DNA of 64,000 nt from positions 96,001 through 160,000 of IMG/VR virus record IMGVR_UViG_3300028920_002946; one strand, 5' to 3'. Origin of the DNA: a virus. The position numbers and the translations under genes were made by a program. The stretch's first letter is position 1; every line of letters starts with the position of its first letter. The notes under the pieces were generated by a model. It did not search any database. It had not been told where the DNA came from and saw nothing but the letters and a program-made list of their open reading frames with translations. This document shows positions 1 through 64,000 of this stretch, piece after piece.

Positions 1-2885
1 GTCGACGGATTCCGCACCTTGTTCAGGATCCCCGCCCACTTCAGGAGCTTCCTCGACTCCGATTTGGATGGCCTCCTGCCCGTTTCCACTATGATTTCGG
101 TGAAGAACCGCCGCGCGTCGCCGTCGGACGCCAGGCGCACCTTGCTGAGCGCCCTGACCGCGTCGGGCCCGACAGGCTCCCTTGAGAGCTTTCCGTCCAC
201 GTACCACAGGATTCCGAGCACGTCGTCCCTCGAGTACCCGTAGCGGGCCATGCGCCCCCAGTCCCGCAGGTTGGACATGATGAGCATGGCGTTCGCGAGC
301 CTCTCGCCTATCTCGCCCGACGCCTCCCTGAGCATCCTGGGGAACGAGGCCTCCTTGACGAGGTCGTCGTTCGAGGCGAGGTCGGACTCCGCCGGCCTCT
401 GGTCGGGCCTCGTGGCCGACTGGGCGCCGCCCTCCATGAGGTCGTGCCTTATCTCGTTGAGGACCGTGCGCTTGAGCATGTCCTTCACTTCCTTGGCGGT
501 CGCGTCCTGCGGGGGCTCCTCGACCTGCGGCTGCGGGGGCTGGTCGGGCGCCCCTCCCGGGGCCGCTCCGCCCAGTCCGGCGGCGTCCCCGCCGGGGGCC
601 GCGCCCTCCGCGGGCGGCGGCGCGTCCTCGCCGAGCGGCTTCTCCGCGTCGGCGGGGGCCTCCGGGAAGCGCGTGTCGTCCGTCGGCGCGGGGGGCGCGT
701 CGGCGGGCGGCGCCTCGGGCGCCGGGGCCGGGGCCGGATCCTGCGCCTCGATCTCGGTGACTATCTCGTTGGCCGCCTGCTCGGCGGCGGCCTTCACGTA
801 CATGCCGTCCGTCTTCACGAACTCCGGCACGGCGAATGCCTTGGTGAACTTCTCGGACAGGTCGAAGTCCGGCTCCACGAGGTTGCGGAGCACGGCCCCG
901 CCGAAGGCGGGCTTGCGGACCCAGCTCGCGTCGATGAACCTGCAGCTCTCGGGGTCCTCCACGCGCCCGCACAGCTCCGCGACGATGCGCCTGACACCGT
1001 TGGGGTCGTAGAAGAAGTTCCGCTTGAAGAAGCGCACGTGCTTGCAGGCCTTCGACTCGTCCTCGGCGATCTGCCCGCACTGGCTGCACTGCGAGTATTT
1101 TATCAGGCAGCCCATGCTGGTGGCGTTGTACTCGCCTGAGGTGATCTTGTTGATCAGATCCTCGTGCTTGCGGTTCGTGGCGATGAGGATGTCGACGTAG
1201 AGCGTAGTGAGGTCCTTGCCGTCCTTGTCCTTCACGAAGGGCACCTCACGCAAAGCGACGTCTATGACCTTGCCCTTAGCGAGCTCGGGTATCTGCACGT
1301 GTTCACAGTTATGCACCGCCACACCCTCGGCGATGTACGAATTATCGCCCTCGACCTCGATGTTATGCACGGTGAAGGAACCTTCGACAGGCCCCACTCC
1401 TTCGATTTTGGACAGAAGCCACGACCCGTCATCATTGGAGAATTTGTACGTGAACCTGTTGTCCCTCTTGCCGAACATCAACGAGGAAGAATCACCCGCG
1501 GCGGCATCCAGGGCCTTGGAATCGCGACAGGAGTACCTAATCATGTACCCGGGACGGGATTTCTTTCCTGTCTCCGGATCCGTATACACATCATACCCAT
1601 CGACAACATTGCACTCAGCGTATCGACCCAAGACACCCGTTTCCTTGTAGGTCGGCAACAGCCCCAAACGCCATGAAATCCACATGAATTGCTGCACAAG
1701 CTGGCGCGACTTCAACTCCATGATGTACCCGCGAGACTTGAGCACCCCGCACCCATCACCGGAAATGCAGGATCTCAAAATCCTCGTTTGCAAACCCTTC
1801 GGAAGCCACATGGCCTCCTCAGGTAGCTTTTTGGCCCACGCATACTCGCCGCACCATTTCTTGAAGAAATCAGCCACGACCTTATTGCTAACACACAACG
1901 TGTAACTTCCGCTGTGCGTCTCACGCACGCGAGGCGAACACCCGGTCCTGAAGCCCTCCCCGAACTCTTTTTCCAACAGATCCTTCAGCATCACGGCGAC
2001 GTCGTACTCGTCATTTCCAAGGGCAAAGCAAACCCCGGACTCCTCGTCGGAGGAGTTGTTCGTCCGCATGTAGAAACCCTCGGCGAGGAACCAACCTATT
2101 AGAGTCGCGCGATTCTCGTTGACCTCCTCGTTCGGCACCTCAAGATCTGAGACAGGATGCGTCAGAAAATCGCGATCAGGGTCAATGCAGCCCGCGTCCT
2201 TCCAAGATCCGGATATCCCACATGGAAAGCTTTCCCCAGCGGCTTTGTGCACGCCCACCGAAAAACCAAGCCACTTATCGAGGCGGCAGAAGTCCTTGTC
2301 CTTGTCAAAGCGGTTCGGCCGGCCTGTCTTGGGACACGTCTTCCGTGCGCTGTACACCCAAAATGGGTGGTTAGCAGTAACGAAAAGGCTCCTCGACATA
2401 ATCGCGCGCGACTTGATTTCCACCAAATCATTTGCCTCATGCACAAATGTTCTCAACACGGCTGCTGGCTTTCCAAGCCTGTTGATCACCTTGTCACCGA
2501 CTTGTATCTCATCTATTGGCTTGTACGTTCCATCGGACATTAGCACGCGCGTACCAGCCGTGAAACAGTAGTTGTTCGCGCCCAAGAAGGACTTGTAGCA
2601 GGCGCGGAGCATGTCGCGCTCCCACGAGTCCCCGTTGTTGTTCACGAAGACGGAGTACTCGGGCTTGATCAGGTAGTTGGACTTGGGATCCTCGGGGTCG
2701 GCGCGGTCGGTGTCGACGGAGGCGATGATGGTCACGTGGCTGAGCAGCCACTGCGACGGGTCATAGGTGGCGATGACATTCTTGGCCACCTTGATCCTTC
2801 CCGCCGGGACCACCTTGTCGACCCACTTGCCGGGGTCGACCATCGCCGTCGTGACGGCAGCGTGTCCGTATTTCAACATCGCCAT
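1..2885 (-). CDS. Prohead (capsid maturation) protease precursor with intein; 3' end truncated by window edge
   Basis: Hand translation from ATG 2885 (MAMLKYGH...) stays open to position 1, so the ORF track misses it. After intein removal: FLGANNY-CEHVQIPELAKGK (His) and later YNATSMGC (Ser), the His/Ser layout of HK97-type prohead proteases; followed by a Pro/Ala/Glu-rich linker. Lies downstream of portal in the head module. Confidence 0.72.
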   Translation of the reverse strand, partial: MAMLKYGHAAVTTAMVDPGKWVDKVVPAGRIKVAKNVIATYDPSQWLLSHVTIIASVDTDRADPEDPKSNYLIKPEYSVFVNNNGDSWERDMLRACYKSFLGANNYCFTAGTRVLMSDGTYKPIDEIQVGDKVINRLGKPAAVLRTFVHEANDLVEIKSRAIMSRSLFVTANHPFWVYSARKTCPKTGRPNRFDKDKDFCRLDKWLGFSVGVHKAAGESFPCGISGSWKDAGCIDPDRDFLTHPVSDLEVPNEEVNENRATLIGWFLAEGFYMRTNNSSDEESGVCFALGNDEYDVAVMLKDLLEKEFGEGFRTGCSPRVRETHSGSYTLCVSNKVVADFFKKWCGEYAWAKKLPEEAMWLPKGLQTRILRSCISGDGCGVLKSRGYIMELKSRQLVQQFMWISWRLGLLPTYKETGVLGRYAECNVVDGYDVYTDPETGKKSRPGYMIRYSCRDSKALDAAAGDSSSLMFGKRDNRFTYKFSNDDGSWLLSKIEGVGPVEGSFTVHNIEVEGDNSYIAEGVAVHNCEHVQIPELAKGKVIDVALREVPFVKDKDGKDLTTLYVDILIATNRKHEDLINKITSGEYNATSMGCLIKYSQCSQCGQIAEDESKACKHVRFFKRNFFYDPNGVRRIVAELCGRVEDPESCRFIDASWVRKPAFGGAVLRNLVEPDFDLSEKFTKAFAVPEFVKTDGMYVKAAAEQAANEIVTEIEAQDPAPAPAPEAPPADAPPAPTDDTRFPEAPADAEKPLGEDAPPPAEGAAPGGDAAGLGGAAPGGAPDQPPQPQVEEPPQDATAKEVKDMLKRTVLNEIRHDLMEGGAQSATRPDQRPAESDLASNDDLVKEASFPRMLREASGEIGERLANAMLIMSNLRDWGRMARYGYSRDDVLGILWYVDGKLSREPVGPDAVRALSKVRLASDGDARRFFTEIIVETGRRPSKSESRKLLKWAGILNKVRNPS
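1308..2567 (-). mobile_element. Intein (420 aa) with LAGLIDADG homing endonuclease in the protease gene
   Basis: Starts CFTAGTRVLMSDG, block B VTANHPF, LAGLIDADG motifs LIGWFLAEG and SCISGDG, ends GVAVHN followed by Cys+1; visibly AT-richer than its flanks. Confidence 0.92.
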
Positions 2886-2888
2886 ACG

Positions 2889-3680
2889 CTACTTCCCCTT
2901 GCGCATCCTGTCCCATGCCGCCTGCGGCATGGCCTTGAGGCCATGGTCGTTGGCGTATTCGACGAGTTCCTCGTGCCATTTCCCCGGGTTTCGGCCGAGG
3001 AAGCCGCTCTCGGACATGTCGTCCACCTCGTCGTCCCACCACTGTATGATGGAGTTGCCGGTCTTCTTGTCGTCCAGCCCAACGAATTTGCGGTCGCGCT
3101 CGAACCACTTGTCGAAGGTGGTGTTGTAGGTGTCCCATTTCTGGGGGCCGGCGGCCGCGTACACCCTCCTCACGGCGCCGCGCAGGAACGCGTCGGAGCA
3201 GCGGGAGGCGTATTTGGGGTAGATCTCCTGGTAGGCGCGGGCGTCGTTCATCCCCTCGCCCATGCAGGAGAGGACGTCGGAGGCGAGGTCGCCCACGACA
3301 TCGGAGGCGAACTTCCTCGCTATGGCGGAGGCCATCCCCGCCAGTTCGTCTGACGCGCTCCTCATCGACAGGCCGCGCAGGTTCTGCTTGAGCGTGCCGT
3401 ACGAGTCGCCCGACCGCCCCTTGTCGTAGCTGTCGTACCCCGAGTCGCCCGTGAGCGCGGTCTGGCCCGTGAACCTCGTCACGAGTATGAGATCCTCCGG
3501 GGCCAGCCTCTGGTTGCCGCCCACCGGGAACTCGACATCGACCTTCTGTATGCCGGGGTGCACCTCGGTGACCACCCCCACGTAGGGGGACACGTGCGCC
3601 TCGCCTATGTACCAGCGCACCTGGTCGCCGGGCCTGAGGGCCTCGGGCGCCGCCGACGGGTTCGGGAAAAGTCCCGGCAT
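2889..3680 (-). CDS. Head-module hypothetical protein, N-terminal SH3/KOW-like segment
   Basis: 263-aa ORF packed between neighbours; LRPGDQVRW...GVVTEV...VDVEF pattern. Confidence 0.7.
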   Translation of the reverse strand: MPGLFPNPSAAPEALRPGDQVRWYIGEAHVSPYVGVVTEVHPGIQKVDVEFPVGGNQRLAPEDLILVTRFTGQTALTGDSGYDSYDKGRSGDSYGTLKQNLRGLSMRSASDELAGMASAIARKFASDVVGDLASDVLSCMGEGMNDARAYQEIYPKYASRCSDAFLRGAVRRVYAAAGPQKWDTYNTTFDKWFERDRKFVGLDDKKTGNSIIQWWDDEVDDMSESGFLGRNPGKWHEELVEYANDHGLKAMPQAAWDRMRKGK

Positions 3681-3698
3681 CTTGAAACCCCCTATGGG

Positions 3699-4847
3699 CT
3701 AGTCCCTCTTGACGGGGTACGGCAGCGACGCGGCGGTCTTGCCGACCACCCCGGCCACCTGCGTGGTCAGGTCGGTGTCGTACTCCTTCATGTACGGCTC
3801 GTCGGCGTCCTTCTCCGGCGCGCCGGCGTGGAAGGCCTTGCGCATGAAGTCCTCGTCGGGATCCGACTGCAGGACGGCCGCGTCCTTCTCGCCGCTCAGG
3901 TAGTCGGACACGCAGTCCAGCTGGAAGGCGATGCGGAACAGGTCGAGATCCTCCTTGTCGCGCGCCTCCTTCTCGACCATCTCGGCGATCTCGTCGATGG
4001 CGCCGACGACCGAGGCCTCAGCCGTCTCCGGCTCTTCCTTGGACTTTTCGGACTCCTTTGACTCGTCCTCCCCGGGCTCCTCGGGCTCCTTCCCGGACTC
4101 CTTCTTCGACATCTGGCACTCGTCGGTGCCGCCGAACGGGCCGGTGCCGTCGGGGACCCCGGGACCCTTCTTGGATCCGGCGAACTTCTCGCAGGCCTCG
4201 ACGTCGTCCCCGTCGCCTTCGTCGTCGAGCAGTACCTTCAGAGCGTCCAGCTTCTTGCTGAGACTCGCTGCCTCCTTGCGGAGAGCTTCCTTGTCCATCA
4301 TGGCCTCCTTGGGGGGTGCCGCCTCCTGCGGCGCCTTGCCCTTGGGTTGACCGCCACCGGCGCCTCCGCTGGTGACGGGTATTGATTCGATAAGGGTGTC
4401 TATGTCGGCCGCCTCCGCATCGTCGGAGGCCTCCTTCGACTTTTTGCCGCCGCCCTTCATGACATCCAGGATGAGCGCCTGGGTGCTGGCGCCGACGCGG
4501 TTCTGGTACATGCCGTCGCCCATGGACCACACGGCCTTCATCATGGCGTCCTGCATCGCCGCGTCGCTGTCGTACTTCTCCAGCAGCGGGTCGATTCTGG
4601 ACTTGGCCTCCTTGGCGATCTTGCGGATGTCATCGTCCGTCAGGTCGGCCTCGGTGCGCGGCATGATGACGGCGTCCTGCGGAAGGTCGCCTCTCGGCAC
4701 CCTCTCCTGGACGATGGTCTTGCCGTTCTCGTTGCGGAAGTAGCCCCGCGCGTTGCTGCGCACGTCGGGGTGCCGCTCGAGCACGCCCTCCAGCTTCTTC
4801 TCGGCGGGCTTGACCTCTTTCTTTTTCTTGGCTTTCTTGTCGGCCAT
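3699..4847 (-). CDS. Acidic/Lys-rich head-module protein (scaffold/internal-protein-like)
   Basis: 382-aa ORF, charged low-complexity composition, downstream of motif at 4902. Confidence 0.7.
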   Translation of the reverse strand: MADKKAKKKKEVKPAEKKLEGVLERHPDVRSNARGYFRNENGKTIVQERVPRGDLPQDAVIMPRTEADLTDDDIRKIAKEAKSRIDPLLEKYDSDAAMQDAMMKAVWSMGDGMYQNRVGASTQALILDVMKGGGKKSKEASDDAEAADIDTLIESIPVTSGGAGGGQPKGKAPQEAAPPKEAMMDKEALRKEAASLSKKLDALKVLLDDEGDGDDVEACEKFAGSKKGPGVPDGTGPFGGTDECQMSKKESGKEPEEPGEDESKESEKSKEEPETAEASVVGAIDEIAEMVEKEARDKEDLDLFRIAFQLDCVSDYLSGEKDAAVLQSDPDEDFMRKAFHAGAPEKDADEPYMKEYDTDLTTQVAGVVGKTAASLPYPVKRD

Positions 4848-4901
4848 AGTCGATCCTCGGCGCGCGGGGCGCGGCAGTCACGGTGTTCGACAACGCCACC
4901 G

Positions 4902-4917
4902 TATTAACAGAAAATTA
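4902..4917 (-). promoter_or_regulatory. Candidate late-promoter motif copy A (TAATTTTCTGTTAATA)
   Basis: AT-rich 16-mer in a GC-rich intergenic gap, 55 nt upstream of ATG 4847; related copies at 8085, 21065, 57048, 58932, 59703. Confidence 0.5.
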
Positions 4918-4929
4918 GAGTTTCCGGGA

Positions 4930-5226
4930 TCACTCGTCGTTCGGGCCGGCGAGAAAGCCGTCCAAAACCCTCTCGCGCGACGCGAACCTGGCGCTCTCGT
5001 AGAACTTGTACGTGGCGGCCTCCTCCATCTTGTTCTTGAAGACCTCCAGCCTCCCCCTGAGGGCCATCGCCTCCTTCTGCATCTCCACGAGCGGCTCGAG
5101 GAACTCCTCCCCGTAGTACTGCATCTGCACCTTGTCCGTGCTCGTGAAGTCGCTGAGGGACTTGATGACGTCCTCCATGATCGATATCTGCCTGGTGAGC
5201 TCGCGCGGCACTTTGTTTTTCGCCAT
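4930..5226 (-). CDS. Hypothetical coiled-coil protein
   Basis: 98-aa ORF preceded by GAGAGGGG RBS. Confidence 0.7.
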   Translation of the reverse strand: MAKNKVPRELTRQISIMEDVIKSLSDFTSTDKVQMQYYGEEFLEPLVEMQKEAMALRGRLEVFKNKMEEAATYKFYESARFASRERVLDGFLAGPNDE

Positions 5227-5230
5227 GTTG

Positions 5231-5596
5231 CTACGCCCCTCTCGTCTGCGGTTTCCGCTCGTTTATCCTGCCGGTGCCCCTGTATTCCTGCATATACCCG
5301 CGCATCAGCGGCTTGCGGGTGTCCGGGTTCCACTTCCGCCTGTGCGAGGGCTTGCGCCTCGGCGCCTTGATGTCGGGGGCGGCGGTCGTCCTGTGCTCCT
5401 CCGTCTGGCCCGTGGTTCGCGGGGCACCCGGCCCCCCGGGGGCCTCGACGGGGTCCCCGTCCCCCCGCGCCGGGTTTTCGGCATCAGGCTCCTCGATCGG
5501 ATCCCCGTTGATGTCCACCTTGTTCCGGAGGGCCTTCCTCCGGGGCTCCATCTCGGCGGCCGACCGCCTGAGGTAGTCGGAGACGCGGCTACGCAT
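5231..5596 (-). CDS. Hypothetical basic protein
   Basis: 121-aa ORF overlapping the portal stop, GGAGGAGG RBS. Confidence 0.65.
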   Translation of the reverse strand: MRSRVSDYLRRSAAEMEPRRKALRNKVDINGDPIEEPDAENPARGDGDPVEAPGGPGAPRTTGQTEEHRTTAAPDIKAPRRKPSHRRKWNPDTRKPLMRGYMQEYRGTGRINERKPQTRGA

Positions 5597-7535
5597 TCCT
5601 CCTCCTGATCTTTCCGCCGGTTTTGGGGTTGGCCTTCATCTTGTCGATCACCATATCCAGCTTCGAGGGGTCGGCCGTGAGCGTCCGTATGACGCTGTTC
5701 AGGGCCGCCTGCCTCTTCGGCGTCAGCCCCGCCGACGAGAACCTCCCCATCGGGCCGCCGAGCCCGCCCATGCCGCCCATGCCGCCCTCCTGGCCCGGCT
5801 GCGGCGGCACCTCGCTGAGATCCAGGTACTGCGCGATCCTCTGGAGGACGTCGTACCTCTCGACGGCGGCGTTGCCCGCGGCCTGGTAGACGCCCACCAT
5901 GAACTGGTTGAAGGCGGGGTCGTTCGTGGTGAACAGGTCGGCCTCGACCTTGCGGCGGGTCGATATCGGGTCGATGTTCATCATCTCGAGGATGATGTCC
6001 ACGGACACGCTGCCCTTGTTGAACAGCTGCATGGCCTGGTCGAAGAAGCTGTCGTTGTCCCTGATGGCCAGCCGCGTGAAGCTGAGCCGCGGGTACAGCA
6101 GGCGCTCGCGGCCGTACTTGTCCTTCTCGACGAAGCCCTTCTTCTTGGCGACGGGCTTGAACAGGTAGTTCTCGACGTACTCCTGCAGGGTCTCCCGGAA
6201 GAGGAGGTACTGCGTGTTGAGGATCTCGAGGGTCAGCCTGTTGCCCTGGTAGGTGGACTCGCCGGTCATCAGCTCGCGCGTGACGCCGAGCCCCGCGAAC
6301 AGGGCGTTCTCGCACTGCTCGTACTCGGCCGTCAGGTTCATGAGCCTGCCGTCCGACCCCTGCTCCTCCCAATGTATCTCGTAGTTGGCGATGATCGAGT
6401 AGTCGGGGTCGACCAGCGCGAGGTCCACCTGCTCCCGGAGGTCGTTCACGTCGGCCTCGGAGAGGTTCGGGGACCACACGATCCGGAACGGGGTCATGTG
6501 GCGGCTGGCGATGGACGTCTGCGCCTGGCGCAGCTTGTCCCAGAACAGCAGGGTGTTGACGCAGCGCTCGAGGATGGACACGCCGTACGTCTGGTAGGGG
6601 CTCTTCTGGTTGCACATGTGGTACACGTGCGAGCCGCTGTAGGGGTCGGTGTCCAGCGGTATGGCGCCGTTGTCCTGCAGCTTGTCGAGGATCTCGGGGG
6701 GCACGTCCGGCTTCGGGCCGAGCGGCTGCCTGCCGTCCTGCGTGAAGACGAAGTCGCTCTCCTGGGAGCGCAGTATCGCCTTGCGCGTCTCGGTGTCGGG
6801 CACGAACTCGATGTACGGCTCGTCCGAGAGCACCACCCTCTTGACCGTCACCTGGTCGGGCGGGAGGACGTAGAGCCGCTTCCAGCCCCTGTAGTTGGGG
6901 TCGCGGTCGATGACCCCGAATTCCTTGAAGAGCCTCTCGGACTCGAGGCGCCCCTTCTCCTTCAGCTCCCCGATGACGTCCTCGTTGTCGCTCTCGTAGG
7001 GGTTGTCCTCCTCAGCATACACAAAACAATTCCCGAGGAGATTCTTCTCGTGGCTGATATCGAGCAGGCTCTTGAACAGCTTGACCTCCTCGCACATCTC
7101 CTCGAAGAAGTCGAACATGTAGTCGATCTGCTCCTGGTTGGAGCCCTTGGGCTTCTCCAGGCGGATCTTCGACATGGGCATCATCGTGTGGAGGTCGATG
7201 GCCCTGCCCACGTACTCGTTCTGCTCGTAGAAGTGGCGGTACCAGGCCCTGCGCTCGCGGAGGTTCTGGGGCTTCTCGAGGAAGTCGGTCGACAGCTGCG
7301 GCGAGTAGAAGTTGCCGTACTGCGACATCGCGGTGCCGCCGGTGCCGTAGGCGTCGAACGCGGCCCTGCTGTGGAACCCGAAGGTCGTCGTGGCGTACTT
7401 GCGCACGGCGCGGGCCTGCCTCTCGCGGGCCGTCAGCTTGGTCGAGGCCTCCACCGAATCCGTCTCGGTGACCTTAATGGCCTTGTTCGCGGCCGTCTTG
7501 ACCACCCTCGTGCGCGGTCGCTTCTTGTTAGCCAT
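5589..7535 (-). CDS. Portal protein
   Basis: 648 aa; position between terminase and protease; portal-like features (YVGRAIDLH, YGVSILERC, ALFAGLGV, LRETLQEYVENYLFKPV). Confidence 0.72.
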   Translation of the reverse strand: MANKKRPRTRVVKTAANKAIKVTETDSVEASTKLTARERQARAVRKYATTTFGFHSRAAFDAYGTGGTAMSQYGNFYSPQLSTDFLEKPQNLRERRAWYRHFYEQNEYVGRAIDLHTMMPMSKIRLEKPKGSNQEQIDYMFDFFEEMCEEVKLFKSLLDISHEKNLLGNCFVYAEEDNPYESDNEDVIGELKEKGRLESERLFKEFGVIDRDPNYRGWKRLYVLPPDQVTVKRVVLSDEPYIEFVPDTETRKAILRSQESDFVFTQDGRQPLGPKPDVPPEILDKLQDNGAIPLDTDPYSGSHVYHMCNQKSPYQTYGVSILERCVNTLLFWDKLRQAQTSIASRHMTPFRIVWSPNLSEADVNDLREQVDLALVDPDYSIIANYEIHWEEQGSDGRLMNLTAEYEQCENALFAGLGVTRELMTGESTYQGNRLTLEILNTQYLLFRETLQEYVENYLFKPVAKKKGFVEKDKYGRERLLYPRLSFTRLAIRDNDSFFDQAMQLFNKGSVSVDIILEMMNIDPISTRRKVEADLFTTNDPAFNQFMVGVYQAAGNAAVERYDVLQRIAQYLDLSEVPPQPGQEGGMGGMGGLGGPMGRFSSAGLTPKRQAALNSVIRTLTADPSKLDMVIDKMKANPKTGGKIRRRNA

Positions 7536-7538
7536 GGC

Positions 7539-7832
7539 TTAGTTGCCCTCCTCCGCCAGTTCCTCGAAGTCGTACCCGGCGGCGGCCGAAACCCGGTTGG
7601 CGATTATGGCGCGGGCCCCGTTCGCGGCCGCGGCATCCTTCATCAGCGACCGTGAAAGGGTCTGGTAGTCGTCCAGGCCGACCGTGTTGCCGTCGGCCCT
7701 CGCGACCTCCTCGTGGTAGAGCCTCTTCACCTCGTTGCTCATCTCGGAGCACATCCCGCCGAGCTTCTGGAGGTCAGCCGCGACCCTCTTCTGGAGGCTT
7801 TGTATCTCGTCGCGCTTCCTGGTCAGGTTCAT
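7539..7832 (-). CDS. Hypothetical coiled-coil protein
   Basis: Start at MNLTRKRDE (ATG 7832) with GGAGG RBS. Confidence 0.65.
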   Translation of the reverse strand: MNLTRKRDEIQSLQKRVAADLQKLGGMCSEMSNEVKRLYHEEVARADGNTVGLDDYQTLSRSLMKDAAAANGARAIIANRVSAAAGYDFEELAEEGN

Positions 7833-8046
7833 TCTCGTCGCCCTCCGTGTCATCTCGATGTATATCCTTGAGGCGCCTCATGATGCGGCTGATCATGCCC
7901 CTGAGGGGCGACCTCTTCCGCCACTCCTTGAAGGCGCCCACGTTCCCGTAGTTGGCGGTCATCCACTCGCCGCCCGACTGGGGGTACCGCCGCTCGTAGT
8001 AGCCCACCCACGGCTGCAGTTCCTCGTTCCCAAGCTCTCCCGGCAT
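7774..8046 (-). CDS. Hypothetical protein (alternative start 8076)
   Basis: GGGGAG RBS before ATG 8046; normal composition; overlaps next gene by 59 nt. Confidence 0.55.
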   Translation of the reverse strand: MPGELGNEELQPWVGYYERRYPQSGGEWMTANYGNVGAFKEWRKRSPLRGMISRIMRRLKDIHRDDTEGDENEPDQEARRDTKPPEEGRG

Positions 8047-8084
8047 GGATCTCCCCCAAGGTGGTTCCGATGCCATGCTCGCGC

Positions 8085-8100
8085 TAATAGTAGTTTATTA
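8085..8100 (-). promoter_or_regulatory. Candidate late-promoter motif copy B (TAATAAACTACTATTA)
   Basis: Same motif family; heads the run of genes that includes portal; its TAA is also the RHH stop codon. Confidence 0.5.
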
Positions 8101-8286
8101 GGTCCCGCCGGCTTCGCTCGCCTCGGACGCCGCCGACTCCCCCTGGCTCCAGGAGACTTGGATAGGGCCGAGGTGGTCGTCGAGCACCCTCCGTATCAGT
8201 TCCGAAACGGAGATTCCGATCTTCCTGGCCTCCTTGGTCAGTTCCTCTATCTGCCTCTCGGTCAGGTGCACCAGCTTCGCCTTCAT
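8098..8286 (-). CDS. Ribbon-helix-helix (CopG/Arc/MetJ-like) DNA-binding protein
   Basis: MKAKLVHLTERQIEELTKEARKIGISVSELIRRVLDDHL is a typical RHH pattern; AGGAGG RBS before ATG 8286. Confidence 0.85.
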   Translation of the reverse strand: MKAKLVHLTERQIEELTKEARKIGISVSELIRRVLDDHLGPIQVSWSQGESAASEASEAGGT

Positions 8287-8292
8287 GCCCCC

Positions 8293-8326
8293 TCCTATAT
8301 CATCTGCATATCCATCGGATATAGGA
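8293..8326. promoter_or_regulatory. Inverted-repeat operator, probably for the RHH protein
   Basis: TCCTATATC-N16-GATATAGGA with an inner ATATCC-ATC-GGATAT palindrome; ATATC boxes at 8297, 8308, 8318; overlaps the RHH RBS. Confidence 0.6.
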
Positions 8327-8353
8327 AATTCACATGAAGAGATCATTCGAGGC

Positions 8354-8382
8354 TTGACGGCGGCGTTGTAAAAACGTATATT
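8354..8382 (+). promoter_or_regulatory. Sigma70-like promoter TTGACG-N17-TATATT
   Basis: Near-consensus boxes with 17-nt spacer, upstream of GGAGG RBS and ATG 8399. Confidence 0.75.
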
Positions 8383-8398
8383 ATGATTGGAGGGCGCC

Positions 8399-9103
8399 AT
8401 GATAGCTTTGGTGAAAGACGGATGGAACGCCCTGTGTCCAGCGCCGAACCGTTGGTATGTGGCAATGGAGTGCTACAAGCCACATTTCTGGTCGAAACCC
8501 GGCTGCTACGTGGTCTTGGCCACGGACTACGAGTTCGACATGCATCACTTCTCGGACGTGGACGGTGGCTGGGTCGTGCGCCTGGGGAGAGTGGTGGCGC
8601 CCTACGAGCGCCACTATCAGCATGGCGAACATGATCGGTTGAAAGCCCTGCTTGAGGCGATGCCGCCAGAGGACGTGGTCAAGGTGGCCCGGGACCACGA
8701 ATACGACGCGAGTCACATCAGGCAGTTCGCCGTGGAGGCCGCGGAGAGGCGCGGTTTCGGGGATCTCATGCGTGAGGCCGGCATATGGCCGCGCCGGGTC
8801 GAATGGGTCGTAGGCAGAGAGATATCGAGCATATTCCGGCGGAAGATCCCGTACATCGCGGACAAGAGGCTCGAATACTACGCGCGCCGCAGGATCGCGA
8901 TGAATCACGGGTCGATGTGGCTACCGCCTATCAACCAAGCGCTAAACGCGTCCAGGGGCCTCACGACAAGGGAAACGAGGCGGCGCGACAGCTGGACAGC
9001 GGACAACGTCGAACTCTACGAGCGCAAAGCCGTCAGGCGCGCCTTCCGATTGGGCCATTTCACCGGTTACAGGGCCTCGATCTCGGACGACTTGGGGTTC
9101 TGA
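8399..9103 (+). CDS. Hypothetical protein
   Basis: ORF with promoter and RBS; no family recognised. Confidence 0.65.
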   Translation: MIALVKDGWNALCPAPNRWYVAMECYKPHFWSKPGCYVVLATDYEFDMHHFSDVDGGWVVRLGRVVAPYERHYQHGEHDRLKALLEAMPPEDVVKVARDHEYDASHIRQFAVEAAERRGFGDLMREAGIWPRRVEWVVGREISSIFRRKIPYIADKRLEYYARRRIAMNHGSMWLPPINQALNASRGLTTRETRRRDSWTADNVELYERKAVRRAFRLGHFTGYRASISDDLGF

Positions 9104-9169
9104 AACGCGTTTGACAAGAGGATTCCACATACGCGCTCCAAGCCATAACCAACTTTTTTCAAAAAACTG

Positions 9170-9198
9170 TTGACAGAGGCTTTTGAAAAAAGTATATT
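9170..9198 (+). promoter_or_regulatory. Sigma70-like promoter TTGACA-N17-TATATT
   Basis: Consensus -35, 17-nt spacer, upstream of AGGAGG RBS and ATG 9248. Confidence 0.8.
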
Positions 9199-9247
9199 AG
9201 ACTGTGAGAGGAAGTGGGAGGCAATCAACCGAGAAGGAGGACTTCCC

Positions 9248-10111
9248 ATGAGAAAGACGGCACTCGCAGTCATCGCGCTGGTTGGCATGGCCCTGGCGCA
9301 GCCGAACCCGATGATCCCGACGGACGGGCTCCTTGCCCGGTACGACTTCACGAACGGGAGCCTCGAGGACGGTTCCGGCAACGGACGGACGCTCGAGAAC
9401 TTCGCGGGTACATCAAATCTGCCGGAACTCACGGCCGACCGCGACCTTTCCCCGAACAGCGCATATCATTGGAAGGGATCGATTTCGGATCCTTGGATGA
9501 CAGACGATGCGGGGATGCCCGCGGGCTCGGCGGATCGGTCAATCTGCGCGTGGGTATCACTCGTTTCCTGGGATTCGTGCCAATACATTGTTTCGTGGGG
9601 ACTCACCCGGTGGGGTGAGCCAAAGGATGGGTCGTTCAGCCTTGCGTTCCTCTACGACTCCATCGCAGTCCTGCAAGGCGACACGCGCCTCGGGGGCGTG
9701 AGGGTTGCCCATTCGGAGATACCCGCGGACGGATCATATGACGAGCCTTGGGCGCACGTCGCCGTGACCATCGAGGGCACCACGGCCAAGTTCTTCATCG
9801 GCGGGTCGTTGAAGGGGACGGTGACCATACCCGAACTGGCGACGGCCACGGACAACACCAAGCTGATGGTCGGGGGTTCCTTGGGGCACAACATCGACGC
9901 CAAAATGGACGAGATTCTAATCTACGACCGCGCCCTTACCGACAACGAGGTGCTGAACGTCTACGAGCCGCAGGTAGGCATATCGAAGTCTGCCTCAAGG
10001 ATCGTCCATATGACTCCGGCGCGATCAGTCGCCGGATACTACGACTTGAGCGGGCGTCGCATGGCACGTCGGCCGGACGGCGAATTCGCCGTGCGCTACT
10101 TGCGCAGATAG
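9248..10111 (+). CDS. Secreted LamG/concanavalin-A-like (laminin G3/pentraxin) protein with C-terminal sorting-like domain
   Basis: Signal peptide MRKTALAVIALVGMALAQ; GLLARYDF, RSICAWV, WAHVAVT...AKFFIGG, MDEILIYDRALTDNEV; C-terminal YYDLSGRR. Confidence 0.8.
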   Translation: MRKTALAVIALVGMALAQPNPMIPTDGLLARYDFTNGSLEDGSGNGRTLENFAGTSNLPELTADRDLSPNSAYHWKGSISDPWMTDDAGMPAGSADRSICAWVSLVSWDSCQYIVSWGLTRWGEPKDGSFSLAFLYDSIAVLQGDTRLGGVRVAHSEIPADGSYDEPWAHVAVTIEGTTAKFFIGGSLKGTVTIPELATATDNTKLMVGGSLGHNIDAKMDEILIYDRALTDNEVLNVYEPQVGISKSASRIVHMTPARSVAGYYDLSGRRMARRPDGEFAVRYLRR

Positions 10112-10133
10112 TCGCCTTTGCCGCGCGGTGAAC

Positions 10134-10167
10134 GGGGGTGGGCATCACTGCCCTCCCCCTCTGTTAT
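10134..10167 (+). terminator. Hairpin between convergent genes
   Basis: GGGGG-T-GGGCA-TCAC-TGCCC-T-CCCCC followed by TCTGTTAT. Confidence 0.55.
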
Positions 10168-13100
10168 GCCTGGACGTAACTGATGTAGAGCCTGCCCGTC
10201 AAATTCGCCAATCTGCCGACAACCTCCGGGAAGAACACCACGTCGAGATCCCACTCGCCGTTGTACATGCGCTCAAGGTTGCTCCCCGCGCTCGTGTCGA
10301 ACGGCAGGCGTGTCTGCTTCACCAAGCGAGGATAGACCGCAGCCTTCCACGTCGCGGCGGAGATGTAGCCGCCACACAGCGTCTGCTGCGTGACGTTGAG
10401 GATGTTGAAGTTCTCCGTCACGTTCTCGTAGGGATACCACAGGACGAAGGAGCGGTAGTCTCCGGATTTCGGCCCGTACCCCCTCCAATTGACCTTCGGG
10501 ATATACACCGCCAGATTGCCCTCGACGCTGTATATCCTGGGGAAGTCGGGGTGCGTGTCGATGAGGTTGCCCTCCACGTGCACGATGAAGTTCTCGTCCC
10601 CGAAGCGCGATCCCGGCATCCAGTTGATGACCGACCCGCCGTCGCGGTTTCGGAAGTACGGGGACTCGAACGTGTACGACTGTATGACGTCATCCGCGTT
10701 GATGTGGATAGGGGTTGGGTCATAGGCATACCCCGTCCACTCGACCTTCAGCGTGCCGAGCGTGCACACGTTCACATGTTTGAAGGCGTACCGCTTCTTG
10801 GACTCCTCCGTGATCTCGTCGATGTAGAGGTCGTTCTCCGTGGACCCCACGAGGTCGGTGATCTCGTCCTCCCTGAACGTGAGGGTGTCGTGCCCGAACC
10901 AACCTTTTAGAGGCGGGGTGGTATCCGTCATCACCTCGTAATACTCTTTCGCCCCCGTGACCCCGGCATAGTCAAGCTTGTTCTCGTTGTTGAGGTACAC
11001 GCGCTCGGTGATTGTGAACTTCTTGTCACGGAGGATGACCTCGTTGTTGTGGAAGTTCAACTGGTCGTTGTCTACCACCACCACGTTCACCGGCGTGACG
11101 ATGTCCGTGTCCCCGGACGGCGCCTCCGCCCCCACGAATCGAAGCGACTCGACCGACAGCTCGCCGTTCACGTAGCCCCGGCCCTCGATGTACAGGGGGT
11201 AGTCTGTGTCGATGTTCGTCGTGTCGCCCGCGGCCAAATACGGCACGATGATGCCGCGCTGCGCCTTCACGTCCCCGCGAACGTCCAGCGTCGCCTGGCC
11301 CGTCGAGCCGATGCCGCCGCTGAAGTCGATCACGAATGTGCTCAGCGGAGTGTTCGTCGTCCTGCGGTCGTAGAGGTGTATGCCGACGGGGTCGCTGGAA
11401 CTTCCGGCGGTGCCTCCGAACCGCACATACATGGGTGCCCGCGCCGCCGCGTTCCTGAGGTACACGTCGCCGACCTTGTTGCCGTCCGACGCCTCGGACT
11501 CCGCCACCAGCGGGTTGCCCTGTATGCCGCCCCTCACGAAGCACTTGATCCTGGGGTCGCTGTTCGGGTTGCTGCCGGCCATCCCGTCCAGGGTCGTCCT
11601 GGCGTCCTGACCCACCGCCAACGTCTCGCCGAACGTGCCGTCGCGGTCGACTATGATGTCGTTGTCGACGAGCAGGCGCCCCACCCTGGCGAAGTTGAAC
11701 CTCAGCTGGTCCGCGAACAGCGTGCCGTAGATGTAGACGTCGTCACGGCAGATGACGTTCGGGGAGAACACGACCCGGTTGAGGTTGCCGCCGACGGAGT
11801 TGAAGAACACGTCCCCGTTGAACAGCCACGCGTCCGCGCCCTCGCCGAGGTCCAGCTTGGCGAAGCGGATGCCGCTGACGTCGCCGCCGTAGGTCCCCGA
11901 CCCGTAGTAGTGGTACTTCGTGAACGGTATGTCCAGCGTGGCCAGGAGGGCCCTGCTGACGCTCACGGACTCTATCGAGCGGATCTCCGCGTTCACGGGA
12001 TCCTCGGGCATCTCCTTGATGATGATGCTGCCGTGGCTGTCGTCGATGGCCCCCGTGTAGCCCGCACCGGTGAACCCGTAGACGTTCTCCACGACCTGGA
12101 CGCCGAAGGCCTCGCCGATGCCCGTGGACACCGTGTAGGGGTCCGTCAGCGAGCCGGTCGTCCCCCGGTAGTCCGTGTACACGAACTGCCTGTAGAGGCC
12201 CGTGGGGGCTCCCCAGCCCGTGTTGTATATGATGTCGTCCCTGACCTCCTCGGCGCCGTCCAGGGCGCTCTGCGTGACTGTCACGGCGCCCGTGACGTGT
12301 CCGCCGTCCTCCTTGAGGATGTCGTAGGAGACCGTGTCCCCGGCCTGCAGGTAGTCGTAGCCGCCCGGCAGGGCGAGGAAGCTGTAGTCGGAGTGGTACG
12401 CCTCGCGCAGGCCCGCGCCGTAGAGGGTCTTGATGATCCTGTCGAACTCCGGCCCGAGGTCGCCGATGGTGAACATGCGGCGCCCGAGAAGGTCGTAGCA
12501 CTCGTACTGCCCCGCCACGCCCGTGTAGCCGTAGCCGGAGATCCCCGACTCCCCGACGACCGCGACCCCGCGCTTCACAAGCACGGCCGACACGGCCCCG
12601 GTGACCCCGAAGGCGCCCGTCGCCCCGAAGACGGCGGGGTTGAGCTCGCTCAGCTCGGCGGGGACCACCCATGTGCGGCCCCCCACGCTCGCGTCGAACC
12701 TGGCGTCCCCTTCGGCGATGAAGTCGCCGCGCACGCGCGCGGAGTCGTTCACGTCGAGCACGATGTTGCTACCGCTGAGGCCGTACGAGTCCTTCGGCGG
12801 CTCCCACCCCGGCTCCATGGTGTTGAGGCCCACGCGGCCCATGTGGTCCACCGACACGTAGTTCCGGGGCAGGCCCGTCTCACGCGCCCTGACAAGCGCC
12901 GCGTAGGCGCCGGTCTCGCCGTCCTCCATGACCACCTCGACGCCGACGGTGCCGCTCTCGCCACGCGCGTAGACGCTGACGTTGTGGCGGTACTCCCTGG
13001 CGCCGGTCGAGCCGGCCATGCCGGTGTAGCCGCGGTCGTAGCCCACGTAGACGCTGCCGGCGGACAGCTCCGAGGAGACTATCTCGCCGTCGTGCAGCAT

Positions 13101-14192
13101 CTCCGGGCCCGTCTCGTAGGTGACGAGGCCCGTCGCGTGGCCCGCCATGAGCGAGCCGACCATGAACTTGCCGTCCTGGTCGACGACCCTGGGGGTCACC
13201 GACTCGGAGTTGAGGGCCTCGGTCCCGAGGCCCTGGTTCAGCCCGGTCGCGAAGGCGCCCTCGTCGACGACGGCCCCCGGGAACCTGCCGTCGAACCCGG
13301 TGAGGCCGAGCTGATCGACATCCCGCTGCGTGTAGCCGCCGTGCTCCGTCCTCCAGGACAGCTCGTCGACGCTCTTTACCCGCTTGTCGTAGGTCGAGAG
13401 CAGGTCGACGATGTCGGCGTCCGCGATGTTGTCGCTGAAGGCGTGCCTGTAGATGACCGCGATGGGCACCTTGTAATCGTTGTCGGTCGGGTCGGTGTCG
13501 TCGGGGGACACGCCGCCGAGGAACTCGGTGTGCGTGAATATGTTCCCGTTGATCGGGTCCGTCCAGCCCTCGCGGACCCGGATGTCGATGACCGCGCGGA
13601 GCCTGTTGGCCGTGTCCGTGCCGACCATCGGGCTCTTCATGCTCGTGTCCTTGTAGACATCGAGGTCGGTGCCCGACACCGAGGAGACCTCCTCGAAGTG
13701 GAGGTGCACGTAGACGATGTCGATGCGCTCGGCGTCCGGCGTGGTCAGCGCCGGTATGGGCGTGATCGTCTTGTACTTGTCCGTCTCGGTGGCGAGGTCG
13801 GGATCGGCGCCGTACATCTGCTGGTTGTACTCGACGTCCCCCGCCAAAAAGACGTAGAAGCCCTTCACGTAGAGCGCCGAGGCGTGGTCGAGGCTGCCCC
13901 CGCCCGCGTTGCCGCCCGTCACCGTGAAGTTGCGCACGGTGGTGACCCCGGACTCCTTGACCTTGAAGGCCTCGGCCGTCGACACCGCCGACGCGGCGTA
14001 CGGGTTGTACGGGGCCGCGACATCCCCCCAGGCGCGCTGGACGCCGCGCCGGGCCTGGTCGAGCAGGCCGATGCCCATGTCGCGCACCTCGTCGTCGAGG
14101 AGCGGCCTGTTCCGCTGGGGCCACATGTAGAAGTAGCGCCTGCGCTCGTCGTAGACTATCACGTTCGAATAGTTGCCGGACTTTCCTGCCAT
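10164..14192 (-). CDS. Large tail/baseplate-associated structural protein
   Basis: 1342 aa, Gly/Thr/beta-strand-rich; N-terminal QRNRPLLDDEVRDM segment of the kind seen in baseplate/fibre proteins; directly after TerL. Confidence 0.6.
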   Translation of the reverse strand: MAGKSGNYSNVIVYDERRRYFYMWPQRNRPLLDDEVRDMGIGLLDQARRGVQRAWGDVAAPYNPYAASAVSTAEAFKVKESGVTTVRNFTVTGGNAGGGSLDHASALYVKGFYVFLAGDVEYNQQMYGADPDLATETDKYKTITPIPALTTPDAERIDIVYVHLHFEEVSSVSGTDLDVYKDTSMKSPMVGTDTANRLRAVIDIRVREGWTDPINGNIFTHTEFLGGVSPDDTDPTDNDYKVPIAVIYRHAFSDNIADADIVDLLSTYDKRVKSVDELSWRTEHGGYTQRDVDQLGLTGFDGRFPGAVVDEGAFATGLNQGLGTEALNSESVTPRVVDQDGKFMVGSLMAGHATGLVTYETGPEMLHDGEIVSSELSAGSVYVGYDRGYTGMAGSTGAREYRHNVSVYARGESGTVGVEVVMEDGETGAYAALVRARETGLPRNYVSVDHMGRVGLNTMEPGWEPPKDSYGLSGSNIVLDVNDSARVRGDFIAEGDARFDASVGGRTWVVPAELSELNPAVFGATGAFGVTGAVSAVLVKRGVAVVGESGISGYGYTGVAGQYECYDLLGRRMFTIGDLGPEFDRIIKTLYGAGLREAYHSDYSFLALPGGYDYLQAGDTVSYDILKEDGGHVTGAVTVTQSALDGAEEVRDDIIYNTGWGAPTGLYRQFVYTDYRGTTGSLTDPYTVSTGIGEAFGVQVVENVYGFTGAGYTGAIDDSHGSIIIKEMPEDPVNAEIRSIESVSVSRALLATLDIPFTKYHYYGSGTYGGDVSGIRFAKLDLGEGADAWLFNGDVFFNSVGGNLNRVVFSPNVICRDDVYIYGTLFADQLRFNFARVGRLLVDNDIIVDRDGTFGETLAVGQDARTTLDGMAGSNPNSDPRIKCFVRGGIQGNPLVAESEASDGNKVGDVYLRNAAARAPMYVRFGGTAGSSSDPVGIHLYDRRTTNTPLSTFVIDFSGGIGSTGQATLDVRGDVKAQRGIIVPYLAAGDTTNIDTDYPLYIEGRGYVNGELSVESLRFVGAEAPSGDTDIVTPVNVVVVDNDQLNFHNNEVILRDKKFTITERVYLNNENKLDYAGVTGAKEYYEVMTDTTPPLKGWFGHDTLTFREDEITDLVGSTENDLYIDEITEESKKRYAFKHVNVCTLGTLKVEWTGYAYDPTPIHINADDVIQSYTFESPYFRNRDGGSVINWMPGSRFGDENFIVHVEGNLIDTHPDFPRIYSVEGNLAVYIPKVNWRGYGPKSGDYRSFVLWYPYENVTENFNILNVTQQTLCGGYISAATWKAAVYPRLVKQTRLPFDTSAGSNLERMYNGEWDLDVVFFPEVVGRLANLTGRLYISYVQA

Positions 14193-14206
14193 TCACGTTC
14201 CCCGTT

Positions 14207-16192
14207 CTAGCGGTGTAACATCGCCCCGCGGCCCCCGAATCTGCTGCCGAACCTGACGCCCCTCTGCGCCCGGAACCTCCCGGACGGCCTGTTGAGCTCG
14301 GCCTTCACCCTCTCGGAGTGGCTCCGTATCCTCTGCGCCCGCATGGTCGCGACCCTGCCCGACGAGGCGGCCGTGCTGGTGCTGTATCCCTTGTTGCGGT
14401 ACTCCACGGCGAGCAGCGCCGCGCGGCCCAAGGAGTCGCTCAGGTCGTTGTGCATCCCCTTGCGTTCGGGTTCGTGGACGCGTATGATGTACTTCGACCT
14501 CTGCTCCGCCTGCAACGTCAGCAGCTCCCTCACGAGGACGCTGTCCTTCTCCACCCTGTCGCCGACCATGACGGGGTCGCCCTCCGGGAGGCGAAGCTCG
14601 GATCCGACGAAGAGGCTGAGCAGATTCTGGTAGACGTACGAGTTGAGGCCCTCGTGGAAGTTCCTGTACTCGATCTGCTTGATGCCCTTCTTTATGAGCA
14701 TGGGCTCTATGCTGAACCCGTAGTATTGGTCCATCAGCCCGTGCACGACGAAGAACCTCTTCGTGAACTCCTCGATCCAGTCGGCGATCTCCTGGGGGTC
14801 GAAGTACGACAGCTTGATCCTCTGCTCCGCCTCCCGGCCCTCCTCGCCGTCGACGTGGTCGATAACGGGCTCCTGCGCCTCCTCGCCGTCGGCGTCGTCG
14901 GATATGTCCTTGTACCGGACGTCCGACGCGTCCACCTCGAGCCTGTCGGTCTGCGCGCCGTGGACTGCCTCCTTCACCCAATGGGCCACGGTTATCGCGG
15001 TGCCGTCGTTCTTGAAGCCGACGTCGATGCCCATGAAGTGCGGCACGCGCAGCATGCTGGTGGACTTGTACTTGAGCCCCGGCACCACGCACTGCCTGAC
15101 GATCTCGGCGTCCTCTATCCACCCGAAGAGCCTGTCCGAGAACTGCGCCCCGAACTCGCCCCGGAACGATATGGGGTTCTGCTTGTACTTGTTGCGGAGG
15201 TAGCTGGACGACAGGCTCGGGTCCAGCTCCCAGGACGGGGCCTGGATGACCAAAAGGTCGTCGCAGTCGTCCTCGAACCCGCGCTCGAACTCCTCGTAGA
15301 ACTTGCCGGACTTCGGCCCCGGGGACGAGATGGCTATGATCTTCCCGTCCGGCTCCCCGGTGACGGGATCCTTGAACTTCGCCACCGACGGGGTGACGGC
15401 CTCGTACACCGCCTTGTCGTCGTGACCCGTGCCGGCGCCCTTCTTCTTGCCGCTGCTCTCGTCCGTGAAGAAGAAGGCCATCTCGTCGAGGCCGACGATC
15501 ATGTTGCCGGGGCCGCGGAGGCCCTTGGCGTTGCAGGGCGCGATGCGGACGTTGATGGACGGCCGCCCGCGCACGCCGTACCGGTCGATGTCCCTCTGCG
15601 TGCGGAACTTCAGCCATTGCGACGTGGGCTTGGTCCTGAACTTGCGGAAATACTCCGACCGCTCTATGTGGCCCACGACCATGTTGTAGAGGATGGAGGC
15701 AGTCTCGCGGCTGGTCGACAGGCACGTGAACCGGATCTCGTCCTCCGGCATGATGCCGTAGTGCTCCTGCGGGGAGAACTTGTTGAGCAACCTGTACGTC
15801 TCGTAGGCGATGATGCAGCTGGTGAGCATGGTCTTCCCGCCCCTCCGACCGACGACCATGATGATGTTCGGGAAGAACTTATCGATGCGGCGGTTGAGGC
15901 GCCCCTCGTTGTACAGGTAGTCGGCATACTCGACCTCGTTGAACCTGTACAGCTGCTTCTCGTTGAACTTGTCGTTGATGATGATGTCGCGGTTGGAGCC
16001 GCCATCGAGTTCGAGGCCGTAATAGACATTCAGAATGAAGCGCTGGACGGGATAGAGCGGGGGCACCTCGTTCACCCCGAGGGCGAGCCCCCAGGGGGCG
16101 GTGATGAACTCGAGCGCGTTCTTGTCAAGAAGCTTGGAGTGCTCGGAGTCCTTCTTCGTCACCATGTTGGCGCATATTTCCGAAAGGCTCAT
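14207..16192 (-). CDS. terL: Terminase large subunit
   Basis: Walker A VVGRRGGKT, Walker B IVGLDEMA, nuclease motifs FMGIDVG and HNDLSDSL. Confidence 0.92.
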   Translation of the reverse strand: MSLSEICANMVTKKDSEHSKLLDKNALEFITAPWGLALGVNEVPPLYPVQRFILNVYYGLELDGGSNRDIIINDKFNEKQLYRFNEVEYADYLYNEGRLNRRIDKFFPNIIMVVGRRGGKTMLTSCIIAYETYRLLNKFSPQEHYGIMPEDEIRFTCLSTSRETASILYNMVVGHIERSEYFRKFRTKPTSQWLKFRTQRDIDRYGVRGRPSINVRIAPCNAKGLRGPGNMIVGLDEMAFFFTDESSGKKKGAGTGHDDKAVYEAVTPSVAKFKDPVTGEPDGKIIAISSPGPKSGKFYEEFERGFEDDCDDLLVIQAPSWELDPSLSSSYLRNKYKQNPISFRGEFGAQFSDRLFGWIEDAEIVRQCVVPGLKYKSTSMLRVPHFMGIDVGFKNDGTAITVAHWVKEAVHGAQTDRLEVDASDVRYKDISDDADGEEAQEPVIDHVDGEEGREAEQRIKLSYFDPQEIADWIEEFTKRFFVVHGLMDQYYGFSIEPMLIKKGIKQIEYRNFHEGLNSYVYQNLLSLFVGSELRLPEGDPVMVGDRVEKDSVLVRELLTLQAEQRSKYIIRVHEPERKGMHNDLSDSLGRAALLAVEYRNKGYSTSTAASSGRVATMRAQRIRSHSERVKAELNRPSGRFRAQRGVRFGSRFGGRGAMLHR

Positions 16193-16198
16193 GACCGC

Positions 16199-16945
16199 TC
16201 ATTTCTTGCCGTAGTAAATCTTCTCGGCCTTCTTCTCGAAGCCGTCGAAGTCCTTCGCGAGCTGCGTGAAGAAGATGTCCTCGTACTGCGGCGGTATCTT
16301 CACCTTGTTGAAGGTCTTGTTTATGACCTGCATGAAGAACTTCAGCACCTGCTGGAAGTTCTCGCTGTGGAAGTCGACCTTCCCAACCGCCTTCTCGCGC
16401 TTCATCTTCTCGCGCTCCACCAGCGTGTCGACGAGGTTCTTGAGCATCTTGATGCGCGACAGGGTCGAATCAGAGATGTCCGTCTCCCCGTTCCACACGG
16501 CGTTGCGCCACGCCTTAAGGTAAGCCGCCTCCTCGGCTATCTCCTCCATGACAACGTTGAGTATCCCGAGGGTCGAGTCGTCCCTCCGGACGGTTTCCAC
16601 CAGCTTGTCGTTCGCGGCCGGGTTGGCGAGGGCCTTCTTGATCTCGGAGGCCTCCGGCAGGTTCGCCGCCGCCTGCGCCTCCTCGTCACCCATGGCGTTC
16701 ACTATCACGGAGGTGGTCGGCATCGGGTTGCAGTTCCCGGAGTCGTGGAGGGTGGGCATCTCTATAATGGGGTCGCCCCCGCCAGCCTCGGCCTCGCGCC
16801 CCTCCGGCTCCGGCGCCGGCCCGGACTTCGCCCCGGGATCCCGTTTCCCTACGACGGGGGGCTTTTCCTCCCCGGGGCCTCCCCCGGCCGCGTCCGCGTC
16901 GTCGGCGGCGTACCCGTCCATGACCTCGTCAATCTCGTCTGCCAT
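16199..16945 (-). CDS. Hypothetical protein, possible terminase small subunit
   Basis: Immediately upstream of terL; helical C-terminal part; start at MADEIDE with GGAGAG RBS. TerS call is positional only. Confidence 0.5.
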   Translation of the reverse strand: MADEIDEVMDGYAADDADAAGGGPGEEKPPVVGKRDPGAKSGPAPEPEGREAEAGGGDPIIEMPTLHDSGNCNPMPTTSVIVNAMGDEEAQAAANLPEASEIKKALANPAANDKLVETVRRDDSTLGILNVVMEEIAEEAAYLKAWRNAVWNGETDISDSTLSRIKMLKNLVDTLVEREKMKREKAVGKVDFHSENFQQVLKFFMQVINKTFNKVKIPPQYEDIFFTQLAKDFDGFEKKAEKIYYGKK

Positions 16946-16974
16946 GCTCTTCTCTCCATATGGATGTGCCACCG

Positions 16975-19212
16975 CTATTTGCCGCCGAACTCCCTCTTGA
17001 GGGACTCATACATCATCGACGCGACCTCCCCCTCGTCCTTCACGGACTTGTGCGCCGGACCCGGCTTGAACTTCGACGTGGACAGCGCGCTGTAGAGATC
17101 CGATGCCTGGCCCCCGTGGAAGTCGTTGGCGTACCAATAGATGGCGGCCTCGATATCGAAGTCGCCGCCCTCCTCGCCGGGATGCTCCTTCTTCAGGAAG
17201 GCGCGCATCTCCTGGGCGGATGGATCCTGCGAGGCGGTCTTCACCTTCTTTCCCCTCCCGCCCTTCTTCTCGCCCTTCTCCGCCGGCACGGCCTTGTCGG
17301 CCTCGCGCATGGCGTCGAGGGTCTTGTTGCCGCCGCTACCGTGCACGGTCGAGACATCGTAGGGCTGCTTCATGTCCTCCCGCTCGACATCGGGGTTCTC
17401 GTCCTGGAGGACGGCCTTCATGTGCGGCTCGATGTCCTTGCTCGGGTCGCTCTTGGGCTTATCGCCGCCCCCGGACTTCCCCTCGCCCTTCTTCGTTTCC
17501 TCATCCGCCCCGAGCTTGGACATGTCGAAGAACGCCTTGTCGAGGTCGACCTCGCCGGCGAACTTCGCGCCCTGCTTCATGCAGCCGCTGCCGACGTTGT
17601 TGACGCACCCGCCGCACTTGGACGCCTTCTTCAGCCTGGCGCCCTTCATGATCGGGTAGGTCTCGACGACGCACCGGTCGAGGCAGTTCGCGTCCACCTC
17701 GGGCATCTTGTAGAGCAGGCTCTGCACGATGCCGGCCGCCTCGCCGGCGGTCACGAAACTCGCGATCTTCGACTGCACCTTCTTGAGCGAGACGCCGCTT
17801 TCCAGCGCCTTCTGGGCCGCCTCGTGGATCTGCGTGCGATCCTCGTGTCCCTTGATATCGCCCGTGTGCCACGACCCCTGCACTCCACCGACCCTCTTCT
17901 CGGGACGATACTCGGACGCCGACTTGAACGCGTCCTGCAGGACAGCCAGCAGACTTTCGCCAGCCTGTATCCTCTTCATATACGCATCGGAGGCGTCCCG
18001 CGACAGCCTGTTGGCCACGCGGAGGTTGGTAATGTACTTGGCTGCGACCTTCTCGCTGAACTTTCCGTCCATGGGGAGTGGCACACAGCCGGTCGCCCTG
18101 GCGACCTTCTCCAGCCTCGTGTCATACTCGCCCTGTGGGTGAGAGTTAACAAGGAAGGACGGATCGGTAGAGGCGCCCTTGATAGCCTGGATGGCCTCTT
18201 CGGCTGTCTTGTAGTAGCCAACGTCGATGTAGACGTTGCCCAGGAGCCCCTGCAGGGAGGCAACCTTTCTGAGTTCGTCGCTGTGGGCCTTGATATCACT
18301 CGATGAAAACTTGCCCCCCAGGGACTCGACGATGTCCTTGCCCATGCGACCCTTGAGCGTCTCGCCCTGGACGTACGCCAGGATGGGGCGCGCCTTGGCA
18401 AACTTGAGATCGGACGCCGTGCGCTCGGCCTTCTCCGCAGCGTTGAGGAGCTGATCCCCCAAGGCCTCTGCGGTCGCCTGGACGTCGATGGGCTTGTCAG
18501 CCTCCTTCTCCGGCCCCTCGCCCTTGCTCGGGATGCGGAGAAGGGCATCCCTCAGCGTCTCCTTGTCGGTCACCGACTCGTCGGCGGCCAGCTTTCCCGC
18601 CACGCGGAGGTGCTTGGTGTACTCCGCGAAGAGCTCATCGCCGTAAGGCACTTCGGAGACGACCCTCTTGCCGAGTTCCTTGCAATACCCCTCGTGGTGG
18701 CTCGAGCAGACCTTGCGGCGCGGCTCGCCCACGACGTACTGCGCCAGGCGCACCCGATTCGGGCCAAGCTTCTCGGCGGCCTCGCGGCAACTGTCGAAGC
18801 ACGACAGATCCACGTAGACGTTGCCGAGGAGCCCCTGCTCCTCCGCCGCCTCCTTCAAGCGCGGCGCCGCCTCCCTGATGAGTGACGGCGGGTAGAGCGA
18901 CGCGAGCTTTTTTCCGAGCTCGTCGCCCCTGACGCCCATCATCATCTCCCTGCGGGCGCGCTCCACGACGCCGTCCACCTCGGCGGCGACGTCGAACGAC
19001 TTTTTGGAGACGGGGGCGGCGACTTGCCCGGACAGGCGGGTGCCCACCTCGGGCCTGTTGCTCCACTGCTCAACCAGCTGAGGGACCACCTCAACCGGGT
19101 TCTCCGTCGGTATGTTGTCGACATCCTTCGCTTCCAGGCTCGCCCAGTCGAGGTCGGGCACCTTCGCCTCGTATCCGTTGCCGAGCACCCTGTCCAGATC
19201 CTGCATGGCCAT
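16975..19212 (-). CDS. Large head-module protein with internal duplication
   Basis: 745 aa; GLLGNVY[VI]D occurs twice; Cys clusters; C-terminal EAAIYWYANDFHGGQASDLY segment. Confidence 0.7.
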   Translation of the reverse strand: MAMQDLDRVLGNGYEAKVPDLDWASLEAKDVDNIPTENPVEVVPQLVEQWSNRPEVGTRLSGQVAAPVSKKSFDVAAEVDGVVERARREMMMGVRGDELGKKLASLYPPSLIREAAPRLKEAAEEQGLLGNVYVDLSCFDSCREAAEKLGPNRVRLAQYVVGEPRRKVCSSHHEGYCKELGKRVVSEVPYGDELFAEYTKHLRVAGKLAADESVTDKETLRDALLRIPSKGEGPEKEADKPIDVQATAEALGDQLLNAAEKAERTASDLKFAKARPILAYVQGETLKGRMGKDIVESLGGKFSSSDIKAHSDELRKVASLQGLLGNVYIDVGYYKTAEEAIQAIKGASTDPSFLVNSHPQGEYDTRLEKVARATGCVPLPMDGKFSEKVAAKYITNLRVANRLSRDASDAYMKRIQAGESLLAVLQDAFKSASEYRPEKRVGGVQGSWHTGDIKGHEDRTQIHEAAQKALESGVSLKKVQSKIASFVTAGEAAGIVQSLLYKMPEVDANCLDRCVVETYPIMKGARLKKASKCGGCVNNVGSGCMKQGAKFAGEVDLDKAFFDMSKLGADEETKKGEGKSGGGDKPKSDPSKDIEPHMKAVLQDENPDVEREDMKQPYDVSTVHGSGGNKTLDAMREADKAVPAEKGEKKGGRGKKVKTASQDPSAQEMRAFLKKEHPGEEGGDFDIEAAIYWYANDFHGGQASDLYSALSTSKFKPGPAHKSVKDEGEVASMMYESLKREFGGK

Positions 19213-19216
19213 ATGA

Positions 19217-19927
19217 CTACTCTCCCCTCAATAGGTTTGCCATAATGCTTTTGCCGAGGCCGGCCGCCACCTTGTCCGTGGCCCCGCCCCTGATGAGATC
19301 GCCGTAGCGGGCGAGGGCCAGCGCGTCGGTCGAGTCCACGACGTCCGACGGTTTGATCTCGTCGATCTCCGGGGGCACCTCGTCGCGCTGCTGCTCAAGG
19401 CGCTTGCGGACCTCGCTCTCCTTCTTCTCCTCGCCATCCCCGGTCGACTTATTCGGCTTGGCCTTCGCCTCGAGCCCCTCGGCGGTGTCCTCGACCTCGT
19501 CGACCCTCTCCTCTATCTGCGCCTTCTCCTTCTTCACGGATGCCCTCGCCTTGGTGCTGAGGCCCCATTTGGGGTTCGTCAGCTCGTCGGCGATGGTGTC
19601 CGTGATGTCGGAGAGGCTGCCGATGGACTCCGTGATGCGGGTCTTGATCTCCCTGAAGGGCATCACGAACCCGCGGCCGCCCAGCATCCCGTCCGGCGTG
19701 ACGTCGGATCCGCGCAGGAGCGCGAGATCCTTGACCGCCGCCAAAAGCGTCCCGAGCGACACGTTTATGTTGTGGAGGGCGCGCTTCAAGTGCTTGGCCT
19801 TGGACGGGTCGTACTCGAACCCAGACAGGTTCCTCGCCGGGGCCTCCTCCTTCGCCTTCGCCTTGGTCTTCCCGGCGGCCGCTGTCTTGGCCATGCCGAG
19901 CCGTGCGGTGATTCTCTGTCTCGCCAT
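19217..19927 (-). CDS. Head-module hypothetical protein
   Basis: Starts MARQRITARLGMAKTAAA within the 19217..20212 frame. Confidence 0.7.
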   Translation of the reverse strand: MARQRITARLGMAKTAAAGKTKAKAKEEAPARNLSGFEYDPSKAKHLKRALHNINVSLGTLLAAVKDLALLRGSDVTPDGMLGGRGFVMPFREIKTRITESIGSLSDITDTIADELTNPKWGLSTKARASVKKEKAQIEERVDEVEDTAEGLEAKAKPNKSTGDGEEKKESEVRKRLEQQRDEVPPEIDEIKPSDVVDSTDALALARYGDLIRGGATDKVAAGLGKSIMANLLRGE

Positions 19928-19932
19928 GTGCG

Positions 19933-20583
19933 TTACCCCTTGATTGGTTCGCCGTTGCCGTCGAACAGCCTGGTTATGCGCACGCCGTCGCCGTCCGCCT
20001 CGATGGTCCACAAATCCTTCGTGGACTTGTGGATGAGGTGCTTGTCCCCGGCCCTGTGGAACGCAAACAGGTCGTCGATGCTCGCGACCTTCACGGTGTT
20101 CACGTTGAAGAACGGGTCGACCCCGCTCGTCACCGCCATGCCGGCCACTGACGACGCATTGGGCTTGCCCTGCAAATCCTCGTACAGCCTGTCGGACACC
20201 GCGCGGTCCCACTCACGCAGGGACGCGCATTTCCTGTTGACCCTCTCGACGGCTTCCTTGAAGTCCATATCCCTTCCCTTCTTGAAACCCGGACATCTGC
20301 TGTCGTACTTCATCGGATATTCCCTGCACTGCCTCGGCCGAGCCGCATAGACGCCGCACTCGTTGCCCCGCAGGAAGACGCAATCGCTGCCCCCGCCCCT
20401 GTTCCGAAGGACCGTGAAGCCGGCCTCCGGCCTCGTGTAGCCTTTCAGAAACCGGCCGACGCCGATTCCCAAATGAGCCGCGAGCGACTTGATGTCGCCC
20501 GGTTCCAGCCTCACGACGCCGCCCCACCGGCAGCACTCGCCGCATCTCACGCACTCGAAAGGGCGGCCGTCCACGACGCGCAC
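19933..20583 (-). CDS. YkgJ/CxxCxxCC-family cluster protein fused in frame to a second domain (internal start 20268)
   Basis: CVRCGECC ... CVFL ... CGVYAARPRQCREYP; then GGGAAGGG RBS plus ATG (MDFKEAV) in frame. Confidence 0.7.
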   Translation of the reverse strand: MRVVDGRPFECVRCGECCRWGGVVRLEPGDIKSLAAHLGIGVGRFLKGYTRPEAGFTVLRNRGGGSDCVFLRGNECGVYAARPRQCREYPMKYDSRCPGFKKGRDMDFKEAVERVNRKCASLREWDRAVSDRLYEDLQGKPNASSVAGMAVTSGVDPFFNVNTVKVASIDDLFAFHRAGDKHLIHKSTKDLWTIEADGDGVRITRLFDGNGEPIKG

Positions 20584-20586
20584 GGG

Positions 20587-21009
20587 TCACTCCACCAATT
20601 GCCCGCCCGGACCCTCCGAACGGTAGGTTTCCCGATTCAGCTGCTCCCAGTTCTCCCCGAGCCCGCGGGCCGGGACGTTATCCCTCGGCTCCCCCTGCGC
20701 GTCCGTCTTGCCATCGTCCTGGATGATCGTCACCTCGACGGGCAGTTGCTGCTGCTCGTCGAATATGTCCCTGTGCGGCCTCGGACCCTGCCTCCGTATG
20801 TCCTTGATGTTCTTGATCCTGTCCTTGCGCTCCAGGTCGTTGTACATGCTCGGGGGCCCCAGGCCCACCTCGCCGCCGGGGTCGGACGGATCCATTCTCG
20901 TCTGGTAAATCGGGATGTTCACGTAGGGTGACTCGCTGTAGCCCGCCAGGGCGTCCTTGTCGATGAGGGACGCGCACTTCCGTAGTCTGTCGGAGACTCT
21001 TGCCAGCAT
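20587..21009 (-). CDS. Hypothetical protein
   Basis: 140-aa ORF downstream of motif copy C. Confidence 0.65.
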   Translation of the reverse strand: MLARVSDRLRKCASLIDKDALAGYSESPYVNIPIYQTRMDPSDPGGEVGLGPPSMYNDLERKDRIKNIKDIRRQGPRPHRDIFDEQQQLPVEVTIIQDDGKTDAQGEPRDNVPARGLGENWEQLNRETYRSEGPGGQLVE

Positions 21010-21064
21010 GCGGAATCCCGTGGCAAAGGTTACTGGGATAAATCCAAACTCATCGAAGGATGTG

Positions 21065-21080
21065 TAATACTAGATCATTA
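21065..21080 (-). promoter_or_regulatory. Candidate late-promoter motif copy C (TAATGATCTAGTATTA)
   Basis: Heads the long structural transcription unit, 56 nt before ATG 21009; preceded by a GC hairpin at 21082-21101. Confidence 0.5.
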
Positions 21081-21128
21081 TGCCCCCGCGCCGGCGGGGG
21101 CCTCGCAACCTAACGGCGCATAAGGGGA

Positions 21129-22037
21129 TTAAGCGCCGCGGAGCCAGCGGTCGAAGCGGAGGAGGATGCGCCTCAGATCCTTGGTGAGCATCCCGTAGGC
21201 CGTGTGGGCGATGTGAAGCGGCACGTAGTCGTAGTACGCCTGCGCTATGGCCCCGGCGAGGCACCCGAGGCTGTCGGCGTCGCCGCCGAGCGACACCGCC
21301 CGGCGCACGCAGTCCTCGTACGACGTGGAGCAGAGGAAGCATATGACGGCGTGGGGGACGGTGACCTGGCACGAGACGTCGAAACCGTTGGCGGGCCTTA
21401 TGTCGTCGTCGGTCTTGGACAGATCGTAGCCGTAGGACAGCTCCATGTAGCTTTTCAGGATGTCCTTGCTCGCCCCCATGCGGGCGAGGCTCACGGCCTG
21501 CACCGCCGCGTCGGCCCCCTTAAGGCCCTCGTCGTGGTTGTGGGTGACCTCCGCGGAAAGCCGGGACTGCCTGTGGAGCGAGTCGTGGTCCTTGTAGATC
21601 CAGCCAAGGGCGATGGCCCTGACCGCGCTCCCGTTGCCCCAGCTTTTGTACGGGCCGGCGACGCTCGACCCCACCCAGGACGAAAAGAGCCTCCCGTACC
21701 CCGCCCCCGGGTGGCGCTTGCAGACTTTCCTCAGATGCGAGGCGTAGTCCCCGTTCGACATGGCGGCCTCGGCGACCGCGAGGAGCATCACGGTGTCATC
21801 CGTGAACCGCGAGCCCTCCTTGAACAGGTCGAGTCCGTAATCCTTCTCCGGATGCCTCTCGCGCGTGGATCCTATGATATCCCCGGCGATGGCCCCTATG
21901 AGAGGGGTTTTGGACAGATCGACGCGCGTTTTGGGGGCGCGCCTATTCCCTGTATCTGCGGTAGATGATCGAGAGGACGCCGGTCGGGTTCCAATGCTGG
22001 CTTCCAGTATGCTTGCCGAGTTTGAGTTTTTGCGCAA
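21129..22037 (-). CDS. ADP-ribosylglycohydrolase (DraG/ARH family); start uncertain
   Basis: GAIAGDIIGS, FTDDT, GNGSAVR, TH, GGDADSLGCLAGAIA motifs. Confidence 0.9.
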   Translation of the reverse strand: MRKNSNSASILEASIGTRPASSRSSTADTGNRRAPKTRVDLSKTPLIGAIAGDIIGSTRERHPEKDYGLDLFKEGSRFTDDTVMLLAVAEAAMSNGDYASHLRKVCKRHPGAGYGRLFSSWVGSSVAGPYKSWGNGSAVRAIALGWIYKDHDSLHRQSRLSAEVTHNHDEGLKGADAAVQAVSLARMGASKDILKSYMELSYGYDLSKTDDDIRPANGFDVSCQVTVPHAVICFLCSTSYEDCVRRAVSLGGDADSLGCLAGAIAQAYYDYVPLHIAHTAYGMLTKDLRRILLRFDRWLRGA

Positions 22038-22140
22038 CTACATCCACCTTCCCCTTGTTCTCCGCCATCCATTTGCCAGCGGCCTCCCGAATGTCGTTCG
22101 GAGTGCCGGAGAACACCTTGAGTTCCCTGGACCCTTCCAT
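21943..22140 (-). CDS. Small hypothetical protein
   Basis: 65 aa, AAAGGGG RBS, first gene after promoter at 22279. Confidence 0.5.
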   Translation of the reverse strand: MEGSRELKVFSGTPNDIREAAGKWMAENKGKVDVVAQKLKLGKHTGSQHWNPTGVLSIIYRRYRE

Positions 22141-22278
22141 GCCGTGCCCCCTTTCAAGAGGGCGCGGAGGTTAGCACTTACCTTTCGCCGCCGGCGAACG
22201 CCCTGCACCTAGCCGCGGGACGACTACTAGTGGCTTGACCGTATGTAGCAGGGATACAGCTCCTCCGCGCCTACCTTG

Positions 22279-22307
22279 AATATACTATCTAGCGCCCATT
22301 TTGTTGA
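22279..22307 (-). promoter_or_regulatory. Promoter TCAACA-N17-TATATT
   Basis: TATATT -10 shared with the other early/middle-type promoters. Confidence 0.5.
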
Positions 22308-22325
22308 GCAAAGGCCGGAGGATAG

Positions 22326-22955
22326 TCATGAAACCTCGTCGTATTTCACCCGCTTGCCGCGGTTGAAGTGCGGGAGGATGACCTCGTGCATCATGTAGAG
22401 GTTCCCCTTGACGTAGACGGCGAGGTCGTGGACGGTCGCAAGCTCCTTGTGGTCCTCCTTGAGGGAGGCCAGCTTGCCGATGGCCCGCTCGAAGCGGTGG
22501 CGGACCTTCACCTGCGTCATCCGCTTGTCGCCGCGGAGCCTGTGCCTCTTGTTGAGTATCGCGGCGGTGCGCGACTGGCACGTGGTCTCTATCATCGTCT
22601 GGATGACGTCTATGTCGAAGGGGTCGAAATGGCCGGCGAGGAGTTCGCCGAGGTCGCCCTCGACCTTGGGCATGTCCCTGAGGAACTCCAGCCTCCGGAT
22701 GGCCCTGCAGAGCCTGTGGCTGACGGCCCCCTGGGTGACGCCGAAGAACGCGGCGATCTCCTTCTGCTTCTTCCTGGCGCGGCAGTACATCTCGATGAGG
22801 TCCTGCTCGCGCTGCGGCAGCCGGCTGATGAACTCCTGGTAGTCCTCCAGCCTGAACTGGCTGCTCTGCAGCTTGTAGAAGGAGTACTTCTCGGAGGAGA
22901 AGCGGTTCTGTATCTCGAGCGGGTCCATGCTGCGATAGCGCCTTGATGACATCAA
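22326..22955 (-). CDS. Sigma-70 region-4-like HTH transcription regulator
   Basis: LPQREQDLIEMYCRARKKQKEIAAFFGVTQGAVSHRLCRAIRRL. Confidence 0.75.
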   Translation of the reverse strand: MMSSRRYRSMDPLEIQNRFSSEKYSFYKLQSSQFRLEDYQEFISRLPQREQDLIEMYCRARKKQKEIAAFFGVTQGAVSHRLCRAIRRLEFLRDMPKVEGDLGELLAGHFDPFDIDVIQTMIETTCQSRTAAILNKRHRLRGDKRMTQVKVRHRFERAIGKLASLKEDHKELATVHDLAVYVKGNLYMMHEVILPHFNRGKRVKYDEVS

Positions 22956-22965
22956 CCACCACCTT

Positions 22966-23892
22966 TCAGAACAGCGAGTACGTCTCCACCTTCTCGGCCG
23001 TGACGGATTCCCCGTATCTCACATTGAGGGACGAGGCGAACAGATCCCCCACGGCATCCGGATCCACTGACTTGACGCTGTAGGATTTCAGCACCTCGGC
23101 CATAACCCCCTTGTCCACGGACCCCGGCGTCTCGACGATGCCGCCGACGTCCTCCCTCAGCTTCATAAGCGCCATATTTCGGTAGGCCGCGTCCCTGAAT
23201 CCCTTGAAAGCCGCCCTCTCCCTCTCGGTAAGCGACGCAGCCCCCAACGCGGAGTAGAGCGCGTCAATCCCCTTGTGTTCGGAGATGAGCGACGCCACGA
23301 CCTTGCGCCTCACGCGGGGTATCCCGCCGAGGCCGTCGCTCTGGTCGCCGTCGAAGCTCCTGAACTGCGCCAGGAGAGCCGGCGGGACGCCGAACCGTTC
23401 GACCACGGCCGACTCGTCGTAGAACCTTTCGGGCTTCTGGCCGCTTTTGGGCCTGAACACGATTATCTTGCCGTCCTCGACCAACTGAAGGAAGTCTTTG
23501 TCGTTTGAATATACCACTATATGGCCGTCCTGGCAACGCCAACGCGAAACCAAGGTCGCGACGACATCGTCGGCCTCCTCGTCCGGGCATCTGTATTGGT
23601 CGACGCCGCAAGCGGTTAGGAACCTTTCCAGATCCCTGACCTCGTCCATCACAGGGTTCGGGAGGCGGGTGCGGTCGGCCTTGTAGTCAGGCTTGATCTC
23701 CAGCTTCCGCCTCGAGCGGCTGTCCCACACGACGGCAAACTTGTAGCCCCGGTATCGTTTCTTCAAAGAAACGATGGTGCGCACGAAGCCGAAGAACATG
23801 CCGGACGGCCTGCCATCCGCCGTCTTCAGTTCGAAGTTGGCGTTGTGCGACCTGTGGGCCAGGTTCATGCCGTCTATGACGAATCTGTTCAT
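22966..23892 (-). CDS. 5'-3' exonuclease / flap endonuclease (Pol I N-terminal, T5-FEN-like)
   Basis: VIDGMNLAHR, VVWD, YKADR, EADDVVATL, SNDKDFLQL, GDQSDGLGGIPRV. Confidence 0.92.
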   Translation of the reverse strand: MNRFVIDGMNLAHRSHNANFELKTADGRPSGMFFGFVRTIVSLKKRYRGYKFAVVWDSRSRRKLEIKPDYKADRTRLPNPVMDEVRDLERFLTACGVDQYRCPDEEADDVVATLVSRWRCQDGHIVVYSNDKDFLQLVEDGKIIVFRPKSGQKPERFYDESAVVERFGVPPALLAQFRSFDGDQSDGLGGIPRVRRKVVASLISEHKGIDALYSALGAASLTERERAAFKGFRDAAYRNMALMKLREDVGGIVETPGSVDKGVMAEVLKSYSVKSVDPDAVGDLFASSLNVRYGESVTAEKVETYSLF

Positions 23893-23900
23893 ACCGCCCC

Positions 23901-24605
23901 TCACTGTTGCTGTATCTCCATGTTGAGGACGCTGATCGGGGCCTGCACGGTGCGCGAGGACCGCTTGAACACCACGCTCGCCGTTCTCCTGTCCCGCGCG
24001 ACCGACTTGACCTTCCCCTCGAGATTCTTGAACGTGCCGACCTTCGGGACGATGATATCGCCCCTCTTCGGGGCGAGATCCTTGATGGAGGAGACGATTT
24101 GCCTCTTGAACTTGTTGATCTCCCCGCCGGTGACGGTGTCCGGGCGGTTGCCCCGTATCTCGCCCCTCAGGTACGGGCTCTGCATCTTGGCGAGCATCGA
24201 CTCGGATTCCTCCGTCTTCTCGATGAAGACGTACCCCGCTATGAGGTCTATCCCGACGCACTTGTCCTTGACCCTCTCCACGTAGGCCGGTATGAAAAAG
24301 CCGGTGCGATCGCCGAATATGCGGACGATCTCGCACTCCAGGAGGTCGTACATCGTGTGCGTGTCGGACTCCTGATCGTGCAACTCGACGATCATCCACA
24401 CACCGTCGCGCCTGTGCTTGGAGGACAGGTCGCGCGAGGCCGCCACATTCGCCGGCACCGCCTTCGGCCTCGTCCTCGAGCCCTTCGGCCTGCCCCTCCT
24501 TCTCTTGGGGGGGCCCGCCCCGATCGCCCTGCGCCCCCTTTTTCTCGCCACCTTCTTGGCCGGCCTGCGGCCCCGCGCCGGAGCGCGGTCAGATTTTCTC
24601 CCCAT
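23901..24605 (-). CDS. nusG: NusG/RfaH-like elongation factor with basic N-terminal AT-hook-like extension
   Basis: NGN-like WMIVEL...FIPAY...GYVFIE; KOW RGDIIVPKVGTFKNLEGKV; N-terminal KRRRGRPKGS. Confidence 0.72.
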   Translation of the reverse strand: MGRKSDRAPARGRRPAKKVARKRGRRAIGAGPPKRRRGRPKGSRTRPKAVPANVAASRDLSSKHRRDGVWMIVELHDQESDTHTMYDLLECEIVRIFGDRTGFFIPAYVERVKDKCVGIDLIAGYVFIEKTEESESMLAKMQSPYLRGEIRGNRPDTVTGGEINKFKRQIVSSIKDLAPKRGDIIVPKVGTFKNLEGKVKSVARDRRTASVVFKRSSRTVQAPISVLNMEIQQQ

Positions 24606-25950
24606 CTGTGCTTCCCTTGAGAACGCGTTCCACGTCATCCCTCGAAACCGGCCGCCTGTGCGGCAGCTCCTCGATTTTCTCTTTTTGCTCGGGTCCCCAA
24701 ATCTTGGACACCCTCTCCGGGACGCGTTCATCGACCCTCTGCCTTCTCCTGCCCTCCTTGTACCCTCTGACGACATCCTCCCTCTTGCCGCTCGGCAACT
24801 GCGCCAGTTCGCTTATGGACGGCGCGCGCGACACGCCAGCCTCCGGCCCCTCCTCCCGCCGGCCCTTGGCCTGCGGCCGCTCCTGCCGCGCCGGGACCTC
24901 CTGAGGCACGAACGAACCCCTTCTGAACCTGTAATGTATGATCAATAGGTCGCTCTGGAACATGGGGAGGTCGTTCAGCCTGTTCCTCGAAACTATGTAG
25001 TCCAGTACCTCGAACGCCATGGCCCCGTACTTGCGGTTCACGGCCTCGACGAGATCGCGGTACCGCCCGGGGGCGAAGGGGAGCCCGTTCGCCAGCTTCA
25101 CGGCGTCGATCAGTATCCTCACGGCGAGAGCGTATATGCGGTGCACCGACATCTTGGACACGAGATAGTTGGCAAAGGTGAGCGCCTTCGCGAGATCGTC
25201 CGGGATGGTCATCAGCATACCCGCCGTCTCGTCCGTGTACATCGCCACGGCCTTCTTGACGTTGTCGCGGGTGATGTCGCCGAGCATCGACACCTGCCGC
25301 AGCCTGTTCTCGGCGTCGCGGTAGTGCCTCCCGACTGCCCTGACGATCTCGTCGAGCGCGCCGTCCTCGTGCTCCAGGCCCTTCGCCACGCATATCATCT
25401 CCAGCTTCGACCGGATGTTCCCGTCGCTCGGCTCCTGGATGGAGAACTCCATGCACCTCGACCGCAGGGTCTGGTGCATCTTCTCCGGGGCCGTGGTGCA
25501 GAATATGATGATGACATTGGGGTCGCGTTTCTCCAAATGCGTCAGGAGCGCGTCCTTGCCCGCGTCCGATATGTCGTGCGCCTCGTCGAAGAGGATTATC
25601 TTGCGGCTGGACAGGGTTTCGTAGCGGAGGCTGTCCTTGATGTCCTGGATCCTCTCCTTGGTGCCCTGGTTGGCGGCGTCTATCTCGAGGTAGGCCGAGT
25701 TCCTGTCCTCCAAGAACTCCCGGCAGGATCGGCACTCGTTGCAGGGGGACATGTCCCCGCGCCGGTTCTCGCACAGCACGGCCCGCGCGAATATCCTCCC
25801 GAGCGTGGTCTTCCCCGTGGCGTGCGACCCGCCGAAGATGTAGCCCTGGTCGTAGTCCTGCCTGCGCAGGATGTTGCGCAGTATCTCCTTGACGTCCTCC
25901 AACCCGAGGACCTCGTCGAACACCAGCGGTCTGAACTCTACACCGAACAA
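24589..25950 (-). CDS. dnaX: DNA polymerase III gamma/tau clamp-loader ATPase
   Basis: FRPLVFDEVLG, GSHATGKTT, PCNECRSC, EIDAAN, ILFDEAH, TLRSRC. Confidence 0.92.
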   Translation of the reverse strand: MFGVEFRPLVFDEVLGLEDVKEILRNILRRQDYDQGYIFGGSHATGKTTLGRIFARAVLCENRRGDMSPCNECRSCREFLEDRNSAYLEIDAANQGTKERIQDIKDSLRYETLSSRKIILFDEAHDISDAGKDALLTHLEKRDPNVIIIFCTTAPEKMHQTLRSRCMEFSIQEPSDGNIRSKLEMICVAKGLEHEDGALDEIVRAVGRHYRDAENRLRQVSMLGDITRDNVKKAVAMYTDETAGMLMTIPDDLAKALTFANYLVSKMSVHRIYALAVRILIDAVKLANGLPFAPGRYRDLVEAVNRKYGAMAFEVLDYIVSRNRLNDLPMFQSDLLIIHYRFRRGSFVPQEVPARQERPQAKGRREEGPEAGVSRAPSISELAQLPSGKREDVVRGYKEGRRRQRVDERVPERVSKIWGPEQKEKIEELPHRRPVSRDDVERVLKGSTDGEKI

Positions 25951-26522
25951 GTGTCACCCCGTTTCTTCTTTTTTCGCACCATCTCGCATCGGCCCGTGCC
26001 CTCCCCGGGCAGCGAGCCGACCCCAACATACCCGCCCACGGTCTCCGAAGCCGGCCTGCTGAGCATCACGACCTTGTACTCCCGAAGCCGGTTGGACTTT
26101 ATCACGTCGGAGATGGAGGCTGCGAAATCCTTCGGCTTGACGTACATGTCGACAAGCACGGGCCTCAAGGTTTTCCATTCGCCGCCTTTGAAACTGATGG
26201 AGGGCTTCTTGACGCTTTCGCCCACGGTGTACGTTCTCCTGAACCACCTCGTGTAGAGGGGGATCTCCGCCCACCCGACGCGCTGCAGGTCAATCTTGCC
26301 CCGATCCACCCCGAACCCCGACACATAGTCGGCAATGGACTCGGCGTCCCAGCCGAACTTTGACACATAGTGGCCATAACTCGACCTATCGAGGGCTTTG
26401 AGCGCCGTCCGAAGGAGGCTCCTGCCGGGCCGAAAGGCGAAATCAATGCTCCATTCGCCCGACTTCGTGCACCTCAAGCCGGTGGATTCCATGATTTTGA
26501 CCACCTCGGACTGTGACTTCAT
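25938..26522 (-). CDS. Hypothetical protein
   Basis: Starts MKSQSEVV (ATG 26522), coupled to primase stop. Confidence 0.6.
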   Translation of the reverse strand: MKSQSEVVKIMESTGLRCTKSGEWSIDFAFRPGRSLLRTALKALDRSSYGHYVSKFGWDAESIADYVSGFGVDRGKIDLQRVGWAEIPLYTRWFRRTYTVGESVKKPSISFKGGEWKTLRPVLVDMYVKPKDFAASISDVIKSNRLREYKVVMLSRPASETVGGYVGVGSLPGEGTGRCEMVRKKKKRGDTCSV

Positions 26523-27220
26523 GCGGCGTCCTCCTGCAGCACGCGGGGGACGCGCGACTTGACATGCCTCACGAACCTGTCCGGCCCCATCACCTTGAGA
26601 AGGTCGTTGGCGTCCGAGTCCCCCATGCTCACGAACTCCAGCCTCGACGTCCCGTACTCCTGGGCCAGCTTGTACCGCCCTATGTCTCCGGCCTTGTCCT
26701 GGTCGAACACGACGATGACGAGGTCCACCAGGAACGTGAGCAGTTCGTACTGGGCCTTCCCGAGGAAGGATGTCAGGCAGGCGACGGAGTTGGGGAACGC
26801 CTTGGAGAAGGCCATGCAGTTGAACGCGCCCTCGTGCACGAACACCCTCCTCGTCCTGCGGATTTCCGGCAGCGCCTCGCGCAGCCCGAAGAAGGCGCCG
26901 ATGGCCTTCGCCTCGGACAGCAGGAACTGCACGTACCTCTTCTCCGACAGCGCGCGCGTCTGCAGCCCGTTCACGTTGCCGAGGATGTTGCGCAGCGGGA
27001 TGAGGATGCGGTTCTCGAGCCCCTTGAACCCGTAGCTGGCCTCCTTGAGGTCCTCGTAGTCGGGCGACTTCGACTTGGGGGGCCGCGCCACACGGGTGTA
27101 CCCGATGCCCCACTTGGACATGTCCCCCGTGGAGAAGCCGCGCGACGCCATGTAGCGCACCGCCTCCTCGTGCTCCAGGGCGGACCGGGAGGCCCTATCG
27201 ACCAGACCGTCGAGATACAC
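26519..27220 (-). CDS. dnaG: DnaG-type primase catalytic core (TOPRIM), no N-terminal zinc-binding domain
   Basis: YMASRG, NRILIPLRN, VFVHEG, VVFDQDKAG, DANDLL. Confidence 0.85.
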   Translation of the reverse strand: MYLDGLVDRASRSALEHEEAVRYMASRGFSTGDMSKWGIGYTRVARPPKSKSPDYEDLKEASYGFKGLENRILIPLRNILGNVNGLQTRALSEKRYVQFLLSEAKAIGAFFGLREALPEIRRTRRVFVHEGAFNCMAFSKAFPNSVACLTSFLGKAQYELLTFLVDLVIVVFDQDKAGDIGRYKLAQEYGTSRLEFVSMGDSDANDLLKVMGPDRFVRHVKSRVPRVLQEDAA

Positions 27221-27689
27221 GTCCCTTGCCTTTCTTCCCTGAGGGCTTCCCGGCGGCCCGCCTTGCGGGCTTTTTGGCCGTTTTCGCCCCCGGTTTCTCG
27301 AGCCTGAACAGAGCCTGCTTCCTCTCCTTGAGAATGTCGTCCAAAACCCATGCCGGCATGGGCGAGAAAAGTTCGAGCTCGGTCCCCGGGAACCTCCGCG
27401 GCATGACCTCCTCGATCACCATGCCACGCTGGCCGTCATTGACCAGCTCGGGGTAGAATATGGACAGGACGAACTTGAAGTCGCGCGGATCCAGCTTGCC
27501 CCACTTGCCCGACTTCTCCCGGGCCTCCAGAAGCATCCGGCCCTCCTCGGTGTCCCAATCGAACACCTTCGACACGCGGGCCAGCCTGTTGGCCATCGGG
27601 ATGTTGAAACGGGGGTTCGCGTCGCGGAGCCACCTGTCGGCGTGCGCCGTGATGAATACGACCCTGTTGAGAAGTTCGCTGTCCTCCAT
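27195..27689 (-). CDS. Hypothetical protein with basic C-terminal tail
   Basis: Starts MEDSELLN immediately after promoter at 27695. Confidence 0.6.
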   Translation of the reverse strand: MEDSELLNRVVFITAHADRWLRDANPRFNIPMANRLARVSKVFDWDTEEGRMLLEAREKSGKWGKLDPRDFKFVLSIFYPELVNDGQRGMVIEEVMPRRFPGTELELFSPMPAWVLDDILKERKQALFRLEKPGAKTAKKPARRAAGKPSGKKGKGRVSRRSGR

Positions 27690-27694
27690 GCCTA

Positions 27695-27723
27695 AATATA
27701 ACGGCATGGCAGGCGGAAATTAA
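27695..27723 (-). promoter_or_regulatory. Promoter TTAATT-N17-TATATT
   Basis: Shares AATATAACGGCATGGCA (plus strand) with 35219-35235. Confidence 0.6.
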
Positions 27724-27754
27724 ACGGGATCCTCAGGTTCGGTCGCATTAACCG

Positions 27755-28084
27755 CTAAAGCGAGCGTATGATGTCGAGGACGTCGATATCCCTCTGAAGC
27801 AGATGGTGCAGCTCCTCCATGCTCCTCGTGCTCACGATATCCTTCGCCTCGGCGCTCAGCTTGGTGGCCGTGATGTTGCCGCACGGGCGCACCCTGTGCA
27901 GCCTCATCAGTTCCGTGACCGCGGAAACGGGCACCGTGAACAGCCTGTTCTGGTGCATGACGAGCACCCTGCCGCACCCGGCGCATATGATCATGACCGG
28001 GCTGGCCTCCTCGCACACCATCTTCGTCTGCGTCTGGCACGTGGGGCACTTCACCAGGTATTCGGACATTTCGACTTCATTCAT
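27755..28084 (-). CDS. Zinc-ribbon protein
   Basis: CPTC ... CAGC. Confidence 0.7.
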   Translation of the reverse strand: MNEVEMSEYLVKCPTCQTQTKMVCEEASPVMIICAGCGRVLVMHQNRLFTVPVSAVTELMRLHRVRPCGNITATKLSAEAKDIVSTRSMEELHHLLQRDIDVLDIIRSL

Positions 28085-28097
28085 GAGCCATCCCCCT

Positions 28098-28658
28098 TCA
28101 GCTGACCACGACCGACAGCGAATTCGCCAACAGGTTGACGCCGAGCGCGTGAAGGTACTCGTCGGAGGAGGATGTCAGCGCCTCCGGCACAACCACCTCG
28201 TAGTCCCTGTTCCTCAGCTCCTCCGCCGTGAAAAGCACGGCCATGTGCGTCTCGAGGCCGACGACGTGCACCCGCTCCGGCCTCGCCTTACCCAACTCCG
28301 AGTCGAGCATCGTCGCGAAGAAGGCGCTCGGCCTGGTGGCGTTCACGATGAGCTTCAAGTGGGGCTTGAACGCCTCCGGTATGTCCACGTCGTGCGACCC
28401 GACGACCGAGTGGCTCCTGCCCCTGCGGTAGAAGGTGTCGCTGGCGTGGTGCACCTCCCGCACCCCGAATATCAACCCCCCGCGCGCCCTCTGCTCGCGC
28501 AGGTAGGACTCCATCCTCACCTTCAGCACGTCCGCCCGGTCCCCGAGGTACATCGAGCCCTTCTTCGAGAACCACGCGTTCTGCAGCCCGCAGGCTATCA
28601 CCGCATCCACGACGACACCGCCCGGACGACCCCCGACCACCATATCCGGATCCGGCAC
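28098..28658 (-). CDS. Isochorismatase/nicotinamidase-fold protein lacking the catalytic triad
   Basis: GLQNAWF, TRPSAF, VVGLETHMAVLFTA, YEVVVPEA align with the cysteine-hydrolase fold, but D/K/C are G/A/A. Confidence 0.72.
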   Translation of the reverse strand: MPDPDMVVGGRPGGVVVDAVIACGLQNAWFSKKGSMYLGDRADVLKVRMESYLREQRARGGLIFGVREVHHASDTFYRRGRSHSVVGSHDVDIPEAFKPHLKLIVNATRPSAFFATMLDSELGKARPERVHVVGLETHMAVLFTAEELRNRDYEVVVPEALTSSSDEYLHALGVNLLANSLSVVVS

Positions 28659-28749
28659 CAGAGCGAAAGCCTTATGACGGCCCGCCTGTCGGGTGGCGAC
28701 GCGACGAACGAAAAGTCCACGAGCCTGTAGCCCTCCGAAACTTCGGCCA

Positions 28750-28983
28750 TCACCAGTCCTCCTCCGGATCCTCCCCGAGCACCTCTATGCACGCCTGGCG
28801 GAACGCCTGCTGGCGGACGTCGGCGAGGGCCTTCATCTCCTCATTGTACCGCCGCCTCTCCCTCCAGGTCAACCTCCCGAACTTGGGCTTCAGCATCCTG
28901 TCGCCATGCCCACCGAAACCGACCTCGCACGACACCTTGTCGATCACCTTCTTCAGCTTCCTCGGGACCTTCGGCCGCCTCAT
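28750..28983 (-). CDS. Small basic hypothetical protein
   Basis: Starts MRRPKVPRK, coupled to upstream stop. Confidence 0.55.
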   Translation of the reverse strand: MRRPKVPRKLKKVIDKVSCEVGFGGHGDRMLKPKFGRLTWRERRRYNEEMKALADVRQQAFRQACIEVLGEDPEEDW

Positions 28984-29468
28984 CTCGCCCCCGCCTGCTT
29001 GCAGTTGTCGGAGCAATACTTCGCGTACTTCCCCTTGTGGGAGAAAAACCTCTTGCACACGGGGCAGCGCTTCAACTCACGGATGCCGTACATCTTCAGG
29101 TAAAGGCACATGTTGTAGCACACCACGGCCTCCGGCCACGGGGCGTCGGCCGCCTTTATGGCCACATTCCTCTTCTCCCCCGCCCTGCCGCCCTGCAGCG
29201 GCTCCACGAACTCCTCCAGGGACGGCTTCATGTAGGAGTCGACGTAGTTGACGACCCGCCTGGACACGCCGTTCTCGACGAGGTCCACGAGCATCTTTTT
29301 GAAGTCGGCCCTGAACTGCGACATGTCCGGCAGGCTCTCGACCGCCCTCCCGGCCGTCTCCGCCGTGAACCCGTGGTCTGACTCGGACAGCGCGGAAACG
29401 ACGTCCTGCGCGCCCGCGTCGCCGTTGGCGAACCTCACGAAGAGTGGCTCGACCCTTCCCGCCGGCAT
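28980..29468 (-). CDS. CGNR/ABATE-like zinc-finger protein
   Basis: C-terminal LKRCPVCKRFF...KYCSDNCK. Confidence 0.7.
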   Translation of the reverse strand: MPAGRVEPLFVRFANGDAGAQDVVSALSESDHGFTAETAGRAVESLPDMSQFRADFKKMLVDLVENGVSRRVVNYVDSYMKPSLEEFVEPLQGGRAGEKRNVAIKAADAPWPEAVVCYNMCLYLKMYGIRELKRCPVCKRFFSHKGKYAKYCSDNCKQAGAR

Positions 29469-29472
29469 CGCG

Positions 29473-29793
29473 CTACCCCAGTATCCTCATGAACCTGTTC
29501 ATCCTCGCCGCCCTCTTCTTCTGCGCCGAGAGGAGATGGACCTTCCTGCGCTTCGGGTCAACCCTCAGCCGGAGATCCGGCACCTTTTCGCAGCCGATCG
29601 GTATCACGAACACGGCCGCCGTGATGCCCGCCGCAATCTGCCTCTCGAGGTGGCCCAGGACATCCCCCTTGCCGACGAGCATCCCGGATCCGACGTGCTC
29701 CTCGACCATGCGGTAGGCCTCGGACACCACCTCCCGGAGCCTGTCGACGTCGAGATCCAGCCTCGGCCTTGGAACTTCGGAACCCACGGGCAC
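29473..29793 (-). CDS. Hypothetical protein
   Basis: 106-aa ORF, GAGGGGG RBS. Confidence 0.6.
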   Translation of the reverse strand: MPVGSEVPRPRLDLDVDRLREVVSEAYRMVEEHVGSGMLVGKGDVLGHLERQIAAGITAAVFVIPIGCEKVPDLRLRVDPKRRKVHLLSAQKKRAARMNRFMRILG

Positions 29794-29857
29794 CCCCTCA
29801 TGGGCGCAGACTAAATCAACTCGTTATTACGTGTTTGACCTGCGCGACACGGCCCCG

Positions 29858-30853
29858 TCACGTAACACTTTGGTATCCCGCGGCCGCGAGGGCCCGGCGC
29901 ATGCCCGAAACCAGGAACCTGCTCCCCCCGAACACCACGAGCACGGACGGGAACGGGGCGCTGTTGCTCATGCCCCCGAACTTGAGCCGGCCCTTTATGT
30001 ATATGCGATATCCGTTAGAAGCGTACTCGTGCCACCACTTCGTGTCTGTACGTGAGGGTACAAGACAAACAACCATACATCCCTGCAAACTTTCCTCATA
30101 AGCTTTCTGCATCCACTTCACCACACTTCTACCATAAGGAGGATTAAGCCACAAGGATATCTTGTCCGTCATTAAAGATTTGATGAACCCGCCAAAAATG
30201 GGTATAATAGCGTTATGAACAACACAACCATCGCTTACTGCGCCGGGCTTTTCGATGGTGAGGGCTGTATTCACATCAAGAAAAGAATTTCCAAGGCCCC
30301 CAGCCGAAAAGAGAGGTCTCCCAACTACATGCTTACTGTCAAGCTGAAAATGGTGCACAAACCAACGATTGAACTGTTCAAGAAAGTATTCAAGGTTGGG
30401 ACAATAACATTCGAGAAACCTGGAAAGAACAACAAGCGCATTGCATGGAGATGGAATGTCGCCGCCCATGATGCCATCACAGTTCTCACAACAATGCGGC
30501 CCTACCTCAAAATCAAAGTCGGAGAAGTCGATACTGCCCTTGAATTCATCAAGATTAACACCAGATCCGTCTACGGAGTCAGAACCGTCCCTTCTCACAT
30601 CCTTGCTGAAAGAGAACGACTTTACCAGAAAATGCGCTTTCTCAAGAAATTCGAATGGAAAGTGCCTGTTTGCCAATGACCAACTACAAGACAACCCATC
30701 ATCTCGTTCTGTGTAATATCGGCCACATTTGGAGTTGTCGTGCGACGCGCAGACGTCGATGTCGAAGTGGCACACGGAGTCCACGGCCTTGTAGAAGTCA
30801 TCCGGGGTCTCCCACTCCGTGCTGTTGCTGCTGAACATGACCTTGGTGTCCAT
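29858..30853 (-). CDS. dam: Phage N6-adenine DNA methyltransferase carrying an in-frame insertion of about 170 aa
   Basis: EWETP, FDIDVCAS, DDGL..W, then insertion, then WLNPPYG, LVPSRTDTKWWH, GRLKF, APFPS. Confidence 0.85.
   Translation of the reverse strand: MDTKVMFSSNSTEWETPDDFYKAVDSVCHFDIDVCASHDNSKCGRYYTERDDGLSCSWSLANRHFPFEFLEKAHFLVKSFSFSKDVRRDGSDSVDGSGVNLDEFKGSIDFSDFDFEVGPHCCENCDGIMGGDIPSPCNALVVLSRFLECYCPNLEYFLEQFNRWFVHHFQLDSKHVVGRPLFSAGGLGNSFLDVNTALTIEKPGAVSDGCVVHNAIIPIFGGFIKSLMTDKISLWLNPPYGRSVVKWMQKAYEESLQGCMVVCLVPSRTDTKWWHEYASNGYRIYIKGRLKFGGMSNSAPFPSVLVVFGGSRFLVSGMRRALAAAGYQSVT
30180..30208 (+). promoter_or_regulatory. Sigma70 promoter TTGATG-N17-TATAAT for the homing endonuclease (leaderless)
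   Basis: Consensus -10 ends at 30208; ATG at 30215 sits at the expected transcription start; no RBS. Confidence 0.65.
30215..30679 (+). mobile_element. Single-motif LAGLIDADG homing endonuclease gene, antisense inside dam
   Basis: MNNTTIAYCAGLFDGEGCIHI; 154 aa; AT-richer than genome. Confidence 0.88.
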
Positions 30854-30856
30854 AGG

Positions 30857-31834
30857 CTACCCCTTGAGCAACGCCTTGATGTCTATGGCCCCCGCGTCAA
30901 TCCTGCCCCTGTCGTAGTACCTCCAGCGGGCCTTCCAGTTGTCCATCGCGTCCAGCTTCCTCGGCATGTGGGGCCACGTTATGTGCTGGAAGGTCAGCTT
31001 GCCCTGTCCGTCGGTGCCCGTGTAGGACTTGGCGTTGAACTGCATCTCGCGGATCTGCTCCATGGTGCACATCGCCCGGGCGCCGCCGCCCTCGCCGGGG
31101 TTCACGAAGAACTTCATCCCCTTGAGGGCCCTACCGATTCCCGTCCGAAGGCGCTTGTACTTGCCGTAGGGCGTGCCGTAATACGCGTATCCGCTGCATA
31201 TCGCGAGGATGTGCGTGTGGTGCCCCTCGTTCAGCCACCCGTTCGCGCGCGCCTGGACATACGCCTTGGTGAGCGGGAGGTTGAATATGCCCACCCCGCC
31301 GTCGGTCCATATCTTCCCGCGGTCGGTGTCGAGCATCTCGCCGAAGAACCACATGGCGGCGAACGACCTGCAGGCCGCCTCCGCCATCCCGAGGCCGCCG
31401 TCCTTGGCCTCCCAACTCTTGAAGAAATGCGTCCTGCCCCCTACCTCGTCCACGCTGGTGCATATGAACGGCACGACGGAGTCGCCCAAGAGGGCCCCGC
31501 CGCCGAAATGCTTCGCATGAACGTCAACATACGGCTTGCGCGGGTACAGCGGCACCTTCAGGAATCCCCGCTTGGTAAACATCCTCTTGATGACGGCGGC
31601 GGTTTTCCTGTCAGACTCCCCGCGCCTGCCCATCAGAATGCCATTGAATTCCTCGCACGCCATGCCGAGCGAGAGGCAGCTCATGACAACCGAGCCGGCG
31701 GACGTCGTGACCGCCATGTCAATGAGATCCGTGATCCTCTTGTTCGTCTGGCGCTCGATGTGCTCTATCTGGGCCGTCTCGTAGGGCATCTTCGCCCCGC
31801 CGCCCTCGACGACCAAAACCACGTGCCTCTCCAT
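30857..31834 (-). CDS. Patatin-like phospholipase
   Basis: VLVVEGGGAK oxyanion loop, TTSAG nucleophile, TDGG catalytic Asp. Confidence 0.85.
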   Translation of the reverse strand: MERHVVLVVEGGGAKMPYETAQIEHIERQTNKRITDLIDMAVTTSAGSVVMSCLSLGMACEEFNGILMGRRGESDRKTAAVIKRMFTKRGFLKVPLYPRKPYVDVHAKHFGGGALLGDSVVPFICTSVDEVGGRTHFFKSWEAKDGGLGMAEAACRSFAAMWFFGEMLDTDRGKIWTDGGVGIFNLPLTKAYVQARANGWLNEGHHTHILAICSGYAYYGTPYGKYKRLRTGIGRALKGMKFFVNPGEGGGARAMCTMEQIREMQFNAKSYTGTDGQGKLTFQHITWPHMPRKLDAMDNWKARWRYYDRGRIDAGAIDIKALLKG

Positions 31835-31859
31835 GCCCAACCCTCCCCGGGGACGGCGG

Positions 31860-32282
31860 TCACAGCCTGTCGCCCCTCTTCATGTCGATCCGCATGCTGC
31901 CGAACGCCACGTCGCCGTCCCGCCCGTAGGCCAGGATGTCGCCGGGCCGCACGGACACCTTGCGTATGGCGCATTTTCTCACGGGGTCCATGAACCGGAG
32001 GGTGTCCTTCGCCCTCCGCTCCTCCGCATATGCGTGGTACGCGCCGCCCCAGACGCCCTCGTCGCCGTCGGGCGGACCCCCGCCCCCGAACGGGTCGACG
32101 GCCGTCAGAATCCCCCCGTCGTCGGACAGCTCGTCGGAGTAGCGGGACTGGGCCTGGAACAGCGGCGCGAGCCTGTTTCCGTCAACGATGGAGAACACCT
32201 TCCAGAACTCGACGTCCTGGCCGGCCTTCTTGATCTCGCGCAGGGCCTTCTTCGTCTTTTTCCTGTCCACCACCAAACACAT
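31860..32282 (-). CDS. Hypothetical protein
   Basis: 140-aa ORF in operon. Confidence 0.6.
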   Translation of the reverse strand: MCLVVDRKKTKKALREIKKAGQDVEFWKVFSIVDGNRLAPLFQAQSRYSDELSDDGGILTAVDPFGGGGPPDGDEGVWGGAYHAYAEERRAKDTLRFMDPVRKCAIRKVSVRPGDILAYGRDGDVAFGSMRIDMKRGDRL

Positions 32283-32290
32283 GGGTCGCC

Positions 32291-32677
32291 TCAGTCTATG
32301 TCAAGGTCGTCCGAGCCGCAACGGGGGCACCTCTTGTCGGGCTCCCTCTTGAAGTCGCCGTACGTGCGCCACCTCTGGTCCCCCAGCTTCCGGAGCATGC
32401 GCCGGAACTGCCACCATATGAGCCACCAGGAGTGCGGGTCGCGCCTCCCCCACCCGCACTCGTCGGCGAACCATTGGTCGTGGTCCATCCGCCGCGGCCA
32501 CCAATACTCGCTGACGTATGACAGGAAGAGGGAGAAGGGGTTGTAGCCCCACCCCACACGCACCGGCCACCGGACGAAGTCGAAGTAGCCGCCAAAACGC
32601 CCAACCTTCAGACCGAAGTCCCAAAAGTCGTCCTGCGACCAATGGCAGGAGTGGCAGTGGAGGTACGCCATGGTCAT
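32291..32677 (-). CDS. Trp-rich protein with terminal Cys pairs (zinc-ribbon-like)
   Basis: HCHSC near N-terminus, CPRC near C-terminus. Confidence 0.6.
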   Translation of the reverse strand: MTMAYLHCHSCHWSQDDFWDFGLKVGRFGGYFDFVRWPVRVGWGYNPFSLFLSYVSEYWWPRRMDHDQWFADECGWGRRDPHSWWLIWWQFRRMLRKLGDQRWRTYGDFKREPDKRCPRCGSDDLDID

Positions 32678-33588
32678 ATCCTCATCAGTCTGGCGACCGT
32701 CGCCTCGAGGAGCTCGCGCCTGGGCAGCCGGGAGACCCTCGACGACACGTCCGCCGCGGAGAGAAGGTCCATAAGCCTGAGTATCCTGCCGCGCCCGAGC
32801 TGGGCCGCCACCGGCGCGATCTTGGTCCTCACTATGTACGGCGGGAGGCCCAGCAGCCCCGCCACGTCCTCGTTTGACATCCCCGCGTCCTTGTGCAGCG
32901 AGCAGAGGTACAGCCTCCTCGCCTGCGCCTGCATGAGGTGCACGAGCGAGACCAGCTCCCCGGTGTCCATCGTGGACGACATGGACAGGGACGGGCCCCA
33001 CCTCCTGCGCAGCACGGAGTCGACGAGGTCGTACAGCTTCGCGCCCCTCGGGGCGACCATGGCCGACAGGCATGACGGGCGGTCGAGGCGGCGACCCAGG
33101 AACGACAGCTTCCGGCACTCCGACCGTATGGCCGCGAGGTCGGTGCCGTGCCTCTCCACCACCGCCTCCGGGACGTCGGCGTCGAACTCGCACCCCGCCT
33201 TCCGCAGCTGGTGGGCGGCGTAGGCCCTGCACCCCCTCTCGTCGAAGCCCTCGAGGGTGAGCAGCTCGCAGTCGGCCCTCAGCCTCGTGTACTGCCTGCT
33301 TTTGGGGATCGAGCGCCGCTGGACGAAGAGCAGCACGTGGCCCGACGCCGACGAGAGGGCCTGCGAGGCGGCGGCGAGCCCGTCGGCGTCCAGCTCCCAG
33401 AGAACGAGGATCTTGCGGTCGTCGTCGAACAGGCTCGTGCCGACCGCGGCGGACGCGAACCCGACGGGGTCGTCGTGGACCGACAGCGGCATCGACGGCA
33501 GCTCCTCCCGGAGCGAGTCCAGAAGGTCGGACACGAGCGCCGGCTCCTTGGCGTCCACCAATATGCGCCTCGACCCGGCCTCTATCAT
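32674..33588 (-). CDS. holA: DNA polymerase III delta-like subunit
   Basis: SLFDDDRKILVL, GTDLAAIRSECRKL, KLYDLVDSV, LGLPPYIV. Confidence 0.8.
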   Translation of the reverse strand: MIEAGSRRILVDAKEPALVSDLLDSLREELPSMPLSVHDDPVGFASAAVGTSLFDDDRKILVLWELDADGLAAASQALSSASGHVLLFVQRRSIPKSRQYTRLRADCELLTLEGFDERGCRAYAAHQLRKAGCEFDADVPEAVVERHGTDLAAIRSECRKLSFLGRRLDRPSCLSAMVAPRGAKLYDLVDSVLRRRWGPSLSMSSTMDTGELVSLVHLMQAQARRLYLCSLHKDAGMSNEDVAGLLGLPPYIVRTKIAPVAAQLGRGRILRLMDLLSAADVSSRVSRLPRRELLEATVARLMRI

Positions 33589-33602
33589 CTTGGAGCAGGT
33601 GC

Positions 33603-33875
33603 TCACCGGGACATCCTCCTGGCGAACGACAGCCTGCCGCCGGCGCTGGAGAACCACTTCCTCTCCTCGACCGTCATCTCGCCCCTGTCGACGGAGAGCT
33701 TCAGCGGGACGATGCCGATCGCAACGCGCCCGACCATGGACCGCCGGGACACCTCGCGCCGGAAGCCGCACTGCCTGCGCGCGGGGTCGTCTTGGAGCTC
33801 CCAGCGCCCCCTGTTCCTGCGCATCACCCTCTTCAACTCCTTGAAACTCTTGGCAATAACCTCCCTGCCCTTCAT
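33603..33875 (-). CDS. Hypothetical basic protein
   Basis: Starts MKGREV, coupled to holB stop. Confidence 0.5.
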   Translation of the reverse strand: MKGREVIAKSFKELKRVMRRNRGRWELQDDPARRQCGFRREVSRRSMVGRVAIGIVPLKLSVDRGEMTVEERKWFSSAGGRLSFARRMSR

Positions 33876-34858
33876 TGGATCCCCCTTGCCTCCATGGACT
33901 GTTTGACGTACGCCGCCATCCACCCGATCGCCGCGAACAGGCGCGGGCCCGGCTTGAGGTTCAGGGGCGACCGCGCCGCGTCCAGAACCTCGGACAGCCT
34001 CGCGCACGAGGCTATGCAGGCATCGTCGCCCCACCGCTCCGTCAAGGCGTCTATCTCGGCGGCCTTCGACTGGCTGGATATCTGCAAAGGGCTGTCATAA
34101 TGCGTCTTGAGGATGTCGGACAGCGCGGACAGCATGGCCTCGGCGAAGTGCACGGACTCACCGGCCTCGTCGGCGGCCTGCGCCGCGGACAGGACGTCGT
34201 CGACGGAGCCGGACGCGACCGACCTCAGCGCCCCCGGCATCTGGTCGAGGTAGTAGGAGTACCTCGCGTACTCCCGCAGCACGCTGCGGCTGAGGTAGGG
34301 CATCGCCCTGCAGACATCGTCGAGGTTCGCGCGCGAGTGCCCCTGCCTCCTCAGTATCTCGGAGACGTCCGACGGCGACAGCGGCCCGAACCTCACCGGC
34401 GTCGCCCTGGACCTCACCGCCGGGCTGAGCCTGCCCTCGTCCGACGCGACCATGACGACGACGGCGCCCGCCACCTCCTCCAGCGTCTTCAGCAGCCCGT
34501 AGGAGGCCTGCCTGTTCATCGTCTCGGCGTCGTCGATGACGACCGCGCGCCGCGGCCCCGAGTAGGGCGCCAGGGACAGGTGCGAGGCGACCGACTTCGC
34601 GTCGGCCGCCTTTATGACCCTTGACGAGCCGCCCACGTGGAGGAGGTCGGGGACGTCCGGGAAAAGCCTGCAGTTCACGCAGGCGCAGCCCGGGTCCATC
34701 GTCCCGGAGCAGACGGCCATCCTCGCGAACTCCCTCGCGACGGCGTTCTTGCCCACCGACCCCGGGCCGTGGAACAGGTAGACACCGGAGGGGTCGCCGG
34801 ACAGCGCCTTTTCCAGAAGGGACAGCACCTCCTTGTGGCCCACTATCCTCTCGAACAC
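33872..34858 (-). CDS. holB: DNA polymerase III delta-prime-like subunit
   Basis: IVGH, YLFHGPGSVGK, CACVNC, IDDAETMN, LLKTLEE, AVRSR. Confidence 0.88.
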   Translation of the reverse strand: MFERIVGHKEVLSLLEKALSGDPSGVYLFHGPGSVGKNAVAREFARMAVCSGTMDPGCACVNCRLFPDVPDLLHVGGSSRVIKAADAKSVASHLSLAPYSGPRRAVVIDDAETMNRQASYGLLKTLEEVAGAVVVMVASDEGRLSPAVRSRATPVRFGPLSPSDVSEILRRQGHSRANLDDVCRAMPYLSRSVLREYARYSYYLDQMPGALRSVASGSVDDVLSAAQAADEAGESVHFAEAMLSALSDILKTHYDSPLQISSQSKAAEIDALTERWGDDACIASCARLSEVLDAARSPLNLKPGPRLFAAIGWMAAYVKQSMEARGIQ

Positions 34859-34888
34859 GGCAGGCTCCGATTTTTCCGGTCTCGCTTT

Positions 34889-34920
34889 GCCGGGCGGCGA
34901 AGCCCCCGGCGCGTTTTTTC
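34889..34920 (+). terminator. Intrinsic-terminator-like hairpin
   Basis: GCCGGG-C-GGC-GAA-GCC-CCCGGC then GCGTTTTTT; faces antisense to the flanking genes. Confidence 0.45.
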
Positions 34921-34952
34921 TCTTCTGTATTGGCTACGGTATTTGTTGTTTC
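34920..34952. repeat. 33-bp exact direct repeat, copy 1
   Basis: CTCTTCTGTATTGGCTACGGTATTTGTTGTTTC, identical to 35757-35789. Confidence 0.95.
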
Positions 34953-35218
34953 GGCTCGTTCTCATGCCATTTCGTCGACCGTCGCAACCCGTTGCCACTC
35001 ATAAGGTTGCGGCTGAAGGCCTGCGGCTCCTCCGCCGCTCGGCGGAAGCGTCCAGTGGGCGGTTGAACCCCTCCCATGCGGGAGTGGGCAGGTTCTGACG
35101 CGTGCGGGCAGGCCCCCTTCCGGCATTCTTTCCCCCGCCGCTCGCCGTCCCCTATGTCCCCCTGCCGAGGGGGCCTTCGGTCGCGGCTGCCATAACGGGG
35201 TGAGTCCCGCACAACGCG

Positions 35219-35247
35219 AATATAACGGCATGGCACGCCCGTTTTAC
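35219..35247 (-). promoter_or_regulatory. Promoter GTAAAA-N17-TATATT
   Basis: 17-nt identity with the 27695 promoter; would give a leader of about 350 nt before holB. Confidence 0.5.
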
Positions 35248-35318
35248 CCAACTTTCTGCGGTAGGCCGGACGCGGCCGGCAGAATCCCGCCGCGAGCGGT
35301 CGGAAACGCCCGCCCGAA

Positions 35319-35681
35319 TCACGGTCCCTCCCCCGATGCGGCCCCCTCGAAGGACGAAACGACATTTTCCGTCCATCCGGGGCAGCTTTTCAGCACCTCC
35401 GGGTGCGTGCTGTACAGGTCGAACGCCACCACGCAGTCCGCCCTCTCCATAAGGACGGGCGGCACCTTGGCGGGGGAGACCCTGCGCCTCGTCTTGTGCC
35501 TGAACACGATGTCCCTGCCGGGCATGTCGGACAGCGCCCCCTCGACGATGGCGGACTGCGCCTCGGCCGACAGGAGCGCGTTGATGTTCACCAGGGCGGC
35601 GCCCGGCAGGGCCCCCTTGGACAGGAAGTCCGTGAACATGCCTATGGACACCGGGTCGGGCGACGTGACTGCCACAATCAT
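35319..35681 (-). CDS. Hypothetical protein
   Basis: 120 aa, GAAGGGAGGAAGG RBS, TATATT box at 35715-35720. Confidence 0.7.
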   Translation of the reverse strand: MIVAVTSPDPVSIGMFTDFLSKGALPGAALVNINALLSAEAQSAIVEGALSDMPGRDIVFRHKTRRRVSPAKVPPVLMERADCVVAFDLYSTHPEVLKSCPGWTENVVSSFEGAASGEGP

Positions 35682-35756
35682 ACCTTCCTCCCTTCAGGTT
35701 CGGGCCGCACCCATAATATAACGGATGGACCCTCCGGGATCCAACGGTCTCCCCGC

Positions 35757-35789
35757 CTCTTCTGTATTGGCTACGGTATTTGTTGTTTC
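35757..35789. repeat. 33-bp exact direct repeat, copy 2
   Basis: Identical to 34920-34952; adjacent hairpin CCCGCTCC-GCG-GGAGCGGG at 35794-35812. Confidence 0.95.
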
Positions 35790-35910
35790 CACTCCCGCTC
35801 CGCGGGAGCGGGGAACAGATCCATACTTCGTATGTATCTATTCCTTAAGGAGGGGGATCCGGGAACGGGGATCCGGGAGGGGGGCCGCGAAAATTTATCA
35901 AGTTCGCCGT

Positions 35911-35939
35911 TTAATGCCGGGGCGTCTTCGTAGTATATT
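35911..35939 (+). promoter_or_regulatory. Promoter TTAATG-N17-TATATT
   Basis: Heads the rightward block at the strand switch. Confidence 0.6.
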
Positions 35940-35969
35940 CGAACATAGGCAAACCTGAAAGGACAGGGC

Positions 35970-36350
35970 GTGGAAGGCGAACTGCAGGAGAGGATGGACG
36001 AGTTCAACGAACTGCTGCTCCGCAACACGGCGCTCACCTTCAGCACGGAGGGGGTGACCCGCGACCTGAAGGCGCTGCTGGCCAGGAAGGCCGATTTCGT
36101 CGCGCAGTCGGCGGACGCCGCCGCCAGGATCGCCGCGGCGCCCTGCAAGTCGGCTGTCAGGTCCAAGTCCGTGGACGAACTCGTCAGGCACGTGGTCGAG
36201 GAGATCAAGGGCACGAACTCGACCCTCAACTACGTCATCATGAAGGTTGTCGAGCGGGAGCAGGCCCTGTCGACGGAGGCCGAGGACTCAAAGCCCAAGC
36301 GGAAACCGCCGAAAAGGACTCGAAGGCGCAAGGGGCCGGGCGGTGCCTGA
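35970..36350 (+). CDS. Hypothetical helical protein with basic tail
   Basis: 126 aa, first rightward gene. Confidence 0.65.
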   Translation: MEGELQERMDEFNELLLRNTALTFSTEGVTRDLKALLARKADFVAQSADAAARIAAAPCKSAVRSKSVDELVRHVVEEIKGTNSTLNYVIMKVVEREQALSTEAEDSKPKRKPPKRTRRRKGPGGA

Positions 36351-36873
36351 GCCCGAAAAAGACATCCTGTCCGGCATACACCGGGACATCGAGGAGAACG
36401 GCTTCTCCTGGCCCGTGGGGCAGGAGCTGCTGATGACCAAGACGGGGGTGCGCCCGAGCGGGGGCGGCGATAACCACGAGGTTTGGACAACGCTCGTGTT
36501 CGAGAGGACCGTCGTCGAGATGCGCGCCGCGGAGTGGTGCGGGTATTCGAAGTACGGCGTGGAGATACGCGCCGAGGACAGGAATTGGGAAGAGGAGGCC
36601 GCAGGCTCCATGCCCATAACAGGCCCGAGGGGGATCGGAGGCGTTATGGACAAGGAAGTTCTGGAACAGCACGAAGAGCTGAGGCTGAGGGTCGAGGTTC
36701 TGTCGGCGAAGCAGGAGATGCTGAGGAGGGCGATTGAAACCGGCACGCACGCGATGACCACGTGCGTGAAGTCCGGCGTCGACGCGGACAAGGGGCTGCC
36801 GGACATGGTGGAGGCGGCCGTCGTCATGTTGCGCCGCAGCCTGGACGACATGGAAGGCCAACTCGAACTGTAA
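36343..36873 (+). CDS. Hypothetical protein
   Basis: GTG 36343 overlapping upstream stop; C-terminal coiled coil. Confidence 0.55.
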   Translation: MPEPEKDILSGIHRDIEENGFSWPVGQELLMTKTGVRPSGGGDNHEVWTTLVFERTVVEMRAAEWCGYSKYGVEIRAEDRNWEEEAAGSMPITGPRGIGGVMDKEVLEQHEELRLRVEVLSAKQEMLRRAIETGTHAMTTCVKSGVDADKGLPDMVEAAVVMLRRSLDDMEGQLEL

Positions 36874-36934
36874 CCCTCGAGGCCCCGTGAGCGGGGGCCT
36901 GCGGCTGTATGCTTTAAGCGAACGATTGTATGCC

Positions 36935-39900
36935 ATGACCATACGATACGGCAGCGTGTGCAGCGGGATAGAGGCGGCGACGGTCGCGTGGCACCCCCTG
37001 GGGTGGGAGCCGGCCTGGTTCAGCGAAATCGAGGCGTTCCCGAAGGAGGTGCTGAGGCACCATTACCCGCACGTCCCCGACTTGGGGGACATGACCAGGA
37101 TAGCCACGGCGATCCGTGGCGGGACGGTCGAGGCCCCGGATGTGCTGGTGGGCGGGACGCCGTGCTTCACCGAGGACACGGTAGTGTTGACCAAGCGCGG
37201 GTTGCTGCCAATTAACGAGGTGGTGCCCGGAGATTGGGCGTGGACACACCAAAACAGGTGGAGAAGGGTTGTCGCCTCCATGTCGAGGCTGGCGGACACC
37301 ATCGTCCTCAAGGGACAGGGCCACCACGGCCTTGAGACGACCATGGAACACCCCTTCCTTGCCAGGGAGAAGAAATCGAGGACGACCCGAAAAAACGGCA
37401 AACCCATTCGAAAGACATGGGTAGAACCCCCTGAGTGGGTTGATGCCTATGCCATGAGCGGATCGTTTTGGGCCACGCCGAGTCACATCAACAAGATCCA
37501 AATGCCGAAGTTCAAACTCCGCAGTAGCGAAGGCCGCAATCTGCCAAACGGATTCGACGAGGACTTCTTCTGGTTTTTGGGGGCCTGGGTAGGCGATGGC
37601 TGGCTACGCACAGATCAAAGGTCTAACAGGCCAAAAGGCCAGATAAACGGGCACGTGCTTCTTTGTGGAAACAAAAAAGACCGTGAATTCCTGGAGGGCA
37701 AGATAGCCAAGACGGGCCTGTCGGCATCCGTTGCAAATGAACGAACAACTGTGCGCTTCCAGATATCGTCAAAGCCCCTCTGCCGATGGATCGAGAGGCA
37801 CTTTGGCAGATATGCCGACGGTAAGAAAATACCAGCATGGATGTTCGGGGCTCCCGAAAAAATCAGAAATGCATTCCTTGACGGATACATGTTTGCCGAC
37901 GGCGGCCGCTACACACAGCCAAAAGGCGGTGGAAAGCTGTACAGGTCCGCATCCATCAACAGGCACCTCGTGGTTGGTCTCAAGATGCTGTACGCCACCC
38001 TCGGACGCGCTTCCACTGTTGTGCGCTGCTCCCCGAAAAGGGACCTCAAGATAGAGGGTAGAAAGGTCAAGGAAAGACCGTTCTACCAGCTGTCCGTATA
38101 CGACAAGTCGCGCAGTGCGTTCTTCGCCGACGGGTTTCTGTGGGGAAAGGTGAGAAGAGTCTGTAAAGGCCGCAAAAAGATAAGAGTCTACAACATTGAG
38201 GTGGCGGACGACAATTCGTACGTCGCCGACGGGTACGTTGTACACAACTGTCAGGCGTTTTCGGTCGCGGGCCTTAGGAGGTCGCTTGACGACGAGCGGG
38301 GAAACCTGTCACTGGAGTACGTGAGGATAGCCGATGCAATTGACGACGTTCGATCTGTTCGAGGAGAACAGCCAGTCACCACCCTCTGGGAAAACGTCCC
38401 GGGGGTCCTCAACACCAAGGACAATGCCTTCGGATGCCTTTTGGGAGCACTTGCCGGCGAAGACGTGCCAATGGAACCGCCAGGGGGAAGATGGAAGAAC
38501 GCTGGTTGTGTGTTTGGACCCAAAAGGTCCATATGTTGGCGAGTACTTGATGCCCAATTTTTCGGTCTCGCCCAGAGACGCCGACGTGTGTTTGTTGTCT
38601 CAAGTGCTAGAGAGGGGTTCCGTCCACAGGAAATACTATTTGAGTTCGAAGGCGGCCGCGGGGATACTGCGCCGGGCCGAGAGGAGGGGCAAGGAGCTGC
38701 CGGGCCAGCTCAGGGCGGCGCTGGAGCAGGCGGCGCGAACACCTACGACCTGAGGGGCCACGGGGACGGCGACACGATCAACGCCCTCGTGGGCGACCAC
38801 GCCAACCGCCCCACCGACTACACCCCCGTCGTGACGCACGAGCCGGAGCCGCCCCGCGACACCGCGTCGACCCTGACGGCCCGCTACCCCGGCGCGAGCC
38901 ACCAGTGGGCGCCCCACAACGAGGCCGACAACCTCATACCCATGAAGTCGGTGCTCCCGTTCGACACCACGCAGGTGACATCCAAGTACAACTACAGCCA
39001 CCCGAAGGAGGGCGACCCGTGCCACCCGCTCGCTGCGGGCGCGCACCCGCCGGCGGTGGCCATGGGGTCGGAGACCGGGCAGGTGGCCGTGGACGTCCGC
39101 AACGGCACCCTGGGGGACACGTCGCAGACGGTGCAGTCCGGCGGGGCAAGCCCCAGCGAGAACACCATCCCGCACGTGATATCGCTGCAGGATGTCGGGG
39201 CGCGCGACAAGGCCCAGAACGGGCGCGGATGGAACGACGATGGTGTCAGCTACACGGTGGACGCCGCGGCCACGCAGGGTGTCGCCTTCGGGGCAGATCT
39301 GTCGCAGAAGGCCGAGGGGATAGGGTTCAAGGAGGAGCAGGCGCCGTGCGTGGCCCCCGGCACGCACCCCGGGCACGGGACTCATGCGATTGTACCCATG
39401 TCCGGCGAGACCGGGGCCTGCATGGCGTTCAGCTCCAAGGATGACGGACGAGACGCCTCGGAGGAGGTGTCGCCGACCCTGAGGGCCGGGGCGCACGACG
39501 GGAGCCACGCCAACAGCGGGGCCCCGCCGGCGGTCGTGACTGAGATGGAGCCGCTCGCCTTCAAGGCGGGGCAGGGTCCGAAGGCGAGGAGCCTGGGTAT
39601 AGGGGAGAACGTGTCGCCCACGCTCACCAGCGAAGACAGCGGGAACACGCGCACCCCGACCGTGGCGTTCCAGGCGTGCGGCGCCCGGGCCGACCCCGGC
39701 GTCAGCTGCAGCGAGGAGCGCGCCTACACCCTCCCGGCGAACCCGATGAGCGACCGCGGCCAGGCCGTGGCCTTCAAGTCGAGCCACTACACCAGGGGCA
39801 AGGACGGGGCGCCGTCGGAGGTCTGCCCGCCCCCGACGAAGGAGGCGGACAAGGGCGACCAGGACCCGCTCGTGCTCGCCGGCGACGAGCCGCCCGCCCG

Positions 39901-40114
39901 CAGGGTCTACCAGGTGCGCAGGCTCACTGCTCGTGAATGCGAGCGTTTGCAAGGGTTCCCGGACGACTACACCCGGATACCGTGGAGGAAAAAGGGGGCG
40001 GAGGACTGCCCGGATGGCCCCAGGTACAAAAGCCTTGGTAACAGCATGGCCGTCACGGTCATGGCGTGGATAGGCCGGAGGATAGACGCTCACCTAAAAG
40101 GCGGCACCGCATGA
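36935..40114 (+). CDS. dcm: C5-cytosine DNA methyltransferase with intein and long modular variable region
   Basis: Motif I SVCSGIEA, IV GGTP-[intein]-CQAFS, VI WENV, VIII QRRRRVF, IX VRRLTARECERLQGFPD, X YKSLGNSM. Confidence 0.92.
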   Translation: MTIRYGSVCSGIEAATVAWHPLGWEPAWFSEIEAFPKEVLRHHYPHVPDLGDMTRIATAIRGGTVEAPDVLVGGTPCFTEDTVVLTKRGLLPINEVVPGDWAWTHQNRWRRVVASMSRLADTIVLKGQGHHGLETTMEHPFLAREKKSRTTRKNGKPIRKTWVEPPEWVDAYAMSGSFWATPSHINKIQMPKFKLRSSEGRNLPNGFDEDFFWFLGAWVGDGWLRTDQRSNRPKGQINGHVLLCGNKKDREFLEGKIAKTGLSASVANERTTVRFQISSKPLCRWIERHFGRYADGKKIPAWMFGAPEKIRNAFLDGYMFADGGRYTQPKGGGKLYRSASINRHLVVGLKMLYATLGRASTVVRCSPKRDLKIEGRKVKERPFYQLSVYDKSRSAFFADGFLWGKVRRVCKGRKKIRVYNIEVADDNSYVADGYVVHNCQAFSVAGLRRSLDDERGNLSLEYVRIADAIDDVRSVRGEQPVTTLWENVPGVLNTKDNAFGCLLGALAGEDVPMEPPGGRWKNAGCVFGPKRSICWRVLDAQFFGLAQRRRRVFVVSSAREGFRPQEILFEFEGGRGDTAPGREEGQGAAGPAQGGAGAGGANTYDLRGHGDGDTINALVGDHANRPTDYTPVVTHEPEPPRDTASTLTARYPGASHQWAPHNEADNLIPMKSVLPFDTTQVTSKYNYSHPKEGDPCHPLAAGAHPPAVAMGSETGQVAVDVRNGTLGDTSQTVQSGGASPSENTIPHVISLQDVGARDKAQNGRGWNDDGVSYTVDAAATQGVAFGADLSQKAEGIGFKEEQAPCVAPGTHPGHGTHAIVPMSGETGACMAFSSKDDGRDASEEVSPTLRAGAHDGSHANSGAPPAVVTEMEPLAFKAGQGPKARSLGIGENVSPTLTSEDSGNTRTPTVAFQACGARADPGVSCSEERAYTLPANPMSDRGQAVAFKSSHYTRGKDGAPSEVCPPPTKEADKGDQDPLVLAGDEPPARRVYQVRRLTARECERLQGFPDDYTRIPWRKKGAEDCPDGPRYKSLGNSMAVTVMAWIGRRIDAHLKGGTA
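37163..38248 (+). mobile_element. Intein (362 aa) with LAGLIDADG endonuclease at the MTase catalytic Cys
   Basis: CFTEDTVVL start, TTMEHPF block B, FLGAWVGDG and FLDGYMFADG, ends YVVHN before Cys+1 of PCQ. Confidence 0.93.
38334..38753 (+). CDS. Overlapping +1-frame ORF inside dcm (putative accessory MTase polypeptide)
   Basis: GAGGA RBS 6 nt before ATG; 139 codons open in +1 frame; C-terminus LLSQVLE..V.RKYYLS..AAGILRRAERRGKELP resembles the post-motif-VIII segment of C5-MTases. Confidence 0.6.
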   Translation: MQLTTFDLFEENSQSPPSGKTSRGSSTPRTMPSDAFWEHLPAKTCQWNRQGEDGRTLVVCLDPKGPYVGEYLMPNFSVSPRDADVCLLSQVLERGSVHRKYYLSSKAAAGILRRAERRGKELPGQLRAALEQAARTPTT

Positions 40115-40281
40115 GCAATTATGCCTTAGAGAGCGTCTTGGCGAGGGAGTACACCAAGAAAACAGGCCGGGAGGCTTACGAATTGGTGCAGGATTGGCGA
40201 CAGAGGCAACTGTGGTACCCCTCCATGCGATACGTGGTATGGCTCGAGAGCAAACTCCGCAAGGCAGGGAAGGCAAAATGA
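40111..40281 (+). CDS. Small hypothetical protein
   Basis: ATGA-coupled to dcm stop. Confidence 0.55.
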   Translation: MSNYALESVLAREYTKKTGREAYELVQDWRQRQLWYPSMRYVVWLESKLRKAGKAK

Positions 40282-40832
40282 GGATACCCGGGCCCGTCCA
40301 TTCCATGTACAAGAACGAGCGCGACTACGAGTCGGCCGTGGAGGCCTTGGACAGGTTCATGGGCGAGAGGGCCGAGGTGCCGTCCGAGGACGCCGCGGAC
40401 CACCTCAAGGGGGTCGTCGGCTACGCGTGCCGCAGCCACCTCGTCGAGATAGCCATGAGGGACAGGCGCTTCATGATGAACGGCGACGAGACCGTCAAGA
40501 GGCGCATCATCAAGGATGTGCGGCCGCCCGAGACCCTGTGGTTCGGCACGGTCCTTGGCATGGTGGACTCGTTCGTGAGGAACGGGGCGTCCAGCAAGAC
40601 CAAGGGGTACATAAAGGTCCACGGGACCCCGGGGGCGGCCCTCATCCACGCCAGGCGGTACAAGATGCGCGGGCGCATGGCGGCCGTCAAGGTGGACGCC
40701 GAGGCCATGGTGGCGGACGGCAAGAGGTTCACCATGTACGAGGACGGTGTCTACTGCGTGAGGAGCATAGAACCGGGGTACTTCGTGAGGCTCGACGGAG
40801 GACCCGTGATCGAAATGGAGAGCCCGTACTAG
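40278..40832 (+). CDS. Degenerate Tpt1/KptA (RNA 2'-phosphotransferase)-like protein
   Basis: PPETLWFGT...NG...YIKVH...VKVDAEAMVADGKRF...DGVYCVRSIEPGYF parallels the KptA C-terminal lobe, with HGT changed to FGT. Confidence 0.65.
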   Translation: MRIPGPVHSMYKNERDYESAVEALDRFMGERAEVPSEDAADHLKGVVGYACRSHLVEIAMRDRRFMMNGDETVKRRIIKDVRPPETLWFGTVLGMVDSFVRNGASSKTKGYIKVHGTPGAALIHARRYKMRGRMAAVKVDAEAMVADGKRFTMYEDGVYCVRSIEPGYFVRLDGGPVIEMESPY

Positions 40833-40871
40833 GGCGCCGCCGGGGCACTTCCACGGAAAGGGGGACGTTTC

Positions 40872-41120
40872 ATGCTCAAACTGAAGGCTTTCGTCTTGAT
40901 TTTCCCGCTTATCGGGTTCGTGGTGGCTTCCACGCAATGGGCGTTCATGGACGCGGCCTGCATGTCCGCGCTGACGGCGATATGGCGCGGGATCTGCGTG
41001 GGGGTCGTGTGCGTCGTCGGCGCGGCTCTGCTCCTGGTCCTCTACGGGATGTTCAGGAAGGGGTTGGACTTGGCCGAGGAGGCCAAGAGGAGAAAGAGGG
41101 AGAAGCGGCGGAAACGTTGA
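40872..41120 (+). CDS. Small two-TM membrane protein
   Basis: Two hydrophobic stretches and a highly basic C-terminus. Confidence 0.6.
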   Translation: MLKLKAFVLIFPLIGFVVASTQWAFMDAACMSALTAIWRGICVGVVCVVGAALLLVLYGMFRKGLDLAEEAKRRKREKRRKR

Positions 41121-41177
41121 CACGTGGGCACGGTGCGCAAGTTCCGTGACAAAGGGCAATAAAGGGGCAATAGGGGT

Positions 41178-43463
41178 TTGGACACGATAAAAGGCGTGGT
41201 GCAGAGGATAGTGTACGAGGCGGGCTCCAGCGACTTCAAGGTCTTCAGGCTGCGCCGCAAGGACAGATCGATCATATCGGTGACGGGCGACTTCCCGAGC
41301 CTGATACAGGGCGCCGCCATCGAGGTGCACGGCAACTTCAAGACCCACCCGAAGTACGGCGTGGGGTTCAAGGCCGACGCCCACACGCACACGCACGACG
41401 GGTCGGCGAGGGGGATGTGCCTGTACCTGATGTCGATCGCCAAATTCGTGGGTCCGGACAAGTCCGCGAGGCTCGCGGAGCACTTCGGGGAGGGCCTCGA
41501 GAAGGTCATCGAGAGCGAGCCGGACAGGCTCACGGAGGTCGAAGGCATCGGCCCGGGCGTGGCGTCGAGCATCGTCGAGGCTTGGGCCATGAACAAGACG
41601 CTCAAGGATGTCAAGATATTCCTGCACGGCCTCGGGCTGACCGACAGGCGCATCCGCAGGATACTGACGTCGTACGGGCCCGACAGCGAGAGTATTTTGA
41701 AGGAGGACCCCTGGAGCCTGACCGTGCACGGGTTCGGGTTCGGGACGTGCGACCACATCGCGCAGAGGCTCGGCAAGGACAGGGGCGATCCGCTGCGCTG
41801 GCGCGGGTTCACGGTTCACGCGCTCGCGAAGTGCTCCGGGGCGGGCCACCTGTTCCTGACCCGCGACAACCTCATCGCCGCCTACAACCAATACAGCACC
41901 GCGTCGCAGTGGCCGTTCATGGACGGGGAGATACTGTGGGGGCACATCGAGCCGCACATCGGGTCCGCCGTGTCCCTCGGCATGGTGGTCGTCGACGGCC
42001 CGCGGCTGTACGGCACCCCCTCGTTTTTCCACGAGAGCGAGTCGGCCCGCCTCGTCCACAAGATGCTCTCCACGGACGGGAAGCTGGACCTGGGCAGGGT
42101 AAACCCCGACAAGTTCATCGGGAAATACGAGGAGCTGGAGGGCATCACCCTCTCGGACGCGCAGCGGGACGCCGTCCGCTCCTTCCTGACCGACAAGATG
42201 CTCATCATCACGGGCGGCCCGGGGACGGGCAAGACGACCATAGTCCGCGCCCTTGTGTCCATCCTGAGCATGCTCAACGCCTCCTTCGAGCTGCTGACGC
42301 CGACGGGCATCTCCGCGAAGAAGCTCGGCACGACGGCGGGGTGCCCGGCCTACACGATACACCGGCGGCTCGGCTACAAGGGGGATCGGTGGGACTTCAA
42401 CGCCCTCGTCAAGTACCCGACGCAGGCCGTCATAGTCGACGAGACGTCCATGGTGGACCAGGAGGTGCTGTACAGGCTGCTGTCGGCGCTCCTGCCGTCC
42501 ACGAAGATCGTGTTCGTCGGCGACAACGACCAGCTCCCGTCCGTCGGCCCGGGGTCGGTGCTGCGGGAGCTGATCGAGTCGGGGTGCGTCAAGACGATAT
42601 TCCTGGACAAGATATTCAGGCAGGAGCGCCAGTCGGACATCATCAAGGCGGCGAAGAGGATACGCGACGGGGACCCCGACCTGTCCCTGTTCAAGGCCGA
42701 CAAGGCGGCCGACATATGGCTCGTCCGGGGCAGGGACCACTCGGCGCTGGAGAGGACGGTCGTGTCGCTGGCGACGCAGATCATGGCGCACAACCGGGCC
42801 TCCGCGGACAAGAAGCACTTCCAGATCATAACGCCTCGCAACAGCGGCCCGCTGAGCGTGGACTCCCTGAACGAGGCCCTGCAGGCGGCCCTGAACCCGC
42901 CGTCGCCCGACAAGAAGGAGTTCATGGTGAACCGGGTTCCGATACGCAAGGGCGACCGGGTCATCGTGAAGAAGAACAACTACCAGCTGGAGGTGTTCAA
43001 CGGCGACATCGGCAAGGTGGCGTTCGTGACGCCCGACCACGTGACCGTGGACATAGAGGATTACAACGATGCGACCCGGCGAGTGGACATACCGATGCGC
43101 GAGGCCGACGAAATGCTGCGGATGGCGTATGCCATAACGGTGCACCGGGCGCAGGGCCTGGAGTACCCGCTGGTGATCATGCCGTTCGTGCAGGCCCACG
43201 GCCGCATGCTCCTGCAGCGCAACCTCCTCTACACGGCCTTGACGCGCGCAAAGCGCAAGGTCATAGTGCTGGGGCAGGCGAGCGCCTTGGAGAAGGCGAT
43301 AGCGAACGACAGGATACAGCGCAGGAACACCCTCCTCGCGGAGCGCATCAGGCAGTGGGGGAGGGGCGAGGGGCGCACGCTTCGGTCGCTGTTCCCGAAC
43401 CCGGAGGATTACAGAGCGGCCGAAACCCTGAAAAGGCTGCTTTCGTACGAGGCAAACTCCTGA
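41178..43463 (+). CDS. recD2: RecD2/TraA-like SF1B helicase
   Basis: N-terminal OB/HhH region, ITGGPGTGKTT, VIVDETSM, VGDNDQLPSVG, YAITVHRAQG, LLYTALTRA. Confidence 0.93.
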   Translation: MDTIKGVVQRIVYEAGSSDFKVFRLRRKDRSIISVTGDFPSLIQGAAIEVHGNFKTHPKYGVGFKADAHTHTHDGSARGMCLYLMSIAKFVGPDKSARLAEHFGEGLEKVIESEPDRLTEVEGIGPGVASSIVEAWAMNKTLKDVKIFLHGLGLTDRRIRRILTSYGPDSESILKEDPWSLTVHGFGFGTCDHIAQRLGKDRGDPLRWRGFTVHALAKCSGAGHLFLTRDNLIAAYNQYSTASQWPFMDGEILWGHIEPHIGSAVSLGMVVVDGPRLYGTPSFFHESESARLVHKMLSTDGKLDLGRVNPDKFIGKYEELEGITLSDAQRDAVRSFLTDKMLIITGGPGTGKTTIVRALVSILSMLNASFELLTPTGISAKKLGTTAGCPAYTIHRRLGYKGDRWDFNALVKYPTQAVIVDETSMVDQEVLYRLLSALLPSTKIVFVGDNDQLPSVGPGSVLRELIESGCVKTIFLDKIFRQERQSDIIKAAKRIRDGDPDLSLFKADKAADIWLVRGRDHSALERTVVSLATQIMAHNRASADKKHFQIITPRNSGPLSVDSLNEALQAALNPPSPDKKEFMVNRVPIRKGDRVIVKKNNYQLEVFNGDIGKVAFVTPDHVTVDIEDYNDATRRVDIPMREADEMLRMAYAITVHRAQGLEYPLVIMPFVQAHGRMLLQRNLLYTALTRAKRKVIVLGQASALEKAIANDRIQRRNTLLAERIRQWGRGEGRTLRSLFPNPEDYRAAETLKRLLSYEANS

Positions 43464-44983
43464 TGCCCGGCGTGTACTACAACGAGATAGATCCCAAGGC
43501 CGCCGCATGGTTGAGGCAGCTAATGGAGGACGGTCTGATACCCAGGGGGGTAGTCGATGAACGAAGCATCGCGGAGGTTGGAGACGATGAACCTCTTCGA
43601 TACACCCAATGCCACTTCTTCGCAGGCATCGGGGGGTGGGCAAGGAGCCTCCGGCTCGCGGGGTGGCCGGAGGACAGGCCAATCTGGACAGGGTCGTGCC
43701 CCTGCCAGCCGTTCTCGAACGCCGGTAAGCGAAAAGGTGCGGGCGATTCGCGCCACCTCTGGCCAGAGTTCTTCCGCCTCATCGAGGAGTGTCGACCTCC
43801 AACTGTCGTTGGAGAGCAGGTTGCGAGCGCGGATGGGCGCCTCTGGCTCGCCGGAGTACGGGCTGATCTGGAGACATTGGGATATGGCGTTGGGGGCGCC
43901 GATCTGTGCGCTGCGGGGGTCGGTGCCCCGCACATCAGGCAACGGCTCTGGTGGGTCGCAGACTCCGACGGCGGGGGCCCAGCGCAAGAGCAGGCGGGCG
44001 ATAATGAAGTCGGTGGACAACGGCCGGAGGTCGGGCGGCGGTCAGTCAAGCTCGCCGGGCCTGGGGCAGGGGGCGGAGCCGACCAGGGGGAAGTCGGGGC
44101 TGCAGGACGCGGCGGGGTGGCCCACGCCACAGACGTACGACGTGGGCGAGGCCCGCAAGGACAGAATGCCAGGGCAGATGCCGACCCACTCGTATCGTTG
44201 GAATCTGAAGGATGCGGCGCAGATAGTGGACAACAGGGCCGGGTGGCGGTCCCCAAATCTCGGGAGCGGGATAACGCTGGACAGGCTGGTGACGAAGGAC
44301 GGGGAGCCGTGGACTCCGGGTCAGAGGGCCTACGACAAGGACACGGGAAGGCTGTGCGAGGTGGGCCTGGACCAGGAGGTGCAGCTGGCGGGGTGGCTCA
44401 GCCCGCAGGCGGACGACTCGAGAGGGGTCGGCGGGGCCGGGAGCAGGGAGAACCACCAGTCGATGCTCCACCACCAGGTGCAAAAGGCGGAGGGCGCGGC
44501 GGGGTGGCCGACGGCCCGGGCGACGGATTCGATAGTCCGGCACAGCCAGCGGTGGATGAGGAAGCGGATCGAGGAGCACAGGGACGTGGATTTGACGACG
44601 ATGGCGAACACGGCGGGGTATCCGACGCCGAGGACGGTGACGGGCGGCCCCGAGAGCGGAGAGAGGAAAAAGGAGCTGGGGAGGACGAAGAGCGGCGGGG
44701 GCGACCTGCAGTCGGCGGCGCTCCTGTTTGGAACGGGCCAACCGAGTGGCACATCTGCTCAGACGGGAAGGCCAGGAGGATTCCGGCTCAATCCGTTCTT
44801 CGCGGGGTGGATGATGGGATACCCGAGGGAATGGACCTTTTCGGGGCTGAGGGCTGTTACCCGCTCGCCCGGAAAATCGAAGGGCGGTCGCCAATCCTCA
44901 AAGGGTACGGCAACGCGATAGTGCCGCAGGTCGGCGCGGAGTTTGTCATGGCCTATTTGGAAACGACCGAAAGCGCGAGGTAG
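43463..44983 (+). CDS. C5-MTase alpha-type subunit 1 (M.EcoHK31I-like)
   Basis: YYNEIDP, HFFAGIGGW, GSCPCQPFS, GEQV, HIRQRL, long G/R/E-rich linker, LKGYGNAIVPQV; no motif IX in this frame. Confidence 0.88.
   Translation: MPGVYYNEIDPKAAAWLRQLMEDGLIPRGVVDERSIAEVGDDEPLRYTQCHFFAGIGGWARSLRLAGWPEDRPIWTGSCPCQPFSNAGKRKGAGDSRHLWPEFFRLIEECRPPTVVGEQVASADGRLWLAGVRADLETLGYGVGGADLCAAGVGAPHIRQRLWWVADSDGGGPAQEQAGDNEVGGQRPEVGRRSVKLAGPGAGGGADQGEVGAAGRGGVAHATDVRRGRGPQGQNARADADPLVSLESEGCGADSGQQGRVAVPKSRERDNAGQAGDEGRGAVDSGSEGLRQGHGKAVRGGPGPGGAAGGVAQPAGGRLERGRRGREQGEPPVDAPPPGAKGGGRGGVADGPGDGFDSPAQPAVDEEADRGAQGRGFDDDGEHGGVSDAEDGDGRPRERREEKGAGEDEERRGRPAVGGAPVWNGPTEWHICSDGKARRIPAQSVLRGVDDGIPEGMDLFGAEGCYPLARKIEGRSPILKGYGNAIVPQVGAEFVMAYLETTESAR
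43577..43659 (+). repeat. 83-bp exact direct repeat, copy 1
   Basis: Identical to 45099-45181; spans the beta start codon and motif I. Confidence 0.9.
43587..44921 (+). CDS. C5-MTase beta-type subunit 1 in +1 frame with about six G[WY]PT[PA]-type modules
   Basis: GGAGG RBS 9 nt before ATG; modules QTPTA, GWPTP, GWRSP, GWLSP, GWPTA, GYPTP; motif-IX-like RLNPFFAGWMMGYPREW. Confidence 0.8.
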   Translation: MNLFDTPNATSSQASGGGQGASGSRGGRRTGQSGQGRAPASRSRTPVSEKVRAIRATSGQSSSASSRSVDLQLSLESRLRARMGASGSPEYGLIWRHWDMALGAPICALRGSVPRTSGNGSGGSQTPTAGAQRKSRRAIMKSVDNGRRSGGGQSSSPGLGQGAEPTRGKSGLQDAAGWPTPQTYDVGEARKDRMPGQMPTHSYRWNLKDAAQIVDNRAGWRSPNLGSGITLDRLVTKDGEPWTPGQRAYDKDTGRLCEVGLDQEVQLAGWLSPQADDSRGVGGAGSRENHQSMLHHQVQKAEGAAGWPTARATDSIVRHSQRWMRKRIEEHRDVDLTTMANTAGYPTPRTVTGGPESGERKKELGRTKSGGGDLQSAALLFGTGQPSGTSAQTGRPGGFRLNPFFAGWMMGYPREWTFSGLRAVTRSPGKSKGGRQSSKGTATR

Positions 44984-44984
44984 G

Positions 44985-45875
44985 ATGGGCGGGGCGTATT
45001 ACAACGAGATAGATCCCAAGGCCGCGGCATGGCTCAGGGAACTCATAAAGGAAGGGCTGATACCCGATGGAGAAGTCGATGAACGGAGCGTCGCCGAAGT
45101 TGGAGACGATGAACCTCTTCGATACACCCAATGCCACTTCTTCGCAGGCATCGGGGGGTGGGCAAGGAGCCTCCGGCTCGCAGGCTGGCCCGACGACCGA
45201 CCGGTCTGGACGGGATCCTGCCCCTGCCAGCCATTCTCCTGTGCGGGGCGCGGACTCGGAACTGACGACCCCCGCCATCTTTGGCCCCAGTTCAGAAGGC
45301 TCGTCGCCGAGTGCCGCCCTCCAGTCGTCTTTGGAGAGCAGGTTGCGAGCAAGGCTGGGCGCCTATGGCTCTCCGGAATACAGGCTGACCTGGAAGCATT
45401 GGGATATGCCGTCGGGGCTGCCGATCTGTGCGCTGCGGGCATCGGCGCGCCGCATATCAGGCAAAGGCTCTGGTGGGTGGCCGACTCCAATGCAGATGGA
45501 TCATTGGATGACGAACAATCCGAGGAAGGACGGGAGACAGAACCAACTTCCAAACATAGCGGCGCAGGCGGGATGGCCCAGCCCGATGGCAAACGAGAAG
45601 CGCAACCGCACGGTGAACCGGACGAACCCGGGGGCGGCGTGGGAGCCGAAGACAAGCCTGACGGACCTCGCATACATGGATTCTGGGCGGACGCAGCCTA
45701 CATCCCCTGTGCAGACGGAAAAGCGAGGCGCATTGAACCCGGAATTAGCCCGTTGGCTTATGGGGTATCCGGCAGAGTGGGGCTCCTGCGGGGCTACGGC
45801 AATGCGATCGTTCCAGAAGTCGCGGCGGAGTTCGTCCGGGCGTACACGGAGGTGAAGAATGAAAGTGCTGGTTGA
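44985..45875 (+). CDS. C5-MTase alpha-type subunit 2
   Basis: Paralogue of 43463: same motifs, short linker, LRGYGNAIVPEV. Confidence 0.88.
   Translation: MGGAYYNEIDPKAAAWLRELIKEGLIPDGEVDERSVAEVGDDEPLRYTQCHFFAGIGGWARSLRLAGWPDDRPVWTGSCPCQPFSCAGRGLGTDDPRHLWPQFRRLVAECRPPVVFGEQVASKAGRLWLSGIQADLEALGYAVGAADLCAAGIGAPHIRQRLWWVADSNADGSLDDEQSEEGRETEPTSKHSGAGGMAQPDGKREAQPHGEPDEPGGGVGAEDKPDGPRIHGFWADAAYIPCADGKARRIEPGISPLAYGVSGRVGLLRGYGNAIVPEVAAEFVRAYTEVKNESAG
45099..45181 (+). repeat. 83-bp exact direct repeat, copy 2
   Basis: Identical to 43577-43659. Confidence 0.9.
45109..45855 (+). CDS. C5-MTase beta-type subunit 2 in +1 frame with two modules
   Basis: MNLFDTPN start as in beta 1; GWPTP and GWPSP modules; ALNPELARWLMGYPAEW. 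Confidence 0.78.
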   Translation: MNLFDTPNATSSQASGGGQGASGSQAGPTTDRSGRDPAPASHSPVRGADSELTTPAIFGPSSEGSSPSAALQSSLESRLRARLGAYGSPEYRLTWKHWDMPSGLPICALRASARRISGKGSGGWPTPMQMDHWMTNNPRKDGRQNQLPNIAAQAGWPSPMANEKRNRTVNRTNPGAAWEPKTSLTDLAYMDSGRTQPTSPVQTEKRGALNPELARWLMGYPAEWGSCGATAMRSFQKSRRSSSGRTRR

Positions 45876-46233
45876 GTTCCTCAAGTTGAAGTTCGTAGAG
45901 ACAAGCGGGGCCATCAAGTCGCTTGGAAGATGCCTGCTCGAGTTTTCGGTTGTGCTGGCTCTGATGGTTGCCGCAGCAGTTGCCATGTGGATTCCGGGGT
46001 ATCTGGCGATAGGGATCCTCGCATGGGTCAACATGCCGTTGGTTGTGGTTATCCTGAATTCATTCGAATCCGATGCACTCTTGTGCGGACCAATCTTGAT
46101 GGCATCGGCGCTCACAATCCTCGGGCTATTGGGTTTTCTTGCCTGGGAGATGCTCAAATGGCTGCACTCCAATTGGGAACAGGCGAAGAGAAACGTTCAG
46201 GATCGGGAGTCGGCAGGTCAGATTTCAGGTTAA
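45859..46233 (+). CDS. Multi-TM membrane protein
   Basis: GGAGGTG RBS; three hydrophobic helices; AT-richer. Confidence 0.65.
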   Translation: MKVLVEFLKLKFVETSGAIKSLGRCLLEFSVVLALMVAAAVAMWIPGYLAIGILAWVNMPLVVVILNSFESDALLCGPILMASALTILGLLGFLAWEMLKWLHSNWEQAKRNVQDRESAGQISG

Positions 46234-46258
46234 ATCCGGCCGCCCGCGGTAGTATATT
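46230..46258 (+). promoter_or_regulatory. Promoter TTAAAT-N17-TATATT
   Basis: Heads the recombination/replication operon. Confidence 0.6.
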
Positions 46259-46289
46259 CGGTTAGGCGGCAAAGTTTCAGGTTCCGAGC

Positions 46290-46345
46290 GCACCCGATCG
46301 GGTGCAAAAAAGCGTCAGACGGCAACGTCATACCCGAACGGGTAT
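46290..46345. promoter_or_regulatory. Pair of related palindromes (ACCCGAWCGGGT core)
   Basis: GCACCCGATCGGGTGC at 46290-46305 and ATACCCGAACGGGTAT at 46330-46345, centres 40 bp apart. Confidence 0.65.
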
Positions 46346-46357
46346 AAAGGAGAACAC

Positions 46358-47407
46358 ATGAGCGTCGAACCCGCCGTGATCTACGACGAACTCCTTGCGG
46401 TCAAGGTCGAATTGGACTTCGAGGACGACCCCCGCCCCTCCACCCTGCAGGACAAGATCATCGAGTGCAACGGGGCCATGCGCAAGGTCGAGAAGCGCAT
46501 GATACAGGTGACCCGCGAACTCGCGGGGCGCGAGAAGGATCTCAAGATCGAGGAGGCCCGCCTGGAGGTCAAGAAGCGCAGCCTTCTGATCAACGACCCT
46601 GAGATAAAGAAGAAGCCGACCGGCAAGGAGCGGGAGGCGGCCGCGGACGAGATGCTCGAAGGTGATCTCAAGAAGCTTCTCGATATGGGGAACGCGGTGG
46701 CGGAACTGCACAACCTGCAGTCCTCCATCAAGCTGGTCCACCAGAACTTGAAGACGACCAACTCCGACATCCGCACTCTCATGCGGATTATGGAGCAGCA
46801 GATATCCAGGCTCAACGTCGGCACGAGGGACGACAAAGAGGTCAAGGATCTCATGGACGGCCTGGGGGAGGCCGACGAACTGGACGGGGAGATGACGTTG
46901 GACGATGTCGAGTCATCGGCCGAGGGGGACGAGGCGCGGGAGCCGGACGGCCCGGCAGGGGAGGGGATCCAAGATCAGACGGACACCCCCTCCGACGGGG
47001 ACGGTAGCGACGGCGCCGAGGACGAACTCGATTCGCTGGAGTCGTTCATCGCCGACGGGGATTCGGAGTCCAATGGGGGCGAAGAGGCCCCCGACGACGA
47101 ACCCAAAGGCGACGGCGACGACGGATCCGCTCAATCGGCGGTCGCGATCGAAGGCGAGCCAGACAACGCTCAAAACGTAGACGCGACGGAGGCCGCCGGA
47201 AACGGCGGCGGAGGATCCGACGAAGGGGGGCTCGACATCGACTTGGGCGACATCCTGGGGGGCGACGCGGAGGCGGCGCCACCGAAACCCCAGGACAAGC
47301 CCGCGGAGCCGGCGGGGGAGACGAAGCCGGAGGGGCCGCCCCCCAAGCAGGATGGTTCGGGGGACGACTTCGACATCGAGGACCTCCTTGGGAGCCTCGA
47401 TGTCTAG
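46358..47407 (+). CDS. Coiled-coil protein with long acidic tail (possible UvsY-like recombination mediator)
   Basis: Helical N-terminal half, D/E/G/P-rich tail; leads the SSB-RuvC-RecA operon. UvsY call is tentative. Confidence 0.5.
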   Translation: MSVEPAVIYDELLAVKVELDFEDDPRPSTLQDKIIECNGAMRKVEKRMIQVTRELAGREKDLKIEEARLEVKKRSLLINDPEIKKKPTGKEREAAADEMLEGDLKKLLDMGNAVAELHNLQSSIKLVHQNLKTTNSDIRTLMRIMEQQISRLNVGTRDDKEVKDLMDGLGEADELDGEMTLDDVESSAEGDEAREPDGPAGEGIQDQTDTPSDGDGSDGAEDELDSLESFIADGDSESNGGEEAPDDEPKGDGDDGSAQSAVAIEGEPDNAQNVDATEAAGNGGGGSDEGGLDIDLGDILGGDAEAAPPKPQDKPAEPAGETKPEGPPPKQDGSGDDFDIEDLLGSLDV

Positions 47408-47423
47408 CGAGGGCCGGAAGGGC

Positions 47424-47741
47424 ATGGACATAGGCCAGATCGTCATGGACGGCATGAGAGACGTCGTCCGCGAGCGCCTCGGCGAAAAGGCCGCGTCCAA
47501 GCTTGACTGCAAGGATGCGCGGAAGCGCATCTCCAAGAGGGTCTTCCAGTACTTATTCCACGAGCTGTTGGCCACCGGGAAGGTGCGACTCCCGCCCGGG
47601 CTCGGCACGCTGCAGGTGATGGGCGTGAAGCGGAAGGTGGTCAAGGTCTTCGACAAAAAGAGCAACACAATGGTCGAGAGGCGTGTGAGCGGCAAAAGGG
47701 TCGTTTACAGGCCGGGAGACACAATCCGCGAATTCCTATAG
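47424..47741 (+). CDS. HU/IHF-like DNA-binding protein
   Basis: LLATGKVRLPPGLGTLQV...RVVYRPGDTIREFL. Confidence 0.75.
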   Translation: MDIGQIVMDGMRDVVRERLGEKAASKLDCKDARKRISKRVFQYLFHELLATGKVRLPPGLGTLQVMGVKRKVVKVFDKKSNTMVERRVSGKRVVYRPGDTIREFL

Positions 47742-47763
47742 GGAGCGCAAGAGGAGAGTAGCC

Positions 47764-48405
47764 ATGGCTGTTGAGGAGTTTGGATTCGACAGGGAAGACA
47801 TCCAGCCCACCAGGTTCAAGAAGTACAAGGGCAAGGCCGGAAAGACAGACCGCGTCGCCATCGTGTTCGACGAGGGGCAGAAGCCCTGCGTCGGCGCTAC
47901 GTGCCACTTCAAGGACAGGTACTTCCTGTGCAAGAGCACGGACGAGAAGAAGGAGATCTGCTGCCTGCACAGCTACGAAGGGAACATACCGAAGACGCGG
48001 GTGGCATGCATCATCATCATCTACGACATCGCCGAGAAGGAGGGCAAGAAGTCCCTCCGGGGCTACGAGCTGATCCCGTGGATCTTCAGCGAGGCGACCT
48101 ACAGGAAGCTCAACATCCTCGGCAAGGAGTGGCCGCTGGACAAGCACGACCTCCTGCTGACGTGCACGAACGAGGATTTCCAGACCATCGAGGTCAACAA
48201 CTGCAAGGAGTGCTTCTGGAAGTCCAGCGACGACCTCAAGAGGAAGATCATCGCCGAGGCCGACAAGCTGCGGCCGACGCTCGGGCGCCAGCTCGCCGCC
48301 GATCTCAGCATCTCGGAGATCCGTGAGCAGCTGGGCATCGACGCCCCGGGCGCCGAGGACGCCGCCGTCGACGTGAACATCGGCGACGTCGTCGGGAACC
48401 TGTAG
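47764..48405 (+). CDS. Probable gp32-like single-stranded DNA-binding protein
   Basis: His/Cys cluster (CHF...LC...CC), WIFS..TY..L, acidic C-terminus, context next to RuvC/RecA. Confidence 0.55.
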   Translation: MAVEEFGFDREDIQPTRFKKYKGKAGKTDRVAIVFDEGQKPCVGATCHFKDRYFLCKSTDEKKEICCLHSYEGNIPKTRVACIIIIYDIAEKEGKKSLRGYELIPWIFSEATYRKLNILGKEWPLDKHDLLLTCTNEDFQTIEVNNCKECFWKSSDDLKRKIIAEADKLRPTLGRQLAADLSISEIREQLGIDAPGAEDAAVDVNIGDVVGNL

Positions 48406-48408
48406 CCC

Positions 48409-49128
48409 ATGCCGCGCATTCTCGGGCTGGATCCATCCCTGCAGAAGGCGGGGTACGTCGTATTGGACAGCGGCGGCCCGGACTCGGAGACGGTCGAGAG
48501 GGGGCTCCTCAAGACGTCGCCGAGGGACGGCGTCACCGTCCAGAGGCTCGTGATCCAGTCCGAGCGCGTGGGCGCGCTCATGTCGAGGCACGGAATCAGG
48601 TTCGTGGGCATGGAGGCCCCGTTCTTCGGGGCGGGAAGCACGGAGGTGCTGTTCGCGCTGAACCAATTCCTCCACCGGGTCTTTTTGGACGCCGGGGCCT
48701 ACGTGGTGTGTTTCCCGCCCCAGATGCTGAAGAAGCTGGTGTTCCCCGACACGAGCGTGGCCGAGGTCCACAAGCCGCACATGATCCACAGGGCAAAAGA
48801 GGCCTTGGGCCTCGTCGGAAAGAGGCTCGCGGAGGATGTCGCGGACGCCTATTGGGCCGGGATCTTCGGCGAGAGGTTCTACAGGTGGCACATAGAAAAG
48901 ACGCTGCCGACGGAGGGGCTCGGCGAGTACGAGCGGCACACCTTCTGCGGCAAGCACGAGTACACCCGCGGCCCGAAGAAGGGCTACACCGATCTCACCG
49001 GGATCGTGTACAGGGAGAACGAACTGTTCTTCGACTTTGAGGCCATCAAAAGGAGAGCGAAGGAAGCCCATGCCAAGAAAAAAGCCGAAGCAAAAGTCAA
49101 AGGCGCCAAAAGAGCCAAGCAGCGGTAA
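48409..49128 (+). CDS. ruvC: RuvC-like Holliday junction resolvase
   Basis: ILGLDPS, VGMEAP, DVADAY. Confidence 0.82.
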   Translation: MPRILGLDPSLQKAGYVVLDSGGPDSETVERGLLKTSPRDGVTVQRLVIQSERVGALMSRHGIRFVGMEAPFFGAGSTEVLFALNQFLHRVFLDAGAYVVCFPPQMLKKLVFPDTSVAEVHKPHMIHRAKEALGLVGKRLAEDVADAYWAGIFGERFYRWHIEKTLPTEGLGEYERHTFCGKHEYTRGPKKGYTDLTGIVYRENELFFDFEAIKRRAKEAHAKKKAEAKVKGAKRAKQR

Positions 49129-50368
49129 GGCGTCCGACGCCGAGGCCCTCGCCTTCATAGAGGGTTTGAAGAAGGAGGGCGTCGTCGGCGACATCAAGAA
49201 GAAGATCGACTTCGTGTCGACCGGATCGTGGGTCGTCAACCGCCTCATCGGCGACGGCACCCACGACGACCGCCCGGGCGGCGTGCCGCGCGGATACATG
49301 ACGGAGATATATGGCGACGAGGGGTGCGGCAAGACGACCCTCGGGCTGCACATCGCCAAACAGGCCATCGACGCGGGCGAACGCGTGGTCTACGCGGACT
49401 TCGAGAAGAGCCTCCGGACGCAGTTCAAGTACATAGAGAACATCGGGCTGGACATTTCGCCGCCGAATTTCCTCCATCTCGAGCCGAACAACTTCGAGGA
49501 GGGCGTGAAGCTCATCGGGAAGGCGATGATGATGCTGTCCCCGGCGGTCATCATCGTGGACTCGGTGACGACCATGATACCGAAGGCCGCGTTCGAGGCC
49601 GACGCCGACGAGGGCGTCCAGGTCGGGCTCCACGCGAAGCTGACCGGCTCGTGGCTGAATTGGATGCAGAAGCGTTTGACGAGGAAGAACGTCGCCCTCG
49701 TGCTCATCAACCAGATGCGGAGCAACATCAAGACCGACATCTACGACACCGCCCCGAAGGAGATAACTTCCGGCGGCCGCGCCATCCGGTTCTACACGAC
49801 GGTCAGAGTCCACATGCGGACGTCGTCCAAAGAGATGGTCGACAACATAAGCGTCATCACCGGGGTGTCCGAAAAGAAAGCCATCAGCCAGACCATCAAG
49901 GTCTTCATCGAGAAGAACAAGCTGGACATGCCGTTCAAGTCCGGGCCGATCTACATCCAGTTCGGGCAGGGCATCGACAACGTCCTGTCGCTCGTCGAAC
50001 TGGCATGCAACCGCAAGATCATCAAGGGGAGCGGCGCCTGGTTCTCGTGGGAGGACAAGGACACCGGGCTCTCGTTCAAGGTGCAGGGAAAGTCGGCCCT
50101 CAAGAAGCACCTCGAGGAGAACCCCGAGATACTCGAGGTCATCAAGCCCAAGCTCGTCCCCAGCCGCGACGAAACCGAGATGGACAACGCGATGAGGAAG
50201 CTTGAGGCCAGGGGCATCGGCAACCTCACCAAGGAGGAGAAGGAGCAGCTGAAGGCGATACGCAAGGCCAAGGGGATGTCCGTCAACGACCTCGACATGA
50301 ATTCGGAGGACGCCGACGACCTCGCCGAGCTGGAAGAGGCCATCGACACGGGCAAGAAGGAGGAGTAG
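49070..50368 (+). CDS. recA: RecA/UvsX recombinase
   Basis: STGS, GGVPRGYMTEIYGDEGCGKTT, IIVDSV, INQMR, TSGGRAIRFY, EKNK. Confidence 0.95.
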   Translation: MPRKKPKQKSKAPKEPSSGKASDAEALAFIEGLKKEGVVGDIKKKIDFVSTGSWVVNRLIGDGTHDDRPGGVPRGYMTEIYGDEGCGKTTLGLHIAKQAIDAGERVVYADFEKSLRTQFKYIENIGLDISPPNFLHLEPNNFEEGVKLIGKAMMMLSPAVIIVDSVTTMIPKAAFEADADEGVQVGLHAKLTGSWLNWMQKRLTRKNVALVLINQMRSNIKTDIYDTAPKEITSGGRAIRFYTTVRVHMRTSSKEMVDNISVITGVSEKKAISQTIKVFIEKNKLDMPFKSGPIYIQFGQGIDNVLSLVELACNRKIIKGSGAWFSWEDKDTGLSFKVQGKSALKKHLEENPEILEVIKPKLVPSRDETEMDNAMRKLEARGIGNLTKEEKEQLKAIRKAKGMSVNDLDMNSEDADDLAELEEAIDTGKKEE

Positions 50369-50371
50369 GGT

Positions 50372-51547
50372 TTGGTACGGGTCGAGATAACGAACTACGA
50401 GTCCATCGACCACGCCGTCATCGAGATCGACGGCTTCACGACGGTCGTGGGGCCCAACTACAGCGGCAAGAGCGCCGCGATGAGGGCGATCAACGCGGCC
50501 CTCACCAACCAATCGGGCATGGAGTTCGTGCGGTGGGGGCAGGACTACTGCGAGGTGCGCATAGAGGCCCCCGGCCTCGACCTGCTGTGGCACAAGGAGG
50601 AGGGGAACAACCATTACGTCGTCAACGGGAGCAGATACGCCAAGATAGGACGCGACGAGCCGCCGCGCGAGGTCAGCCAGCTCGGCTACGGCACCGTCAA
50701 GGTGTCCGGGCAGAAGCACGACCTCCACTACGCCGACCAGTTCACCCCGCTGTTCCTCGTGGACGACCAAAACACGAAGACGGCCGACCTGGTGGCGTCC
50801 GTCTACGGGCTGGACAGGCTCTACAAGGCGTCGGAACTGTGCAGCAAGGATCAGCGCTCGAACGACTCGCTGCTGAAGGTGCGCAAGAGGGACTTGGAGG
50901 ACGCAAGGTCGGATCTCAAGAGGTTCGAGGGTCTCGACGACGTGCTACGCAAGGCGAAGGCCATCAAGGCGGCGCGCGAGCGGATAGACGAGGGCCGGGC
51001 GCAAATAGATCGGGCCTCCTCCTGGGCGAGGGCCATGTCGGAGGCCTCCATCAAGTGCAAGAGGCTGAGGCCGGCCGCTGGCGTGCCGATTCCGGAATCC
51101 GACACCCTCGCGGGGGATCTTCAAAGGTACGGCGCCGCCCGGGGATTCCTCGACCGCATCGGGCGGCTGCAGTCGGAGACGGCGGCGTTGAGGCCGGCCG
51201 CGGAGGCGGTGCTGCCGGATTCCGGGCCGCTCGGCGCGCGCGTGGGGGAGCTAAGTGGTGCGAGGGGCATGCTGTCCAGACTCCAGGCGGTCGCCGCGGA
51301 GGAGCGGGGGCTGAGGGGCGTTTTGGAGGTTTCAGTCCCCGAGTCCATGTCGGCCGGCCTGCGCGACTCGATGGAGAGGGTTTCCCGCGCCAAGGGGTAT
51401 ATCGAGTCTCTCAAGTCCGGCAAAGCGGAGATTTCCTCGCTGAAGACCCAACTGTCGAAATGCGAGGCCGATCTGGAAACGGTCGAGGATGAGCGGGCGT
51501 CATTTGACAGGTGTCCGCTCTGCAACCAGAAGTTGGAGGCGGCGTGA
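50372..51547 (+). CDS. sbcC: SbcC/Rad50-like protein, N-terminal half (Walker A, coiled coil, zinc hook)
   Basis: ITNYESI, VGPNYSGKS, Q-loop YADQF, long coiled coil, ends CPLCNQKLEAA. Confidence 0.85.
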   Translation: MVRVEITNYESIDHAVIEIDGFTTVVGPNYSGKSAAMRAINAALTNQSGMEFVRWGQDYCEVRIEAPGLDLLWHKEEGNNHYVVNGSRYAKIGRDEPPREVSQLGYGTVKVSGQKHDLHYADQFTPLFLVDDQNTKTADLVASVYGLDRLYKASELCSKDQRSNDSLLKVRKRDLEDARSDLKRFEGLDDVLRKAKAIKAARERIDEGRAQIDRASSWARAMSEASIKCKRLRPAAGVPIPESDTLAGDLQRYGAARGFLDRIGRLQSETAALRPAAEAVLPDSGPLGARVGELSGARGMLSRLQAVAAEERGLRGVLEVSVPESMSAGLRDSMERVSRAKGYIESLKSGKAEISSLKTQLSKCEADLETVEDERASFDRCPLCNQKLEAA

Positions 51548-52581
51548 TGCTCGAAACGGCTACAAGGTTCATCACGTTCGCCGACGTGCATGCCAGCGCC
51601 ATCAACCCCGGGTCGCGCATCGGCGACTATCTGGGCGACATCCTCGCGAAGCTCGTGCAGATAGGCAGGGTCGGGAGGAAGGTCGGCGCGCACTTCTACA
51701 TCCTCGCCGGCGACCTGTTCAACTTGAAACAGCCGATTCGCAACCCCCATAGCCTGAACCGGGTGCTCGCGGAGGTGTTCAAGGAATACGGCGCCCCGAT
51801 ATACGCGACCGAGGGCAACCACGATCTGCGAAACGACAGTTACGAGACATTCGACGAGCAGCCCCTTAGCGTGCTCTACGAGACCGGGGTCCTCGTACAG
51901 GCCCGGGACGAGCTGTTCACCTTGGAAAACGGGATGTCCATACAGATACGGTCGTTCCCGTTCGAGGAGAATCCCGACATCAACTCGATGCCGGCATGCA
52001 ACAGGGTGGCCGACTACCACATAGCCATCCTACACCTGTACTCCAGCCCCTCGGGGGGCAGCCTTCATGGCATGCGGGTCTACTCCTACCCGGAGATAGC
52101 CGGGTTGGGGGACGACATGTTCGTCATGGGCCACTACCACATAGACCAAGGCATCCGGGTCGTGCGCCACGGCGACCGTGACGCGACGTTCGTGAACGTC
52201 GGGGCCATAAGCCGCGGTAGCTTGGTCGATGACAACCTCGACAGGATCCCGCGAATCGGATATGTGACGCTCCACAACATTGTCAGGGAGGGCCCGATGG
52301 GACCCAAGGTGATGGACGGGGCGACGGTGGACGCGAAGTCCGTGCGGCTGAAGGTCAAACCGGCCGGGGAGGTGTTCGACCTCGAGGCCAAAGAGGACGA
52401 AAAGAGGAGGATGGGCGAGGCCGAGGCCTTCGTGGAGAAGTTGAGGATCGAGGAGGACGAGGAGGGGGGCACGGACAGGCTGGACGAGGCCATCGACTCC
52501 CTCGACGTGGACAAGGACGTGCTCGACAGCGTGCGGCACTACCTGCAGGAAGCGGACATATCGCTCAAGGACGTCAAATGA
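51547..52581 (+). CDS. sbcD: SbcD/Mre11 metallophosphoesterase nuclease
   Basis: ADVH, AGDLF, GNHD, LH, GHYH. Confidence 0.9.
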   Translation: MLETATRFITFADVHASAINPGSRIGDYLGDILAKLVQIGRVGRKVGAHFYILAGDLFNLKQPIRNPHSLNRVLAEVFKEYGAPIYATEGNHDLRNDSYETFDEQPLSVLYETGVLVQARDELFTLENGMSIQIRSFPFEENPDINSMPACNRVADYHIAILHLYSSPSGGSLHGMRVYSYPEIAGLGDDMFVMGHYHIDQGIRVVRHGDRDATFVNVGAISRGSLVDDNLDRIPRIGYVTLHNIVREGPMGPKVMDGATVDAKSVRLKVKPAGEVFDLEAKEDEKRRMGEAEAFVEKLRIEEDEEGGTDRLDEAIDSLDVDKDVLDSVRHYLQEADISLKDVK

Positions 52582-53411
52582 AGCTGTCGTACACGGAATA
52601 CCGAAGGTATCTCGACTGCCCGCGCCTCTATAGGATGAAAAGGGACAGGATCGAGCCGCCCGAGAGGGAGAGCAGGTACTTTGCGCTGTACGGCCTCCTC
52701 GTTGAGAGATTCTTCGAGAGGTACACGAACCGCATCTGCAAAACCGGGCGCGTCCTCAAGGACGAGGAGGTCCGATACCTCCTCGGGGAAATGTGGAAGA
52801 TAACCCTCGACGAGAACTACGTCGTGTGGACCGACCCGTGGGTCAAGCAGACCGAGGATCAGATTTTCGAGACGGCCTATGAGGATGTCCTCGAAAATAT
52901 GAGGAAGTTCGACTTCTGGGGGCACGCGAGGGCTGAAGTCCCCTTCCGCATCAACCTGAGGAAGTCCGGGGACGCACTGACCTGCCGCATGGACTTCATC
53001 CACACCCCGGAGGACGGCTCCGGCGTCGAGATACTCGACGGCAAGGGCAAGATGAAGATCGACAAGGACGCCGACTTGGAGCAGCTGTATTTTTACGCAC
53101 TCGTGTATCTGCTCCGCAACGGGCGGCTTCCGAAGAGAATCGGCTTCCTCTACTACAGGTTCAAGCTCATAAAGTACATCGACTTCGATGCGGACACGAT
53201 ACTCTCGTTCAGGGACAAGCTCGCCCTCGTGAAGACTTCGATAAAGAGGGACACCGAGTTCGCCCCAAAGGTGAAACTGAGCAAGCACTGCCGCTGGTGC
53301 CCGTACAGGTTCGACTGCGACGCCTTCCGCATGAAGAAGGAGGCCAACGCCAAGAAGCGGAACAAGGGCATCGAGGGTTGGGCGGGGCAGGCCGTGGAAC
53401 TGGATCTATAG
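52578..53411 (+). CDS. Cas4/RecB-like PD-(D/E)XK exonuclease
   Basis: YLDCPR, RMDFI, ILDGK, QLYFY, HCRWCPYRFDC. Confidence 0.85.
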   Translation: MKLSYTEYRRYLDCPRLYRMKRDRIEPPERESRYFALYGLLVERFFERYTNRICKTGRVLKDEEVRYLLGEMWKITLDENYVVWTDPWVKQTEDQIFETAYEDVLENMRKFDFWGHARAEVPFRINLRKSGDALTCRMDFIHTPEDGSGVEILDGKGKMKIDKDADLEQLYFYALVYLLRNGRLPKRIGFLYYRFKLIKYIDFDADTILSFRDKLALVKTSIKRDTEFAPKVKLSKHCRWCPYRFDCDAFRMKKEANAKKRNKGIEGWAGQAVELDL

Positions 53412-53420
53412 GAGGGCCGG

Positions 53421-53684
53421 ATGGCCGACCAGGTTGAGAGATTCAAGGAGCTCGAGGCGCGGAGGCAGGAACTGTCCACCAAGAAGATAAGGCTGGAGGA
53501 GCAGTACAACGCCAAGCGCGAAACCCTGGCCGCCCTCATCGAGGAGGTCAAGGGGGCCGGCTACGACCCGAAGACGTTGAAGAAGACCATATCGGAGATG
53601 GAAAAGAAACTCGCCGCGGACATCGAGGAGTTTGAGGCGGCCATAAACAATGCCTCCCGGCAGCTGGCATCAATCGAGTCCTGA
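53421..53684 (+). CDS. Short coiled-coil protein
   Basis: 87 aa heptad pattern, AGGAGG RBS. Confidence 0.75.
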   Translation: MADQVERFKELEARRQELSTKKIRLEEQYNAKRETLAALIEEVKGAGYDPKTLKKTISEMEKKLAADIEEFEAAINNASRQLASIES

Positions 53685-53707
53685 CCGGGGGCGAAAGGAG
53701 ACTCAAG

Positions 53708-54859
53708 ATGGAGATACGCGTTTCGAAAAAGGAACTCCAAAGGGCGGTGTCCGTCACGCGAAGGGCCCTTTCCAAGGTCATCATCCAGCAGGAGCGCGGC
53801 CATATCCTGATGTCGGTGTCCGATGGGAAGATGGTGGTGTCCGGGACCAACAACGACTTGAAGGCGCTGTGCGTCGTGGATGTCCAATGCTCGGGCGGGG
53901 GCAGGGCGGAGTTCACGGCGGATCCCAAGATATTGGGGAACGTGCTGAACAAGGTCGATCTCGCGGAGGTCACCATGTCCTACGACGAGGGGGAGCAGTC
54001 CGTCAAGGTGTACACGGCGGACGGGGGTTCATCGTTCGCGACCCTGCAGTCGTTCCCGGCTTCGATGATGCTCTCCTTCACCCCGAACACCAACAGGCAG
54101 GCCACGCCCGTCCCGAGGGCGATGCTTCAGTCGTCGCTTGACTACGCCGTCCGCTACCTGTCGAAGATGACCGAGGACTCCCGCAACTTCGACATCGTGA
54201 CCGTGTCCAAGGGCATCATGTACGCGGCCAACGGCCTCAACATGCTCGGGTTCATGGTTTCGAAATCCCTGGAGGCGGTCAGCGACCTGCGGCTCCGCAA
54301 GGCCGTCATCCCCATGCTGTCCGGCGTCCTCAAGGAGATCGACGACGAAACAGTCAGCGTCATCCAGACGGCGTCCGAGGTGGGGATCGAAACCCCGTCG
54401 GCGTATTTCACGGCGCTCAAGCCGGCCGCGGAGCCACCCTCCGTCCCTACCGAACTCATAAAGTCGGAGGGCCCGCACACGGTCGTCGACCGCAAGCTGC
54501 TGCTGAGGCACCTCGACAGGCTTGCCATATCGCACACCGGGACGCCGGGCATCATCGGCATCGACATAACCGTCGGCGGGGCCGGGGACTCGTCCTACAT
54601 CGACATGTCCCTGCAATCGTCCAAAAGCATCGAGAGGGTGCCGTGCCAGAGGGTGGACGACGGCAACGCGGAACCGGTCACGCACATGGTCGAGTACAAG
54701 ATCCTGAAGGCGGTCCTCGGTTCGTTCGAGCATGGGGATCGCGTCCGGCTGCACATCAACGAGGAGGGCGGCAAGTCGTTCAAGGCCTATGACAAGGGCA
54801 CCATCGGCGAGGATCAGTTCGTGGCGGTCGGCATCGGCGGCTACGCCAAGCTGAGGTAG
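53708..54859 (+). CDS. dnaN: DNA polymerase III beta sliding clamp
   Basis: MEIRVSKKELQRAV, MVVSGTNNDL, three-domain length (383 aa), context with dnaX/holA/holB. Confidence 0.78.
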   Translation: MEIRVSKKELQRAVSVTRRALSKVIIQQERGHILMSVSDGKMVVSGTNNDLKALCVVDVQCSGGGRAEFTADPKILGNVLNKVDLAEVTMSYDEGEQSVKVYTADGGSSFATLQSFPASMMLSFTPNTNRQATPVPRAMLQSSLDYAVRYLSKMTEDSRNFDIVTVSKGIMYAANGLNMLGFMVSKSLEAVSDLRLRKAVIPMLSGVLKEIDDETVSVIQTASEVGIETPSAYFTALKPAAEPPSVPTELIKSEGPHTVVDRKLLLRHLDRLAISHTGTPGIIGIDITVGGAGDSSYIDMSLQSSKSIERVPCQRVDDGNAEPVTHMVEYKILKAVLGSFEHGDRVRLHINEEGGKSFKAYDKGTIGEDQFVAVGIGGYAKLR

Positions 54860-54862
54860 ACC

Positions 54863-55474
54863 ATGGACGCCGCCGTCTACGAATCCTTTGTCAAGAGGGT
54901 CAGCATCGCCGAGGGCATGCGGAGGTCAAAGCTGGAGGACGAGAGCCGCCTGTCCGGGGAGGTGTCGGGGCTCCAGGAGAGGTCGGATCTCCTCCGTCTG
55001 ACCGAAAAGGTCATCAAGCACCTCATTGACAGGCTTGCCAAGGGCGATCTCGAGCGCATGGACAGGCTCGTGACCTACGGGCTTGAAACGGTGTTCCCCG
55101 GCCGCAACATAACTTTCGCATCGCGCCTCGAGGAGCGCGGCAAGCGGATGCGCGTCGCGCTCAGGACCATCCAAGACGACATGGAGGTGTCCCCGGCATC
55201 CAAGAGCAGCGTGCAGGTCATCGAAAGCTTCATACTCCGGCTCATCTGCATGCGCAAGCTCAAGCGGGCGCCGCTTATGATGCTCGACGAAACGTTCGCC
55301 GCCGTGGACAGTACGAACATAGACAACGTGGGGAAGCTCATAACGCAGCTGTCGGAGAAAACGGGGATGGATATCCTTGTCGTGACGCATCTTCCGCAAT
55401 TCGCCGAATGGGGCCGCCACATATACAGGATAAGCCAGCGCGGAGGCACCGCCCGCGTGGAGAAAATACGATGA
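54863..55474 (+). CDS. SbcC/Rad50-like protein, C-terminal half
   Basis: Coiled coil then Walker B LMMLDETF, D-loop AAVD, H-loop LVVTH; signature degenerate (SPASKSS). Confidence 0.8.
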   Translation: MDAAVYESFVKRVSIAEGMRRSKLEDESRLSGEVSGLQERSDLLRLTEKVIKHLIDRLAKGDLERMDRLVTYGLETVFPGRNITFASRLEERGKRMRVALRTIQDDMEVSPASKSSVQVIESFILRLICMRKLKRAPLMMLDETFAAVDSTNIDNVGKLITQLSEKTGMDILVVTHLPQFAEWGRHIYRISQRGGTARVEKIR

Positions 55475-56034
55475 GAGTGTATATCCAGCTGGATGTCCAG
55501 AACCTGTTTTTCGCCGCCAAGGACATCGGCAAACGCGTCGACTTCATGAAGATCCGCGACCATTTCAAATCCACGGACGATGAGATAGTCGAGATGGTGG
55601 CGTACACCATTCGGACGCCGGACGCGGACTACAAGCGGTTTGAGCATTTCATGAAGTCGCTCGGTTACCTCCTTTCGGTGAAGAAGGCGCAGGTCACCAC
55701 GGGCGCGGACGGACAGCGGGTGTACAAGAACACCGACCAGGACATGGCCATCTGCATCGACTGCCTTGAGAATGTGGACAAGTTCGACAAGTGGGTGATC
55801 ATGTCCGGGGACGGCGACTTCATCGACCTCTGCCGGCACCTCAAGTCGAAGGGCAAGGCGGTGGAGGTGTGGTCGCTCGGGGGATCCAGTTTCAACAAGG
55901 GGTTCTGCGACTACGCCGACGTCATCAGGTTCCTCAACAAGAATTTCTTCTTCGAGAAGCCGTCCCATGACGACGCGTATCGCGGGTGCGGATACACCGG
56001 ACGAAGCGGCGCGGGGGAGGGGGAGGGCGGATGA
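55471..56034 (+). CDS. NYN-domain (LabA/DUF88) ribonuclease-like protein
   Basis: LDVQN, TDQDMAICID, SGDGDF, GKAVEV. Confidence 0.88.
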   Translation: MRVYIQLDVQNLFFAAKDIGKRVDFMKIRDHFKSTDDEIVEMVAYTIRTPDADYKRFEHFMKSLGYLLSVKKAQVTTGADGQRVYKNTDQDMAICIDCLENVDKFDKWVIMSGDGDFIDLCRHLKSKGKAVEVWSLGGSSFNKGFCDYADVIRFLNKNFFFEKPSHDDAYRGCGYTGRSGAGEGEGG

Positions 56035-56486
56035 AAAGCCCGGGCGTGATATACAGGCAGTACAGGCAGGCCCGGAAGCTGGCGTTCATACGGGCCGTGT
56101 CCAAGGCGCGGAGAAAGACCCACGAGAGCTGCCACTATTCGGCCTGCATCAACTACAACGATGTCGACGGGGCCGAGAAAAGCGTCAAGCTGTGTCTGCT
56201 GCGGCCAGACAACCTGGACGTGTGCACGAACCCCAGGGACTGCAACGCGTTCGCCCGGCGCTGGTCGGACGCGCAGGTCGCCGAGGAGTTCGAACGCATC
56301 ATGGCCAACGACGCCGAGAAGAAAAAGACCTTCCCGGAACTCTGGGCCTACGAGTGGGTGCTGGACAAGTCCCTCAAGGAGGCAAGGGACTCCGGCGGTG
56401 TCTTTACCTCTTTGGTCGTTTTCCTCATATCGTTCCTGGAGTCGATTCTAAGGGCTGTCGGCGGCAGGAAGAGGCTGATGGAGTAG
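56031..56486 (+). CDS. Cys-containing protein with C-terminal TM helix
   Basis: Five Cys in the N-terminal half; VFTSLVVFLISFL. Confidence 0.6.
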   Translation: MKSPGVIYRQYRQARKLAFIRAVSKARRKTHESCHYSACINYNDVDGAEKSVKLCLLRPDNLDVCTNPRDCNAFARRWSDAQVAEEFERIMANDAEKKKTFPELWAYEWVLDKSLKEARDSGGVFTSLVVFLISFLESILRAVGGRKRLME

Positions 56487-56489
56487 AAT

Positions 56490-57044
56490 ATGCCCGCCGC
56501 GCGCAAAAGGAAGTGGGAGGCGCAGGAGACATGCGTCTGCTTCAACTTCATTAACCTCCTCAGGAATGTGAGGTCGGAGGTGCGGACCCGCGTCGACCGC
56601 GGAAAGGAGCCGGAGCGATACCGGGCGGAGATATTGGCGGGGCTGGAGGCGTACGAGGTCAACGGGCAGAGGTTCAAGTACTCCACCGTGCCGAACAGGC
56701 TCGGGGGCGTGCGGTGGTATGTGCGCTGCCCCAAGTGCGATTCCAGGACGATGAAGCTGTTTCTGCCGACTCGCTACCCCGACAGGGAGCAGCGGTATCT
56801 TTGCGCCAAGTGCCACAGACTCCAGCAGACCTCCCTGGTGAAAGGTAAGTCCAAGAAATACAAGACGATAATACGGCCGCTGAAGCGGATGCAGAAACTG
56901 AAGGACATGCTGATGAACACCCATCTGACACCCGACGAGGCGAAGCCGTTGATAGACGAATACGAGAATCTGTCGAAAAACCTGAAAAACACGCCGGAAT
57001 ACCGACTGTGGAAGTTCAAGATGGAACACGGGGGGCTGGGCTGA
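56490..57044 (+). CDS. Zinc-ribbon protein
   Basis: WYVRCPKC...LF...YLCAKCHRL. Confidence 0.7.
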   Translation: MPAARKRKWEAQETCVCFNFINLLRNVRSEVRTRVDRGKEPERYRAEILAGLEAYEVNGQRFKYSTVPNRLGGVRWYVRCPKCDSRTMKLFLPTRYPDREQRYLCAKCHRLQQTSLVKGKSKKYKTIIRPLKRMQKLKDMLMNTHLTPDEAKPLIDEYENLSKNLKNTPEYRLWKFKMEHGGLG

Positions 57045-57047
57045 CAC

Positions 57048-57063
57048 CGTTAATCTATTCATA
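57048..57063 (+). promoter_or_regulatory. Candidate late-promoter motif copy D (CGTTAATCTATTCATA)
   Basis: 37 nt before ATG 57100. Confidence 0.45.
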
Positions 57064-57099
57064 AGGCATTGGATGTGTAACCTATCGGGGGACACGTCC

Positions 57100-57516
57100 A
57101 TGATTGAGTCGGTGATGCGGGTCGTTACCGCATACAAAAGGCGCTTCGTCAGGAAGCTCAAGCGAAGAAGCCCCGCCGAACGCCTGAAGTCCCGCAGGTA
57201 TTACCGGGCGAACAAGAACAAGATACGGATTCAAAGGAGACGGTATCTCCGGAAGAACCGCCTCTTCATGCGGTCGAGGAAGCTTTTCAAGAGGGTGAAG
57301 CCCAGCTGGCTGTCCCCGAAGAAGACGAAGCCGCCGACGATGAAGTCAAAGAGGAAGGCGCCCAAGAGGCACACCCCGGTCAGCAGACCGAGGAAGATCA
57401 ACATAGCGAAGCCGCCAAAGCCGCGGGCCAGGAAGGCACATGTCCCCAAAAGACGCACCCCGTCCGCCCCAAAGCCGTCCAGGCCAAGACCGAGATCCAC
57501 AAGGGCGCACGCCTAG
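57100..57516 (+). CDS. Highly basic K/R/P-rich protein (DNA-condensing/core-protein-like)
   Basis: Almost no acidic residues; GGGGGAC RBS. Confidence 0.65.
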   Translation: MIESVMRVVTAYKRRFVRKLKRRSPAERLKSRRYYRANKNKIRIQRRRYLRKNRLFMRSRKLFKRVKPSWLSPKKTKPPTMKSKRKAPKRHTPVSRPRKINIAKPPKPRARKAHVPKRRTPSAPKPSRPRPRSTRAHA

Positions 57517-57889
57517 CAGCCCCCCGGGGGATTTCACCGGATTCGTGGCCGTATACAAGGACGGCACCGTCGTCCCGGAGCGCGAGAACTACTACAGCGA
57601 GCGCTTACGCAAGAAGATGGCCACCAACTGGCTCGAGGTCGACAAGTCGGCCGTCGAGCGCCTTGAGATTCATTGGCGCGGCAGGAAGATGGCCTCCATC
57701 AGCAAGGCCGAGCACCCCGAGATAAAGCCCTCCGATTGGTTCTTCAGCCACACGGGCTGTCTGGACATGTCGACCCACAGCGTGCGCGTGGTCGCCCGGA
57801 ACATAGGCTACAGGGACCGTAGCGGCCTCACAAACGTGATATCCATCCTGGAGTGCGACGGCACCATGAAGGGCTACGCGCGTGCCTGA
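57440..57889 (+). CDS. Hypothetical protein
   Basis: 149-aa ORF overlapping both neighbours. Confidence 0.6.
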   Translation: MSPKDAPRPPQSRPGQDRDPQGRTPSSPPGDFTGFVAVYKDGTVVPERENYYSERLRKKMATNWLEVDKSAVERLEIHWRGRKMASISKAEHPEIKPSDWFFSHTGCLDMSTHSVRVVARNIGYRDRSGLTNVISILECDGTMKGYARA

Positions 57890-58934
57890 CGACATCAAAA
57901 TCTACTTGGTGTCCGACGCGACGCACTTCGCCATAAGCGACGTCTACCACGGGTACGCCAACGCGTTGAGGGAACTTAAGGTGCCCCACGAGGAGTTCCC
58001 CTACCACCTGTTTCGGACCGTCCTTTCAGACGAAATCTCCTACCACGTGATCCACTCCACGGCTCTGATGAGGTCCAAGGGCTTCACCCACGCCATGTTC
58101 ATCGGCGGCATGCGCAACGTCCCGGACTGGATGCTTGAAAGCCTCTACGGCGTGAAAAGCGTCGTCGTCGCGACCGAGGACCCCCACAGCTTCGACCCGA
58201 ACAAGAAACGGCTGGGGAAGATCGACTACTACTTCAGCAACGAGAGGTCGGTCGGCGAGTGCGGCCGGTACGGGAACACCTACTACTGCCCGACGGGCGC
58301 CTGCAGCCAGGAGTGCGGCGTCACCCCGCGCGCCTATATCGATGAGAGATACCACAGCGACATACTGTTCCTGGGGGCGCTCTACCCCAACAGACAGAAG
58401 ATGCTGGAGCGGATAATCCCGATGGTGGAGCGCAACGGCTTGGACTTCAAGATCTGCGGCCATGTGGGCTACATGAAGAAGTCCAGCCCGCTCAAGAAGT
58501 ACATCGCCGACGCCCGGACGATACCGCACCGCGAAACGGTCAAATACTACAACGGAGCCAGGGCGGTCATCAACATCCTCCGCGACACGACGTGGAGTCC
58601 GAGGACGAAGAGCCAGCGAAACCCCTTCAACAAGAGCCGTTTCGCGCCCGAGAGCCTCAACCCCAGGGCGTACGAAGTGCCCCTCTGCGGGCCGCTGATG
58701 TTCCTTGAGGACACGAGACCCGAGTCTCGGGAACTGTTCACCGAGGACGAGGTCGTCTTCTTCTCCGACGGCGAACAGCTTTCCGACAGGCTTGAGTCTT
58801 ACCTGGTGTCCAAGGACCCCTCCGTGGCGCGCGATATGTCCCTCGCCGCCTTCCAAAAGGTGGCGGCGGCCCACACGTACGTCCACCGCCTCGTGACCAT
58901 CTTGGGCGTGCTGAGGGCAGGGGGCCTAAAATAA
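57882..58934 (+). CDS. Glycosyltransferase, CgeB-like (GT-B)
   Basis: ATEDP, DILFLGALYPNR, YYNGARAVINI, LNPRAYEVPLCG, HTYVHRL. Confidence 0.85.
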   Translation: MPDDIKIYLVSDATHFAISDVYHGYANALRELKVPHEEFPYHLFRTVLSDEISYHVIHSTALMRSKGFTHAMFIGGMRNVPDWMLESLYGVKSVVVATEDPHSFDPNKKRLGKIDYYFSNERSVGECGRYGNTYYCPTGACSQECGVTPRAYIDERYHSDILFLGALYPNRQKMLERIIPMVERNGLDFKICGHVGYMKKSSPLKKYIADARTIPHRETVKYYNGARAVINILRDTTWSPRTKSQRNPFNKSRFAPESLNPRAYEVPLCGPLMFLEDTRPESRELFTEDEVVFFSDGEQLSDRLESYLVSKDPSVARDMSLAAFQKVAAAHTYVHRLVTILGVLRAGGLK

Positions 58935-58947
58935 TACTCTACTCATA
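58932..58947 (+). promoter_or_regulatory. Candidate late-promoter motif copy E (TAATACTCTACTCATA)
   Basis: 39 nt before ATG 58986; overlaps the upstream stop codon. Confidence 0.5.
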
Positions 58948-58985
58948 CATAGGGTATTTCGTACGGTTCACCAGAGGGACGATTC

Positions 58986-59702
58986 ATGGGCGAGAGGGAC
59001 ATCGCAGCCTTCAGGATGCCGCAGGTGGAGGAGCCGACCCCGTCGGGGCCGCTGTACCACAAGGGCAGGACGGTGGGGAGCGCCGCGGCGGTCCTCGACT
59101 TCAGCAAGATGATGGACCTCATCCTGTCGAATCGGGCCTTCTTCGCCAGCCTGCCGGCTAACGTCCAAAAAAGCCTCGCCAAACTACACAGGATGTCCTC
59201 GAACGCTTTCAAGTTCGCCTCCGATCGGGAGGCTTACTTCGCCGGCCAAGGACGGCCGGCACTCGGCGACTTGAAGAAGTACATCGAGAACGTCATCGGC
59301 ATAAAGGGCCTTCCGGAATCCGTCAGAAATGCCTTGGAGGGCGTCCAAACGGCAATCAAGCGGGAAATGAGCGGCGAGCCGGCACCGCAGCCGAAGGCCG
59401 CCCCGGCACAACCCGCACCCGACGAGGTCGGAAAGCCGCAGGAGTCGGCCCCAACGTCAGAGAAACCCGCGCCAACGGGGCGCGCGACGGACATGAAGGT
59501 ACCATCGGGGCGCGGCGACCCCTACGAAAAGCTACAGGCCATGTTCAAGAAAAGCAGGCACTATGCGGACATATACCCGGCGCTTCCCTTCGAAATACGC
59601 CAGGAATTGCAGAGAGTAGGGCTGGACTTGGAATCCCTCAAGGGTTTTGCCAAGCAGGCCTCTCTAGGCATCGTCAGCAGATACCTGGCATCAAGGCGGT
59701 AG
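58986..59702 (+). CDS. Probable virion/head protein
   Basis: Pro/Ala linker; KFAS, KQAS and terminal IVSRYLASRR resemble head-module proteins. Confidence 0.6.
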   Translation: MGERDIAAFRMPQVEEPTPSGPLYHKGRTVGSAAAVLDFSKMMDLILSNRAFFASLPANVQKSLAKLHRMSSNAFKFASDREAYFAGQGRPALGDLKKYIENVIGIKGLPESVRNALEGVQTAIKREMSGEPAPQPKAAPAQPAPDEVGKPQESAPTSEKPAPTGRATDMKVPSGRGDPYEKLQAMFKKSRHYADIYPALPFEIRQELQRVGLDLESLKGFAKQASLGIVSRYLASRR

Positions 59703-59718
59703 AATTTATCTGTTCATA
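59703..59718 (+). promoter_or_regulatory. Candidate late-promoter motif copy F (AATTTATCTGTTCATA)
   Basis: 50 nt before ATG 59768. Confidence 0.5.
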
Positions 59719-59767
59719 AAAAAGAGCACCTTGACGGGACAGGCCCGTACACGAGGACAGGACATCG

Positions 59768-60208
59768 ATGAAGATAAGGACGTACAGTCCGCAGACGGGA
59801 AACCTTCTCGCGGAAGACATCACGGGGATCAACTTCGGCAGCGTCCGCCAAGGCAGGCACGGGGCGCTACCCGTCCTCGTCAGGCCGTTCGCGGATGTCG
59901 AGGTGCTTACCGGGCTGGAATTGTATCTGCAGAACAACGGCGGCTTCTCCCACACCAGCTACGGGTATTTCACGAACAGCGACTTCGTCCCCGGTGTGCA
60001 CTCCTGGACGAGCGACGACAGCGCCTACCCCGCGATAAGCGACCATTTCACGGAGGTGTCCGACCCGCCACAGCCGTACGGGGGTGTCAGCCTGGGAGTA
60101 GACGGGGACGGGTACGGGGACTACGTCTGGCTGGATGTGCAGCCCGGGCAGACCGAAACGGGATCGACATCATCCATCAATTACCGCTTCATTTTCGAGT
60201 ACTCGTAG
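59768..60208 (+). CDS. Beta-rich structural-type protein, paralogue 1
   Basis: 146 aa; similar to 60228 (I.FG.V..G.H, YVWLD, NYRFIFEY). Confidence 0.7.
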   Translation: MKIRTYSPQTGNLLAEDITGINFGSVRQGRHGALPVLVRPFADVEVLTGLELYLQNNGGFSHTSYGYFTNSDFVPGVHSWTSDDSAYPAISDHFTEVSDPPQPYGGVSLGVDGDGYGDYVWLDVQPGQTETGSTSSINYRFIFEYS

Positions 60209-60227
60209 ACCAAGAAGGACGTGAGCC

Positions 60228-60668
60228 ATGAGGATTGAATCGTACAACCCCGAGACGATGGTCATGCTGGAGTCGGACGCGGCGTCTGTCGACTTCGGCA
60301 CGGTGGCCAGGGGCCACCACAACTCCACCGCCGTGTCCGTGAGGCCCGTGGCTGGCGCAGGGGAAACCCTCAGCCGGCTGGCCCTGTTCCTCGAGGACAA
60401 CGCAGACCTCAACAACACGCAGTTCGGAAAATTCAAGTGGCCGACGCCGATTGCCGGCATCGAACCCGGAGACCCGCGGCTGAGCGACTATTTCATACCG
60501 GCCCCGGGCGTCTCGGACTTCGAGGACTACGGCGAACTCAGCGACTACGGGGTCCCGATGGACCCCGACACGCCGGAGTACGTCTGGATGGACGCGGAGG
60601 CGGCCACGTCGGAGATGAACCTCGGTGACAAGACCGTGAACTTCAGATTCGTGTTCGAGTATGTCTAA
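60228..60668 (+). CDS. Beta-rich structural-type protein, paralogue 2
   Basis: 146 aa; VDFGTVARGHH, YVWMD, NFRFVFEY. Confidence 0.7.
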   Translation: MRIESYNPETMVMLESDAASVDFGTVARGHHNSTAVSVRPVAGAGETLSRLALFLEDNADLNNTQFGKFKWPTPIAGIEPGDPRLSDYFIPAPGVSDFEDYGELSDYGVPMDPDTPEYVWMDAEAATSEMNLGDKTVNFRFVFEYV

Positions 60669-61053
60669 GGGATCCGCCAGAAGAACCGTCGGCGCAGTCG
60701 TCGCCGATGCCGCATACACCTTGATAGCCGCCGGCACGGGCTTGAGCGACGCCGACGTGAGGAGGCTCCGCGAGGAGGCCCCGAGGCTTGCCAAGAGGGT
60801 GCAGGTCAGCAAAGACGAGAAAAACCCGTTCAAAGGGTTCTCGGACGACGAGAAGCGCCTTCTTCTGGCTTATGTCGTGTATCTGCGGCAGAACCTCATT
60901 ATGGACTCGACCACGCACCCGAACGACGAGGATGCGGCGAAGATACTGCACGGCGAGGTGTTCCCGGGGACGGACAGGAAAACGATGAAACGGCTGGTTG
61001 AGGAGCTGGTGAGGCAACTGCAGAAGGCCGGCGTGAAGTTCAACGACGACTAA
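60661..61053 (+). CDS. Hypothetical helical protein
   Basis: 130-aa ORF coupled to upstream gene. Confidence 0.6.
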   Translation: MSKGSARRTVGAVVADAAYTLIAAGTGLSDADVRRLREEAPRLAKRVQVSKDEKNPFKGFSDDEKRLLLAYVVYLRQNLIMDSTTHPNDEDAAKILHGEVFPGTDRKTMKRLVEELVRQLQKAGVKFNDD

Positions 61054-61067
61054 GAACGGAGTCAAAA

Positions 61068-61559
61068 ATGGCACTCGGAAAAAAGGATCTCATCGGTGAC
61101 ATATCGGTCATCGACTTCAGAATCGTGTTTGGGACGGCCGCCGTCAGTTCGGATCACCAGAAGGTGGTCATCAACTACACCGGCTACGCGTTCCCGGCGC
61201 TGGCGAACGGGGAACTCACCACGTACGAGTACTCGCTCGACAACGGGAGCACATGGCAGGCAATGACGCCGTCGTCCGGCACCGACCTCACGTCGCTCGG
61301 GTTCTCCGCGGGCGGCACGGCCCACACGTTCGAGTGGGAGGCGAAGGCGGACGAGGGGACGGACTTCTACAACGTGACTGTCAGAATCCGAATGAACGCG
61401 GAGAGCGGTTCGGACGAAACGGGAGTCACCTCGACCTCCTACTACTTCGAACGAACCTCCACGAACGTCGCGCAGTCGGCGCAGCCGTCGCCGTTCCCGG
61501 AAAGCTATGCGGGTCAATCCGGCAACGAGCTCATGAGGGGCTTGGCGCCGAGGCTGTAG
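61068..61559 (+). CDS. Ig/FN3-like structural-type protein
   Basis: [14 protein letters not shown] and beta-strand pattern. Confidence 0.6.
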
Positions 61560-61605
61560 ATCTCGACAGACGGGGGCGCGCGCCGCCCCCGGCAAGGCAT
61601 ATAAG

Positions 61606-62616
61606 ATGGCAGACGGGGCTGATCCGCTCAGGATACTCGGCCTTTCCCCGGGCGCCAGCCTGGAGGACGCCAAGGAACATTACCGCCGGCTCTGCCTGAG
61701 ATACCATCCCGACAAAAACCCCGGGAACGAAACACAGTTCCGCAGGATCGCGGAGGCCTACGCCCAAGTGCGGGCGAAGCCATCCCTTCTCGAATCCGTG
61801 GCCCCCGAGCGGGGCGGCGTCGTAAGCTACCTCAGTAGCGGCATCAAGCTCAGCATGAGGGACATATACCTCGCGAGCGAGCAGACGGTGTCTTTTCAGC
61901 GCCTGACCAAATGCGGCAGATGTTCCGGGACGGGGGCCGCCGACGGCGCCAAGGGCGTGTGCGAGTGTTGCAGCGGCGTCGGCATCATCGACAGCGCCGT
62001 CCTCTCCATGATGGGGCGTGACAACCTCTGCCCGGTGTGCAAGGGGTCGGGCATCGTCGGGGAAGTCTGCCCCGCATGCCACGGGGACAAGACGGTCTTG
62101 GAGAACGTCACGGCGACGTTTCGATCCACGCTTCATTGCTACTACAAGCGAGGGGTTCTCCTCAAGGGGTTCGGAAACGTGCGCCCCGACGGCAGCTACG
62201 AGGATTTGATGGTCAAGCTGGACATCCACAAGGATCCCTATGTTTCCGTCGACGGGACTTCGTTCAAGGTGTACGTGTACGTCACGCCCGCGCAGCGGGT
62301 GTCGGGACACAGGGGGGTGCTCCACATATTCGACAGGGACGTGCCCTACAAGGTTGACCCCTGGGACTCCGAAAACATCGTCTACGACGGCATACGGCCG
62401 GGGTTCCGGCGCGAGATAAGGGTCGTGTACAAGGAGGTCGTGCCCGAGGTGACCGACGAAACAAGGGAACTGTATCGGCGCATCAAGGACCTCGAGGGGA
62501 AATCATGCGACAAGGTGGGATCCCTCGCCCTGACGAAGTTGTGCGAGCCAAACCCGACTCCGAACGCGGGCGGCCCGGCCAAACGAGGAAAAAGCCGCGC
62601 GCGACACCGCTACTGA
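61606..62616 (+). CDS. dnaJ: DnaJ-like co-chaperone
   Basis: J-domain with YHPDKN; four zinc-finger repeats [32 protein letters not shown]. Confidence 0.9.
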
Positions 62617-62621
62617 CTCCG

Positions 62622-63224
62622 TCACTCGGACGGGATGTTTTCCCTGAAGTCCTTCTGCTTGATGTGCGGGACGCCCGGGTACTTGTCCCGCACATAAGCT
62701 TCAACCCCGGTCACATCGGGGAACTCGATGAAGGCCGTGGTCCGTATCTCCACGGGCAGCTTGTGGGAGAGGATGTCCTCCATTGTCTCGTTGACCGCCG
62801 TGAGGTACTCGTCGGCGCTGATCGGCTTCCCTATGATCGGCCCGACGTTCTCCACCGCCTTCAAGTCCACGCTGTAGGCGTCGACCAGCCCCTCCTCGTT
62901 CAGCGCGTGTACGACGGGGGGCGAGTAGCCGTTTGTGTACACCTTGGTCAGCAGTCCCTTGGATCTTGCGTGACGGCAGGCCTCCAAGAGGCCCTTCTCC
63001 CATATGGTAGGTTCGCCGCCCAGGAACACGACCGCATCGTGGAGCGGCGTGACCAGGACATCGATCATCTCGATGGCGTCGCCGATGACGTTGTCGGGGT
63101 TGACGATTTGCTCGTAGTTGTAACAGCCGACGCACTTGAAGTTGCAGCCGAGGGAGAAGAGGATCACGGAAATGTGATTCTCGTACTCCTGGAAGCCCTC
63201 CTGTATGTAGCTCACTATCTTCAT
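62622..63224 (-). CDS. nrdG: Anaerobic ribonucleotide reductase activase (radical SAM)
   Basis: GCNFKCVGCYN, FLGGEPT, YTNG, EIRTT; follows nrdD. Confidence 0.88.
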   Translation of the reverse strand: MKIVSYIQEGFQEYENHISVILFSLGCNFKCVGCYNYEQIVNPDNVIGDAIEMIDVLVTPLHDAVVFLGGEPTIWEKGLLEACRHARSKGLLTKVYTNGYSPPVVHALNEEGLVDAYSVDLKAVENVGPIIGKPISADEYLTAVNETMEDILSHKLPVEIRTTAFIEFPDVTGVEAYVRDKYPGVPHIKQKDFRENIPSE

Positions 63225-63240
63225 GTCATTTCCTCGCGGC

Positions 63241-64000
63241 TTACCCGCCGACGGACACAAGCTGCCCGTTGCGGTAGAACACCCTCTTCGGGTACTCCCA
63301 GTCCCTGCGGATCCGGTTCCAGCTGCTGACCGGCGTGATGAACCCCACCACCCGCGTGTACTGCCGGACGATTTTCTCCCCGCATATCTTGCAGGTTTCG
63401 TGTTTTCCAATGGTGTAGTGCTCCCGCGCGCACTCGCTGTAGGCGTAGTTCACCGCGAAGTAGACGGTCCCGGTCTTCCGGGCCATGTCCATCATCCTCT
63501 TGAATTGGACCGGCGACAGGGGCTTCTCATCGTCTACGTTGATGTGGAGAATGGCCCCGCCGGTCGTCAGCTGGTCGATGCTGCCCTGGATGCGGAAGCG
63601 ATCATAGATGGAACCCTCCTCGATGAGCGGGATGTACTGGTTCGAGTAGATCTTGAACTTCTTCGGGTTGTACCCCATAAGGGTGTCCAGCTCGCAGAGC
63701 CTGACGGCCATGGACTCGCCGGGGATCTGCTCGATGTTGTAGATGTTGCCCTCCGATCGTTCGTCCGACTGCCACCGGAGTATGTTGGACTCGACATTTT
63801 TCAAGACCTCGGCGAGCGCGTCGACCCCGTCGTTCGTCCGGATGTCCAGCCCCTTGTTGGACACGTACTCGTGTGCGCCGATGAAGCCGATGGTCGAGTA
63901 CTGCTTGCGCAGATGTATCCAGTCATACGTGTAGAGCGGCATGTTCCCGCTGGCGATGAGGTGCTTGATGAGCTGCCGGTGCGCGTAGAGGATCTTGTGC
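63241..64000 (-). CDS. nrdD: Anaerobic (class III) ribonucleotide reductase, C-terminal part
   Basis: YSTIGFIGAHE, YNIEQIPGES, TGGAILHIN, Zn-ribbon CKIC, glycyl-radical loop YTRVVGFITPV. Confidence 0.93.
   Translation of the reverse strand, partial: HKILYAHRQLIKHLIASGNMPLYTYDWIHLRKQYSTIGFIGAHEYVSNKGLDIRTNDGVDALAEVLKNVESNILRWQSDERSEGNIYNIEQIPGESMAVRLCELDTLMGYNPKKFKIYSNQYIPLIEEGSIYDRFRIQGSIDQLTTGGAILHINVDDEKPLSPVQFKRMMDMARKTGTVYFAVNYAYSECAREHYTIGKHETCKICGEKIVRQYTRVVGFITPVSSWNRIRRDWEYPKRVFYRNGQLVSVGG

Follow-up and report, generated by a model that had tools for sequence, protein, structure and literature searches.

Cytosine-5 DNA methyltransferases (C5-MTases) have their target-recognition domain (TRD) before motif IX (PMC5944983). 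M.EcoHK31I of E. coli HK31, with the target YGGCCR (Lee, Kam and Shaw 1995, according to PMC2836561 and PMC3404938), is encoded by overlapping genes. In the passages of these two papers that deal with it, the alpha chain holds motifs I-VIII together with X, and the beta chain, encoded wholly inside alpha in another frame, holds motif IX; the enzyme, part of a restriction-modification system, has a single specificity, with its TRD predicted to be in alpha. M.AquI is likewise split in two: its small subunit bears motif IX, some of the variable region and also motif X (PMC3404938). The multispecific C5-MTases of Bacillus phages (SPR, phi3T, rho11, H2 and SPbeta MtbP) possess tandem TRDs between motifs VIII and IX, according to the sections of PMC8936443 on these enzymes; each of them is a single chain from one reading frame, has T-L heads and keeps its motifs in the canonical order. 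The large orphan prophage C5-MTases JCM7686_0772 and 2655 are described as single proteins protecting many sites; in tests, these related enzymes show relaxed rather than discrete specificity (PMC3925955). Circularly permuted C5-MTases comprise M.BssHII and others, besides engineered classes, and the natural permutants in one survey are all cut in the variable region (PMC5944983).

Alpha/beta overlap (M.EcoHK31I) and tandem recognition domains (Bacillus phages) are already known. The locus described here lies in a window of 64,000 nucleotides (positions 96,001 to 160,000 of IMG/VR record IMGVR_UViG_3300028920_002946) of a large virus from marine sediment. Its combination of overlap and array, its module shuffling and its motif swap appear to be undescribed: a literature search covering few subscription journals found no account of the two-frame layout, array or motif order of the family. 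By profile matches, this is the PHROG 363 (alpha) / PHROG 1008 (beta) family. Most of its GenBank records list alpha alone, with coliphage K1ind2 having both ORFs annotated, as 'C-specific methylase' and 'Mte8-like protein'; the system is mostly missed because it lies in the second frame of an already called gene.

Catalytic chains

Alpha 1 (43463..44983, plus strand, 506 aa), a predicted C5-cytosine methyltransferase catalytic chain, is followed on the same strand by its paralogue alpha 2 (44985..45875, 296 aa). The two are 81% identical in nucleotide sequence over the catalytic part, and among the relatives fetched each is the nearest relative of the other. Both match Pfam DNA_methylase (PF00145) above its cut-off (E ~1e-13) and the PHROG 363 profile (E 3e-71 and 2e-80), and both contain motif X and a catalytic PCQ but no motif IX. 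Motifs IV (PC), VI and VIII and a class I Rossmann core, all features of the C5-MTase class, are present. The alpha model has a C5-MTase fold, with pLDDT >90 across most of the core, and aligns to M.HhaI over 164 residues (Z 13.5, rmsd 2.9). Within the explanation that we find best overall and rather probable, alpha is a putative DNA cytosine-5 methyltransferase of the orphan phage type that would bind SAM and carry out catalysis. A restriction-modification pair was rejected on account of the neighbouring genes, a RecD2-like helicase and a small membrane protein.

The first-pass annotation had given the alphas motifs I-VIII and X without IX, which holds for motif content but not for canonical I-to-X order. 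Alpha 1 runs through motifs II-III-I-IV-VI-VIII, a low-complexity linker of ~250 aa, a conserved hairpin and motif X (at 44909, plus strand, in the alpha frame and after beta 1 motif IX). The N-terminal motif II-III block (43469..43594, plus strand) precedes motif I (~43607-43660, plus strand), and alpha 2 is ordered alike. A profile match places canonical motif I at alpha residues 51-69 (HH probability 92%), and model residues 1-2 align to residues 33-34 of M.HhaI, its motif II strand. By sequence, the N-terminal block gave a weak match to motif II alone, not above shuffles, and weak matches in HMM and profile comparisons with canonical enzymes, so it is mainly the model and the structural alignment that speak for motifs II-III there. 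On that basis, the order is a non-circular swap in which motif I has moved between III and IV and X is still C-terminal. It resembles the circularly permuted C5-MTases in its non-canonical order of conserved motifs, but differs from them in that they are permuted circularly. The order II-III-I-IV, overlooked in the first-pass annotation, is common to 225 of 236 relatives.

Genes nested in the second frame

Beta 1 (43587..44921, plus strand, 444 aa) and beta 2 (45109..45855, plus strand, 248 aa) are wholly contained in alpha 1 and alpha 2, respectively, in the +1 frame. As first described, both start with MNLFDTPN and end in a motif-IX-like segment, and the ~1.3 kb over which both frames stay open proved to be 1335 nt. 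The beta 1 ATG has GGAGGT 8 nt upstream, with a further in-frame ATG at 43557; a start codon with a Shine-Dalgarno-like word was counted, without a control, in 169 of 236 betas. Beta 1 consists of a conserved N-terminal helix and hairpin, six modules and motif IX (44787..44835, plus strand), which overlaps the conserved pre-X segment of alpha 1; beta 2 motif IX is found at 45733 (plus strand). Motif IX was assigned by pattern and position, its profile match to single-chain enzymes being weak (HH probability 10%, E 0.003). An 83-bp repeat (43577..43659, plus strand), identical to 45099-45181, covers the beta start and alpha motif I; among 194 homologue pairs that have diverged to a similar degree, 4 have identical runs of at least 83 bp.

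Both betas match the PHROG 1008 profile (E 1e-20 and 1e-21). An Atlas search returned only viral clusters without names, and the beta profile had no match among PDB sequences. The AlphaFold model of beta alone is poor (pLDDT 60, pTM 0.26), and a Foldseek search with this poor model gave no matches.

The likeness to M.EcoHK31I that had been pointed out is borne out by description: alpha lacks IX, and a beta with motif IX is nested inside it in another frame. The present genes differ from M.EcoHK31I by a TRD-like variable array in beta, by the II-III-I-IV order in alpha, by being orphan phage genes and by occurring in two tandem copies, and from M.AquI by having motif X in alpha. An assembly artefact or chimera was rejected, as 43630-45128 is covered with no differences by a single contig of the probable source run, and pieces of array 1 are found in runs of two other studies with 2-8 differences.

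Module arrays

Module counts derive from a pattern search and are approximate. Of the ~six modules first listed for beta 1, five are intact and one is degenerate, and the count of two for beta 2 stands (45475-45570 and 45571-45681, plus strand). The degenerate module 0 (43956..44114, plus strand, as are all those of beta 1) has lost its Trp and has an altered tail; it is a probable pseudo-domain, 61% identical to an intact module in P0016. Module 1 (44115..44240) is followed by module 2 (44241..44390), which shares 63% identity with a P0014 module and is also related to the only module that the canonical-order enzyme L332 has. Module 3 (44391..44501) precedes module 4 (44502..44615), for which no close relative was found, and module 5 (44616..44726), 78-80% identical to modules in L112, L146 and L285. 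The genome is depleted in the k-mers CTAG, GGWCC, AGGCCT and GGGCCC, which cannot be tied to modules.

The modules directly precede motif IX, so that tandem TRD-like units stand where the multispecific phage C5-MTases have theirs. K, R and G abound in the module loops. With its W and P columns removed, a module-head matrix exceeds 8 bits in 46% of the variable regions of single-chain phage MTases compared with 9% of shuffles. Its matches there pick TL motifs, and in SPbeta MtbP it scores highest on the TL motif at residue 313. This sequence comparison, which rests on a short motif, supports the proposed resemblance to TRDs; the beta modules are most likely TL-type recognition modules with T-P replacing T-L. 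Shared with the Bacillus phage enzymes are the tandem recognition units before motif IX and the TL motif of MtbP. In contrast to them, array and motif IX lie here on a separate +1-frame subunit, with T-P heads and up to 15 units.

Both frames across the family

The two-frame methyltransferases are a very large family, not a one-off. Its size was missed in the first-pass annotation. A survey of homologues, as that annotation had suggested, found both frames intact in 252 of 264 distinct full-length relatives, with 0-7 modules (one further gene has 15). Among the phage records of GenBank, 183 match beta. Synonymous recoding would leave only ~7% (alpha) and ~2% (beta) open. A pseudogene or simple frameshift was rejected, both frames being intact across relatives above chance expectation. 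With only this genome considered, it is not unlikely that chance would leave alpha open across the array (P ~0.04-0.2). In the 15-module gene alpha is open for 1095 aa, through motif X; in L487, one of three very long arrays, alpha is cut by a stop. A canonical-order sister family shares this layout, with 0-5 modules (54/64). Tandem alpha/beta pairs are rare (2/320 loci). A search for long in-frame fusions gave four singletons and no catalytic-domain fusion, which is weak evidence.

GC3-rich DNA had been proposed to make the +2 frame stop-poor and thereby the array expandable. The first part is true of this genome (21 stops in ~3390 codons of the +2 frame versus 116 in the +1 frame), but GC3 was rejected as the main cause: it spans 0.37-0.90 in the family, correlates weakly with module number (rho 0.14), and ~3.5 stops per array are expected. 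Alpha is therefore kept open mainly through selection for the downstream motif X, and GC3 merely eases array expansion.

Modules are gained, lost and swapped among relatives. The 627 modules fall into 269 clusters. Module types reappear next to differing neighbours, be it first, in the middle or last in an array (22 of 39 common types are found both last and non-last). Genes >99% identical in the catalytic part bear differing arrays, and only 46% of gene pairs at least 95% identical there have the same array; clean single-module insertions or swaps are seen in L028/L057, L155/L158/L157 and L015/L021. The cassette is thus expandable and swappable, as had been surmised.

Selection acts on beta over the array, and alpha is there a passive linker. 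For 178 pairs within module types, the beta frame has a dN/dS of 0.16 and the alpha frame one of 2.4, and in pairs picked by DNA identity alone the differences by beta codon position are 0.13/0.10/0.35. Four-fold degenerate alpha sites are less variable under the beta overlap (entropy 1.81 -> 1.30 bits, p 2e-4), and several codons in the stretch 106-166 have an entropy close to 0; with the beta-frame selection, this led us to reject beta as a by-product of alpha conservation. The composition of the alpha 1 linker (66 G, 33 A, 29 R, 23 D and 22 E in 252 aa) agrees with the earlier reading of the alpha frame as low-complexity and passive over the array.

Proposed mechanism and alternatives

It is rather more probable than any other reading, in our estimate, that each gene yields from one stretch of DNA one heterodimeric orphan DNA cytosine-5 methyltransferase directed against host restriction, whose beta array has one specificity per module. 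Alpha, with motifs II-III ahead of motif I, would provide SAM binding and catalysis. We infer that beta is translated from its own start in the +1 frame and attaches to alpha by motif IX and its conserved N-terminal part. For DNA recognition it would contribute TL-type modules of 25-50 aa in a row, T-P standing for T-L, each most probably with one target specificity and engaging DNA singly, as in the multispecific Bacillus phage enzymes. The virus would then methylate several sites, or methylate broadly, and be protected from several host restriction enzymes. Arrays may change by in-frame recombination between the conserved module heads of ~21 nt, and alpha, which must reach motif X past the array, would carry it as a disordered passenger linker that has to be stop-free only. 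Mixing of alpha 1 or 2 with beta 1 or 2, once proposed to widen specificity, is physically plausible but finds no support: provided that beta holds the recognition modules, its modules together define the sites with either alpha, and mixing adds none. Tandem loci are also rare (2/320).

The same heterodimer might instead use its modules to add affinity or loosen recognition, as a relaxed (e.g. CC-type) methyltransferase. The Paracoccus prophage enzymes JCM7686_0772 and 2655 (~700 aa) partly protect many different sites (PMC3925955, PMC5537653), and short modules with K/R/G-rich loops would suit such an enzyme, which we nevertheless regard as unlikely: module loops form discrete types, 60-80% identical across distant genomes under purifying selection, a better fit to distinct units, and the relaxed Paracoccus pattern could itself be the sum of several modules. 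Specificity could also reside in alpha, with beta giving only motif IX and the modules, for example, binding host defence proteins. The passages on M.EcoHK31I in PMC2836561 and PMC3404938 assign its TRD to the large subunit, and the pre-X segment of alpha (W234, C242-E251), modelled as a hairpin, could touch DNA. This segment is conserved family-wide, unlike a TRD, and its counterpart is not evident in the canonical-order relative L321; what remains of the alpha variable region is unconstrained and modelled as disordered, while the TL matches are those of beta module heads, which makes this alternative improbable.

We give equally little credence to a silent reserve, in which only the module beside motif IX works and the others are moved in by recombination. 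The conserved DNA heads would permit this, one module here is degenerate, and common types occur both last and non-last; purifying selection is, however, equal on non-last and last modules, as it is on their variable loops (0.16 and 0.14), even if rapid cycling through the last position could partly mimic such equality. A +1 ribosomal frameshift after motif VIII, fusing the alpha N-terminus to modules and motif IX in place of a separately initiated beta, would yield the single-chain order VIII-TRD-IX. It appears very improbable, since ~110 beta codons upstream of the junction are conserved and constrain alpha synonymous sites, motif X would still be needed from a second chain, and the beta N-terminus mediates association in M.EcoHK31I, as the relevant part of PMC2836561 describes.

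Significance

For a phage heterodimer family with a hidden-frame plug-in array of up to 15 modules, each with its own target, in-frame exchange and a rewired II-III-I-IV SAM fold, we put the chances at about even. The family bears on the true location of the TRD in M.EcoHK31I, and with the II-III-I-IV order the C5-MTase fold would be more plastic than circular permutation has shown it to be. As a case of overlapping-gene evolution, it comprises up to ~2.5 kb read in two frames, one selected for function and the other just for staying open. If the proposed reading is true, hundreds of natural 25-50-aa recognition units, a natural library of as many module-to-sequence pairs, would be at hand to decipher the recognition code of C5-MTases and to construct multi-site methyltransferases; and if each module reads its own site, phages would own a modular, quickly reshuffled anti-restriction system.

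Two overlapping gene pairs and their genomic setting

Two tandem C5-cytosine methyltransferase genes encode the catalytic chains alpha 1 (43463-44983, 506 aa) and alpha 2 (44985-45875, 296 aa), both with motif X and without motif IX. Nested inside them in the +1 frame are beta 1 (43587-44921) and beta 2 (45109-45855), and both end C-terminally in a motif-IX-like segment, as the first-pass annotation had proposed. Alpha and beta chains belong to PHROG 363 and PHROG 1008, respectively. The module array of beta 2 has the two modules counted earlier; the "about six" of beta 1 are five intact modules plus a degenerate one, module 0 (43956), with 61% identity to an intact module elsewhere.

The virus record comprises 182,677 bases (62% GC), and the run matching it best is a marine sediment metagenome. 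The gene pair lies inside a replication/recombination region, with a RecD2-like helicase before and a RecA-like gene after it; no restriction endonuclease gene adjoins the two methyltransferase genes in the window. An assembly artefact as the origin of the arrangement is ruled out, since a single contig of the probable source run covers array 1 and continues across the boundary with alpha 2 with 0 differences, and pieces of array 1 are present in two other studies.

The alpha 1 frame is open for 2 kb upstream (41417-43462, +) across the RecD2-like gene, which has a GC3 of 0.93 and 0 stops in the +2 frame; this extension is probably a shadow ORF. Outside the window, the same genome (G000) contains a weak N6/N4 methyltransferase match below the Pfam cut-off (G000:C1:68235-68660, -). 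CTAG, GGWCC, AGGCCT and GGGCCC are depleted across the whole genome, which suggests restriction-site avoidance. A third C5-methyltransferase of the window (36887-40114, +) has canonical motif order, motifs IX and X in frame, several TL-type repeats and an intein (Hint and LAGLIDADG matches) inserted between C and Q of the catalytic PCQ. Nested in its +1 frame is a 139-aa ORF (38334-38753, +), open in 73/73 relatives; its C-terminus, conserved in 71/73, resembles the post-motif-VIII segment of SPbeta MtbP. The two together look like a second, different two-frame split.

Motif order in alpha

Alpha holds motifs I-VIII and X without IX, as read at first pass; what had been overlooked is their predicted order, II-III-I-IV. 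The N-terminus is a strand-helix-strand block, the FxGxGG motif does not appear until residues 53-58, and the match to canonical motif I spans residues 51-69 (HH probability 92%). In the predicted structure, where nearly all blocks of residues 1-80 have pLDDT >90, the first two residues (1-2) align with M.HhaI 33-34, M.HaeIII 22-23 and DNMT1 1162, the motif II strand of these enzymes, and the motif I hairpin of all three enzymes is skipped in every structural alignment. The order is kept in 225 of 236 relatives, and no motif-I-like segment occurs in frame upstream. It is not a circular permutation, because motif X remains C-terminal; natural circular permutants in a REBASE survey are cut in the variable region only (PMC5944983). 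The rewired topology is well supported, if not proven, since the N-terminal block gives a weak sequence signal for motif II alone and the evidence is a predicted structure. No description of this order was found in the literature searched.

Breadth of the family

A survey of homologues for open frames and module number, as the first-pass annotation had proposed, bears out the layout. It covered 319 loci drawn from viral, genome and metagenome collections; to avoid length bias, three quarters of them were retrieved by querying with only the catalytic part. Both frames are strictly open in 236 of 264 distinct full-length genes, and in 16 more the sole beta stop falls outside the core; under synonymous recoding, alpha would be open across the array in ~7% and beta across the catalytic part in ~2%. 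Genes of the fetched set carry 0 to 7 modules. A search with the beta profile yields 28,039 representatives at 50% identity. In one gene (L486:2389-5691) alpha stays open over 1095 aa, motif X included, and encloses a beta of 15 modules (834 aa), about 2.5 kb being read in two frames; a 10-module beta (L487:23-2000) accompanies an alpha with a stop inside the array, either a pseudogene or a sequence error. The same layout occurs in 54/64 genes of a sister family whose motifs are in canonical order (0-5 modules). Within this very large family the window copy is a good example without being extreme.

Canonical-order two-frame enzymes are found in Bacillus, Nostoc and many phages (L321:1791-2531, L323:1746-2729, L325-L404), and one of this group (L332) has a module type in common with beta 1. 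Nearly all of the 183 GenBank phage records matching beta are annotated for alpha only; coliphage K1ind2 has both ORFs annotated. Three singleton proteins >1000 aa (P0005, P0006, P0008) join beta to an SNF2 helicase or primase-like domain, which may be gene-calling read-through.

Selection and shuffling of the array

In the catalytic part, variability at four-fold degenerate sites of alpha falls within the beta overlap (from 1.81 to 1.30 bits, p 2e-4). Within module types, the beta frame has a dN/dS of 0.16 and the alpha frame one of 2.4, and pairs picked by DNA identity alone retain 85% amino-acid identity in beta and 59% in alpha; the array thus has its functional product in beta, with alpha as the passenger. 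Alpha is disordered here in the predicted structure, in keeping with the linker originally described. The suggestion that high GC3 keeps alpha open holds for G000, whose ordinary genes have 21 stops in about 3390 codons in the +2 frame vs 116 in +1; for the family GC3 is a minor factor, because it ranges from 0.37 to 0.90 and follows module number only weakly (rho 0.14).

The 627 modules, with a median length of 36 aa, fall into 269 clusters, of which 48 have at least 3 members, and common types occupy first, middle and last positions with varied neighbours. As first proposed, the array can be expanded and swapped: where the catalytic parts of two genes are at least 95% identical, only 46% of the pairs have the same array. 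L057 equals L028 with one module added, L015 and L021 are distinguished by a single module, and L155, L157 and L158, >99% identical, have four, two and three. Module heads have a conserved DNA sequence of ~21 nt in common, the likely site at which recombination would reshape arrays. The finding of a two-frame methyltransferase whose nested subunit carries an expandable, shuffled module array is real and well supported.

Modules as probable recognition domains

A silent reserve of modules ahead of a single working one is disfavoured because non-last modules, loops included, are constrained as strongly as last ones. Multispecific Bacillus phage enzymes contain silent pseudo-domains, which module 0 of beta 1 would parallel. 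The modules sit immediately before motif IX, and a module-head matrix built without W and P columns finds the TL motifs of single-chain phage enzymes (46% vs 9% in shuffles), ranking that of SPbeta MtbP first. The position directly before motif IX is that of the target-recognition domain (TRD) in C5-methyltransferases (PMC5944983), and tandem TRDs confer several specificities on Bacillus phage enzymes (PMC8936443). Against the TRD role first assigned to the modules count the predicted placement of the M.EcoHK31I TRD in alpha (PMC2836561, PMC3404938) and the relaxed recognition, without discrete multispecificity, of tested prophage C5-methyltransferases (PMC3925955); the predicted structure of beta is uninformative on this role. 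Weighing these, we infer that the beta modules are likely recognition domains. The window enzymes resemble M.EcoHK31I in layout and most likely recognise DNA as the multispecific Bacillus phage enzymes do; they are strict members of neither group.

Tandem copies occur in only 2/320 loci; a second genome (L086:1415-4496) has two two-frame genes ~2.1 kb apart with different arrays. Over their first 500 nt the window copies have 81-86% identity, and they have in common an exact 83-bp stretch that exceeds the identity runs of 190/194 comparable pairs and suggests recent gene conversion, with the caveat that this stretch also codes in both frames. Crossed alpha/beta pairs may form, because the two betas begin with the same 24 codons and, in M.EcoHK31I, the subunits associate through the N-terminus of beta (PMC2836561). 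The idea that such mixing widens specificity is not upheld if recognition resides in beta, as crossed pairs would then bring in no further sites; what duplication provides would simply be more modules.
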